Origin: Candidatus Caldarchaeum sp.
GTDB lineage: Archaea > Thermoproteota > Nitrososphaeria_A > Caldarchaeales > Caldarchaeaceae
Reading direction: 5' to 3'
NCBI GenBank assembly: GCA_038831915.1
Contig: JAWBKB010000012.1
Location: forward strand, 1 to 50,099
DNA: 50,099 nt
Shown here: piece by piece, positions 1 through 50,099 of the stretch
How the letters are laid out: the number at the start of each line of letters is the position of its first letter
Position numbering within the stretch: position 1 is the first letter of the stretch
Made by a program: the position numbers and the translations under genes
Notes under the pieces: model-generated
Told to the model about the DNA's origin: nothing
Databases searched by the model: none
What the model saw: only the letters and a program-made list of their open reading frames with translations

Positions 1-88
1 TTCTTGATTCGGCGCAAACAAACACGCCAGTAAACCCTGCGGATTATGCACGAGAGCTTTACGCAGAAAAGTACGTCGTTAAAGGATT

Positions 89-182
89 TGGGGCCGCCCG
101 GATTTGAACCGGGGACCACGCGGGCCCAAGCCGCGGACGTTAGGAAAAAGGTTTCTTTCTAACCAAGCTGAACTACGGCCCC
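89..182 (-). tRNA. tRNA-Pro(TGG) with 19-nt non-canonical intron (138-156, position 24/25)
   Basis: Reverse complement gives acceptor stem GGGGCCG/CGGCCCC, anticodon arm CGCGG-CTTGGGC-CCGCG (anticodon 128-126) and T arm CCCGG-TTCAAAT-CCGGG. The extra 19 nt in the D arm form a BHB (TTAG/CTAA helix, 3-nt bulges); removing them restores the D stem GTTC/GAAT. Confidence 0.93.
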
Positions 183-282
183 GCGGTATAAGTGATTCTG
201 AAGGGGAAATCTAAACCTTTCTAACTCAAAAACCACCGCGGCAACTGAAAAAGTATCGGCGAGATGTTGCAGAACGCCGGTT

Positions 283-2403
283 CTACGCGTGGACGGCTAT
301 TCGGAGGGCTCGGAAATCTACGGCGGTGCTTTGGCTACCGCTGACCATCAAGGGGTTGATCTCAATTTGATGGATGGCCGGGTCTTCGGCGATGATAGTT
401 GAAAAGCTGGCGACTGTTTTCGCCAAGCTTTCCACATCAACTGCGGGCAGGTTCCGAAATCCTTTGAAAAGCTCCGAATGTTCGAGGTTTTGCAGCATGT
501 ATTTCGCCTCTTCCTCGTTCACTGGAGCCACCATCACGACGTAGCTTTTGAGAAGCTCCGCGAAAATTCCGCCGAATCCAACCGTCACGACGGGCCCGAA
601 CACCGCGTCATGTTTCGCGCCTAAAATCATCTCGAGTCCATGCTCGGTTTTTTGAACAGCTACACCGTCAGTCAACACACCGGCTTTTGCAGCCACCGCT
701 TGCAACCGTTCGAAAGATCTCACTACCTCTTCTTCTTTTGAGACGTTCAAGATAACACCGCCGATGTCGGTTTTGTGTGAAATCTTTTCCGACGCCAGCT
801 TCATTACAACAGAAAACCCGATCTCGCGGGCGGCGTCGATTGCTTCATCAACCGAGTAAACGATTCTTTCTTTGACGGTATCAATTCCGTGCTCGCGCAG
901 TAGCTTGACTACAGCGGCTCTTTCAACCGGTTTTGATGTCTTATCGGCGGCGGGCGTTATTTCTTGAAATTCGTTCCTCACGGGGGTGTGATGTTTTGCG
1001 AGAAGGCCTGCTACGCGTAGGACATCTTCTAAGTCGCGGAAGACGGGGATTCCTTTCTCAGCGATTAAGCGGCGGAACAACACCGCGTACTCGGCTGAGC
1101 CGACGTTGCATGCAAGAATTGTTTTGTCGGTTGTTTTGGCGATTTTGGCGAGTTTTTCGATTACCGTTTCATCCATACCGGGCGGAGTGTTAAAAGGCAT
1201 CAGAACGTGAACGTCCCCGATCTCTGCAACGGCTTGATAAGCTTTTTCGAAAGCTTCTGGGGTCGCGCTTCCACTCAAGTCAAGAGGATTGTTGGGGACG
1301 ACGATTGAAGGGATTGCCCCCGCCTGCCTGTATTCGACGAGCTTGGCTACATTTTGTTCCGGCAGTGTAGGAAGCTCTAGACCGTTTATTTCAGTTAGGT
1401 CTGAAGCCATGACTGAGAATCCGCCGGCGTTGGTCAAAACCAACAATCGTGAACCTTTAGGCAGCTTCTGCATGCTTGCGGCGTAGCTCACGTCGACGAG
1501 TTCCCTGACAGATTCCACAGCTATGGCGCCTGACTGCCGAACTGCGCCCAAAAAAGTGTCGTATTCTCCGACAAGACTGGCGGTGTGGGTGTAAGCGGCT
1601 CTTGCGGATGACCTGCCTCGGCCTGCTTTCAGAACCACCACTGTTTTGCCACGCCGCCGGGCCTTCAGTATCCCGTTCAGGAAACGACGGCCTTCTGACA
1701 AACCTTCGACATAAACTGCTAAAACTGATGTTCGGTCATCTTCCGCGAAATAGGAGACTAGTTCTTCGGTTTTTACGTCGATTTGATTTCCGACGCACGC
1801 CACAGCACTTAAACCTCCATTTCTCTCTGCAAGAGAATCGACGAAATACGTCGCGAGAGCTCCGCTTTGGGAAACTAAGCTGATATTACCTTGCCGCGGA
1901 TAAACTATGTTCCGGTACGTAGCTCCGTTAGAGGATCTCTTGAACTCCTTGATGAAGAATGTGTCGACGCCGCTGTATAGGTCGATGATTCCAACAGTGT
2001 TAGGCCCCATTATCCGGAGGTTCGAATTTTCGACTATTCGCCGAAGTTCTTGTTGAAGGTTGTCATTTCCTGTTTCGGCGAAGCCGCCGCTCACAATCAC
2101 CGCTGCTTTTACACCGCTTTCAGCTGCCTCGCGGATTACTTTCGGAACAGCGGCTGCCGGAATAGCTACCACAACGAGGTCTACGTCGTCCTCGATTTCC
2201 GTTATCGATTTGTATACTTTGTCTCCGTCGATTTCGTCCTGAAATGGGTTGACAGGATAAACATCGGATCGTAAAAGCCCTCTCTGCCTGTTAAGCTTTA
2301 ACCGCTTATAAATAATGTGGCCGATTTTCTCCGGCTCACGCGAAGCACCTACGACTGCTACAGATTTCGGTGTAAAAAAAACATTTAGACCATCGGAAAG
2401 CAT
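283..2403 (-). CDS. acdAB: ADP-forming acetate/acyl-CoA ligase, fused alpha+beta subunits
   Basis: CoA-binding N-terminus (PKSVAVVGAS, GGFAE, MGPN), SQSGA, phospho-His motif AAYTHT, and C-terminal ATP-grasp beta domain (SHKTDIGGV, EINPL). Confidence 0.9.
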   Translation of the reverse strand: MLSDGLNVFFTPKSVAVVGASREPEKIGHIIYKRLKLNRQRGLLRSDVYPVNPFQDEIDGDKVYKSITEIEDDVDLVVVAIPAAAVPKVIREAAESGVKAAVIVSGGFAETGNDNLQQELRRIVENSNLRIMGPNTVGIIDLYSGVDTFFIKEFKRSSNGATYRNIVYPRQGNISLVSQSGALATYFVDSLAERNGGLSAVACVGNQIDVKTEELVSYFAEDDRTSVLAVYVEGLSEGRRFLNGILKARRRGKTVVVLKAGRGRSSARAAYTHTASLVGEYDTFLGAVRQSGAIAVESVRELVDVSYAASMQKLPKGSRLLVLTNAGGFSVMASDLTEINGLELPTLPEQNVAKLVEYRQAGAIPSIVVPNNPLDLSGSATPEAFEKAYQAVAEIGDVHVLMPFNTPPGMDETVIEKLAKIAKTTDKTILACNVGSAEYAVLFRRLIAEKGIPVFRDLEDVLRVAGLLAKHHTPVRNEFQEITPAADKTSKPVERAAVVKLLREHGIDTVKERIVYSVDEAIDAAREIGFSVVMKLASEKISHKTDIGGVILNVSKEEEVVRSFERLQAVAAKAGVLTDGVAVQKTEHGLEMILGAKHDAVFGPVVTVGFGGIFAELLKSYVVMVAPVNEEEAKYMLQNLEHSELFKGFRNLPAVDVESLAKTVASFSTIIAEDPAIHQIEINPLMVSGSQSTAVDFRALRIAVHA

Positions 2404-2475
2404 CGTAACTACGTCGGCTATCTAAGTATTAAACGCAAAAATCAAAAGATTATAGGAAGCGAATGTACATACGTA

Positions 2476-3375
2476 TTGGGAACCCACGTGTTGCTGAAGG
2501 TAAGGTTTCATGGCCGAGGCGGTCAGGGGGTGAAAACCAGCAGCCGCATCCTCGGCCAAGCGGCGTTTCTTTCTGGATTTGTTGCACAGGATTCGCCTAT
2601 TTATGGTGCGGAGAGACGTGGTGCACCTGTTGCTGGGTTTACTCGGATTTCTGATGAACCGATTTTGGAAAGAGGCTACATCTTCGACCCATACATGGTT
2701 ATCGTAATGGACGACACGCTTCTCGGAGATTGGTTGGCTAAGCCTCTGGAAGGTCTGGCTAAAGGTGGTGTCGTTTTTGTAAACACATACGTGGATACGG
2801 TTTCGGTAGAACGGGGCAATTGCCACGTGGTTAATTATAACCTAACGGAGGACGCGTTGAAATTTCTCGGCAGAGCTGTGATAAGCACGGCGGCGGCCGC
2901 AGCAGCTGCGAAGCTGACGGGTATAATTGAGAAATCAGCCGTACTTCAGGCGACAGTAGAGGAGTTAAGCGAGATAGGGCTCGATGAAGAAACTGTTGAA
3001 AAGAACCTGAAGATGGTCGGAAATGTTTACGACACTGTGCCAAAAATTTCGTTCCACGTTGAAGGAGACGGTGATTCTGGTCGCGAAATAGTGACTCTGA
3101 CACCTGACAGAGTGGTTTTTGAAGAAATCATCAACACAGGAAATTCTTATTTGAGAAAGACAGGCAATTGGCGGATATTCAAGCCAGTCGTCGATTACGG
3201 TAAATGCACTGGATGTATGATTTGCTTTATCTACTGTCCGGAGTCAGTTATTTCGCTTGACAGCGATAACAAACCAATCATCGACTATGACAACTGCAAA
3301 GGATGCATGATTTGCATGGTCGAATGTCCTCTGAAAGCCATAACGGCGGTGAGAGAGGTGAAGACCCTTGCGTGA
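2476..3375 (+). CDS. porC: 2-oxoacid:ferredoxin oxidoreductase gamma subunit fused to delta (2x[4Fe-4S] ferredoxin) subunit
   Basis: RFHGRGGQG and YGAERRGAP gamma motifs; C-terminal KTGNWR plus two CxxCxxCxxxCP motifs. Confidence 0.9.
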   Translation: MGTHVLLKVRFHGRGGQGVKTSSRILGQAAFLSGFVAQDSPIYGAERRGAPVAGFTRISDEPILERGYIFDPYMVIVMDDTLLGDWLAKPLEGLAKGGVVFVNTYVDTVSVERGNCHVVNYNLTEDALKFLGRAVISTAAAAAAAKLTGIIEKSAVLQATVEELSEIGLDEETVEKNLKMVGNVYDTVPKISFHVEGDGDSGREIVTLTPDRVVFEEIINTGNSYLRKTGNWRIFKPVVDYGKCTGCMICFIYCPESVISLDSDNKPIIDYDNCKGCMICMVECPLKAITAVREVKTLA

Positions 3376-4609
3376 AATAGAACTGATGACGGGTAACACG
3401 GCTGCGGCTTGGGCGGCGAGGCTGGCCGATGTTGACTACATCCCCGCCTACCCCATAACACCGCAAACCGAAATCATCGAAACTCTCGCGAAATGGATAG
3501 GGGAAGGATTGATGAAAGCGAAGCTGGTTCAAGTCGAGTCAGAGCATTCGATGTTGACCGCTGCGGGAACGGCGTCTTTGACCGGTGCCCGGGTTTTCAC
3601 AGCGACCTCCAGCCAAGGACTTCTCTACGGGTTTGAAATGCTGTACAACATAGCGGGGTGGAGGGCTCCGCTCGTTTTGGTCAACGTATCACGAGGCCTA
3701 GCCGCGCCCATCACGCTTGAGCCAGACCACAACGACGTTCTATCCGCCCGGGACAGCGGATTCATACAGCTTCATGCCGAAACATGCCAAGAAGTCCTCG
3801 ACCTCATCCTGCTTGCCTATCGTGTATCAGAAGACAAAAGAGTTATGCTTCCGACAATAGTTAACATGGACGGCTTCTACCTTTCGTTCACACGCGAACC
3901 AGTGAAACTACCCAGAGCCGAACTCGTCGCAGAATTTCTGCCCCCATATGAAGCTTTCCGGCCTTTCCGAAGCGGCTCATCCGTGATTAAAGGCGCACCA
4001 GTTATCGGCGGACACGTATACGCGTACTTCAAGTATAACATTCATGAATCCGTGAACAGGGCTTTATCCGTCTTCCAAGAAGCGGCGAAACAATTTGAAG
4101 AAACATTCGGAAGAAGGGTCGAGCCTGTTGAAGGATTTCTACTCGACGAAGCTGAGTACGTTCTTGTCATGAGCAATTCTTTTTCAACTATTGGAAAAAG
4201 AGCTGTGAAACTTTTGAGACGCGAAGGAATCCCGGCGGGTTTGTTGAAAATCGTGATGATGAGACCTTTTCCCAAAGAAATAATCGCCAAAACTCTGTCT
4301 AACCGGACTGCCGTGGCTGTGTTCGACCAAAACATTTCCCCGGGGCTCGGCGGCATAATCTACCACGAAACGGCCGGCACGCTTTACCACGTTAGAAACA
4401 GACCGCAGCTGCTTCTCTCAGTCATCGGAGGCCTTGGCGGAAAATTCACATCCTACGAAGAAATTAAATACGTTTTCGAATTGTTGAGAAATCCAGAAAA
4501 AGTTGACCCGCACAAACCTGTTTTCCTCTTCAGAAAGGATGAACTGAAGGACGTGACTAAAGCACTCGAGCTGGCTGGGTGGAGAAGTGAGGGATTAAGC
4601 CATGGCTGA
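3368..4609 (+). CDS. porA: 2-oxoacid (pyruvate-type):ferredoxin oxidoreductase alpha subunit
   Basis: AYPITPQT, ESEHS and TATSSQGL motifs; overlaps the preceding gene. Confidence 0.92.
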   Translation: MREIELMTGNTAAAWAARLADVDYIPAYPITPQTEIIETLAKWIGEGLMKAKLVQVESEHSMLTAAGTASLTGARVFTATSSQGLLYGFEMLYNIAGWRAPLVLVNVSRGLAAPITLEPDHNDVLSARDSGFIQLHAETCQEVLDLILLAYRVSEDKRVMLPTIVNMDGFYLSFTREPVKLPRAELVAEFLPPYEAFRPFRSGSSVIKGAPVIGGHVYAYFKYNIHESVNRALSVFQEAAKQFEETFGRRVEPVEGFLLDEAEYVLVMSNSFSTIGKRAVKLLRREGIPAGLLKIVMMRPFPKEIIAKTLSNRTAVAVFDQNISPGLGGIIYHETAGTLYHVRNRPQLLLSVIGGLGGKFTSYEEIKYVFELLRNPEKVDPHKPVFLFRKDELKDVTKALELAGWRSEGLSHG

Positions 4610-5576
4610 AATAAAGTTTCGAACTTTACGTGATTTTCCTCCTGAAGAATATCTTAGCCCGGGTTCTCCAATGTGTTCAGGATGCGGTGGAATGGTTGTT
4701 TTACGGCTGATTCACAAAGCTATTGGCGGAGATGTGGTTTTCGTTAACGCCGCCGGATGTCTAACCCTTCTCCATGTCTATCCATTCACTCCGCTCAGGT
4801 CAAGCTGGATGTACACGGCTTTCGCTTCGGCTCCAGCCGGGGCCCAAGGAATCGTCGACGCATTAGAGATACTCGAGCAGAAGGGAAAAATTTCCAAACC
4901 CGAAAAACTGAAAGTGGTTGTTTTCACCGGTGACGGGGCCGCCTACGACATCGGCCTACAGTCGACCTCGGGAGCCATCGAAAGAGGTCTCGACTTCTAC
5001 TATTTTGTCTACGACAACGAAGCGTATGGCAACACTGGTTTCCAGAAAAGCGGTGCAACACCTTATGGCTCAGCCACTCAAACAACTCCGCCGACGCAGC
5101 TTAACCCCGTTGGATACGCCGGAGTCAAGAAAGACCTCTTCGAAATATGGCGTAGCCACGAACCTCCATACATCGCGACCGCCGCAATTTCACACGTCGT
5201 CGACCTTATGCAAAAAATCGAAAAAGCTTCAATGTACAGGGGCCCGAAATTGTTCATCGTTCACACTCCTTGCCCAACCGGCTGGGGATTCGACCCCTCT
5301 GAAACAATCAAACTCGCAAAACTCGCGGTGGAATGTGGGATATGGCCGCTCAAAGAAGCCATTTATGGAGAAGTGAAGCACACGGTGGTTCCCCGAACCC
5401 TCAAACCCGTCGTAACTTATCTCCAGAAACAAGCAAGGTTCAAACATCTATTCACACAAAACAACACCGAAGCAATCAACGTCATCCAAGAAAACATCTA
5501 TGAATACTGGCGCCGGGTTAAGGAAACCGAACACGTCGAAATCGAAATCCCGAAACAAATGCTCCAAAAAGCCTAG
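4602..5576 (+). CDS. porB: 2-oxoacid:ferredoxin oxidoreductase beta subunit (TPP-binding)
   Basis: CSGCG, GDG...DNEAYGNTG TPP motif and PCPTGW. Confidence 0.92.
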   Translation: MAEIKFRTLRDFPPEEYLSPGSPMCSGCGGMVVLRLIHKAIGGDVVFVNAAGCLTLLHVYPFTPLRSSWMYTAFASAPAGAQGIVDALEILEQKGKISKPEKLKVVVFTGDGAAYDIGLQSTSGAIERGLDFYYFVYDNEAYGNTGFQKSGATPYGSATQTTPPTQLNPVGYAGVKKDLFEIWRSHEPPYIATAAISHVVDLMQKIEKASMYRGPKLFIVHTPCPTGWGFDPSETIKLAKLAVECGIWPLKEAIYGEVKHTVVPRTLKPVVTYLQKQARFKHLFTQNNTEAINVIQENIYEYWRRVKETEHVEIEIPKQMLQKA

Positions 5577-5612
5577 GCGTTTGGACTTTTATACGGCGTT
5601 TTTGGACGGCCC

Positions 5613-6962
5613 ATGGAATTGCAGCCGCTCGTGGTTTTCGCCCTAGTTTTGTTAAGTTTCGTCGCAGGAATGTATTTTTTCGGCGGCCGGAGCCTCTCTC
5701 TTAAGAACTTGACACCAACAGCAGGCCTAACGTCTTTTTTTCTTTTCTCTTCTGCTGCTTTTCAAGCATCGGCTAGAGGAACCTTTTCCGAAACTCTAAT
5801 AGCATTAATAGTTGTGGTATCTCTTTTAATTCCCGCAGCCAACTATCTTTATCGAAAAACTGTCCAAAAAAGCCGTTCACAAATCTTTTTGCGCACGATT
5901 TTCCTATACCTTTCGACGGCGGTGGTTCTGCGGGCGCTTCAAGACAGCAACCTTCATCCAATACTTCTCATAGCATACGGAGCCGCCGTAGTTATTAATT
6001 CAAAAGTTTACCAAAAAATAGGTTCAACTGCCTCCCATATCCTGACCACGGTCATAGCCATAACCAGTCTAATTTTAGCTACGTCAACAACTCCAGAAAC
6101 AATCCCCGCTGAATTATTGCCCGCGATATCTCCAGCGCTTCTCCTCGCATTTGCTTCTTTTCCAAGAGATGTGTTGGATAAAGCGGACACATCGATGATA
6201 GTAGTTCTGTCAACTGCCATGATATTCGTGATAAGCAGTATTTTTCTCTCGCCATTGGTCGAAGCCGGGAAACCAGTTACCATCGAAATAGGTCTCGACT
6301 TCTTTCTTATTTTGGCGATGGTTTTCGCTTCGATAGAGTTGAGCGGAAAAAGTTATGTTAACCGACTTTCGGAAGCTCCGTTTTTCGCCGCCGCGGCCGC
6401 TCTCGCGTTCGCAGGACTTTCTTTGAATCAATCTCTGGCGTTACTTCTCACACCGTTAACAGGTTTTCCAACCATGAACCTAACAAGTCAACTCTTTCAA
6501 TACGTAGCTCAGTTTTTTGGGTTGGCGGCTGTTTTCACTTTGTTGAAAAGAGTTGTCGAATTATCCCCCATTTCATTGAAAAAAATAGTTAAAGAGAATT
6601 CGTTTTCCCCACAATTATCGGCTGTAGTCGCCATGCTTTTCGCTTTGTTGGCATCGTTTTCCACAGATTTGACTACTTTGTTATCGTTGGCAGGCTCGGT
6701 TAACCTTATAATTTTTTCAGCTATTTTGCCTTCTATCTCCAGAAGAAAACTGGTTTTAGTGCCTAGCACAGTACTGTTTCTCGTCGCAGCCAACATTATC
6801 TTGTTCTACGCCGTTACAGAAATGGAGGCAGTCATCGTCTTCGGCACCCCAAACATTCTAAAATTAGTAGCGATAAGTGTTTCAGCCGCGGCAACAGCTG
6901 TCGGAGCATGGATTTTCGCCGGGAACGCATCTGCTCCTTTTCGGCGAAAACAGTCTTCGTAG
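5613..6962 (+). CDS. Hypothetical polytopic membrane protein
   Basis: 449-aa ORF filling the gap between operons, with many hydrophobic segments; no family motif recognised. Confidence 0.65.
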   Translation: MELQPLVVFALVLLSFVAGMYFFGGRSLSLKNLTPTAGLTSFFLFSSAAFQASARGTFSETLIALIVVVSLLIPAANYLYRKTVQKSRSQIFLRTIFLYLSTAVVLRALQDSNLHPILLIAYGAAVVINSKVYQKIGSTASHILTTVIAITSLILATSTTPETIPAELLPAISPALLLAFASFPRDVLDKADTSMIVVLSTAMIFVISSIFLSPLVEAGKPVTIEIGLDFFLILAMVFASIELSGKSYVNRLSEAPFFAAAAALAFAGLSLNQSLALLLTPLTGFPTMNLTSQLFQYVAQFFGLAAVFTLLKRVVELSPISLKKIVKENSFSPQLSAVVAMLFALLASFSTDLTTLLSLAGSVNLIIFSAILPSISRRKLVLVPSTVLFLVAANIILFYAVTEMEAVIVFGTPNILKLVAISVSAAATAVGAWIFAGNASAPFRRKQSS

Positions 6963-7021
6963 GCTTATTGTTATCATTTGAGATTTAAAACATAAATTTG
7001 AGAGATAAGCAATGAAAAGAT

Positions 7022-8866
7022 GTGTTTGGACTCGAAAAATTGAAACTCCTGCCTTCGATAGCGTTGGTAATTGCTTTGTTGCTTTTCTTATCTAGTATGC
7101 CAACTCTAGAGGCACAGCCGAGACATGGCGGAACTCTTGTCATCGGCATAGCTTCAGAGCCTCCGCACCTCAACCTAAGCGGTCCCCCGACATGGGCTTT
7201 CTACCAAATCGTGAGGCAGATAGGCAACACTCTCGTATCCATAGATCCTGAAACACTTGAATGGAAGCCAGAGCTGGCGCAGTCGTGGCAAATCAGAAGA
7301 GAGCCAGACGGCGGAATGACCATAACTTTCAACCTGGTTAGGAACGCGACATGGCACGACGGAAAACCATTTACTTCTGCCGACGTGAAGTTTACATATG
7401 AAAAAGTCGCGCCCGTGTTCAACAGCTTCGTGGCAACCATGGTTACGGGATTCGTCAAATCCATCGACACACCAGACCCTTACACAGTAGTATTCAGGTT
7501 CAACCGAACTTGGTCGCCCGCTCTGTATCCCGGATATTTCGGTGGCTCGGGCATAAACATCAGCCCCAAACACTTGTATGAAAACACAGACATCGCAAAC
7601 AACCCGTACAACACCCAACCGGTCGGAACCGGGCCTTTCAAATTCAAAGAATGGAAGAAAGGAGAATACATCATCCTTGAAAGGAACCCCAACTACTGGA
7701 AAAAAGACCTACCATACCTTGACCGAATAATTTTCAGGCTGATAAGAACGTCTCCAGGTCTGACCCTGGCTTTTGAGAAGGGAGACATCCACTTCATTTG
7801 GAACTACGGACTCGCTATGTCTGACGCGCTTAGCCTACAGGAAAAAATCGGGCTTGGACAGCTCGTCGGAAGAAGAACATGGTTCTTCCCCAGCCCGGGC
7901 GGCTCTCTTGACGTCGTCGGATTCAACCTTCACCCCGACGGCCCAGCACCGTTGAAAGACGTCAGGGTGAGAAAAGCTATAGCCGCGGCAATCGATAGGA
8001 AAAAGATAGCGGAAGTTGTGTACTTTAACAGGGTTGAAGCACTCGATTCAGTAGTTTCAAGCGCACCTGCAGTCGCAAGATACCATCCTGGAGTTAGTCA
8101 GCCGAGCTACGACCCCGCCTTGGCTGAGCGATTGCTCGACGAAGCAGGCTATAGGAGAGGTCCAGACGGAACAAGGTTCAAGCTGCGATTAGTCATCGAC
8201 TCTGTAGCATACCCGTTCTATTTGAAGCAAGCCGAACTCATCAGAGACTTTCTGGGCAACGTAGGAATAGCTGTGGAAATAGTGGCTCTTGATACGGCGG
8301 CTTGGCACGAAAGAGTTTTCCGTAACTGGGACTTCGACATGAGCATCTTCCCATTCGTCCACGGGCCCGGTCCGGGATTCTTCATCAGATACTACACTGA
8401 AAGAGGAATCATCAGGGCCTCATGGTCTAATGCGATGGGCTATAACAACCCAGAATTCAACCGACTGATATTCGCAGCCGAGTATGAAATCGACAGAGAG
8501 CGCGAAGTACAGCTCGTCCGCGAAGCCCTAAAAATTTTGGTCCAAGACCAGCCTGCTGTATGGACTTGTTCAAGAACATTTGTGGCCGCGGTCAACACAG
8601 ATTTCACCGACGAACTCGACCCCGGTGCATGGGAACACGGCTTGGGAACCGGCTACCTCAATCTCGAAAAAGTCTACTGGGTAAAAGCACCCCTCCGCGA
8701 AGTAACACAGGTTGAAAGAACGGAGGTGACAACCGTGGTCGTTCAGCAGCCAACGCAGCCGCAAGCAATACCTGAATGGGTTATAGCTGCCATAGTGGTT
8801 GCTCTCGTAATCGCGATAGGTTCTATCTCCTACGCCGTCTCCAAGACACGCAAGCCAAAATCCTAA
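7022..8866 (+). CDS. ABC transporter substrate-binding protein, family 5 (DppA/OppA-like), C-terminal membrane anchor
   Basis: Signal peptide, HGGTLVIG, WHDGKPFTSADVKFT, PVGTGPF, ERNPNYW; Thr/Gln linker and C-terminal TM helix. Confidence 0.92.
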   Translation: MFGLEKLKLLPSIALVIALLLFLSSMPTLEAQPRHGGTLVIGIASEPPHLNLSGPPTWAFYQIVRQIGNTLVSIDPETLEWKPELAQSWQIRREPDGGMTITFNLVRNATWHDGKPFTSADVKFTYEKVAPVFNSFVATMVTGFVKSIDTPDPYTVVFRFNRTWSPALYPGYFGGSGINISPKHLYENTDIANNPYNTQPVGTGPFKFKEWKKGEYIILERNPNYWKKDLPYLDRIIFRLIRTSPGLTLAFEKGDIHFIWNYGLAMSDALSLQEKIGLGQLVGRRTWFFPSPGGSLDVVGFNLHPDGPAPLKDVRVRKAIAAAIDRKKIAEVVYFNRVEALDSVVSSAPAVARYHPGVSQPSYDPALAERLLDEAGYRRGPDGTRFKLRLVIDSVAYPFYLKQAELIRDFLGNVGIAVEIVALDTAAWHERVFRNWDFDMSIFPFVHGPGPGFFIRYYTERGIIRASWSNAMGYNNPEFNRLIFAAEYEIDREREVQLVREALKILVQDQPAVWTCSRTFVAAVNTDFTDELDPGAWEHGLGTGYLNLEKVYWVKAPLREVTQVERTEVTTVVVQQPTQPQAIPEWVIAAIVVALVIAIGSISYAVSKTRKPKS

Positions 8867-8872
8867 AAAATC

Positions 8873-8891
8873 TTTTTTCTTTTTTGTTTTT
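8873..8891 (+). terminator. Putative archaeal oligo-T terminator/attenuator after the SBP gene
   Basis: T-rich run (ttttttcttttttgttttt) a few nt after the stop codon. Confidence 0.45.
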
Positions 8892-8900
8892 AGGCGCATC

Positions 8901-9872
8901 GTGATGTCTGCCTTGAGAAACGTATTAGAAATTGTTGATCTGCTCAACGACCCATATGCGTCAGGCGAGAAAATAACCCGGTTCTTCCAATCCAAGGGTT
9001 TGAACAATTTATCTGCTTCTGTGGAAAATGTTTCCGGTGACCGTGGTGACACCGATTTCATCATTCTTCGTTTAGCTGGAGCGCGGGGAAAAACTTCGGG
9101 TGGAGACGCTCCGACCCTAGGGGTTGTAGGAAGGTTAGGCGGTGTCGGAGCCAGGCCCGCCCAACTTGGGATAGTCTCTGACGCCGACGGGGCTGTGGTA
9201 GCGCTTGCAGCCGCGTACGCTTTAGCCGAAATAAATAAGAAAGGAGATGTATTAGCTGGCGATGTAGTGTTTACGACACACATTTGTCCAGACGCGCCCA
9301 CGCGTCCGCATCACCCAGCTCCGATGATGGATTCACCTGTCGACATGTACAAGTTGCTCTCGAAAGAAGTATCTCCTGAAATGGAAGCAGTTCTTTCCGT
9401 TGACGCTACTAAAGCAAACCTTGTAGTGAATCACACAGGCTTCGCGATCACGCCAACCGTAAAGGAAGGCTGGATACTGAAAGTCAGCAGAGACCTACTT
9501 AACATTTACGTAAACGTCGCGGGCCACGAGCCCGTTGTGGTCCCCATAACGATGCAAGACCTGCTTCCCTACAAGACGGCCGTGTATCATTTAAACAGCA
9601 TGATGCAGCCGTGGCTTTTCACGAAAGCTCCAGTTGTCGGAGTTGCCACTACAACTAAAGCAGTCGTCGCGGGGTCAGCCACGGGAGCAACAAACGTATT
9701 CGCTTTAGAACAGGCGACGAGATTTATAATAGAAGTAGCTAAAGATTTTGGGGCAGGACGGGCCTCTTTCTATGACCCTGAAGAATTCGAAACCATAATC
9801 AAATTGCACGGCGATGTGTCGAGCATCATTGGGCGGGGAGTAGTTGTGGCCGGACGGGGGATATGTAGATGA
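8901..9872 (+). CDS. DUF1177 family protein
   Basis: GRLGGVGARP...VSDADGA, THICPDAPT, SVDATK and AITPTVKEGWIL match the DUF1177 pattern as I recall it. Confidence 0.8.
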   Translation: MMSALRNVLEIVDLLNDPYASGEKITRFFQSKGLNNLSASVENVSGDRGDTDFIILRLAGARGKTSGGDAPTLGVVGRLGGVGARPAQLGIVSDADGAVVALAAAYALAEINKKGDVLAGDVVFTTHICPDAPTRPHHPAPMMDSPVDMYKLLSKEVSPEMEAVLSVDATKANLVVNHTGFAITPTVKEGWILKVSRDLLNIYVNVAGHEPVVVPITMQDLLPYKTAVYHLNSMMQPWLFTKAPVVGVATTTKAVVAGSATGATNVFALEQATRFIIEVAKDFGAGRASFYDPEEFETIIKLHGDVSSIIGRGVVVAGRGICR

Positions 9873-10549
9873 AATATAAAGTCGGACTAATCCGCGTAGT
9901 TACATTACGGGATGATGAAGTTCTTAACATTCATGGGAGAATTGTCCAACTTGTTTATCCCGAACTTCATGTAACCTCGCGCTGCATCGAAGACCAGCCG
10001 AACGGTATCTTCGACCGTGAATCTGAGACTATAGCTGAGCCAAAAATTTTGCGGCTTGTCAAAGGATTCTCCGACGAGGGATTTGACGCGGTGTTAGTTA
10101 GTTGTGCCGCTGACCCAGCTGTTTCCGAGGCCCGGAAAATGGTACCAATACCCGTGATAGGGGCCGGCTCTGCAGTGGCCTCGCTTGCGTTGACAGTAGC
10201 AGATAGAGTGGGAGTGTTGAACCTTACAGATGAAACACCAAGGGTGATCCGTGATGTTTTGGGAAGTAGAATTATCGCTGAAGAAAGCCCTCAAAACGTC
10301 AAAAACACGATCGACTTGATGAGCGATTGGGGGAAAAAGGCTGCTCTGGATGCGTTGGAAAAAATGATGAAGGAACGCGTCGAATGCATCATTTTCGCAT
10401 GCACGGGCTACACAACCATCAGTTTTAAGAAAGCTGTCCAAAAATACGCGTCTGTACCAATTTTAGACGCAGTTGTAGCCGCTGGAGGAGCAACTCTAAA
10501 TATACTACGCCAGAAAGAAACGGTGCATCGAAATGATGAAAAAAGTTGA
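9869..10549 (+). CDS. Aspartate/glutamate/hydantoin racemase family protein
   Basis: Two catalytic-type cysteines (SCAADP, ACTGY) and IPVIGAG; ATGA overlap with the upstream gene. Confidence 0.82.
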   Translation: MKYKVGLIRVVTLRDDEVLNIHGRIVQLVYPELHVTSRCIEDQPNGIFDRESETIAEPKILRLVKGFSDEGFDAVLVSCAADPAVSEARKMVPIPVIGAGSAVASLALTVADRVGVLNLTDETPRVIRDVLGSRIIAEESPQNVKNTIDLMSDWGKKAALDALEKMMKERVECIIFACTGYTTISFKKAVQKYASVPILDAVVAAGGATLNILRQKETVHRNDEKS

Positions 10550-11618
10550 CGAACACATAGTCAGAGCTGCTGTCTACGGCGGCGCGTTCTACGGCGGAGG
10601 CGGTGGGGGTGACATCGCAACTGGCTTGAAATACGGTCTCATGGCGATTGAATTGGGAGACCTTTACATCATCGACATCTCCACCGTGCAAAAAAAGTAC
10701 AGCTCCTCGTTAGTTTTAACGGCGTCGATACTTGGCGCGCCTTCGGCACGTCAAAAACACGTGACCCCATCGCACATAGTTAGGTCAGCTGAAATTATTT
10801 TGGAAGAATTGAAGGAACAAATCGCAGGGTTCATTACGGCAGAGAACGGCGGGTTTTCAAGCGTCAACGGCTGGATACCTGCGGCACTCCTGAATTTTCC
10901 CATCATAGACGCGCCCGCAGACGGTCGAGCACATCCAACAGGTGTTATGGGCTCGATGGGTCTTCACCGGTTGAAAGAATACGTTTCGATTCAAGCGGCA
11001 GTTGGAGGAAATCCAGAAACAGGTAGTTATGTCGAAATTCTCGCAAAAGGCTCTATCGCCAAAGTCGATAAGATAATGAGGGAGGCTTCTGTTCAAGCTG
11101 GAGGATTGGTAGCAATAACTCGTAACCCGGTCCCGATTTCATACGTCAAAACCCATGCGGCTCCAGAAGCTTTGTCCAAAGCCATTGCTGTCGGAGAGAT
11201 TATTCTCGAGCAGTTCGACGACGTTGAAAAGAAAATCGACGCCATAACCTCGTGTGCAGGAGGAAAAGTCGTCGATAGAGGAATTGTCGAGACCGTCAAG
11301 ATCACAACTGTGGGCGGATATGACGTTGGAAAAACGGTAGTTAAAGGTGAAAAAGAAGACTACGAGTTGTCATTCTTTAACGAATACATGACTTTGGAAA
11401 ATACTGCTGGGAAGAGATACGCCACGTTTCCAGACCTAATTACGACACTCGACGCTGAGACGTGCATACCTGTTACGACAGCCGAGCTTAAGGAGGGAAT
11501 GAAAATTCACATAACTATCGTGCCAAAAGAAAGGGTGCCGCTCGGCGCAGGCGTCAAAGACGTTGAGCAGCTGCGTTTCGTGGAGAATATCATCGAGAAG
11601 AGGCTGGTTTTCCAATAG
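10533..11618 (+). CDS. DUF917 family protein
   Basis: GGGGGG N-terminal loop, ENGG..N, DGRAHP, NEYM, TFPDLI. Confidence 0.8.
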   Translation: MMKKVDEHIVRAAVYGGAFYGGGGGGDIATGLKYGLMAIELGDLYIIDISTVQKKYSSSLVLTASILGAPSARQKHVTPSHIVRSAEIILEELKEQIAGFITAENGGFSSVNGWIPAALLNFPIIDAPADGRAHPTGVMGSMGLHRLKEYVSIQAAVGGNPETGSYVEILAKGSIAKVDKIMREASVQAGGLVAITRNPVPISYVKTHAAPEALSKAIAVGEIILEQFDDVEKKIDAITSCAGGKVVDRGIVETVKITTVGGYDVGKTVVKGEKEDYELSFFNEYMTLENTAGKRYATFPDLITTLDAETCIPVTTAELKEGMKIHITIVPKERVPLGAGVKDVEQLRFVENIIEKRLVFQ

Positions 11619-11644
11619 TAGGATGTATATTGCTACGTGATTAG

Positions 11645-12610
11645 TTGTTGGTTCTCGAAATTCGTGACTTGGTTGTTCAATACGAGACTTTGGGCGGGTC
11701 CGTTAAGGCAGTTGACGGCGTTTCCTTATCGCTTGAGAAAGGAGAAGCTCTCGCGATAGTTGGTGAATCGGGATGCGGAAAAACAACGCTGGCGTTCTCG
11801 ATAGTGCGTCTCCTTCCCAAAAACGCGCGGATAGTTAAAGGCAGTATAGTACTGAAGCCAGACGGAATCGACCTCGTCAAAATTTCACATTCGGAAATGC
11901 AGAAAATTAGAGGCAGAAGAATAGGAATGGTGTTTCAGGACCCGATGACGTTTCTCAACCCTGCTATTAAGATAGGCAATCAGATAGCCGAAGGACTTGT
12001 CTGGCATTATGGGGTCTCGTGGGAAGAGGCGCGGAAACAAGCCGTTAACCTTTTGGAGAAGCTGAAAATTCCAGACCCTGTGAATGTGGCTTCACGCTAT
12101 CCGCATCAACTCAGCGGAGGTATGAAACAAAGAGTGATGATAGCCATCGCCATTTCTTGCAAGCCGGATTTGCTCATAGCAGACGAACCGACCACCGCTT
12201 TGGACGTAACGGTTCAAGCCGAAGTTCTTGAATTGATAAAATCTTTGATAAAAGATATGGGGATGTCGTTGATTCTTATTACTCACGACCTTGGGATAGT
12301 TGCGGAGATATGCGACAAAGTGGCGATAATGTATGCTGGTAAAATTGTCGAAATGGCTGATGTATACAGCCTCTACAAAAACCCTCTTCATCCCTACACA
12401 TCTGGGCTTCTCAGCGCGGCGGCAAGTATCGCCGGCTCGTCCGAGAAAGTCTCATCCATTCCGGGGACAACACCCAGCCTCATAAACCCGCCATCGGGAT
12501 GCAGGTTCCATCCAAGATGTCCCTACATGTTCGAGAAATGTACAACCCTCGAACCGTCGTTATTATCGGTAGGCGGAACACGTCAAGTTGCTTGTTGGCT
12601 GCGAGAGTGA
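11645..12610 (+). CDS. dppD: Oligo/dipeptide ABC transporter ATP-binding protein (DppD-like)
   Basis: GESGCGKT, LSGGMKQR, DEPTTALD, C-terminal GCRFHPRC. Confidence 0.92.
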   Translation: MLVLEIRDLVVQYETLGGSVKAVDGVSLSLEKGEALAIVGESGCGKTTLAFSIVRLLPKNARIVKGSIVLKPDGIDLVKISHSEMQKIRGRRIGMVFQDPMTFLNPAIKIGNQIAEGLVWHYGVSWEEARKQAVNLLEKLKIPDPVNVASRYPHQLSGGMKQRVMIAIAISCKPDLLIADEPTTALDVTVQAEVLELIKSLIKDMGMSLILITHDLGIVAEICDKVAIMYAGKIVEMADVYSLYKNPLHPYTSGLLSAAASIAGSSEKVSSIPGTTPSLINPPSGCRFHPRCPYMFEKCTTLEPSLLSVGGTRQVACWLRE

Positions 12611-12616
12611 TGAATC

Positions 12617-13621
12617 ATGGATGAAAAAAAATTGCTTAAAATCGTTAACCTGAAAAAGTATTTTCCTGCAGGCAGAACGCTTTACGGCAGAGCGAAAAGC
12701 TTCGTGAAAGCCGTGGACGACGTAAGCTTTGAAGTCGGTGAAGGAGAAACCCTGGGCATAGTCGGCGAAAGCGGCTCTGGAAAAACCACTTTGGCCCGTT
12801 TGATAATGCGACTTATTGAGCCCACGGCCGGCAAAATATACTTCCAAGGTGTTGACATACTTTCTCTAAATGCCAGAGAGATGTTAAAGATTCGTCCCAT
12901 GATGCAAATGATCTTTCAAGACCCGATGGCATCACTAAACCCACGTAAAAAGGTTCGCCAAACCTTGAAGCAAGTCTACAAACTGCACACGGATTTGTCT
13001 GATGAAGAAATCGATGCCAAAATCGCTGAACTTCTCGAAAGGGTTGGCATGTCGCCGCCGGAGCTGTTTCTCGAAAGATATCCTCACGAACTGAGCGGCG
13101 GACAGCGACAGAGAATCTGCATAGCGAGGGCAATTGCTTTAAACCCGAAAGTGATAATAGCAGACGAACCAGTATCTGCCCTCGATGTCTCCATACGTGG
13201 ACAAATAATCAATCTACTTCTTGAATTGCGTAAACAATTCCCAAAAATAGCTTACATCATAATCTCACACGACATCGCGCTGATTCGGGCCATGTGCAGT
13301 AAAACTCTTGTGATGTATGCTGGAAAAGCCGTCGAATTCGGCGAAACCAACGACGTTATTCATAAACCCCTACATCCTTATACGGCGATGCTGATTTCCG
13401 CGTTGCCCTTACCAGACCCAGAGTTAACGAGAAAACGCATCCGCACGCCGATTACAGGTGAAACCCCTTCGCTAATCAATCCACCTTCTGGATGCAGATT
13501 CCATCCCAGATGTCCCTACGTCATGGAAAAATGCAAACAAGTTCATCCGCCGCATGTGGGAGCAGGCGAAAGAATGGTTTCTTGCTATCTCTACGGAGAG
13601 TCGACGGACACGAATACCTAA
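12617..13621 (+). CDS. dppF: Oligo/dipeptide ABC transporter ATP-binding protein (DppF-like)
   Basis: GESGSGKT, LSGGQRQR, DEPVSALD, GCRFHPRC. Confidence 0.92.
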   Translation: MDEKKLLKIVNLKKYFPAGRTLYGRAKSFVKAVDDVSFEVGEGETLGIVGESGSGKTTLARLIMRLIEPTAGKIYFQGVDILSLNAREMLKIRPMMQMIFQDPMASLNPRKKVRQTLKQVYKLHTDLSDEEIDAKIAELLERVGMSPPELFLERYPHELSGGQRQRICIARAIALNPKVIIADEPVSALDVSIRGQIINLLLELRKQFPKIAYIIISHDIALIRAMCSKTLVMYAGKAVEFGETNDVIHKPLHPYTAMLISALPLPDPELTRKRIRTPITGETPSLINPPSGCRFHPRCPYVMEKCKQVHPPHVGAGERMVSCYLYGESTDTNT

Positions 13622-13659
13622 AAAGGTTTTTAAGGTGAACACATACAGGAGGAGCTCAA

Positions 13660-14628
13660 TTGCCGTTCAACTTTATCTTTGTGTTGAAGAAGGTCATACA
13701 GTACGCACTAACAGTTATCGCGGTCATAGTGCTTACATTTCTGCTCGTAAACCTGGCTCCGGGAGACCCCACGTATGTTCTCGTCGGAGAAGTTGGAGAC
13801 GAACAATTCGTCAGAGCAGCTCGAGAAAGACTTGGTCTGGACCGCCCCATTCATGAAAGGTTGATAATCTATCTTTCGAACGTTGTACACGGAGACCTAG
13901 GCTATTCATATCTGAGGTCCGAATCCGTGGCAAATCTGATATTGGCTCGAATACCCGCCACTTTGCTTCTTGTGTTAACAGCGATGCTCGTTTCGGCATT
14001 AGTAGGAATACTCGTCGGCACAGTTGCGGCGGCTAAAGGCGGCGGACTGGACTTATCGCTTTCGCTTTTGTCGCTGTTCGGAATATCCATTCCCTACTTC
14101 TGGCTTGGACAGATAATATTAATCGTGTTCGCGGTTTATCTCGGCTGGTTCCCGATAGGCGGCATGGTTACTATCGGCGCTGGATATGAAGGGCCTGAAT
14201 ATGTTCTCGACGTTTTACGACATCTCGTTTTACCCGTCATGACGCTCGCCACCTTTAACATAGCGTACACCACTAAAATAACGCGGGGTAGCGTGTTAGA
14301 AGCGCTTACACAAGACTACATCATAACAGCCAAATCAAAGGGAATTTCTGACCGTCGGGTGATTTTTGTACACGCTTTGAGAAACGCGCTAATCCCCGTA
14401 GTAACATACACGGGCTTCAACACTGGAGTGTTGCTTGTAGGAGCAATACTGACCGAAACCGTTTTCGCATGGCCGGGAATGGGCTCGCTTCTATACGACT
14501 CTATAAGATTGAGAGATTATCCAGTAGTCCTTGGCGTGTTCATCTATGGCTCGGTCATAATCATAATAGCCAACCTAATAGTCGACGTTGTCTATGGACT
14601 CTTAGACCCAAGAATAAGAGTGAGGTGA
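13660..14628 (+). CDS. dppB: Peptide ABC transporter permease (DppB-like)
   Basis: PGDP, GDLGYS, DYIITAKSKG...HALRNA, ETVFAWPGMG. Confidence 0.92.
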   Translation: MPFNFIFVLKKVIQYALTVIAVIVLTFLLVNLAPGDPTYVLVGEVGDEQFVRAARERLGLDRPIHERLIIYLSNVVHGDLGYSYLRSESVANLILARIPATLLLVLTAMLVSALVGILVGTVAAAKGGGLDLSLSLLSLFGISIPYFWLGQIILIVFAVYLGWFPIGGMVTIGAGYEGPEYVLDVLRHLVLPVMTLATFNIAYTTKITRGSVLEALTQDYIITAKSKGISDRRVIFVHALRNALIPVVTYTGFNTGVLLVGAILTETVFAWPGMGSLLYDSIRLRDYPVVLGVFIYGSVIIIIANLIVDVVYGLLDPRIRVR

Positions 14629-14630
14629 AA

Positions 14631-15488
14631 ATGAACATTCGCCGAAACCCGTTCGGCAAAATTCTTTCGTCAGAGAGTCCAAAAATCAACGGCCGGCTCA
14701 AGGCAGGAATAATAGTTGTTTCCGTCGTAGTGTTGGCCGCCGTTATGGCACCGTTGATAACTTGGAATCCACCGCTCAAAACCCTGACCGGAAGACCTTT
14801 CACCACACCCGAGTTGTCGCATCCATTTGGGACCGACGACCTTGGACGCGACATATACAGCAACGTCATATATGGAATCAGAACCTCGTTGATGGTGGGT
14901 TTTAGCTCGGTAGCCATAGCTCTTACAATCGGAACTTTGGTCGGAATGCTAGCCGGCTACTATGGCGGCAGGCTTGAAGACATTTTGATGAGAGCGACCG
15001 ACGTCACCTTAATTCTTCCCCAGTTTCTTCTCGCCCTCGTGATAGTAGCTATATTCGGACAGACATTCACGAACATTATCATAGCCATAGGGATAGTAAG
15101 TTGGCCGGGTATTGCCCGCATGATGAGAGCGGAATTTCTATCGATAAAGGAGAGGTCCTTCGTCGAGGTGGCGAAGGCGATAGGTTTACCTGATTCGAAA
15201 ATAATCGTTGGCGAAATACTTCCGAATGCGTTTCCCGCCGTTATTCCTTATGTAATTCTACAAGTAAATTCCGCTATTCTCATCGAAGCTGGTCTAGGTT
15301 TCCTTGGAGTAGCAGACCCAAACGTGCCAAGCCTTGGCCTAATGTTGAACACAGCTCAGCAATATCTGATGGTCGCATGGTGGATGGCAGTCTTCCCCGG
15401 ATTGATGCTTTCAATTATTGTTGTAGGACTCAACCTGTTAGGGGACGGTCTCGTTGAACATTTGAATCCGAGGCTTAGAAAAAGATAG
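14631..15488 (+). CDS. dppC: Peptide ABC transporter permease (DppC-like)
   Basis: HPFGTDDLGRD and EAA loop FVEVAKAIG. Start moved to ATG 14631, which follows a GAGGTG Shine-Dalgarno. Confidence 0.9.
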   Translation: MNIRRNPFGKILSSESPKINGRLKAGIIVVSVVVLAAVMAPLITWNPPLKTLTGRPFTTPELSHPFGTDDLGRDIYSNVIYGIRTSLMVGFSSVAIALTIGTLVGMLAGYYGGRLEDILMRATDVTLILPQFLLALVIVAIFGQTFTNIIIAIGIVSWPGIARMMRAEFLSIKERSFVEVAKAIGLPDSKIIVGEILPNAFPAVIPYVILQVNSAILIEAGLGFLGVADPNVPSLGLMLNTAQQYLMVAWWMAVFPGLMLSIIVVGLNLLGDGLVEHLNPRLRKR

Positions 15489-15493
15489 AATCT

Positions 15494-16180
15494 CTAAAAA
15501 AGCTCCGAAACTATTTTCCCAACGACGCCTCTGGTGGACATGATTTTTGCAGACGGAGCCGTTTTCCTCAAAGCTTTCTTCTGGCGGAAACTGTATCCAA
15601 CACAATCCATAACGACTAGCTTGACATCGGCTTTCCTCAATCGTTGGCCTACTTGAACAAATTCATCCAAACCAGCAGTGTAGGGTGAAATCGGCACGAT
15701 CAAAGGCTCGGGGAAGTATTTACTCCATTTGTTATATCCATATTGGAGATGGTCAGTAGAGGGAACCAAAACTGCGGCGTTGCCTTTGTAATGAATGCTT
15801 GAGACGATGCCTTTGAGAATTTTGTCAGGGTAAATTACTATTGAGTAAGACTCGAATTCGGGAAATTCTCCAGAACACATTATCACGACCGCGTCTACAT
15901 TAATTTTATCAAGTTGCTCAATTTTTTCCTTCATTAGAGGCATCAATTTTTCTTTGCTGATTTTGACTTCCTGACCGCTTCTCATTCTTGTGACGTAAAC
16001 AGTCTCTCCGGGTTCCGGTCGAAGAACTTTTGACACCTCTTCTAAGTTGGCGAAATGGTCGAGTGCTCCGACCTGTATCACTTCCACTTCTTTCGGCAGA
16101 CTATCCTGTATATCATCCATGATGTCTGTTCTGGGTGACTGTCCGATTGTGACAAACCCAATAACGGCTTGCTTCAACAA
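15494..16180 (-). CDS. aroM: AroM family protein
   Basis: VTIGQSPRTD, YVTRMRSG, MCSGEF and MDCVGY motifs. Confidence 0.82.
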   Translation of the reverse strand: MLKQAVIGFVTIGQSPRTDIMDDIQDSLPKEVEVIQVGALDHFANLEEVSKVLRPEPGETVYVTRMRSGQEVKISKEKLMPLMKEKIEQLDKINVDAVVIMCSGEFPEFESYSIVIYPDKILKGIVSSIHYKGNAAVLVPSTDHLQYGYNKWSKYFPEPLIVPISPYTAGLDEFVQVGQRLRKADVKLVVMDCVGYSFRQKKALRKTAPSAKIMSTRGVVGKIVSELF

Positions 16181-16265
16181 ATCTCTCTTTTGTTCGCTGT
16201 GTTATAATAGTTTTTACAGTCTTCATCCTTATATCGGTCAACTAGCAGTGCTCTAGTGAAGTCCA

Positions 16266-17282
16266 ATGTTTATGGAGCTTTATCAAGCGTGTTTGAAAAC
16301 TGTCCGTGATCTCTGTCTTGTAAAACCCGGAGAGCAGGTTTTGATTTTAGCTGATACGGCTATCGACGTTGAGATGGTTAAGCTCTTGGCTTCCGCCGTT
16401 AAATCTCTGGATGCTGAGCCCATGATTGCGATTTATGAAACACGTGAAGAAGTTGACGTCGAACCGCCTAAGCATGTAGGGGAAGCCATGAAAGCTAGCG
16501 ACGTCATCGTAAGCCTACCTTTGATGTATATCTTGCATACAAAAACGTACAACGAGGCAATCAAAGCTGGAGCACGAATACTCGAGCTCACTGGCACCAC
16601 TCCAGACATGATGATACGTCTTGTCGGACGTGTTGACTACCGCAAGATGTGCGAGCTCGGCGACCAACTTTCGGAATTGACCAAACAGGCCAGAAAAGTG
16701 AAAATAACCAGCCCTAACGGGACGGACTTCGTATTCGAAAATGATCATAGAAGGCCTGTTTTCCACAACGACGGCATAATGAATTTGAAAGGCTTCTATA
16801 AGCCTTTGGGAGGCCAGATTTCGTGGGCGCCGGTTGAAGAAAGCTTCGAGGGTGTTTTGGTCGCAGACACGTTTGTATGGCCTCCTGCTGAGATCGGAAT
16901 GCTCAAAAACCCCGTGAAAATCGTCATGAAGAACGGAAAGATCTCAAAAATTGAAGGAGGTGTCGAAGCGAAGATTTTTGAAAAATGGTTGACTGGTTGG
17001 CAGGACGAAAAAATGTATCAAGTCGCGCACGCTTCTTGGGGTTTTCATCCAAAAGCCAAGCTGACGGGAGTGCCGCTCGAGGATGAAAGGCTATACGCCG
17101 GAGTTGAGTTTGGGTTTGGCGCTCAAAGCCTCAAGTTTCAAGGCAAGCTCGGGCTGGCTTCTGCTCATACAGACCTAGGTGTCTATAATCCCGATGTGTA
17201 CTTTGACGACGTTCTCGTTGCTTCAAACGGACGTTTCGTACACGAAAAACTCCGAAAATTAGACAAAGCTTTAAAAGGATAA
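16266..17282 (+). CDS. M29/aminopeptidase-T-fold protein, possibly NicX-like
   Basis: LCLVKPGEQVLILAD, ITSPNGTD, AHASWG...EDER...HTD. Confidence 0.7.
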   Translation: MFMELYQACLKTVRDLCLVKPGEQVLILADTAIDVEMVKLLASAVKSLDAEPMIAIYETREEVDVEPPKHVGEAMKASDVIVSLPLMYILHTKTYNEAIKAGARILELTGTTPDMMIRLVGRVDYRKMCELGDQLSELTKQARKVKITSPNGTDFVFENDHRRPVFHNDGIMNLKGFYKPLGGQISWAPVEESFEGVLVADTFVWPPAEIGMLKNPVKIVMKNGKISKIEGGVEAKIFEKWLTGWQDEKMYQVAHASWGFHPKAKLTGVPLEDERLYAGVEFGFGAQSLKFQGKLGLASAHTDLGVYNPDVYFDDVLVASNGRFVHEKLRKLDKALKG

Positions 17283-17286
17283 AGAC

Positions 17287-18216
17287 TTACTTCAAGGCTG
17301 AATCGACGCCGAGTAATGAAGCTATGAGAGAAGCTCTAACAACAACACCATTTTCAGCTTGCTGAAAATATTTGGCCTCTGGAAGCTGATCAACTTCCGT
17401 CGACAGTTCGTCAACTCTTGGAAGAGGATGCATGATGACGGGGATTTTTGGCAACTTTTTCAGCGAATCGATTGTTACTGTGTAGCTTCCCTTCAATTCT
17501 TCGTGTGTCTTCTGGTCGGAAAATCTCTCCTTCTGTAAACGTGTTACGTAGAGAACGTCGAGCTCGTCTTTTACCTCTTCAAGCTTGGAGTGTTGATGGA
17601 CTTCAAAACGTTCAACCTCTCTCAGGACTTCTTCGCGTATTTGGAGCTGTGGCGGGGCGATGTAATGAAACACGATGCCGTCAAATTTTGAAAGGAGGAA
17701 TGAGAGGCTGCTGGGTGTTCTGCCGTATTTTAGGTCACCCATAATACCGATTCTGAGATTATCGACTTTTCCGAAAATTTCCCATATCGTGTAGACGTCG
17801 AGCAAGGCCTGTGTTGGATGTTCGTTCCATCCATCGCCGGCGTTGATGACTGAACACCTTACGATTTTTGAGGCTTTTTCCGCGGCGCCGACTTCTTTGC
17901 TTCTCAAAACAATTACGTCAGGATTGTATCCGTCAAGCATCTTCATGGTGTCTTCGAAGGATTCTCCTTTGGCTCTGCTCGTGATCTCTTCGGGTCCGAA
18001 ATCTACAACGTCTCCGCCAATTCTTTTCATTGCAAACACAAAGCTTAGACGTGTCCGTGTGCTCGGCTCGAGAAAAACAGTCATCAAAATTCGACGCTCA
18101 GCGATGTTTAACAGCTTACCTTGGCTTAGCAGCGTCTTGATTTTCTTCGATTGTTCAAAGAGCTTCATGACAGTGGAGCGGTCGAACTGCTTAGCGGATA
18201 TGACGTGCTTGAACAC
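17287..18216 (-). CDS. pyrB: Aspartate carbamoyltransferase catalytic subunit
   Basis: EPSTRTRLSF, INAGDG..EHPTQ, GDLKYGRT, TRLQKER, HPLPR. Confidence 0.95.
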   Translation of the reverse strand: MFKHVISAKQFDRSTVMKLFEQSKKIKTLLSQGKLLNIAERRILMTVFLEPSTRTRLSFVFAMKRIGGDVVDFGPEEITSRAKGESFEDTMKMLDGYNPDVIVLRSKEVGAAEKASKIVRCSVINAGDGWNEHPTQALLDVYTIWEIFGKVDNLRIGIMGDLKYGRTPSSLSFLLSKFDGIVFHYIAPPQLQIREEVLREVERFEVHQHSKLEEVKDELDVLYVTRLQKERFSDQKTHEELKGSYTVTIDSLKKLPKIPVIMHPLPRVDELSTEVDQLPEAKYFQQAENGVVVRASLIASLLGVDSALK

Positions 18217-18301
18217 GTGATGTTCTGTTTAAATACGTTATTTAACTGTGCTTTGATGTGAAATTATTCTTATATACTGAACGGCGGGGATAGATTCTGA
18301 G

Positions 18302-19651
18302 ATGTCTCAGCAGAAAGCCGAGTCTGGGCCTCTCGGCCGCGTGTTTGACGACTTTGTGAAATGGCTGGTTGACAGGTTGGAAAGAACCCCCATCGTCACT
18401 TTCAGGTTTCAGATTCCCAGAATGGCTGTAAGCCCGTTCGGCTATTTGGGAACTTTGACGGCAATAGTCTTTGCTTTATTGGGAATCACCGGCGCGCTTC
18501 TTATGTTTTATTACAGGCCAGACGTCAACTTGGCCTACAGTAGCGTGAAGGAAATCGAAGAAAAAATCGCGTATGGATTCTTCATCCGAAACATACATTA
18601 CCATGCTTCGAACGCCATGGTTTTTCTCGCCATCGCTCATCTCTTCTACCAGTATTTCAGCGGGAGATACAAAGTCAAGAACGAAGTCATATGGGTTACG
18701 GGAGTAATACTCGGCACGGTAACTGTTCTCGAAGCATTTACCGGATATGACCTCATACTCAACCAAAGAGCCATGCTTGCCGTCAACATCGCTGTCGGGC
18801 TGACCAACGCCGCACCAATTCTGGGACCGCAGCTCGCCCCCATTCTCCTCGGCGGAGGCCTCTACGACCTCATCATAAGGTTCTACGCTTTGCATGTGTT
18901 TATTCTACCGATGATAATGATTCTACTTGCACTCGTTCATTTCCCACGGAACCTTGTTTTCGACCCACCGGTAGTTGCAGGCGTTATCGGTGCTATCCTA
19001 ATCGCGGGAGGGCTTTTCCCAGTTGAGCTCGGCATCAAATACGACCCAACAAGAGCTATCGTCGAAGTTCCGGAATGGTATCTCACAGCGATTTACGCGT
19101 TCATCCGAACGGGTTTGGAAAGGTTCACTTCCGGGGCTCTGCTGCCGCTGTTGTTCATCATGTTCTTCCTCCTTGTGCCGTTCGTGGATAGGTCAAAAAA
19201 ACTCAGCTGGAAGGAAAGACCCTTCTTTACCGCGGCAGGGATATCATCCATCGTGTTGATAATTGTCACCACTGTTTGGGGATTCTACACAACACCCAGA
19301 GTCGATGCTTTCACCGCGGTTTACATAGAGCCGCTCGTGTTCTACTCAGTTCTTGCCTTCCTAATCGCGGCGTCGTTCATCATCAGCTACAAATACATCG
19401 CCCCACCGCCTTCCGCGAGACAGCCGAAGCCACCGGTTCGGACGAGGCCGATAACCTTCCAGCTTCCATACGAATGGTCCGTCAGAATAATCATGGGACT
19501 TCTCGCCGTCAACGCCATTCTCGCCCTAGTTGCTTTCCAGAACTACCTTGAAGGGCTGAAGAATCTATCGCTGTTCAACCTCGGAGTGATAGTGATGATT
19601 TTCGGACTCATCGCTCACATCTACCGGCACGCGATGCAGTCAATCAAGTAG
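18302..19651 (+). CDS. petB: Cytochrome b of a Rieske/cytochrome b complex (unsplit, with C-terminal TM extension)
   Basis: Heme-ligand His pairs in RNIHYHASNAMVFLAIAH and RFYALHVFILP...VH; PEWY motif. Confidence 0.88.
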   Translation: MSQQKAESGPLGRVFDDFVKWLVDRLERTPIVTFRFQIPRMAVSPFGYLGTLTAIVFALLGITGALLMFYYRPDVNLAYSSVKEIEEKIAYGFFIRNIHYHASNAMVFLAIAHLFYQYFSGRYKVKNEVIWVTGVILGTVTVLEAFTGYDLILNQRAMLAVNIAVGLTNAAPILGPQLAPILLGGGLYDLIIRFYALHVFILPMIMILLALVHFPRNLVFDPPVVAGVIGAILIAGGLFPVELGIKYDPTRAIVEVPEWYLTAIYAFIRTGLERFTSGALLPLLFIMFFLLVPFVDRSKKLSWKERPFFTAAGISSIVLIIVTTVWGFYTTPRVDAFTAVYIEPLVFYSVLAFLIAASFIISYKYIAPPPSARQPKPPVRTRPITFQLPYEWSVRIIMGLLAVNAILALVAFQNYLEGLKNLSLFNLGVIVMIFGLIAHIYRHAMQSIK

Positions 19652-19712
19652 AACTACCCGTTTGTTGTAGGGAATTGTTTTTATTCTAACCAGCTCGTTA
19701 TTACCGTGGGCA

Positions 19713-20705
19713 TTGCAGCTGGTCGACGGCTTCGGAAGAGTGGCGCGGAAACTCCGTCTATCCGTGACTGACCGATGTAACTTTAGATGCGACTTCTGCA
19801 TGCCATTGAACCCCGTCTGGCTACCTCATTCAGAAATCCTCACCTACGAAGAAATGACACGCGTGGTGAGAATTCTCGCGGACATGAATGTGACTAAGCT
19901 TCGGCTTAGCGGCGGCGAGCCTCTGCTGAGAAAAGACATCGAAGCAGGTGTCAAACTTTTCAGGTCTGTTGAGAAAATTGAATCGATATCGATGACTACC
20001 AACGGTTATTTCCTCGCGGAGAAAGCCAAAGCACTTAAGCAAGCGGGCCTCGACAGCGTAACCATAAGCCTTCACAGCCTGAAGCCCGAAAGGTTTGAAC
20101 TAATAGTCGGGAGAAAGGACGTGTTCAGCAAAGTTTTGGACGGCATAAAAGCTGCGAAAAACGCCGGGCTTAAACCGATAAAGATTAACTGCGTCATCAC
20201 ACGAGGCTGCAACGATGACGAAATAATTGACTTCGTCGACCTCGGTCGTCAGTCTGGCTTCGCCATCCGGTTTATTGAATACATGCCTTTTGACGGACGC
20301 CATCCATGGGATGTTTCCCGGCTTGTTCCAGGCTCGGAGATAATCGCAAAAATTGAGGAGAAATACAGGTTGTTGAAGTTGCCACGGGAACCTGGCAGCA
20401 CGGCTGTCAGTTACGAGTTCGCCGACGGTTCACCGGGAAGCGTCAGCGTCATCACTTCGATGACTCAGCCATTTTGCGGAGACTGCGACCGCATCCGTTT
20501 AACAGCCGACGGAAAAATAGTTCCCTGCCTGTTCAGTCGCGACGAATACGACCTCAAAAAGCTCCTAAGAGGAAACGCAACCGACAGTGAAATAGCTGAA
20601 TTCATCAGACAAAGCTTTAGGAAAAAATTCGCCGGAGTCGAGACGCTGCTGAAAAACAAATCCTTGGCACCCTTGGTGCGTCCTATGCATACGATTGGAG
20701 GTTAG
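19713..20705 (+). CDS. moaA: GTP 3',8-cyclase MoaA
   Basis: CNFRCDFC radical-SAM motif, GGEP, FCGDCDRIRL...PCL, C-terminal IGG. Confidence 0.95.
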   Translation: MQLVDGFGRVARKLRLSVTDRCNFRCDFCMPLNPVWLPHSEILTYEEMTRVVRILADMNVTKLRLSGGEPLLRKDIEAGVKLFRSVEKIESISMTTNGYFLAEKAKALKQAGLDSVTISLHSLKPERFELIVGRKDVFSKVLDGIKAAKNAGLKPIKINCVITRGCNDDEIIDFVDLGRQSGFAIRFIEYMPFDGRHPWDVSRLVPGSEIIAKIEEKYRLLKLPREPGSTAVSYEFADGSPGSVSVITSMTQPFCGDCDRIRLTADGKIVPCLFSRDEYDLKKLLRGNATDSEIAEFIRQSFRKKFAGVETLLKNKSLAPLVRPMHTIGG

Positions 20706-20759
20706 ATGGTTACGCACGTTTATTAGAAACCGGTTTTCTCTATCTGTTCGGCGATTAGG

Positions 20760-21188
20760 TTGGGTAACGGTGAATTCGCCGCCCGTCACTTGAAGAAAGT
20801 CCGCAACCGGTTCAGATGGGCTATCAGAAAGTATCGAATTCGAATGCTGGGATTGAAGGAGAAGACTGACCCTCTTGAAGGCGCTCCCATGGCCCGTGGC
20901 ATAGTTGTTCAAAAAGTCGGAATTGAGTCGAGGCAGCCGAACTCAGCTGTTCGAAAATGTGTCCGCGTCCAGCTCATCAAAAACAGCAAAGTGGTGACGG
21001 CTTTTCTCCCCGGAGACGGAGCCCTTAACGTCGTCGACGAACACGATGAAGTCATCATAGAGGGTATCGGCGGCTCCATGGGAAAGTCGATGGGTGATTT
21101 GCCGGGTGTGAGATATAAGGTCACGATGGTTAACGGAGCTCCTCTCAACCTATTGATAACGGGCGAAGTAAAGAAACCGAAGAGATAA
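20760..21188 (+). CDS. rps12: 30S ribosomal protein uS12 (archaeal S12/S23e type)
   Basis: [41 protein letters not shown]; TTG start. Confidence 0.95.
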
Positions 21189-21201
21189 TTATCGTTTGGG
21201 C

Positions 21202-22209
21202 TTATTCGCGGATGTATGGTTTTCCAAGTGCTTTAGGAAATCTTCTCGAAGCTGCGAAAGCGGCGAGAATCGCGATGGTTAGCAAGTATGGAATCATTTG
21301 GATGAAATGAAACGGCACAGCCTCTTTCACTCCCGGTGTCACCACCACTGTGAATGCTACTCCTTCAGCGAAACCAAAGATGAAAGTTGCGGCTAAGGCT
21401 GTCACAGGGTTGAGGCCTGAAAAAACGACAGCTGCCAAAGCGATGAATCCCCGACCTGCTGTGATTTCTTTGACTAGGCCGCCGAACCATCCCAGAGGCA
21501 TGAAAGCACCGCCCAAGCCCGCCAGAAAACCCCCTAAAATGCTGGCTAAAATTCGCGTCCGTGCTACGCTGTGGCCCGCTACGTCCACTGATTCGGGTTT
21601 TTCACCGACGGCGCGTAGCCGGAGGCCGAACAAGGTTCGGTAGAGTAGCAGGGCAGCGAGAAACGCCGCGGCGATTGCTATCAGCGTTATAGGGCTTACG
21701 GCGAGTTCTCCTCCGGGAAAAGGAATTGATATTCGGGGAACTACGAGTTGCCGCGAGAAGACGTGTATCCCAGGAAAAGCCCAGATCGCCATGAGCAAAT
21801 ATTGGAAAAGTCCCGAGCCCATGATGTTGAGAGCCATGCCTGCGATAATTTGTTCGGCTCTGCCGTAGTTGTATAATAGACCGAGAGAACCTCCGACCAA
21901 TGCTCCGAAAATTCCGCCGGCGAGAATTCCTAAAACTCCTGAATTAAATACTTCAGCCCAGTAAACACCAGCTACGGCTGATATCAGGAAGATGCCTTCG
22001 ATTCCGATGTTAATCTGGCCCGATTTTTCGTTGATGCATTCGCCTACCGCGGCCAAAGCGAGAGGTGTCATTACAAGTAATCCGGTTTCGATAAGGCGTG
22101 CGGGCCTCATTCCAACGTTTTGCAAAACATAAAGAGTTACGGCTACGGCTGCAAACCCCGCGAGCAACCAGAAAACTCTGACGTTAAAGATTCGTCTCCT
22201 ATCCGACAA
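21202..22209 (-). CDS. Nucleoside ABC transporter permease 2
   Basis: EKSGQINIGIEG, GLRLRAVGEKP, AGRGFIALAA, IPYLLT. Confidence 0.88.
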   Translation of the reverse strand: MSDRRRIFNVRVFWLLAGFAAVAVTLYVLQNVGMRPARLIETGLLVMTPLALAAVGECINEKSGQINIGIEGIFLISAVAGVYWAEVFNSGVLGILAGGIFGALVGGSLGLLYNYGRAEQIIAGMALNIMGSGLFQYLLMAIWAFPGIHVFSRQLVVPRISIPFPGGELAVSPITLIAIAAAFLAALLLYRTLFGLRLRAVGEKPESVDVAGHSVARTRILASILGGFLAGLGGAFMPLGWFGGLVKEITAGRGFIALAAVVFSGLNPVTALAATFIFGFAEGVAFTVVVTPGVKEAVPFHFIQMIPYLLTIAILAAFAASRRFPKALGKPYIRE

Positions 22210-23281
22210 CCGCCTCCCTCTTTCTTCGCAGTGGTTTGCTGAAGATTTGTATCAAGCTGGGTAAAGCGAGGGCGAGGATTATGATACCGTTGATTGCTCT
22301 CACGAGTTCGGATGCTACTCCGACGTGGAATTCCATGAAACGGCCTCCGTGAAGCAGGCCTCCGTAGAAAATGCCGGCGAAAATTATTCCTATGGGGTGG
22401 TTTCGGCCGATTAGCGAAACACCTATTCCTTCGAAGCCGAGGTTCATCAAGTTACCCATCGTGGCGAAGACGGTCCAGTGGGGAGGCCGTCCAAGAACTT
22501 GGGACGCCCCCGCCATTCCAGCCATCATGCCGCCAATTAGAAAGCTCATTATGATTGATTTGTTGATGCTGATTCCCGCATATCTAGCTGCCTCTGGGTT
22601 GTAGCCCACAACTCTTAACTCATATCCCAAAGTTGTGCGCCAGATGATGAAGTAGACGAGGATGGCGAGGGCGATGACTACGGGGAAAACCGTCGTAAGT
22701 GACGCGCCTATGACGGTGTATCTTGCGGTTTCCTGGACTGGCACGGCTCTTTCCGCTCGTGCCGGGTCAGCAAGCTGGTAAGTGATGAGATATGTGACGA
22801 GCCAGAAAGCAACCCAGTTGAGCATGATGGTTGAAACAACTTCATGGACGCCTCGAGTTATTTTGAGAACCGCTACTGGAAGGCTCCACAGACCGGCTAT
22901 TATCATGGCGAAAAGTGTTGCGGCGATTAGATGTATCCCGGGCGGAAGTGAGAACGCCCCGCCTACGTAGACGGCGGCTATTGCTCCGATGTACATTTGT
23001 CCTTCAGCGCCTATGTTGAACAATCCCGACCGGATTCCGACCGCGAATGCTATAGCAGTCAGGATGAGCGGAGTTGCGAAAGCTAATGTTTCCAAAATTC
23101 CGGAAAGATCGCCAAAAGCTCCGACGAATAGAGCCTGGTAAGCCGCGACAAAATCGTATCCATAAAGTGACATCAGCAGGGCTCCACTGAGAAGCCCTAG
23201 TGCCGCAGCGAGCACTGATTCAGCCGCTTTAGAAAGTAATCTACGTCTTCCTGATGAGGAAAAAATAAGTGGTTTTGTCAT
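22199..23281 (-). CDS. Nucleoside ABC transporter permease 1
   Basis: GLFNIGAEGQ, HEVVSTIMLN, NPEAARYAGI, GRNHP. Confidence 0.88.
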   Translation of the reverse strand: MTKPLIFSSSGRRRLLSKAAESVLAAALGLLSGALLMSLYGYDFVAAYQALFVGAFGDLSGILETLAFATPLILTAIAFAVGIRSGLFNIGAEGQMYIGAIAAVYVGGAFSLPPGIHLIAATLFAMIIAGLWSLPVAVLKITRGVHEVVSTIMLNWVAFWLVTYLITYQLADPARAERAVPVQETARYTVIGASLTTVFPVVIALAILVYFIIWRTTLGYELRVVGYNPEAARYAGISINKSIIMSFLIGGMMAGMAGASQVLGRPPHWTVFATMGNLMNLGFEGIGVSLIGRNHPIGIIFAGIFYGGLLHGGRFMEFHVGVASELVRAINGIIILALALPSLIQIFSKPLRRKREAVVG

Positions 23282-23296
23282 GATGCGGTTCGTGTT

Positions 23297-24787
23297 TTAT
23301 CCGAGGAGTTCTCGCCAGCGGTCCACTGCTTCTTTTGTAATCACCATCGGGACTTCTGCTTGTCCGCTTCTTATCTTAGATTCAAGCTCGGTCAAAGCAT
23401 CCCATATCCATGTTGGCAGGCTTTCACGCATTTCAGTGACTTTTCGCCTGATTTCGGCCGGAGGCATTGGCAGAACTTTCTTTCCCGTCAGTCTTTCCGC
23501 CTCCACGCCCATTTGGATGAATTCATCCAAGTCTCCGAGGGTGCTAACAGAAATGCCTTCCATCGACAACCGACCTATGCGTGTTCCTATTCCAAGAGTT
23601 AGCACGCCGTTAGATTCGGCTACGACTTCTCTGAATTTGCCGATGACGGTGAGCAAAGTCGCGTAGTAAACTCCTCTGTCGACTCGTTTCATCATGCTTG
23701 CTATGATGAATCCTGGGTTTATCCAGTCTTGGTTTGCGTCTACTCCTATCCAGAAAGGCGGCCCGTTTGTCAGCCTGCGTTCGGTCGCTATTTCTTGAAC
23801 GGCTTGGTTGATGCCGAGCCCGAGCGGGCCTGCGATGTTGTAAACCGCGATGGCTCCTTGCTCGAACATGGGTTTGGACGCGGCATATCCTTTGGTGATG
23901 TCGCTGAACGTGCCGGTGTAAGTCCAGAGTACTCGTCCCTTGTACCAGCACTGTTCACTAGCTGGGCAGTACAGACCATCCCTCCATCCAGGGCCCGAAC
24001 CATATCTGCCATCACCACCTATCACAGGTGCTCTACGACCGAACCTTTGTTCATACCATTTCAGCCCCCAGTCGCATCCCCACTTGTACCCGATTTCAAA
24101 CTTCCAGAGAACAGGTATTTCGATGCCGAAAACTCCGCCGATGTATGGATAGTTTCCCCCTCTTTCATTATAGTATGCGGCAACAAGGCATCCAAGCGCC
24201 CCCACCATGGCACTGCCCTTGTGCTCCTCATAAACGATGTCGATCATGTTGGGCAGGGGCTTGCCTAAACTGCTTACTGCAAGTGTTTGAGTAAAGGTGT
24301 CGATGCCGGCGAAGTTTTTGTCAGGGTATCTTTTCGCGACTTCCAGAAGTGCTTCGCTCAGCAGAAAGCCGACACCGACTATCAGTTTAACGTCGGGGTC
24401 TTTTGCGGCTGTTTCAAGGTTTGGAACGTAGTCCGCCTCGCTTTTGCTAATTAATTCAACCATCACAACGCCGAAATCCTTCTCAGCCTCATCTCCTCCC
24501 TTAAACGCCATGTCGTTAAACGAGAGGTCGCCTCTTCCACCTATGTCCGACACTACAGCGATTTTGATTTTCCCAGGAGCTACTGGTCTTTCAACTGTTA
24601 CAGTCGAAGTGCGGACGACCGTGGTGGTGAGGACAGCTCCTTCGCCGACCGTTCGCGTAACGGTAACGGTTTGCAGTGCCCCAACCTGTTGACCCACTTG
24701 AACCCAGCCAACACCGGCAACGATCACGGCGACAACCAAGAGAACAGCCAAAATAGATTCGGTTCTCGTTAATCCTCTATCACTCAT
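23297..24787 (-). CDS. BMP/PnrA-family nucleoside-binding protein, N-terminal TM anchor and Thr-rich linker
   Basis: GGRGDLSFND, WIGVDANQ, SMMKRVD. Confidence 0.88.
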   Translation of the reverse strand: MSDRGLTRTESILAVLLVVAVIVAGVGWVQVGQQVGALQTVTVTRTVGEGAVLTTTVVRTSTVTVERPVAPGKIKIAVVSDIGGRGDLSFNDMAFKGGDEAEKDFGVVMVELISKSEADYVPNLETAAKDPDVKLIVGVGFLLSEALLEVAKRYPDKNFAGIDTFTQTLAVSSLGKPLPNMIDIVYEEHKGSAMVGALGCLVAAYYNERGGNYPYIGGVFGIEIPVLWKFEIGYKWGCDWGLKWYEQRFGRRAPVIGGDGRYGSGPGWRDGLYCPASEQCWYKGRVLWTYTGTFSDITKGYAASKPMFEQGAIAVYNIAGPLGLGINQAVQEIATERRLTNGPPFWIGVDANQDWINPGFIIASMMKRVDRGVYYATLLTVIGKFREVVAESNGVLTLGIGTRIGRLSMEGISVSTLGDLDEFIQMGVEAERLTGKKVLPMPPAEIRRKVTEMRESLPTWIWDALTELESKIRSGQAEVPMVITKEAVDRWRELLG

Positions 24788-24857
24788 CAGTTCAACATGC
24801 TAAGCAACGTATATAAATTTTTTAGAAACTTTCGAATGTCTCGCTCCACTACCTTAA

Positions 24858-25703
24858 TTATCGGAGTTTCTTCACGACCGACATCAGAGTTTTCACTCTC
24901 GCGAGCTCAACAGGGTTCCAGAAAACTCCGTCCTTCCGCATGTAAGAACCGACTATCGCGCCGTCAGCAACTTTGAGAAGTGTTTCAGCGTTTGTTGCGT
25001 TGAGCCCGCTTCCGATAAGCACTGGTAATGAAGTGGCTTGTTTGGCTTTCACGACGCGTTCCAAAGGTGTTTCTGCCCCTGTTCTTGTTCCTGAAACTAT
25101 AATGGCGTCGGCGTCGAAAAACTCGACGTCGGCAACCTGCTCTTCGAAAGGCCTGTCGCTTATTATGAAATGACTTCCGTGCTTCACATGCACATCGGCG
25201 AAAACTTTCACATCGTAGGCTCTCAAGTTGGCCCGGTATCTGAGTGCTTTATGGGCTATGGCTTCTACGAATCCTTCGTCAGCTATGTAGGCGTTAGCCC
25301 ATTCGGCCGCACGAACCCATCTTGCTCCAGATGCGACGCATGCGGCCATGGCTTGAATGACGCCGTTGGCGAGACAACAGATTCCAACCGGCATTCCGGT
25401 TGCTTTACGGATTTCACGGGCCACGACGGCGAGGAAAGCTGTGGTTTCATGTCCGATTTCGTCAGGCTTGAGATAAGGGTAGTCGCCTATGTTCTCCACC
25501 TGTAGTCCATCAACTTCTCCGGCTTTGAGAAGCTCGGCGTCCCTTAACGCATACTCGATGATATCCTCCATCGCAGCACCGGCGTAACGGGGGGAGCCGG
25601 GAAGAGGTGGTAAATGTATCATGGCTATGATTGGTTTGGGGTTTTTGAAGAGTTGTTTCAGAGCGTCGGGTTTCATCGGAAGAAGAGGCTGCGGCACAAT
25701 CAT
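24858..25703 (-). CDS. BtpA/SgcQ family TIM-barrel protein (copy 1)
   Basis: IAMIHLPPLPGSP, VENIGDYP, ADVHVKH, SGTRTG, IGSG, DGAIVGS. Confidence 0.85.
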   Translation of the reverse strand: MIVPQPLLPMKPDALKQLFKNPKPIIAMIHLPPLPGSPRYAGAAMEDIIEYALRDAELLKAGEVDGLQVENIGDYPYLKPDEIGHETTAFLAVVAREIRKATGMPVGICCLANGVIQAMAACVASGARWVRAAEWANAYIADEGFVEAIAHKALRYRANLRAYDVKVFADVHVKHGSHFIISDRPFEEQVADVEFFDADAIIVSGTRTGAETPLERVVKAKQATSLPVLIGSGLNATNAETLLKVADGAIVGSYMRKDGVFWNPVELARVKTLMSVVKKLR

Positions 25704-26615
25704 TTATTTTCGCGCCGGCAAAAATACTTTGTCTATTCTCCCTCCAATAACCTGAGATGCTCGTGCACCGAGTTCAACTGCCGTGCGACCGCATCTCTCA
25801 AATGTTGAACCTTTTAAAAGCTCGTAGATAAAACCGGCTGTGAATGCGTCGCCGGCACCCGTTGTGTCCACCGGTCGTACTCTTTTGGCCGGAATCTTCA
25901 CTACTTCGCCGGTCTCCGTCGAAATCATGCATCCGTCTTTCCCCCTCTTCAGCACTACGACACAGTTCCACAGAGAAGAAAGCTCTGGAACCGATTTGAC
26001 ATCCATTTGTGTGGAAAGAATTTCGAATTCCTGAACATTCATGAAAACGTAATCCATCACAGAAGCTGTCCGCTTCAGTATTCTTGTCCGAGTTGCGAGA
26101 GGAACGCACAAATCCATGGAAAGCAGGCAGCCGCTTCCGACAACGTCGTCAAGAATTTTGAATGCTGTTTCTTTTTGGCTGTTTTCGAGGAAGCTGTATC
26201 CGCTGAAAAATATGGCGTCGATGTTTTTGATTGCCTTTCGGATTCGCTCGTTGTATTGAAGATGTTTGTTGGCTCCGCGGTATGCCAACATCGTTCTTTC
26301 TCCGTCGGCTGTGACGAAAATGTACACAACTCCCGTAATGTCTTGAGAGGTCGACTGAATGCATGAAATGTCTATTCCAGTCTTCGCCAAATCGGTAACC
26401 AGCGTTTTCCCGATAAGGTCCCTGCCCACACATCCAGTCATCACGACGTTCAAACCAAGTAGCGCAAATGCGTGAGCGATGTTTGCCGCAGAACCTCCAT
26501 GCCTAAAGAACGCTTTTTGAGCCAATTCTTCCGCTCCTTTCGCTGGAAATTTGCTGTGAAAAGCTATGATGTCGAAATTAATGTCTCCCACGACCGCCAC
26601 CCTTCCTAAAGCCAA
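25704..26615 (-). CDS. PfkB-family carbohydrate/nucleoside kinase
   Basis: GGSAANIA and VDTTGAGDAF signatures. Confidence 0.88.
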   Translation of the reverse strand: MALGRVAVVGDINFDIIAFHSKFPAKGAEELAQKAFFRHGGSAANIAHAFALLGLNVVMTGCVGRDLIGKTLVTDLAKTGIDISCIQSTSQDITGVVYIFVTADGERTMLAYRGANKHLQYNERIRKAIKNIDAIFFSGYSFLENSQKETAFKILDDVVGSGCLLSMDLCVPLATRTRILKRTASVMDYVFMNVQEFEILSTQMDVKSVPELSSLWNCVVVLKRGKDGCMISTETGEVVKIPAKRVRPVDTTGAGDAFTAGFIYELLKGSTFERCGRTAVELGARASQVIGGRIDKVFLPARK

Positions 26616-26728
26616 GCCGGTTCACGTAAAGCTGGCGACAGACTTTTTATGCGTTGTTTCGTAAGGCATCACATCAGATATCAAAACTCATGCTAACAGT
26701 TATATCTCTCTGCGTTCAAGGCGACTTG

Positions 26729-27136
26729 ATGGCGACATATTCCGAACTTCTTTTTCATGCACGCAGAGCGATGCAGCATTCCTACGCACCTTATTCGAGA
26801 TTTCGAGTGGGTGCTGCGCTGCTCACAGGAGATGATGAAATAGTTACTGGATGTAACGTTGAGAACGCGAGCTACGGTCTTTCAAACTGTGCTGAAAGAA
26901 CTGCGGTCTTTAGAGCTGTGTCTGAAGGAATGAAATTTTTCAAAGCAATCGCTGTTGTTTCCAGTCGAAGCAACCCAGTTTACCCATGTGGGGCATGCAG
27001 ACAGGTCCTCTATGAATTCAACCCACGGATGAAAATAGTCGTCGAAGGGCGTGGAGGAAAACCCATTGTTTCATCGCTCTTAAGGATGCTGCCCTCCGGA
27101 TTCGGTCCCCAAAACCTCGCGAAACTTAGGCGGTGA
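26729..27136 (+). CDS. cdd: Cytidine deaminase (homotetrameric type)
   Basis: YAPYSRFRVGAA, GCNVENASYG..CAE, PCGACRQ. Start set at ATG 26729. Confidence 0.93.
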   Translation: MATYSELLFHARRAMQHSYAPYSRFRVGAALLTGDDEIVTGCNVENASYGLSNCAERTAVFRAVSEGMKFFKAIAVVSSRSNPVYPCGACRQVLYEFNPRMKIVVEGRGGKPIVSSLLRMLPSGFGPQNLAKLRR

Positions 27137-28080
27137 CATTCATGCTGCGTCTTATAATAGATACGGACACGGCGGGCGACGATACCATTTCGGTGTTGCT
27201 GGCGTTGAAATGGCCCGGCGTTAAGGTCGAAGCCGTCACAGTCGTGTGCGGCAACGTGGAATTCAACCAAGAGGTTGAAAACGCACTATACACCGTTGAA
27301 AAATTCGCGCGATACCATGTCCCTGTTTATCCGGGATGCGACAGGCCGCTTCTCAAATCATGGAAATACGCGGACTATGTTCATGGTAAAGATGGGATGG
27401 GTGAAAACTATTTCCCCAAAGCTCGGCAAAGGCCCGAAAATAAACACGCGGTTCAAGCCTTGCTGGAGCTGGTCAACTCCTCACCAGGCGAATACACCAT
27501 CATCGCTCAAGGCCCTTTGACCAACATCGCGACTGCAATCCTTTTGGACAGAAATTTCGTCAAAAACGTGAAACGGTTATATGTTATGGGTGGTTTTGCA
27601 GATGGATTTGGCAACGTAACTCCCGCGGCTGAATACAACTTCTGGGTAGACCCTGACGCCGCAAAAATCGTTTTCAACTCCGGCATCAACCCGTTCATGG
27701 TTGGCTGGGATATCGCTGTCAAATACAGTGTGGTGGAAGAATCGATGCACAAAGAAATAGCGAAATGGGGAACGCCTGAAGCTGATTTCTTCGTGAAAGT
27801 CAACCGTAAAGTCATCGAATTCGAGAAAAAAACTATGGGGTTGGCAGGCAGCACCCATCCAGACACGATCACAACGGCTATAGCGATTGAGCCGAAGGTC
27901 GCGACGAAAGTGGCGAGAAGGTTCGTGGATGTAGAAAACATCAGCGAGCTGACACGCGGAATGTCGGTCGTCGACCATCTCAACGTCTTAGGCAGAGAAC
28001 CAAATGCCGATGTGTGCTACGAAGCAGACAACCGACTATTCAGAGAAATGCTCTTCAAAGTTTTGAAAGGCTCTGATTGA
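27133..28080 (+). CDS. Nucleoside hydrolase (IU-NH family)
   Basis: DTDTAGDD, VHGKDG, GPLTN, AEYNFWVDP, HPD. Confidence 0.92.
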   Translation: MTFMLRLIIDTDTAGDDTISVLLALKWPGVKVEAVTVVCGNVEFNQEVENALYTVEKFARYHVPVYPGCDRPLLKSWKYADYVHGKDGMGENYFPKARQRPENKHAVQALLELVNSSPGEYTIIAQGPLTNIATAILLDRNFVKNVKRLYVMGGFADGFGNVTPAAEYNFWVDPDAAKIVFNSGINPFMVGWDIAVKYSVVEESMHKEIAKWGTPEADFFVKVNRKVIEFEKKTMGLAGSTHPDTITTAIAIEPKVATKVARRFVDVENISELTRGMSVVDHLNVLGREPNADVCYEADNRLFREMLFKVLKGSD

Positions 28081-28093
28081 GGAGGTGTGACTA

Positions 28094-28783
28094 ATGGAAA
28101 AATATTCGCCGGAATATATCGCTTCAAGGATTCAGCACACCAACGTATCGCCCGACGCTACGCGTAAAGACATCGAAAAGCTTTGCCGTGAATGCGTTCA
28201 GTATGGTTTCAGCTCGGCAGTGGTTAACCCGATTTGGGTCAAAACAGCCGTCAACCTTCTTCGTGGAACAAGTGTGAAAGTTTCGGCAGCCCTCAACTTC
28301 CCCATCGGCGCCTCGTCGACCATAGCGAAAGCCGTTGAAATCCGCAACTGCGTAGCAGCTGGCTGCGACGAATTCGACATCATGCTAAACATCGGCTACC
28401 TCAAATCCGGAATGATAGACGAATTCCGTAAAGACGTTGAAACCATGGTAGAATCCGCGGACAGCCGAATAGTCAAAGCAATTCTCGAAACATCCATACT
28501 AACGCCTGAAGAGCTCAAGGTTGCGGCGCAAATTTGCGAGGAATGCGGAGTTCACTACATTAAGAATTCAAGCGGATGGGGAAAAGGCGGGCCCGCAACA
28601 CCTGAAGTCATCCGTTTGCTACGAAGCCTGGTCAGCTCTAAAGTAGGTGTGAAAGCTTCAGGCGGTATAAGAGATAGGGAAACAGCTGTGAAATTGTTGG
28701 AAGCAGGAGCAGACCTCCTCGGGACGAGTCGTGGAGTGCAGATAATTTTGGGAACGGGTGTCGGTGAGGAGGTTCAGTACTGA
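28094..28783 (+). CDS. deoC: Deoxyribose-phosphate aldolase
   Basis: FPIG, VKAILET, Schiff-base Lys in IKNSSG, VKASGGIR, GTS. Confidence 0.88.
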   Translation: MEKYSPEYIASRIQHTNVSPDATRKDIEKLCRECVQYGFSSAVVNPIWVKTAVNLLRGTSVKVSAALNFPIGASSTIAKAVEIRNCVAAGCDEFDIMLNIGYLKSGMIDEFRKDVETMVESADSRIVKAILETSILTPEELKVAAQICEECGVHYIKNSSGWGKGGPATPEVIRLLRSLVSSKVGVKASGGIRDRETAVKLLEAGADLLGTSRGVQIILGTGVGEEVQY

Positions 28784-28784
28784 A

Positions 28785-29741
28785 ATGGTTGGAAAAGTAG
28801 CTGTTCTCGCGAGCTACAACACAGGCTTCGTGGTTTACGTGGATAGGCTTCCGGTCGAAGGTGAAACGCTCCCGGGCCGAAATTTCCGAATGGAACATGG
28901 GGGTAAGGGCTCAAACCAAGCGATACAAGCCGCGAAATTGGGTTGCCGAACATCTGTCGTCGCCCGACTCGGCAACGATATCTTCGCGGAAAGAGCGCTG
29001 CAGAAATGGCGGGCTGAAAACATCGATACGAAACACGTGGTGAGGGATAGTGATGCTCCCACGGGGGTCGGAGTAGTAATCGTCGGCTCGGAAGGCCGGA
29101 ACATGATTGTGGTCGACCTCGGTGCAAACAAGAAGCTCTCAAAAGAAGATGTGTCAGCGGCTGAACAGATGCTGTCAGAGTCAGCCGTCGTGCTCGCCCA
29201 ACTCGAAATCCCAATAGAAACGGCCCTCTACGGACTGCAAATCAGCGACGCCATCAAAATTCTCAACCCGGCTCCAGCGGCTCAAATTTCTCCAGAACAG
29301 TTACGCGGCTTAGACATCATAACGCCCAATGAAGTCGAAATCATGACGATGGCGGGTAAACCGCTAAACATGTCTGAAATCGTCCAAGTCGCTGAAAAAT
29401 ACGCCAAATACGTTGACAACGTCATAGTTACGCTGGGAAGTGAAGGAGCTTTAGTCGTCGGCGACAGAGGAAACGTACATGTTAAACCGCCTCGAATAAA
29501 GGCTGTCGACAGCACTGGCGCTGGAGATGCTTTCAACGGTGCTTTAGCCGCTGCCTTGTCCCGTGGCTACGATTTACTTGAAGCCGTTGAGTATGCGTGT
29601 TTCGCCGGGGCCTTTTTGACCGCGCGGTTTAAAGGCGGCGAGCTTGTTGACGCATTGCCAACCGAAGCCGAGTTGGGGAAGTTTATTTCTAAGCACGCTG
29701 ACTCCATGATGTATGTCGGCAAAAGAGCCTCGGGCAGGTGA
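28785..29741 (+). CDS. rbsK: Ribokinase
   Basis: GGKGSNQA, QLEIP, LNPAPA, TPNEVE, VDSTGAGDAF. Start set at ATG 28785. Confidence 0.88.
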   Translation: MVGKVAVLASYNTGFVVYVDRLPVEGETLPGRNFRMEHGGKGSNQAIQAAKLGCRTSVVARLGNDIFAERALQKWRAENIDTKHVVRDSDAPTGVGVVIVGSEGRNMIVVDLGANKKLSKEDVSAAEQMLSESAVVLAQLEIPIETALYGLQISDAIKILNPAPAAQISPEQLRGLDIITPNEVEIMTMAGKPLNMSEIVQVAEKYAKYVDNVIVTLGSEGALVVGDRGNVHVKPPRIKAVDSTGAGDAFNGALAAALSRGYDLLEAVEYACFAGAFLTARFKGGELVDALPTEAELGKFISKHADSMMYVGKRASGR

Positions 29742-30540
29742 GGAATTCTACCATGTCCGCGTCAAAATAGGCGAAATAGCTCCATACGTTTTGATGCCCG
29801 GAGACCCTGAACGCGTTCCTAAAATCGCCCAATTCTGGGACGAAGCCCGCGAAATCTCTTTTCACAGAGAATACAAAGTATGGCATGGGAAGGCAGGGAA
29901 TGTGGCTATTTCAGCTTGTTCCACAGGGATAGGAGCGCCTTCCACGGTTCTCGCTGTCGAGGAGTTGGCGCGTGCGGGATGCCATACATTCATTCGGGTG
30001 GGAAGCTGCGGCGCGTTACAACCCGGCATCGAAATAGGAGACCAAATCATCACCACTGCAGCCGTACGGCTGGAGGGGACGTCTAGTCAATACGTCTTGC
30101 CGGGATATCCAGCGCATGCAAGCTACGAAGTGGTGCTGGCTCTCGTTGAAGCCGCGGAAACCCTCGGGGTAAACTATCACGTTGGCGTCACAGCTTCGAC
30201 CGATAGCTTCTACACTGGACAAGGTAGGCCTGGATTCAGGAATTATTGGTGGAGCTTTTCGAAAAGCATTTTGGAGGATTTGAAGGCGATGAACGTGCTC
30301 AACCTAGAGATGGAAGCCTCGGCGTTGCTCACCGTTGCTTCGCTTTACGGCCTGCGTGCTGGCGCTGTGTGCACGGTTTTCGCTAATAGAGTGAACGATA
30401 CCTTCGGTGTAAAAGGGGAAGAGACGGCTGCTAAAGTTGCGACAGAAACCGTCAAAATTCTCGCCGAATGGGATGAAATCAAGCAGAAGAAAGGGAAAAA
30501 ATATCTAACCGCATCCATGCTCAAACTCTCAAAGCCCTGA
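29713..30540 (+). CDS. udp: Uridine phosphorylase
   Basis: PGDPERV, STGIGAPS, IRVGSCG, DSFYTGQ, EMEAS. Confidence 0.9.
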   Translation: MSAKEPRAGEEFYHVRVKIGEIAPYVLMPGDPERVPKIAQFWDEAREISFHREYKVWHGKAGNVAISACSTGIGAPSTVLAVEELARAGCHTFIRVGSCGALQPGIEIGDQIITTAAVRLEGTSSQYVLPGYPAHASYEVVLALVEAAETLGVNYHVGVTASTDSFYTGQGRPGFRNYWWSFSKSILEDLKAMNVLNLEMEASALLTVASLYGLRAGAVCTVFANRVNDTFGVKGEETAAKVATETVKILAEWDEIKQKKGKKYLTASMLKLSKP

Positions 30541-31339
30541 CGACGCTCATCAACAGCCTAACTCGTTCCAAGTCAACGGGGTTGAACAATTCGCCGACAC
30601 GCTTAAAATAAGTTCCAACTATTGCCCCATCTGCTACTTTGAGAAGCCGATGAACATTCTCCAAGTTCACCCCGCTGCCAACCAATACAGGTTTCTTCGC
30701 GAGCTGTTTCGCCTCCACAACTCTTTGGTATGGGGTTTCAGCTGAGGTTCTGGTTCCAGACAAGATTACGGCGTCTGCTCCTAGCTCCTCTACCCTTGTG
30801 ACATGATATGAAAGCGGAATGTCGGAAACAATTACATGGCTGCCGTGTTTTACCAAGACGTCAGCGAAAATTTTCACATCAGGCCCTAGGAATGTTCTTT
30901 TTCTTTCCGCTTTCGGGGCTGAAGCCTCTATGTATCCCTCGTCGGCGATATACGCCAAGTTGTACATGTTTGCTCTTACCCAAGAAGCTCCTGATGCTTT
31001 CACGGCGAAGAGCGATTCAACGACGGCGTTGGCCAAAACGAAAATACCGGTCGGAAGGCCAGTTGCTTTCTTCACTTCATTAGCAACGCATGCCACAAGC
31101 GAGACGACGGCGGAATCGACTTTTCCCGGTTTCATGAAAGGTGCGTCGCCGAAATTTTCCACCTGAACACCGTCGACGCCGCCGCTCTTCAGCGCCTCAG
31201 CATCCATTAACGCGTTCTCGAAAACATCTTCGACGCTGACGCTTTTAGACGAACCAGGGAGAGGCGTTAGATGAACCATGCCTATCACGGGCTTGTCCAC
31301 CCCGAAAACGTCGACAAGATTCACAACCATGGTCTGCAT
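30521..31339 (-). CDS. BtpA/SgcQ family TIM-barrel protein (copy 2)
   Basis: IGMVHLTPLPG, VENFGDAP, ADVLVKH, SGTRT. Start shortened to ATG 31339 (or 31330) to avoid overlap with the divergent gene. Confidence 0.85.
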   Translation of the reverse strand: MQTMVVNLVDVFGVDKPVIGMVHLTPLPGSSKSVSVEDVFENALMDAEALKSGGVDGVQVENFGDAPFMKPGKVDSAVVSLVACVANEVKKATGLPTGIFVLANAVVESLFAVKASGASWVRANMYNLAYIADEGYIEASAPKAERKRTFLGPDVKIFADVLVKHGSHVIVSDIPLSYHVTRVEELGADAVILSGTRTSAETPYQRVVEAKQLAKKPVLVGSGVNLENVHRLLKVADGAIVGTYFKRVGELFNPVDLERVRLLMSVVRALRV

Positions 31340-31373
31340 CGGATGTTTATAAACCAGGAAAAACACAGAAAAA

Positions 31374-32921
31374 ATGCCGTTGTCTGGTCGCGTTCTCGTC
31401 GAAGCTAGAAAGGTTGTGAAATCTTTTCCAGGAGTTTGGGAGCATTTGATACTTGACCACATCGACTTCGACGTGAGGGAGGGAGAAGTTCACGCACTGC
31501 TCGGTGAAAACGGCGCCGGTAAAACCGTGCTCGCCAACATTCTATCCGGGTTCTACACCTTTTCGTCGGGCGAAATACTTGTTGATGGAAAAAGCGTTCG
31601 ATTCAAGTCGCCTCTAGACGCGATAAAACACGGAATCGGTATGGTTCACCAAGAATTTACACTTGCCGCGCCTTTGACTGTCGTCGAAAACGTCGCCCTC
31701 ATGCTTAGAAAAATAAGCCCCTTCAAATATCCTTTAAAGGTCGTTGAAAGAAAGCTGACAGAACTTTCGGAAAAATATGGCTTGAAAATCAACCCCCGCA
31801 GAGTCGTTGAGCAGCTTTCTCTAGGTGAGAAGCAGCGTGTCGAAATTTTGAAGGTTCTTTTCTGGGACCCGAATATTCTGATTCTGGACGAGCCGACATC
31901 GGTTTTAACGATGCAGGAGGCCGAAGAACTTTTCGTGATTCTTCGTAAGATGGCTGAAGAAGGGAAAGGCGTTGTCTTCATCACTCACAAAATTGAGGAA
32001 ATCATGAAGGTTGCCGATAGAGTCACTGTTCTCAGACTCGGCAAAAAGATGGGAACCCTCAACGTTGCCGAGACCAATCCAAACCAGCTGCTCAAATTGA
32101 TGATAGGTGAATTTGAGCCGGTGAGGTATGAAAGGCATCCGGTTTCGCCGACGGCGAAGCCTGTGTTGGTGGTTGAAAATCTGTACGTGGAGGGCGACGA
32201 CGGAAGAGAAGCCGTGAAAGGATTGAACTTCACCGTTCGCGAAGGCGAAATTTTCGGCATAACGGGAATTTCAGGAAACGGCCAACGTGAACTCGTCGAT
32301 GCGTTAGTTGGTCTAAGACAGGTTAAACGGGGAAAAATAATGTTCAACGGCGAAGACGTCACCAACTGCACCGCCCGAATGATGGCCGACCGTGGAGTCA
32401 GACACATTCCCGAAGAACGACGCAAAACCGGAGTTATCGAGCCGATGACCACAGCTGAAAACATCATTATGCGCGAATACAAAATGAAACCTTTCTGCAT
32501 ATTCGGCATAATGAATAAGCGGGCCATTACCGAGCTTTCCGCCCACCTCGTCGAAAAATTTGGGATATTGACGCCGGACCTGTGGGACACCGAAGTAAGA
32601 ATTCTTTCGGGCGGAAACATTCAACGACTGATTCTCGCTCGTGAACTTTGGCGTGACCCAAAGCTTCTGGTCGCGTTTCATCCAACATACGGATTGGACC
32701 TTAAAGCACTCAGCCAGACACACCGGCTTTTCATGGAGCTCCGCCGCAAAAATTCAGCCATCTTACTTGTTTCCGAAGACCTCGAAGAAGTTTTTCTGCT
32801 CAGCGACAGAATAGCCGTCATGTACGAAGGACGACTGGTCGGTGTTCTCGAGTCTAAAGACGCAACAGTCGAAACAGTCGGAAAAATGATGACCGGAGTA
32901 GCGGATGCTAAAAGCTCCTAA
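31374..32921 (+). CDS. Nucleoside/sugar ABC transporter ATP-binding protein (two fused NBDs)
   Basis: GENGAGKT, LDEPT, ITHK, LSGGNIQR. Confidence 0.9.
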   Translation: MPLSGRVLVEARKVVKSFPGVWEHLILDHIDFDVREGEVHALLGENGAGKTVLANILSGFYTFSSGEILVDGKSVRFKSPLDAIKHGIGMVHQEFTLAAPLTVVENVALMLRKISPFKYPLKVVERKLTELSEKYGLKINPRRVVEQLSLGEKQRVEILKVLFWDPNILILDEPTSVLTMQEAEELFVILRKMAEEGKGVVFITHKIEEIMKVADRVTVLRLGKKMGTLNVAETNPNQLLKLMIGEFEPVRYERHPVSPTAKPVLVVENLYVEGDDGREAVKGLNFTVREGEIFGITGISGNGQRELVDALVGLRQVKRGKIMFNGEDVTNCTARMMADRGVRHIPEERRKTGVIEPMTTAENIIMREYKMKPFCIFGIMNKRAITELSAHLVEKFGILTPDLWDTEVRILSGGNIQRLILARELWRDPKLLVAFHPTYGLDLKALSQTHRLFMELRRKNSAILLVSEDLEEVFLLSDRIAVMYEGRLVGVLESKDATVETVGKMMTGVADAKSS

Positions 32922-32987
32922 AAATAAGTGACGCGCTGTTCGGTTTGCTTCGAAATCTGACACAAAACATTGTAACTCGTCTGTCTT

Positions 32988-34750
32988 TCACAGGTGTCTT
33001 AAAAGAAAGTCTGTCACAAAGTCTGTCACAGTCTTGTATTGTTTTACGCAGTTTTCGACTTTTTGCACACCATGGCCTTCTCCTTCAATAACGTAAAACT
33101 CATGTTGCTTTCCGAGTTCTTTCAGTTTCTCGACAAATTTTTCCACGGGCTGAAGCGGGCATCTCGTATCGTTGGCGCGGTGCCAAACGAGTATCGGTGC
33201 TTTGATTTGATGGACAAAGTTGATGGGAGACTTGTCGCGGAACAGCTCTGGTTTTCCTGAGGCTTTGCGAGAAGCTGTTCTGTGAAGTGTCTGAAGGCCG
33301 CGTCGGCAAGCTCATAGTCTTCAACCCAGTCGGTGACTCCGACAATTGCTGCGCCGGCTTTCCAAACATCGGGATACTTAGTCATCGCTAAAAATGTCAT
33401 AAAACCTCCATAACTTGCTCCCGCGATTCCAACCCTTTCGTCATCTACCAAACCAATTTCATAGAGGTAACGCACCCCGTAGAATACGTCTTGCATATCG
33501 CCTCCACCCGGGTCTCCAATGTTCATTCTTACGAAATCCGAGCCATAGCCTGTGCTGCCCCGAAAGTTGGGACACAATACGTGAAAGCCCGCGACAGACA
33601 AGGCCTGAATAGCCGCGCTCCATTCGTCACCCGCTTCCCACCATGGCCCACCATGCACCCATACAACACTGGGCCTCCGCTCCCAGCGTCCATTATGCAA
33701 AACTAAAAACGCGGGAATAGTGAGCCCGTCGAAAGACTTGTAAGTGATGAATTCAGCTTTGCCCAGCGGAAGTTCAGCCGCATAGCGTGGCTGGAAAAGT
33801 AGATGCATCTCGTTTGTAGCCAAGTTAACACTGTAAACAGCCGGCGGCGTTGACAACGACGAAAGTGAAAACACCGCCACATCACCTGACTAGTTTACCT
33901 CTATCCCTGTTATCGTGCCGCCAACGTCAATCTCTCGCACTCCATTCTTCACTACGTATAGTCTTGAGCGCCCGTTGAACCGCGCTACAAACCAAACCCC
34001 TTCATCGGTTAACCAGCTGAAATCAGTGAAATCAACACCATACGACGATAAACCTAAGTACGTCGTCGTATCCGAGTCGACATCATAGATGGCGAGGTCG
34101 TACGGACCGGCTGCGTTTGTGCGGAAAAGTATCTTCTTTTTCGACGGGCTCCATTTCCGGGCTTGTGTTTTCACTGCCCGGTTTAGGGGTAAATGTCCTA
34201 GTGTCGTTTTTGTGATATAAATTATCACAAGCTCACTTGACCTCGGAATACCCGTCGTATTGGCCGAAAAAACCAACATGTCGCCTTGTGATGAGTAGTT
34301 TGTGGAGAAACCCCATCCGGGGCATTCATACACAGGCTCATGTATACGGGTCTCAAGGTTGAATATCCAAACGTAGTTGAACCTGGCTGTGCTGCCTGTT
34401 AAAGCAATTTCGCGGTTGTTGGGTGAAAGCGCGAAGTCAAACAACCTTATGTCCTCAAAGTTAGATAACTGTTCCTCCTCGGCGTGGCCGTTTCGAATAG
34501 CATAAAGCTGATGACGTTCCCATCCCTGAAAATCCCTTAGAAAATAGACAGTTTTCCCATCTCTCCCTATTTTTGCACAAGTCACCCGTTGGTCGCCGTG
34601 AGAAATTTGACGCAAGTCGCGCTGTTAAAATCGAAAGACCAAACCTGATAAGAGCCAGATATGTTTGAATTGAGCAGGGCCCACCTCCCATCCCGTGATA
34701 AATCCCACACCGATACATCTGGAATACGCAAAACCTGCTCTACGAAGTAG
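32988..34750 (-). pseudogene. Disrupted S9 family (acylaminoacyl/prolyl oligo-) peptidase
   Basis: Beta-propeller fragments, then HGGP, NFRGSTGYG and GASYGG. Catalytic Asp/His (ANDTRC, EGHG) lie in another frame ending at 32988. Breaks: frameshifts near 34615 and 33250, in-frame TAG at 33890-33892. The 5' end is approximate. Confidence 0.85.
33006..33029. repeat. 12-bp tandem duplication AAAGTCTGTCAC x2 (VTDF-VTDF in the peptidase tail)
   Basis: Directly visible exact duplication. Confidence 0.85.
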
Positions 34751-34849
34751 AGCACTCCGACACTCAAAACCAAAATGAACGCGACGAAATATAAAACAAT
34801 TATCCACGATAACAAGTCAAAGACTCCATAATATATTACGCGGCATGGT

Positions 34850-35353
34850 TCAGACCTTCGATGTACAAGTCTTTGCACCCAGCTCATCCAACGCCAATAC
34901 CGCGGCCTTTTTCAGGGTCTCTTCTAACGTGTCAAGGTCTAGCTGGCCTTTCTCCCATACCGATGCACCTAGGAAGGTGAGCCAACCAACTATCCCGTTC
35001 AGGCGCGAAACAGCTTCCTCCAAAACTCTTGGGTCGACTTTCATCTTTAGCTGAGCGAAACCGAGCTCCAAAAACGATAAGGCTTCGGCCTTCGTCAGAT
35101 AACTTAGCCCAACTTCGGTATAGTATCTTCCGAAAAACGGGGACTTCGGATCCGCAACCCCTAGAAATCCGTGTAGAAAGCCCTCCTGCGACCCTGTGAT
35201 CACAAGCTGAGCCGACCTTACATGGTCGTAGATATATGCAAGTAGCTTCACTAGGTCAAACCCGACCAGCCTTCGGAATTCCTGTGCCTGGTCTAAAGCG
35301 ATGACAAGACGCTTTTCGTGTTCTAACTTTCCAAGTGACCTGAAGAGGCTCAA
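34850..35353 (-). pseudogene. Internal fragment of an archaeal AAA ATPase (ATPase_2-like)
   Basis: Walker B-like VIALDQAQ, VITGS, SPFFGR, GIVGWL; no Walker A and no C-terminal domain. Confidence 0.7.
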
Positions 35354-35418
35354 TAGGTCTGCAAATTGAGATGGCCTGTCTCCCTAGGCGAGCCGTATGT
35401 ATGGAGGCATGCCTGGCT

Positions 35419-35820
35419 CTACATCCACGCCCTGTAGATTGGAGTCTCCTTGAAGTAAGCCGCTCCGCCGTAAATCTTCATCACCTCCTCGCCTAAGTCA
35501 ACAGCGAGCGATGCACACTTCAGCTTGGCCATCGCCCCAGCCCGAGCCACGTCACCCAACGTCCCCTGACCATCACGGTAATACCTGTCAGCGGTCCAAG
35601 CAGCCTTGTAGCTCAGAAGCCTAGCGGCCTCCAGCTCCGTCGCAAAATCAGCGAGCTTAAAGCTTACTCCCTGGTAGGAGGCTAGCGGTTTTCCGAAGAT
35701 GTTTCGAGCCTTGACCCATTCCAAGGCCCTGTCCATCAGCCAGCGGGCGCATCCCACGCAGATGGCTCCGATCATGGTGCTGGCGAGGTTAAAGCCCTCT
35801 GCAACAACCCTAGCGTGGCT
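35419..35820 (-). pseudogene. C-terminal fragment of acyl-CoA dehydrogenase
   Basis: RNIFGKPLASYQGVSFKLAD, AARLLSYKAAW, AMAK, KIYGGAAY. The upstream part of the ORF is unrelated and the ORF stops early. Confidence 0.8.
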
Positions 35821-36243
35821 AAAATTCAGGTACAGCGACGTGTCAAGAAGGGCATCATAAAAAAATCCACGGAGGCTAGGTGAAGGTTGCACCCATAACA
35901 TCAGCATACTGGCGAGGTTTCGACAGTCATAACAACGAGCTGGTCGAAAGCGAGGTCTAACTTCAGCACTGAAACACTCTCTAGAGTCAACGGAAAAGCG
36001 AGTAGCGTCCGTCAGGTGATTATGCCAGCCTAAGCTGTGATCTGAACGCCGGTCTCTCCCTCCGACGCAGCTTCCATCACCTCCCTGCAGGGCTAAGGTT
36101 AACGCTTCAGACACGATTTTTCAAACGTTTCACAAGCAGGCTTGCCTACTTCATGCTATGAAGAGCCCCCGACAGCTAGAGAGCCTGAGCTGGACAGTTA
36201 TATGCTAGGCTCCATAACAATTATTAGGCAAGCTGAAGGTTTG

Positions 36244-37059
36244 ATGTTGGTGGCGGGTTTGGCTGTTGACCTGAAGCGGGAGCTGTTGAGGCTTCTCGAC
36301 GAGGATGAGGAGTTCAGGTACGCTGTGGCCGGCAGGATAGGCATACTGGAGATACTGAAACACCTCGACAGGCTGGAGGAAGGACAGAACAAGCTGTGGG
36401 AGGAGGTGAGAAGCCTAAGAGAGGGACAGAACAAGCTGTGGGAGGAGGTGAGAAGCCTAAGAGAAGGGCAGGAGAAGCTCTGGGAGAACCAGAACAGGCT
36501 GTGGGAAAGCAACAACAGGCTGTGGGAGGAGGTGAGAAGCCTAAGAGAAGGGCAGGAGAAGTTATGGCAGGGACAGGAAAAACTGTGGGAAGGGCAGAAG
36601 AGGCTGGAGGAGTCTATGGCCAGGCTTCAGGATGCTGTGGCGTTGCTGGCCCGTACGCAGGGAGAGCTAGCGAAACAGGTTGGAGCCCTCTCCGAGACTA
36701 TAGGCTTCGGGCTTGAAGACATAGCCAAGGTTGTTGTGCCGGGATGGCTTCAGAGACATGAGGGTATAGTTATGGCTGAAGAGTTCACCCGCAAATGGAT
36801 AACAGTCGACGGAGAAGAGATAGAGGTAAACCTCTACGGTGAAGGAGAGAAGGATGGAAGAAAGCTGGTCATCATCGGAGAAGCAAAATCACGAATATAC
36901 AAACGTGAGGTTGAAGCGTTCGGCGCATGGGCTGAGAAGATAGCCGCAACCATAGGCCAGGAAACCTACAAATTCATGTTCGGCTACCTCATACATCCAT
37001 CAGCAGAAGAGGAAGGGCGAAAAAGGAAAATCAAACTAATAGCGTCATACATGCGGTAA
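36244..37059 (+). CDS. Heptad-repeat coiled-coil protein with C-terminal PD-(D/E)XK-like domain (DUF3782-like archaeal family)
   Basis: N-terminal LLRLLDEDEEFRYAVAG, (E)GQxKLWE heptads, C-terminal EVNLYG...IIGEAKSR. Start uncertain (36244 ATG or 36259 TTG). Confidence 0.75.
   Translation: MLVAGLAVDLKRELLRLLDEDEEFRYAVAGRIGILEILKHLDRLEEGQNKLWEEVRSLREGQNKLWEEVRSLREGQEKLWENQNRLWESNNRLWEEVRSLREGQEKLWQGQEKLWEGQKRLEESMARLQDAVALLARTQGELAKQVGALSETIGFGLEDIAKVVVPGWLQRHEGIVMAEEFTRKWITVDGEEIEVNLYGEGEKDGRKLVIIGEAKSRIYKREVEAFGAWAEKIAATIGQETYKFMFGYLIHPSAEEEGRKRKIKLIASYMR
36379..36600 (+). repeat. Intragenic 21/42-bp tandem repeats
   Basis: Near-identical 42-bp units at 36379-36420 and 36421-36462, a further copy near 36519-36561, and degenerate 21-bp units. 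Confidence 0.9.
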
Positions 37060-37126
37060 AGAAAGGTCACAGCCGCTACAAGCACCAGACCAAAGTATGA
37101 GTTTTATCGTCTTCATTCCCTGTCAT

Positions 37127-37552
37127 TTATCGTTGAACTTTTTCTGTATCGCCCCAAGCCCATACCTTCTCCCAAATTGTTCCCATCATCCTCTGTGTGA
37201 AGTTCTTGACGAGCCTGATAACCAGCATCCCATGGGGTCTTATACGTCCTTGGCTGGATATCAGCCCCAACTTAGCCAGCTCATCCTCTTCAAACGCTAA
37301 TATGTCACCCAGATCCCTTACCATGTGAAGGTTTGTCAATACAACGATGTGGGCGAGTGTTAGCCTCTCAGCCTTCTCCTCAACCATCCTCAGCTTATCC
37401 ATGTAGATTCTCCTGTTCTTCGTCTTTCTTATGGATGGGCTATGCTGGGCTCCTACGCTTCTGATGTTTCTCCTTACATAAGAGAGGAGCTCAATAGGGT
37501 TTGGTAGTCTTTTCTTCGTGTAGGCCGGGGGATTAAGTTGCAGCCTTACCAA
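37127..37552 (-). CDS. Hypothetical protein (possibly the frameshifted C-terminus of the adjacent ORF)
   Basis: 141-aa ORF overlapping the next ORF by 20 nt; no motif recognised. Confidence 0.45.
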   Translation of the reverse strand: MVRLQLNPPAYTKKRLPNPIELLSYVRRNIRSVGAQHSPSIRKTKNRRIYMDKLRMVEEKAERLTLAHIVVLTNLHMVRDLGDILAFEEDELAKLGLISSQGRIRPHGMLVIRLVKNFTQRMMGTIWEKVWAWGDTEKVQR

Positions 37553-38303
37553 TTACCTCTGCTACGACTCTCCAGAAAGGTGTGGGAACTGGTTTAAGCG
37601 TTGAGAGGGCGAGCTGTTTATGTTCCGAGAAAGGCTTGAGGATTGCGGATGCTACGTTGTAGCTGACGTTATAGTATCCCAGTCCGAATACGATTTCTGC
37701 TATTGCTGCGGGACAAAGCGCTGAGACAGCGATCTTCAGCGGGCCTGTGAGCGAGGGGGCTTCAGCAACCTCCCTGCCTGTTATGTTCTGAATCAACTTC
37801 ACCCAGCCCTCTACATAGGACCTGAGGCGTGAATCCTCCTCTTCTAAAGACTTTACAGCCCCCTCCACAACCTGATCAATCTCTGACACGATGCCGCGGA
37901 ACGAGTGTCCTCCCCCGTCGAGAAGAGCCTTAAACCGGTCTTCATATTTTGCGGTAATCTTCCAGCCTGCGTTGTTCAGCAGAACGCTCACGCGTTCGAT
38001 GAAGACGCTGGAGTATGCCAGATGAGGCCAGTTAGCTACCCACGCCGAGATAAACACATCTTTTCTGGTGAAGTAAAGATTGAGTTGGAGAGGATGGCGG
38101 CTCATTCTAGAACGTATTATCACGTTTTTGGGTATGTGGCCCGTATGGAGGTTACCAGCCTCCAGAAGACTGTCCAACCCCACTTCAAAAACACTACCAT
38201 CATCACTCTCTCCTAAACATCCATACCACCTACCCTTTATGACCAACCTCTTTTCACGCCACCTCTTCTCAACCTCCAGCTTAATCGGCCCAAACAACGC
38301 CAT
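37533..38303 (-). CDS. Hypothetical protein
   Basis: Protein-like composition from ATG 38303 (MALFGPIK). The upstream extension runs into non-coding hairpins. Confidence 0.55.
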   Translation of the reverse strand: MALFGPIKLEVEKRWREKRLVIKGRWYGCLGESDDGSVFEVGLDSLLEAGNLHTGHIPKNVIIRSRMSRHPLQLNLYFTRKDVFISAWVANWPHLAYSSVFIERVSVLLNNAGWKITAKYEDRFKALLDGGGHSFRGIVSEIDQVVEGAVKSLEEEDSRLRSYVEGWVKLIQNITGREVAEAPSLTGPLKIAVSALCPAAIAEIVFGLGYYNVSYNVASAILKPFSEHKQLALSTLKPVPTPFWRVVAEVIGKAAT

Positions 38304-38422
38304 AATGTTCTGTTTTCTGGAGGTATTTGAGGCAGGAGAGTAAGCTGAAAGTGGGAAGATAAACTTTTTACAAAGCCAGAACACCATACAGACAGCCACA
38401 CGTGGAGGGAGAGGGAGTTCAA

Positions 38423-38516
38423 AGCCCCTTGTGTGGCTGGGGCTGTTGGGGAGCGCTCGAGCTCCCACAGAAAGAGAGCGCTCGCGCTCTCAAAAAAGTC
38501 AGGCGCTAGAGCCTGA
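38423..38516. repeat. Array of short hairpins with about 25-nt period and shared loop GCT(C/A)G(A/C)
   Basis: GGGAGC-GCTCGA-GCTCCC (38449-66), GAGAGC-GCTCGC-GCTCTC (38474-91), TCAGGC-GCTAGA-GCCTGA (38499-516). A fourth stem AGCCCC/GGGGCT at 38423-44 has a different loop. Confidence 0.8.
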
Positions 38517-38616
38517 ACAGCTAGAACAAAACATCTCACCAACACATCTACTCAACAAACTCCAACAACATTCTCCGAACAACACCTACATGGAAACATG
38601 AATAGACACCTCCTAA

Positions 38617-38842
38617 CCCCCGACAGGAAGCCCCTCCGCCGGGGAGTACCGCCTCCCCGGTGGGAGGGGAACACCTCCTGTCGGGGAACGGCGCTTCCTG
38701 CGACGAGCTTCCCGGGAGAGCCATGTCCACGGGGGACATGGTTGAAGGCCCTGCCTCCGGGGTTGAGGAGGGGCCTGCTCCCGGGCCTAAGCGGCCTTCC
38801 GTCGCAGGGAGCGGCTCGGAGGACGGACGCCTCCCCGAGCCG
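38617..38842 (+). ncRNA. Putative highly structured GC-rich RNA element of unknown class
   Basis: 11-bp stem 38618-28/38676-86 with a nested long stem; 14-bp stem 38692-705/38800-813 enclosing a multibranch; terminal hairpin GGCTCGG/CCGAGCC. G-U wobbles favour the + strand. Confidence 0.55.
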
Positions 38843-39733
38843 GCAAGGCCAGGCGTCAAGGGGGGAGAGAGACGTAGCAACGCTGTCCGCAGACCTTTGA
38901 GACCACGAGAGCTCAGAGTAAAACTGTACGACGAAGTCACGAGGTTGCGGAGCCTTGGCCTGTCCTACAGCAAGATAATCAAGAAGATAAACGATGAGTA
39001 CGGTGTCAGGCTGAGAAAATCGCACGTCAGCGGCTGGATCAGAAGACTGCACAGCCCCTACAACGCAATACTGATACCTACCATCGACATGCTGAAGCCT
39101 TCTGTGGAGCTTGCCTACATCATTGGAGTAGTAGCGGGAGACGGGTACATACGGAGCAAATGGCATAAAACCAGACGATACTACAAATCGATAATAGGGC
39201 TTAAAGTAGTCGACCTCGAGTTCGCTGAAGAGTTCGCCCTCTGTCTAGCCATAGTGCTTGGGAGAGAGCCACCGCAACCCAAGCAAACGATAAGAGGATA
39301 CACCATAGAAGTCGCCTGCAAAACGCTTCACGGCCTGTTGACAAAACCCATTGACATAGAAAAACTCAAACCCTACATAGAGCACGACAGCAGGTGCACG
39401 TCAGCCTTCCTACGAGGGTTCTTTGACAGCGAAGGCAGCGTATCCGAAAACGGTAGCATAACAGTCTGCAACACAGACATAAAACTGTTGGAATACGTCA
39501 AACAGCTACTGTCTAAGCTCGGAATCGAAGCCACCGGACCCCGTCTAAGCCATAAAAGCGGTCAGATCGTCGTAGACCCAAGAACGGGAAAGACAGGGAT
39601 CTCGAGGAAGGACTTATACCTCCTTTATATCCGTGCGTCTTCACTACCGACATACTATCGACGCGTCGGTTTCACCATACACAGAAAACGCAAAAGGCTC
39701 GAAGAATACTTGACAAGACGAGGGCTTCTATGA
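38660..39733 (+). CDS. Free-standing double-motif LAGLIDADG homing endonuclease with N-terminal HTH (true start probably near 38870-38900)
   Basis: Motifs LAYIIGVVAGDG and FLRGFFDSEG; HTH-like LGLSYSKIIKKI...KSHVSGW; no intein splicing termini. The first ~70 codons are translated GC-rich hairpins. Confidence 0.85.
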   Translation: MGGEHLLSGNGASCDELPGRAMSTGDMVEGPASGVEEGPAPGPKRPSVAGSGSEDGRLPEPARPGVKGGERRSNAVRRPLRPRELRVKLYDEVTRLRSLGLSYSKIIKKINDEYGVRLRKSHVSGWIRRLHSPYNAILIPTIDMLKPSVELAYIIGVVAGDGYIRSKWHKTRRYYKSIIGLKVVDLEFAEEFALCLAIVLGREPPQPKQTIRGYTIEVACKTLHGLLTKPIDIEKLKPYIEHDSRCTSAFLRGFFDSEGSVSENGSITVCNTDIKLLEYVKQLLSKLGIEATGPRLSHKSGQIVVDPRTGKTGISRKDLYLLYIRASSLPTYYRRVGFTIHRKRKRLEEYLTRRGLL

Positions 39734-40518
39734 CTCTATCCCTTTCCTCTCTCCCCCCATTTCACCAGGCTCTCAGCTTAAGGTCTAAAGGTTTGTCACG
39801 GAGAATCAGCTCGGCACTGCTTAGCTCTATATTGTTTGTTGGGTTAGATCGAGTCTACTAGGTTTTAAGGTGTTCTTCAGGGTTATCGTATTCTTGGATG
39901 AAGGCGATGTGGTGGACGACTTCTCCCTCACCTTCCCCGTATCCACGTTGACGGTCAATATTTTGCCTCCTTATGTACCAGAGCTGTTTGACCGTCGAAC
40001 ACTATGGAAGACAGCTTCATGTTTGTTTCAAAGGCTCTTATAACCTGTCCTCCATAAATTTGTAAAAATGCTTCTAATCTTTCCCATCTGGTTCTGTATG
40101 TGAGGCTTAGCGAGGCTCCTATCTTCCCCCATATTTACACTTGGGCATAGCCATTTTGTCCTACATTGCTTTGTGCGCAGGCGAACATTTGTCCACTTGA
40201 AAGACTGTAGCCAGTCAATGCGTTGCCACCTTTGTATGTTTCAGCACCCTTGAAAGGCGGCCAAGACTTGTCGATTCTAATGATTGAATAGCGCACGGGA
40301 TAAGTAATCATGCTGTGAGAAGGGCTATAACAATGGAATGGACATATTTTCCATCAAGTCGGACAGTAGAATCAAGTTCTACGAGCTCTCATGGGAGTTG
40401 TAGCAGTTACTCCTAAAGGCAACATCAGCTCGAACAGTAGGCAATGCAGATATTCAACAGATAACACGTTTCCTATTATTTAAATCCAACCGAAAAATTT
40501 ATATAGCAGGACGCCTTG

Positions 40519-40594
40519 TAGCGGGGGGTGGACTCGAACCACCGATCTCCGGGTTATGAGCCCGGCGGGTTTTACCTGGCTACCCTACCCCGCT
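40519..40594 (-). tRNA. Initiator tRNA-Met(CAT)
   Basis: AGCGGGG...CCCCGCTA with A1-U72 pair, anticodon arm CCGGG-CTCATAA-CCCGG (three consecutive G-C pairs), T arm GGTGG-TTCGAGT-CCACC. Confidence 0.95.
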
Positions 40595-40616
40595 TCGTTG
40601 AGGATGTGTGTGTGCA

Positions 40617-40630
40617 TTTATTTAAGTTTC
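40617..40630 (-). promoter_or_regulatory. BRE/TATA box of tRNA-iMet
   Basis: Minus strand GAAAC-TTAAATAAA, with the TATA box 23-31 nt upstream of the tRNA 5' end. Confidence 0.6.
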
Positions 40631-41424
40631 AGTGGGGTTGGGATGGTGGGTTGTTTTTGAGTGATCGTTGTTGGTGGGTTGTTCCTAAGGCTTAGTGGCG
40701 TGATGTGTTTTTCAAATTTTATGTGTTGTTTGGGTTTTATGCTCGCTATCCAGTGGGGTTTTGCGGTGGTGTCTTGGGTGGGTTTGTGGGGGTGAAGCTC
40801 GTCCACGTGGTTTGGGAGTAGCCTCTGTACTGCAATATTTTCGGCCTTTCTAGCCCTCGCTATGTGAGCTGTAACGGTTTCACTACCATCTTGTTGCTAG
40901 GGCCTAGAAAGCGGGTATATCGGGGCCACAACGTGATCCTTCTTCCTCGAATGGGTTATTTGTCTCGACGGAGGCTTCTTGAACGTGGACATCTCGACTA
41001 TCTTGAGCACAGGCTTTTAACCTTGGCAAGCTGGCCTAGGTCTTTGACGTTTGCGCTAATTGGTAGGGTTAGTAGGGCCTGCGATTTTGGAGAGTTTCGT
41101 TTGGGGAGGTTGTGGCCTGTCCGCAATATCGATAGCCTTTCTCCCCTCTCTGTCGAGGAGTAGAAGATCCACATCTTTTTTAGCTGGTCTCTCCGCAAGC
41201 CATGAACTCATCCCTGCCGCAACAATTTTGATCTCACTTCTAAGTTGAGTCCATGCATGTCATGCTGTTGAATTTCCCTGAAGTGGTTGCGAGGGTTACG
41301 AGTGTCTCGAAGAGGCTGGAAAAAGCCTCCCCATGGATATGGAAGCCTAAAGAACCTATACAAGCTTGAAACGGTGCCCAGACTTGGTCAGGTCCTGAAG
41401 GCCGTCACCAATACTCTAGCAGTG

Positions 41425-41784
41425 TCACTTCATCAGCGTCCTCATCGGTCTTAGCTCTCTTCTGAGAGGGTCGAGGACGAGCCCGAATATTTCAAGCGTT
41501 ACCGATCCTAACAAATTTTCATCTTCAGCTTCGCCAAGAAGAACAGGTGTGTGGTATTCACCAAAACTTGGAATCTCTATCGACGCCTCAGAAAGCTTCC
41601 TCCTTATTATAGAGCCGTCCGCGAGAATCAGCTCCACCTCCCTCCTAGGGGTGAGGCCGAGCTCTCGCCAAACGTCCTGCCGTAGCGTCGTATACGTAGC
41701 TCCAGAATCCACAAGAAGGTTTACCCTAACCTCCTTGCCTCCAGCCCTGACGTATGCCTCAACGTAAACCAGACCCATCTCCAA
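41425..41784 (-). CDS. Retropepsin-like (clan AA) aspartic protease, small archaeal type
   Basis: LLVDSGATYT active-site motif, LADG, LLGSVTLE..GLVLDP. Confidence 0.85.
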   Translation of the reverse strand: MEMGLVYVEAYVRAGGKEVRVNLLVDSGATYTTLRQDVWRELGLTPRREVELILADGSIIRRKLSEASIEIPSFGEYHTPVLLGEAEDENLLGSVTLEIFGLVLDPLRRELRPMRTLMK

Positions 41785-41879
41785 AATACGTGAAAAGTTG
41801 CAGTTAAATTAACATTGCCCACAGGTCGGTCGGTTTGGTACGACTTTGTTGGAGGCGGTTTATCTATATTCCTAAACTA

Positions 41880-41917
41880 TATGGCCCGGCGGGTTAACCT
41901 GGCTACCCTACCCCGCT
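41880..41917 (-). repeat. Displaced duplicate of the tRNA-iMet 5' half (att-like direct repeat)
   Basis: AGCGGGGTAGGGTAGCCAGGTTAACCCGCCGGGC-CATA versus the intact tRNA AGCGGGGTAGGGTAGCCAGGTAAAACCCGCCGGGCTCATA. Confidence 0.9.
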
Positions 41918-42041
41918 GTCATATTTTTAAATGTCGTCGCTGAATTTATTCTTGGCATTTTATATTTTTTGGGTGTTTTTCTTCCCGCAAGCTTTTTGTG
42001 AGCGGTAGATTTTTGCGGCAAACCCGAAGCCGTTGAAGAGC

Positions 42042-43577
42042 TTAGGCGGTTGTTTTTGGTCGTCTGATTTTGCCGAGTCCCGCTGGTTCTAGGTTGAATA
42101 CTATTGTTTTGAGGACCATCATTTCTTCGATGGAGTAGCCGATGCCCTCTCTGCCAATGCCGGAGTCTTTCACACCGCCGAATGGGAAATAGCCTACGCC
42201 GTGTCTTGGAAAATCGTTGACGGTGACTTCTCCCACGGTCAAGCCTTTGGCTATTTTCCACATCTTGTAAAAGTTGTTGGTGAAAACGGCAGCGTCAAGT
42301 CCGTAGCGGGAACGTGAAGCGATAGAGAGGGCGTGTGACTCGTCTTCGACCGCCATGATTGGAATCACGGGGCCAAATGTCTCTTCCCAAACTATCAAAG
42401 CTTGTTCGGGTACTTTGTCTAAAACCGTTGGTTGATGATACGCTGCTTCGTAGCTTCCACCAAGCAATAGTTCGGCGCCTTTTTCAACGGCGTCTTTGAC
42501 CATGGAGTTTACGCGTTTTGCGGCGTGCGCGCTGACAAGTGGTCCGACTTTTGTGGTTGGTTCACGTGGGTCGCCGAGTCGCCAGTTTTCGGCGTAGTGA
42601 ACAACCCTTTCGACGAATTCTTCTGCCACTTTCCGGTCGACGAGAATCATGCTTATTGCATCGCATCTCTGCCCAGCGTTTCTGAGCGCGCCTTCAACGC
42701 ATTTGCTTGCTGCGAGCTCTATGTCAGCGTCATCCAACACTATAGCGTATCCTTTTCCACCCAGTTCAAGGTGCAGGCGCTTATTCGCAGCGTTGGCTGC
42801 AATATCTTTTCCCGCTTCTGTGCTGCCTGTGAAAGAAATCATACCGACTTCGGGATGACTCGCGATGGCTTTCCCAACTTCAGCTGAGCCTGTCACAACG
42901 TTAAAAACACCATCGGGTAGGCCGGCGAGTTGAAGAACCCGAGCAAACAGCAGTAAAGATAATGGTGTTGAGCTCGCCGGCTTGGCCACCACTGAGTTCG
43001 CGCCCAAAATGGCTGGAATTATTTTAGCGCCTGGAATAAACAGTGGATAGTTGAACGGCCCTATCGCTCCTACAACTCCTACCGGTTCTCTCAAAACTAT
43101 TGCGATTTTTCCAACGGTATCAGGCGACCAGTCGCCGGGAATGTACTCGCCGCTAATTTTTCGTGCATCTTCCATCGCTAGCCGCAGTCTTTCAGCCAAT
43201 GCGTTTACTTCACCGGGTGAATCCGCTAAAGGCCGTCCCATCTCATAAGTAATTGCTCTCGCGAAGTCTTCGACATGATTTTTCAACAGCTTCGCCGCCT
43301 CCTCCATGATTTCGATACGGTCAATGGCAGCGAGCGAACGTACTTTCCTCTGATTTTCCTTCGCTGATTTTACAGCTTTATCAACGTCAACGGCGGTGCA
43401 TTTTTGAACTTTGGCGATTGACGAGCCGTTGACCGGTGAAATCAAGTCAAATGTCTGAGAAGGCTTTCCGCCCCAGGTGCCTTCTATAAAGGCTTTGAAA
43501 ACAGGAAAACCGTCTTCATCTTCCTCGTAAATGTCGGAAAATATCCTACTAAATTCAAGCTTGAGCTCGTTCTGCAT
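42042..43577 (-). CDS. gapN: Non-phosphorylating glyceraldehyde-3-phosphate dehydrogenase (archaeal GAPN-type ALDH)
   Basis: PFNYP, FTGS, LELGGK, GQRCDA, EETFGP, PRHGVGYFPFGG. Confidence 0.82.
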   Translation of the reverse strand: MQNELKLEFSRIFSDIYEEDEDGFPVFKAFIEGTWGGKPSQTFDLISPVNGSSIAKVQKCTAVDVDKAVKSAKENQRKVRSLAAIDRIEIMEEAAKLLKNHVEDFARAITYEMGRPLADSPGEVNALAERLRLAMEDARKISGEYIPGDWSPDTVGKIAIVLREPVGVVGAIGPFNYPLFIPGAKIIPAILGANSVVAKPASSTPLSLLLFARVLQLAGLPDGVFNVVTGSAEVGKAIASHPEVGMISFTGSTEAGKDIAANAANKRLHLELGGKGYAIVLDDADIELAASKCVEGALRNAGQRCDAISMILVDRKVAEEFVERVVHYAENWRLGDPREPTTKVGPLVSAHAAKRVNSMVKDAVEKGAELLLGGSYEAAYHQPTVLDKVPEQALIVWEETFGPVIPIMAVEDESHALSIASRSRYGLDAAVFTNNFYKMWKIAKGLTVGEVTVNDFPRHGVGYFPFGGVKDSGIGREGIGYSIEEMMVLKTIVFNLEPAGLGKIRRPKTTA

Positions 43578-43658
43578 GTTGAAACATGATGAAACTTAGG
43601 TAAAAAGGATTGACCTAATTGTTAACTGTGCTGTTGTTCGGTGCTGATGTTTCGAAGT

Positions 43659-45137
43659 TCATCCTTTGACAACTCCTATCGGGACAAGACGCGCGACTTT
43701 TGTCCCCATTCCTACTTGATGGCTTACTTCAACGACTTCGTCGACGGATTTGTAGGCGGCGTCAACTTCTTCAACGACTGTCTCCATGCTATCTCCTTTG
43801 ACATAGATTCCGCGACTTTCGAGTTCTCGGATGACTTGGTCACCTCTGTATTTCCGTTTGGCTCCGCTTCTACTCATTTCACGGCCGGCGCCATGTGCCG
43901 TGCTCCCAAAGCTTAAGGTCATCGCTTTCTGATTGCCGAGCAACACCCAGCTCGCAGTGCCCATCGAGCCTGGTATCAGAACGGGTTGACCGATTTCCCT
44001 ATAGATTTGCGGGATCAGCGGATGGCCGGCGGGGAAGCTTCGCGTCGCACCTTTCCTGTGAACAAAAACGTCGATGTCGCTGCCGTCGACCTTGTGTCTT
44101 TCAAGTTTAACGATGTTATGACAAACGTCGTAGACTATTTGCATCCCCATCTCGTCGGCCGGCTTTTTGAACACTTGTTCGAAGCTCTGTCGTACCCAAT
44201 GACTTATGGCCTGTCTGTTCGCGAAAGCAAAATTCACCGCGCATCCGAATGCTTTGAGATACTGTGCTGCTTCTGGACTGTTAGCAGGTGTACAAGCCAG
44301 TTCCCTGTCTGGAAGCCTTAATCCGTATTTCGTCACAGCGCGCTCCATCACACGCAGGTAGTCGCTACAGATTTGATGACCATATCCGCGGCTTCCACAG
44401 TGAATCAGAACAGTTATCTGCCCTTCCTGAAATATGCCCATAGCTTTGGCGGCTTTTGGGTCAAATATTTTGTCGACACGCTGGATTTCCAGGAAATGGT
44501 TGCCGCTGCCGAGCGTGCCTATTTGTGATTCTCCGCGGGCCTTCGCTTCCCGTGAAACGAAGGACGGGTCCGGGTCGGGGATGCTGCCTGTTTTGTAGCT
44601 TGGATAACGGCCTTCCTCCTCCATACGTCTAAAGTCGTCAGACCATCCTAAACCATATTTTTCGATTATGTAGCGGGCGCCTTCCAAAGCGACGCGGTCA
44701 AGGTCTGAATGCGTTACGACGAAATCTTTCCGGCGGGAGCCGAGACCTGCGGGGACATTGCGGAAAACAGTGTTGACGAGCTCTATGATTTTGGGCTTGA
44801 CGTCGTTTACTGTGAGGTTGGTTACCATGAGCCGGACGCCGCAGTTGATGTCGTAGCCGACACCGCCTGGTGAGATGACGCCTTCGGTTGCGTCCATGGC
44901 TGCAACTCCACCGATGGGAAAGCCGTATCCTTCATGCGCGTCTGGAAGCACTATGGCTTGTTTGACGATGCCTGGAAGGGACGCGACGTTCACCGCTTGT
45001 TCAAGCGTCCGGTCTGTTTTCATTTTCTCCAACAATTTCTCGGATGCATACACTATGACTGGAACCCGCATGTCTCTTCGGTATGACTGCGGAATACGCC
45101 ATACGTTGTTATCGATTTTTTCAAGCGGTGGGGCCAT
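43659..45137 (-). CDS. rtcB: tRNA-splicing ligase RtcB
   Basis: PDAHEGYGFPIG, GYDINCGVR, GSGNHFLE, HRKGAT, PGSMG, STAHGAGR. Confidence 0.96.
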   Translation of the reverse strand: MAPPLEKIDNNVWRIPQSYRRDMRVPVIVYASEKLLEKMKTDRTLEQAVNVASLPGIVKQAIVLPDAHEGYGFPIGGVAAMDATEGVISPGGVGYDINCGVRLMVTNLTVNDVKPKIIELVNTVFRNVPAGLGSRRKDFVVTHSDLDRVALEGARYIIEKYGLGWSDDFRRMEEEGRYPSYKTGSIPDPDPSFVSREAKARGESQIGTLGSGNHFLEIQRVDKIFDPKAAKAMGIFQEGQITVLIHCGSRGYGHQICSDYLRVMERAVTKYGLRLPDRELACTPANSPEAAQYLKAFGCAVNFAFANRQAISHWVRQSFEQVFKKPADEMGMQIVYDVCHNIVKLERHKVDGSDIDVFVHRKGATRSFPAGHPLIPQIYREIGQPVLIPGSMGTASWVLLGNQKAMTLSFGSTAHGAGREMSRSGAKRKYRGDQVIRELESRGIYVKGDSMETVVEEVDAAYKSVDEVVEVSHQVGMGTKVARLVPIGVVKG

Positions 45138-45177
45138 GTTATTTCACACCTGTTACATGCTCTATCGTTACTGCGAT

Positions 45178-46404
45178 TTAAAGACTTGTCAACGCTTCAC
45201 GAAGTGATTTAGGTGGTTTGTTTAAGTATTTGGCAATGATTTCAGTGTTGGGGTCTTTTAAGGCGTGACCGGTTGCAATGCAGACAACGCATGAGTCTCT
45301 ATCTAAATCGCCCTGTTCTACAAGCTTTTTGACTCCGGCGAGAGAAGCAGCGGACGCTGGCTCAACGCCGAGTCCAACTTCGACAGCCAGAACACGTTGA
45401 GCCTCGAGAATCAGGGCGTCGCTCACTTTTTCCACAAGACCTTCAGATTCGCGAATCGCTTTCAATGCTTTTTTCCAGTTGACCGGCTTCCCTATCCGTA
45501 TCGCGGAAGCTATCGTGGATGGATTTTCGACGGGCCTCAATACGGTTTCACCGCGTTTCACCATGTCGACGAAAGGTGATGCTCCTTCGGCTTGGACGCC
45601 TATCATCCGTGGTGGGATGTCGACGAGACTGAGTGTTTGTAATTCTTTGAAGCCTTTCCAGATGGCTGAAATGTTTCCACAGTTTCCAACGGGAACTGAA
45701 ACGCAATAGTCAGTCGACTGTAAGTCACTCCACAACTCATACGCTAAAGTTTTCTGACCCTCGATACGCCATGGATTAACTGAATTCAAGATATACACGT
45801 CGGAGCCGGCGTCAGTCGAAAGGACAGAACTCAGAGCTTTGTCGAATCCCTCTGAAATTTGTACAGTTCTCGCTCCATGCAAAACTGTTTGGAAAAGCTT
45901 TCCAGCGGCTACCCCTCGTTTTGGAACTACAACCACGGCCTTAAGCCCAGCCGCCGCCGCATAAGCAGCCATCGACGATGAAGTGTTGCCCGTCGAAGCG
46001 CAGACCACCGCTTTCTTTCCCAGTTCAAGGGCCTTCGAAACTCCCACACTCATCCCCCTGTCCTTAAAGCTACCAGTGGGGTTCAGCCCTTCGAATTTGA
46101 CGTAAAGTTTCCTAACACCCGCCCATTTCGCGGCTTTTTCCGCCTCATAGAGCGGTGTCCCACCTTCCTTCAGCGAAACCACTCGACCCTTGACCGGAAT
46201 GACTTCCGCAAAACGCCAAATAGTTTTTTCACGGACACTCCATTTTCCGGCAAGTTCTCTTCCATTAATTTGTTCCATCGAAGAGATTTGTATTTCGAGA
46301 AGCGAACTGCATTTACAACATGAATATATCACTTGACTTTCTGGGTAAACGGCTTCACATGAAATACATTTCTGTATCGCTTCGACGTTCAAACTAAGAC
46401 CCAT
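45178..46404 (-). CDS. thrC: Threonine synthase
   Basis: N-terminal CxxC..CxxC, EGGTPL, NPTGSFKDRG, ASTGNTS, EGQKT, TGHALKDP. Confidence 0.93.
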   Translation of the reverse strand: MGLSLNVEAIQKCISCEAVYPESQVIYSCCKCSSLLEIQISSMEQINGRELAGKWSVREKTIWRFAEVIPVKGRVVSLKEGGTPLYEAEKAAKWAGVRKLYVKFEGLNPTGSFKDRGMSVGVSKALELGKKAVVCASTGNTSSSMAAYAAAAGLKAVVVVPKRGVAAGKLFQTVLHGARTVQISEGFDKALSSVLSTDAGSDVYILNSVNPWRIEGQKTLAYELWSDLQSTDYCVSVPVGNCGNISAIWKGFKELQTLSLVDIPPRMIGVQAEGASPFVDMVKRGETVLRPVENPSTIASAIRIGKPVNWKKALKAIRESEGLVEKVSDALILEAQRVLAVEVGLGVEPASAASLAGVKKLVEQGDLDRDSCVVCIATGHALKDPNTEIIAKYLNKPPKSLREALTSL

Positions 46405-46405
46405 T

Positions 46406-46603
46406 TCAGTAGATAAGTATCAGAACAGCGCCTATTACCAGGAGAAGAGTGAAGAAAGTCGTCAAAGCACCAATCAACGGCATGGATGCAAAAGTTGTGG
46501 TGGCCAAACTGTAGGTTAGGTATGCGGAGCCTGCTAAAGCCATACTGCCAACGGCTTTCATGGCCATACGGATAACGGTCTTTAACGAAACCAAGTCTGC
46601 CAA
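46406..46603 (-). CDS. Small hypothetical membrane protein
   Basis: 65 aa with two hydrophobic helices; stop 1 nt before thrC; TATA-like sequence upstream. Confidence 0.5.
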   Translation of the reverse strand: MADLVSLKTVIRMAMKAVGSMALAGSAYLTYSLATTTFASMPLIGALTTFFTLLLVIGAVLILIY

Positions 46604-46705
46604 TTATTGCACTCACATCAATATATAACGTCGTCGTTTCTCCCGGTCATTTAACAGGTCGATTCTCAAAGAATATAAGCAAAGCATATTCATGAGTTTG
46701 AGGAG

Positions 46706-49213
46706 ATGCTGAAACTGCTTATTCCCGTGATGTTCCTGTTGTTACTTATTCCGGTTTTCGCAGTAGACCCTATTCCACCAGGCACTCCCCATGGCAGAGT
46801 TTACGTGCGTGTTACAGACTGCGTGACAGGAAACCTCGTTGTCGGAGCATCGGTCAGTCTGGACAACCCAACTCACAGGCAGAGCTCTGTCACTAACTCA
46901 ACGGGCGTGGCCACCCTTGACACCTTCGCCTGGTTCTACACCTACTATGTTAACGCGCCTAGCTACCGAATCGAATCAGGCGTCAGAAGATTCTCAATCG
47001 GCGAGGTGTTTCAAATCTGTCTGGTTCCAGAGGCGGCTGGGTTTTGGAGAATTGTAGCTACTGTGATCGCTTGGCAGGGCGATATACATGCGGGTGGAAA
47101 AGGATGGGCAATCATCAGGTTGAAAAACCTTGAAGCAGGAATTTTCAATATCACCGAATTTCAGATATGGGTTGATGGATACAACTCTCCAGCGATAACG
47201 TACACTGTTCCACGTGGGGTAGTCGTTGGAAGACTCGTCGAAAGGGATGTCAACATTACCGTTAACCCGAAGCCGGATATTCCCGTAGGCAGGTTGAAAG
47301 CCGAACTCAAATTTAGGGCGGTTTTCACCGCCGAAGACGGAAGAAAAATCGGGCCTTTAACTGTTTCAACTGATCTTGACTATGTCGTGATCGCTCCCTA
47401 CCGAACTTTCACATTGAAGATTACGGATTACTGGGGGTTAAATCCGGTGCCCGATGCATTAGTGGAGATGCAGGCAACCTTGGCGGGAGCCCCCGCTACA
47501 TTCCTTTATCGTTCGAACGAGAAAGGTGAGATTGAGATTCAACGCATGAGCGAAGGCGTCTACTTTATGAGGATTTTTTACTTGTCACCTTACGACGATC
47601 GAGTCCACCTCATAAACCAACTTTTCCCGCTTCTCGCAGACTTGGCGAAAACACCTACCGTGAAAACATACGTATACGAAGCACACGTGAACGTCAAGGA
47701 TTTGGCCAACCGTGCCCTAGAAACCGAGGTTTACCTTAACAACTTCAAGGCGTCATCGATGAACGGTCTAGCGAAATTCTTCAACATTCCACCGGGAGAC
47801 TACACAGTAAAAGTCGAATGGCGCGGAGTAGAAGTTTTCGAAGGTAGTTTAACTGTGCGAGAGCCGCTCGTCAAAAACAGTCCCGGTGGATTTCTTGAAG
47901 CCGTCGCTCAGGTCGGAAACATAGGGGTTCGCGTTGTCAACGCAGCGGGAAAGCCGTTTGACCTTCGGCTCAAAATATCACTCAAACCTTTCGGCGGCAT
48001 GATCGAAAACGTGACTTCGGCCGTTTTCGAAAGACTACCGAAGGGAGATTACGTACTGGAAATTCAAGCATACAATCTCTTCAAAGACCAGTACGTCGTT
48101 GTCGGGGAAAAGACTCTAAGAATTCCGGAAAATCACGGCGAAAACGTTGTGGCCGTTGACGTGTTTGACCTGGATGTTCAGATTCTGGATTACGCGGGAC
48201 GTAAACTCGAAAATGCATCGGTCACCGTTGAGGGAAAACAGGTTCCCCTTAGAGATGGGAAAATCAGTCTTAAAAGCATCACTGCAGGCGCTTACGGAAT
48301 CGAAGCGGTTTGGAAAGGCTTCAAAGTGTTGAACACCGTCGTTGTCTTCAGGTCTGGAACAAACCCCGTACTGAGGGCTGACATCTATGCGATGCAGGTC
48401 AACGTCGTGGGAATTGATGGACACGCGCTGGTTAAAGGAACAGCCGTTCTCCAAATTGGGCAAATGTCGGTTGAACGCACCGTCGTTAATGGAAGCGTGT
48501 ATTTTGAAGAAGTACCCGCTGGCCGTCACAAACTATCCATCTATCTCGACCAAGCTGAAGTTTTTTCGGAAGATGTTCAGACTGCTGAGAAAACCATCGT
48601 CGTCGCCAAGGCTGGCTATGTCGAGATTTCGGTCAAAGACCAGAGCAATAACCCGGTTGCCGGAGTGTCATTTGAGATAGAAAAAGAAGGTGCAAAAGTT
48701 ACGGGCGCGGACGGAAAGGTGAGGCTTGGACAGAAACCAGCGGGTTCCTACAAATATTCGGCGAAATACAAAGGATTCACCGTGTTTCAGGGGCTTGCCA
48801 AATCCGGTGAAACCACTGAAGTTGTTCTGCCGCTTTACGTGTTTAAGGTGGTGCTTCTAAATGAATTCGATAGGCCAGTCGATGGATGGGTTGAAGTATC
48901 CCGAGATGACGTCTTGGTTGGAAAGTTTTTCGGCTCAGAGGTCACTTATGTTTCGATGCCGCCTGGGATGTACACCGTCAGAGCATTGGTGGGAACCAAG
49001 AACGTCGAAACAAGAGCCGTCCTGGCTTCCGATGGACAGACATTTGTAGTCAAACTACCCGTAGCACTCGTTTTGGGGGATTTGGTTTTATCACTTCAAG
49101 ACCTGTTCACAATTCTTCTGCCTATCGGCGTTGTCATTTTGGCCGTTGTTTCCGCGGTTGCATTAAAGAAAACAACTTCCATCGCACGTTCAAGTCATAA
49201 AGGACGGGTCTAG
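46706..49213 (+). CDS. Cell-surface protein with tandem carboxypeptidase-regulatory/Cna-B-like beta-sandwich repeats
   Basis: Signal peptide; recurring V.D..G.P/L...G.Y.V.V units; C-terminal TM helix and basic tail. Confidence 0.75.
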   Translation: MLKLLIPVMFLLLLIPVFAVDPIPPGTPHGRVYVRVTDCVTGNLVVGASVSLDNPTHRQSSVTNSTGVATLDTFAWFYTYYVNAPSYRIESGVRRFSIGEVFQICLVPEAAGFWRIVATVIAWQGDIHAGGKGWAIIRLKNLEAGIFNITEFQIWVDGYNSPAITYTVPRGVVVGRLVERDVNITVNPKPDIPVGRLKAELKFRAVFTAEDGRKIGPLTVSTDLDYVVIAPYRTFTLKITDYWGLNPVPDALVEMQATLAGAPATFLYRSNEKGEIEIQRMSEGVYFMRIFYLSPYDDRVHLINQLFPLLADLAKTPTVKTYVYEAHVNVKDLANRALETEVYLNNFKASSMNGLAKFFNIPPGDYTVKVEWRGVEVFEGSLTVREPLVKNSPGGFLEAVAQVGNIGVRVVNAAGKPFDLRLKISLKPFGGMIENVTSAVFERLPKGDYVLEIQAYNLFKDQYVVVGEKTLRIPENHGENVVAVDVFDLDVQILDYAGRKLENASVTVEGKQVPLRDGKISLKSITAGAYGIEAVWKGFKVLNTVVVFRSGTNPVLRADIYAMQVNVVGIDGHALVKGTAVLQIGQMSVERTVVNGSVYFEEVPAGRHKLSIYLDQAEVFSEDVQTAEKTIVVAKAGYVEISVKDQSNNPVAGVSFEIEKEGAKVTGADGKVRLGQKPAGSYKYSAKYKGFTVFQGLAKSGETTEVVLPLYVFKVVLLNEFDRPVDGWVEVSRDDVLVGKFFGSEVTYVSMPPGMYTVRALVGTKNVETRAVLASDGQTFVVKLPVALVLGDLVLSLQDLFTILLPIGVVILAVVSAVALKKTTSIARSSHKGRV

Positions 49214-49288
49214 CATGACAGGAGCAGCTTAATTCGAGTTATTCATAGTGATTGCAATAGTGGAACTAACAGTGGTTTTCGCAAATTT

Positions 49289-49636
49289 TTGGAAGCCGCT
49301 GATTACGCGGAAAACTTTTTTCTCGTCATCGATGATTTAAGCACTCTTCTCGCCTATGTTCCTTCTGAAAACGCGTTCAAATTTTATCAGGCGATTGCAT
49401 CAGATATCAGAAGAAGTGCTGCGACGTGCATCGCGGTGATAGTGCCGGAAATTCTAAAACAGAAGCTGACCAACCTTCTTTACTCCCTCTCTGAAGGCGT
49501 GGTCGAAATGACGATGGAAGAAATGGGAGGAAACTTACGGCGCTTTCTAGGCATCAGGTTTCTCCGCGGCGTCCGCCATCCAACCGAATGGAGCGAATAC
49601 ATTACAGGAATACGTGCTTTGGAACTTATCGAATAG
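49289..49636 (+). pseudogene. C-terminal portion of a RecA/KaiC-like (RAD55-type) ATPase
   Basis: Walker B-like LVIDDLSTL, SEGVVEM, RRFLGIRFLRG; no Walker A. Could alternatively be a genuine short inactive domain. Confidence 0.5.
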
Positions 49637-49769
49637 CTTCTCATAAACGAGATTTAGTTCAATTCTGACACCAAACACGTCGTCAACGACCCGTCTACAT
49701 CACTTTAGTGAAGCCAGCCTCGATTTAACACCATTCATAAATACCTCCCACAACATGTAGAAAAACACG

Positions 49770-49874
49770 GGGGCCGTGGTCTAGCTTGGTCTAAGACTCC
49801 AGCCTGGGGCGCTGGCAATCTTCGGAGACATGCTCCGAAAGGCCGATTCCTGGGTTCAAATCCCAGCGGCCCCA
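49770..49874 (+). tRNA. tRNA-Pro(GGG) with 29-nt non-canonical intron (49819-49847, position 46/47)
   Basis: GGGGCCG/CGGCCCCA acceptor, CCAGC-CTGGGGC-GCTGG anticodon arm, CTGGG-TTCAAAT-CCCAG T arm. The insert forms a relaxed BHB (TGGC/GCCG helix) with inner hairpin TTCGGAG/CTCCGAA. Confidence 0.93.
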
Positions 49875-49900
49875 CGCTTATCATAATATTAGATGGTTGA

Positions 49901-49931
49901 TTTGTTTTTCTTTTTTCTTGGGTTTTTTCTT
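49901..49931 (+). terminator. Oligo-T terminator downstream of tRNA-Pro(GGG)
   Basis: Long T-rich tract about 25-55 nt after the tRNA. Confidence 0.55.
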
Positions 49932-50099
49932 AATAAGGTGTGGCACTGTCAACTTTTGCTTAAGTCTTTCTCGGAATGGTTATGGCCTGGGCTGTTCCCC
50001 TATCGGCTGTGCATGTCTTCGACTGCTTGGTTGAGCGTTTCTCCAGCCTCTTCATAGTTCTTCTGAGAAGGCTTAGCTTTAGGGATGTGTCTGAGAGGT

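Follow-up and report, generated by a model that had tools for sequence, protein, structure and literature searches.

An unclassified structured RNA domain accompanying mobile genes in Candidatus Caldarchaeum and related archaea

A GC-rich island before a homing endonuclease gene

The DNA analysed here (the window) is a stretch of 50,099 nucleotides, positions 1 to 50,099 of contig JAWBKB010000012.1 in the Candidatus Caldarchaeum sp. assembly GCA_038831915.1. Within it, an island with a G+C content of 0.68-0.76 (100-nt windows, 38600-38899) is set between less GC-rich sequences (0.42-0.60 over the preceding 500 nt and 0.46-0.57 downstream), and it lies 5' of a gene for a LAGLIDADG homing endonuclease (Table 1). 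The nearest solved relative of the encoded protein is I-DmoI (E 1.7e-4). The longest open frame over the gene begins at 38660, and the N termini of homologous proteins suggest that the TTG at 38897 serves as the start codon.

Several of the features around the island have counterparts elsewhere. The stretch of short GC hairpins has a homologue upstream of a TnpB-like ORF in another genome (G009:C42) and also occurs at the syntenic locus of G014, the genome that holds an orthologue of the window unit. The end of the spacer, ACACCTCC, is the window's weak version of the C-blocks located 5' of P1 in other copies of the fold, and in copies from metagenomes P1 is likewise preceded by a G-poor spacer with C-blocks. 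G-blocks equivalent to GGGGGGAGAGAG hold or adjoin the start of the first ORF in other copies, and C-rich, T-tract motifs resembling CTCTCTCCCCCC come after the units in other genomes.

Table 1. Features of the locus, in order of position
Feature	Position	Strand	Basis
Four short GC hairpins (GCCACA..TGTGGC, GGGAGC..GCTCCC, GAGAGCG..CGCTCTC, TCAGGC..GCCTGA)	38394..38523	+	Sequence; 5' end of apparent transcript
CA-rich, G-poor spacer ending in ACACCTCC (38606-38613)	38524..38613	+	Sequence
P1 long hairpin; outer stem 38618-38628/38676-38686, inner stem 38631-38646/38653-38669	38618..38686	+	Fold
Central domain; 14-bp helix 38692-38705/38800-38813 around a three-way junction	38692..38813	+	Fold
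Three-way junction, P3 enclosing P4 and P5	P3 38711-38718/38778-38785; P4 38719-38743; P5 38746-38776	+	Fold
P6 hairpin (38814-38820/38835-38841), conserved GGCAAGGCC and pseudoknot strand	38814..38857	+	Fold, covariation
Pseudoknot, P6 loop (GACGCCT) with tail (AGGCGTC)	38826-38832 with 38851-38857	+	Loop/tail complementarity
G-run GGGGGGAGAGAG at the 3' end of the RNA domain	38860..38871	+	Sequence
HTH-LAGLIDADG homing endonuclease gene, motifs VAGDGY and FFDSEGS	38897..39733	+	Pfam LAGLIDADG_3, 3.4e-18
C-run CTCTCTCCCCCC, complementary to the G-run, just 3' of the ORF	39749..39760	+	Sequence

A stable fold outside the catalogued RNA families

The original prediction had placed at 38617-38842 a GC-rich, multi-stem fold of about 230 nt with + strand polarity that resembled neither tRNA, rRNA, SRP RNA nor RNase P RNA. 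The base composition given above agrees with this, all of the helices listed are found in the sequence of the interval and in its minimum-free-energy fold, and the folding energy on the + strand (-155.0 kcal/mol) was reached by none of 200 dinucleotide shuffles (-116.05 +/- 5.58 kcal/mol; z -6.98). The - strand, at -151.1 kcal/mol (z -7.50), is nearly as stable and was likewise unmatched by any of 200 shuffles; therefore, one sequence alone cannot tell the strand, and the polarity that had been proposed is upheld by the comparison of copies only. The proposed extent was right insofar as the interval holds every listed helix, but the structured unit extends past 38842, into the pseudoknot and the G-run at 38860-38871.

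At the gathering threshold, Rfam 15 recognized two tRNAs in the whole window and nothing else, and the tRNAs found by ARAGORN, its sole matches, all lie elsewhere in the window. When matches with E up to 10 were admitted for 38400-39000, the best was to an unrelated sRNA (E 0.27), and models of group I introns and of the catalytic cores of known self-cleaving ribozymes gave no match in this region. The fold is thus an unclassified structural RNA, and the four housekeeping classes can be set aside as had been anticipated. The reading of 38617-38842 as an unclassified + strand structural RNA is supported by these results together with the comparison of copies, in which P1, P4 and the pseudoknot covary, and by RNA-library contigs that run through the fold.

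Copies in genomes and metagenomes

A search at the DNA level found relatives of the fold in 5 of the 17 genomes of the family, with several per genome and often at contig ends. With a covariance model of the 5' core (R1), the RNA was found in 13 of the 76 genomes of the order; by family, and with the window's genome excluded, these were 6 of 17 (f1), 4 of 19 (f2), 0 of 4 (f3) and 2 of 35 (f4). A second model with hand-set P1 and P4 (R2) recovered 29 sense copies in the genome loci examined, and it scored the window at 116.5 bits on the + strand and 36.2 bits on the - strand. The window's own genome has a single full copy of the RNA. A pattern scan of metagenome contigs gave at least 120 matches, and among the 80 loci examined 68 pass R2 at E up to 1e-8. 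The sources name the proteins associated with the RNA as coming from Ca. Caldarchaeum and Nitrososphaerota MAGs.

Homology between related units sets in at -3 to -46 of P1, or at a point further 5', and is lost around +1233 to +1255, which places the RNA at the left end of a unit of ~1.3-1.5 kb. This distribution is best explained by a hitherto undescribed RNA family whose members mark the left end of repeated units (~1.3-1.5 kb) in Caldarchaeales-type archaea.

Conserved helices, a covarying pseudoknot and the folded strand

Model-based alignments were used because MAFFT misaligned the hairpin arms; RNAalifold gave a misleading consensus on the mixture of full and P1-deleted copies, the 3' arm of P1 being missing in 5 of the 29 genome copies. 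In these alignments, both of which were fitted to the model, 92.3% of 771 cells are paired among the 29 genome copies, as against 40.7-55.5% with the 3' partners shifted by 1-3 columns, and 94.7% of cells are paired among 60 distinct metagenome copies, as against 36.4-61.9%. Double changes occur in 8 of the 30 pairs in the genome set and in 12 pairs in the metagenome set, where none of 500 shuffles reached any of five measures. Helices 1 and 2 of P1 are paired in 95.4% and 92.8% of cells among the genome copies and, with the outer stem (helix 1) fixed by the search pattern, in 99.5% and 86.8% among the metagenome copies, in which helix 2 has eight double-change pairs. In P4, 5 of the 9 pairs (genome copies) and 4 of the 9 (metagenome copies) show double changes, and its arms come in forms such as GCCATGTCC/GGACATGGT, GCCATGACC/GGTCGTGGT, GCCACATCC/GGGTGTGGC and GCCATGGAA/TTCCATGGC; P5 likewise occurs as CCTCC/GGAGG, CTCCC/GGGAG and CCACC/GGTGG. 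Single-sequence folds of seven copies have the same P3/P4/P5 three-way junction and P6 hairpin as the window, and the stems are kept while the hairpin loops vary in length.

The P6 loop pairs with the nucleotides just 3' of the conserved GACAAGGCC. Over 41 distinct loop/tail pairs, a loop and its own tail share a mean complementarity of 5.88 nt, as against 4.34 nt for cross pairs, and this was reached in 0 of 2000 permutations, although related sequences inflate tests of this kind. Eight different complementary sequence pairs are represented, and eight such versions of loop and tail would be hard to explain without a pseudoknot.

Another part of the structure differs between the window and its relatives. 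Segment C (CTCTCCGGCGGCCTAGGCC) of most full-length copies is paired to the 3' tail and shows compensating changes; its equivalent in the window, 38692-38705, pairs with 38800-38813 instead, inside the domain, and the window copy is on this account a remodelled member of the family. With its segment C, its weak upstream C-block and a putative start codon that lies 25 nt behind the G-run, it looks like a partly remodelled one.

The strand can be told from the mismatches. The 29-copy alignment has 621 Watson-Crick, 91 G-U, 13 A-C and 46 other mismatched cells, and A-C cells are the would-be wobbles of the opposite strand; the excess of G-U over A-C (91 vs 13) therefore identifies the folded strand as the + strand, as does the strand-specific score of the model. 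This bears directly on whether the inverted repeats act as DNA, for instance as a single-strand origin, a recombination site or a MITE-like palindrome, with RNA being incidental. Such a role would fit the folding of the - strand, which is as good as that of the + strand, the conserved motifs that are palindromic as duplex (CCCGGG, GGCCTAGGCC and the arms of P1) and the location of copies at the ends of repeated units and at contig breaks. Against it stand the wobble asymmetry (91:13), the covarying pseudoknot, the loops that vary in length between stems that are kept, the model scores of 116.5 vs 36.2 bits on the two strands, the co-transcription of the fold with the ORF (see below) and the viral contigs, two scans of which gave no match. 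We consider a DNA-level role very unlikely: the strand symmetry of a MITE-like palindrome is not seen, and both the pseudoknot and the joint transcription of fold and downstream ORF speak against the single-stranded DNA origin that had been named as an alternative in the original prediction.

Conservation could also reflect protein coding, if the ORF of 38660-39733 gave the LAGLIDADG protein an N-terminal extension rich in Gly and Pro. No stop interrupts the frame between 38660, or a conserved ATG at 38723, and the LAGLIDADG domain, either in the window or in the G014 orthologue, and some database proteins contain the translated fold. Open frames are, however, expected at 70% G+C; in other copies a stop or a change of frame separates the downstream gene, subfamilies that keep the helices have wholly different peptides after the conserved ATG, and the changes in the stems are compensatory. 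Since neither frame nor peptide is conserved between copies, the conservation is not that of a coding sequence, and we reject this reading as having next to no probability.

Transcription and unexplained joints

Logan contigs of three metatranscriptome runs from two studies were compared with 37400-40700. One contig (run X13) covers 38437-39008 without a break, passing through the fold into the ORF, and contigs of a second run (X8) cover 38604-38748 and 38719-39593, so that RNA libraries contain the fold together with the ORF. RNA contigs of the two studies start at 38415-38437 and stop at 39710-39752, where a DNA run continues; as assembled RNA contigs cannot show strand, level or true ends, these positions are at most a weak hint of transcript ends. 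Across the three runs, RNA-contig cover is absent from 37400-38400 (except for a weak contig at 38028-38201) and from 39842-40500.

Two of the X8 contigs contain joints. One connects 39735 back to 38469, a position within the hairpin stretch at 38394-38523, and would correspond to a unit of 1267 nt; it has a depth of 22, similar to that of the neighbouring RNA contigs (18-39), and 47 nt on the shorter side of the joint. The other skips 38625-38718. These joints raise the possibility of a processing or circularisation signal, by which an intron- or ribozyme-like unit, 38469-39735, would be cut out and ligated into a circle. Archaeal rRNA introns that carry LAGLIDADG genes are excised and circularised in this manner, and the locus resembles introns of the I-DmoI type in its LAGLIDADG ORF, in the structured RNA next to it and in an RNA-library contig with a joint of circular type. 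I-DmoI, to which the ORF product is closest among solved structures, is an intron-encoded enzyme. In Ca. Caldiarchaeum, SSU rRNA introns with homing endonucleases have been reported (PMC3082918).

The locus differs from such introns in several ways. The unit interrupts no rRNA or tRNA gene, and in most copies the RNA accompanies a different gene. Cofolds of 38420-38520 with 39690-39790 contain no bulge-helix-bulge motif at 38468/38469 and 39735/39736, homology to the genome G009 continues straight over 38469, and models of group I introns and ribozymes fail to match even with E up to 10 admitted. The back-joint itself occurs in one contig of one run and could equally come from a DNA circle or a tandem copy, and terminal repeats, as would mark circular contigs, were found in none of 17 short contigs. 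The lariat-capping (GIR1) ribozyme, which lies before homing endonuclease genes in twin-ribozyme introns, is likewise a structured, pseudoknotted RNA directly 5' of a homing endonuclease ORF; there is no similarity of sequence or model between the two, and the RNA described here is from an archaeon and its site is not an intron. Taken together, we regard excision and circularisation as improbable.

Between the fold and the four sequences at the joint sites, complementarity stays at the level of chance: it extends over 6-7 nt, and 194-458 of 500 shuffles do as well. Only the G-run at 38860-38871 stands out, since all of its 12 nt are complementary to 39749-39760, a site that lies 14 nt outside the joint; 2 of 500 shuffles equalled this.

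Genes behind the RNA

In related archaea from hot springs, the RNA mostly stands before another gene than the LAGLIDADG gene seen in the window. Among the 29 genome copies, 13 lie directly before the gene for an unannotated protein of ~290 aa and 4 before an operon that ends with it (a small ORF and/or a methyltransferase coming first), whereas 10 lie before LAGLIDADG genes; one lies before a methyltransferase fragment and one is cut by a contig end. The ~290-aa protein thus follows the RNA, directly or via an operon, in 17 of 28 assessable genome copies. Of 68 metagenome copies, 51 precede the ~290-aa protein (matches of at least 120 aa), 2 an operon, 2 a diverged member of the superfamily (VFLDFGR ... 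KSDENDV, read by eye) and 5 LAGLIDADG genes, while 8 are too short to assess; the superfamily therefore stands behind the RNA in 55 of 60 assessable copies. The RNA-associated proteins are of three diverged types, FYVDVH, FFCDVH and VFLDFG.

The ~290-aa protein has 76 database relatives, all of which are called "hypothetical" and lack Pfam domains, and a Pfam search with the protein itself returned no family and none of the IS110 domains. Its AlphaFold2 model (pLDDT 87.9, pTM 0.82) resembles TIGR-TasR with tigRNA (E 1.1e-5) and, at TM 0.63, the bridge-RNA complexes of the IS621 and ISCro4 recombinases, and NCBIfam gave a weak match to "IS110 family RNA-guided transposase" (E 0.01). A sequence-profile search of the PDB with the family returned no IS621 or TasR chain. 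Invariant residues of the family are the acidic D23, D46, D65 and D115 together with H25 and K110; its alignment contains no invariant Ser, Thr or Tyr. The protein occurs in 33 of 76 genomes, often in multiple copies, and the window's genome has eight matches, five of them long, none of which is on the window's contig.

Could the fold be a partner of these proteins?

The resemblance of the ~290-aa protein to RNA-guided enzymes raises the possibility of a partner RNA: the IS110/TasR-like proteins encoded after most copies would use a guide- or bridge-type RNA whose scaffold is the fold. On this view the copy in the window would have been orphaned when a LAGLIDADG gene took the place of its nuclease gene, and IS110-like proteins from other loci of the genome could still be served by it or move it. 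We consider this, the main rival of the leader reading discussed below, possible but doubtful. Several observations argue for it: (i) the structural model matches TIGR-TasR, IS621 and ISCro4, and the weak NCBIfam match is to IS110; (ii) the RNA precedes such genes in 55 of 60 metagenome and 17 of 28 genome copies, across three diverged protein types; (iii) it lies at the extreme left end of the unit, where bridge RNAs and IscB omega RNAs are also located; (iv) the window's genome combines eight protein matches (five long) with one full RNA copy; and (v) the 12 nt over which the G-run matches DNA immediately beyond the unit could be guide-like.

Other observations weigh against it. Most of the IS110-like genes lack such an RNA (G033, G028 and G011, with at least 31, 20 and 9 protein matches, have no R1 match), and the upstream regions of 10 ~290-aa genes contain other genes, unrelated sequence or mere remnants of the fold. 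The RNA also heads LAGLIDADG, small-ORF and methyltransferase genes. The protein has no invariant Ser, Thr or Tyr, no Pfam family and no PDB sequence match to IS621 or TasR, and a separate conserved structure 3' of the ~290-aa genes could be their RNA instead. The two-loop architecture of bridge RNAs is not visible in the folds of the window and of seven copies. In 23 copies, the variable single-stranded segment between P3 and P6 matches its own locus over 7-10 nt, as against a median of 7-9 nt for other loci; with known guides being short and the ends of the element not fixed, tests of guide complementarity have little power.

A bridge RNA is encoded in the non-coding end of an element beside the gene for an IS110 recombinase (DEDD RuvC and Tnp domains), and its two internal loops have strands complementary to target and donor DNA. 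Like the bridge RNAs of IS621 and ISCro4, the RNA described here is a structured non-coding RNA of ~180-270 nt directly 5' of a gene at the left end of a ~1.3-1.5 kb unit, and the product of the gene behind most copies is predicted by its model to have the IS621/ISCro4 fold. It differs in having no match to an Rfam or other covariance model and no visible pair of guide loops, in a flank complementarity that, apart from the G-run/C-run match, does not exceed chance (the element ends being not firmly defined), and in a ~290-aa protein without Pfam IS110 domains or an invariant Ser. In the window, moreover, the neighbouring gene is of the LAGLIDADG type, no IS110-like match occurs on the contig, and Rfam 15, with its curated RNA models, assigns the fold to no bridge RNA. 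With the omega RNA (HEARO) of IscB/IsrB, which is pseudoknotted and immediately upstream of a transposon-borne nuclease gene, the RNA shares its large size, its pseudoknot, its place before such a gene and its position at the left boundary. No Rfam match to HEARO was obtained, the protein is not IscB-like and there is no adjacent IscB/IsrB gene. A nexus pseudoknot of the omega RNA is described in the Evo-PIN/COMPASS preprint.

In its most far-reaching form, the partner reading would assign the fold, as cognate RNA, to an IS110/TasR/Nop5-like family of RuvC proteins in thermophilic TACK archaea that is Ser-less and invisible to Pfam, and would thereby make it part of a new RNA-guided mobile system; we hold this, too, to be possible but doubtful. 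As parts of the same, equally uncertain proposal, P1, the three-way junction and the pseudoknot might form a left-end scaffold whose nuclease module can be swapped for a protein-guided LAGLIDADG enzyme, as in the window, and the joint of 39735 to 38469 might be the excised circular form of the unit.

A leader that may enclose the translation start

The best explanation for 38606-38872 on the + strand of the window is a structured RNA domain of ~265 nt within the long 5' untranslated leader of a mobile-gene transcript. The fold is a mobile-element-linked leader RNA, one copy of a repeated family, and no housekeeping RNA. As to its function, we tentatively favor a cis-acting 5' leader that encloses the translation start, a reading that comes ahead of the others but to which we give somewhat less than even odds. 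Such a leader would fold co-transcriptionally into P1, the P3/P4/P5 junction and P6; the pseudoknot of the P6 loop, together with a closing pair between the upstream C-block and the G-rich tail, would lock the part of the RNA in which the first ORF begins. This would gate the synthesis of the nuclease or recombinase, e.g., by keeping it low or shielding it from read-through transcripts. The gating is inferred; the fold, its conservation, covariation and strand, and its place ahead of the first ORF are observed.

The fold and the first ORF occur together in RNA libraries, with RNA contigs that span both. The variety of first ORFs behind the RNA (IS110-like, LAGLIDADG, small ORF and methyltransferase) suits a role tied to the 5' end of the transcript and to no single protein. 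In FFCDVH-type copies, the annotated start (GTG GGG AAG GGG) lies within the G-blocks directly after the pseudoknot strand, an overlap of structure and start that the window copy does not have. A comparable arrangement is that of IS10 and IS50, in which short hairpins of the transposase mRNA leaders give fold-back translational inhibition. As in those cases, sequence near the outer end of the element can pair with the start of the first gene, which would limit read-through expression; unlike the short hairpins known there, the fold described here is a conserved, multi-domain structure of ~265 nt with a pseudoknot.

This size, along with the invariant sequence of the junction and the pseudoknot, exceeds the needs of a simple fold-back block and speaks against the leader reading. 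The closing pair is also less clear than the pseudoknot. Upstream C-blocks and tails share 6.38 nt of complementarity, which was equalled in 84 of 5000 permutations (6.01 nt for permuted pairs). The pairing occurs over 12 nt in two forms of different sequence, CCCCTTCCCCTC and TAACCTCCTTCT; the signal is weak, largely that of a generic C-run facing a G-run, and amounts to 5 nt only in the window. The distance from the G-run to the start codon is 25 nt in the window and ~75 nt in the G014 orthologue, so that the G-run is no ribosome-binding site in these two. Given the 5 of 29 copies without the 3' arm of P1 and the contig that skips 38625-38718, part of the fold is dispensable or decaying. Finally, the association with one protein superfamily in 55 of 60 copies suits a partner RNA at least as well as it does a leader.

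Implications for mobile genes and the origin of Nop5

In the literature searched (main texts, mostly outside subscription journals), no description of the RNA family or of the ~290-aa protein family was found. If the family is as it appears, it would be a large, pseudoknotted and well-covarying RNA class from thermophilic archaea, with more than 95 copies and absent from Rfam 15, that is linked to an unannotated, multi-copy protein family with the bridge-recombinase/TIGR-TasR fold. The mining of IS110 elements in the Evo-PIN/COMPASS preprint was based on Pfam domain architecture, and the ~290-aa family lacks that architecture. Nop5 of C/D-box RNPs has been proposed to descend from an IS110-like ancestor, possibly from an archaeal clade unsampled in the data of that study (Vaysset et al., bioRxiv 10.1101/2024.06.21.599552). 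An archaeal IS110-like family that lacks the catalytic Ser and has its own structured RNA would make the question of the origin of Nop5 directly testable. On the more modest reading, the RNA is an unusually elaborate 5' leader that is common to two unrelated kinds of selfish nuclease genes, which points to a modular leader exchanged among mobile genes.

RNA-library contigs and the hairpins upstream of the fold

In contigs from an RNA library, two joints were observed at the locus of the GC-rich fold and its HTH-LAGLIDADG gene: position 39735 is joined back to 38469, giving a circular or tandem form of 1,267 nt, and a further contig lacks 38625-38718, with 38624 joined to 38719. Upstream of the fold, the window contains four short GC hairpins (see table), and sequence homologous to this module precedes a TnpB-like ORF in another genome of the order (G009:C42) and is also contained in long contigs from the metatranscriptome runs X8 and X13. 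The hairpins look like a further leader module common to different mobile genes. The coiled-coil ORF of the window contains internal 126-nt repeats (36368-36479 and 36494-36605), and paralogous repeat blocks occur on contigs C3 and C9.

Features of the window, its own genome (G000) and compared loci (L)
Feature	Location	Strand
Four short GC hairpins	window 38394-38523	
Coiled-coil ORF	window 36142-37059	
tRNA-Met	window 40518-40594	-
HTH-LAGLIDADG gene beside tRNA gene	L031, L036, L046, L047, L059	
As above, own genome	G000:C1:6845-7423	
	G000:C4:105800-106252	
	G000:C15:3-416	
IS110-like ~290-aa protein P0001	L006:142-1029	
Own-genome match to ~290-aa family	G000:C3:397-1254	
	G000:C3:6241-7089	
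	G000:C4:48585-49382	
	G000:C7:70453-71214	
	G000:C31:2-778	

Association with tRNA genes

HTH-LAGLIDADG genes of the window type directly adjoin tRNA genes in a tail-to-tail arrangement, which suggests homing sites next to tRNA 3' ends. The window has its tRNA-Met gene ~780 nt further downstream, and the 5' half of this tRNA gene (40555-40594) is duplicated 1.3 kb away at 41880-41917 with 92.5% identity, a half-repeat that resembles an attachment-site duplicate.

Upstream neighbours of the RNA, and IS110-like units

At four loci (L007, L045, L080 and L121), a primase large-subunit-like gene ending in CIKNGELCPRNIRNPLDY* precedes the RNA, which starts ~15-40 nt after the gene's stop codon; at L013 just a ~70-nt fragment of this gene end precedes the RNA. 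A conserved structure also lies ~0-150 nt 3' of the IS110-like gene stop (L040, L049, L051, L054 and L055), in which the stem GGAAAGGCCGGCG/GCCGGCCTTTC encloses the perfect palindrome ACCGTATCCTATAGGATACGG and is followed by a C-rich, T-tract motif; the structure is a candidate for an RNA or an end-sequence belonging to these units.

The ~290-aa protein family itself is multi-copy and unannotated, and its predicted fold is that of the IS621/ISCro4 bridge recombinases and TIGR-TasR. Acidic residues are conserved, and no invariant Ser, Thr or Tyr was found among the members compared. The family may represent a Ser-less IS110/Nop5-like lineage of TACK archaea.
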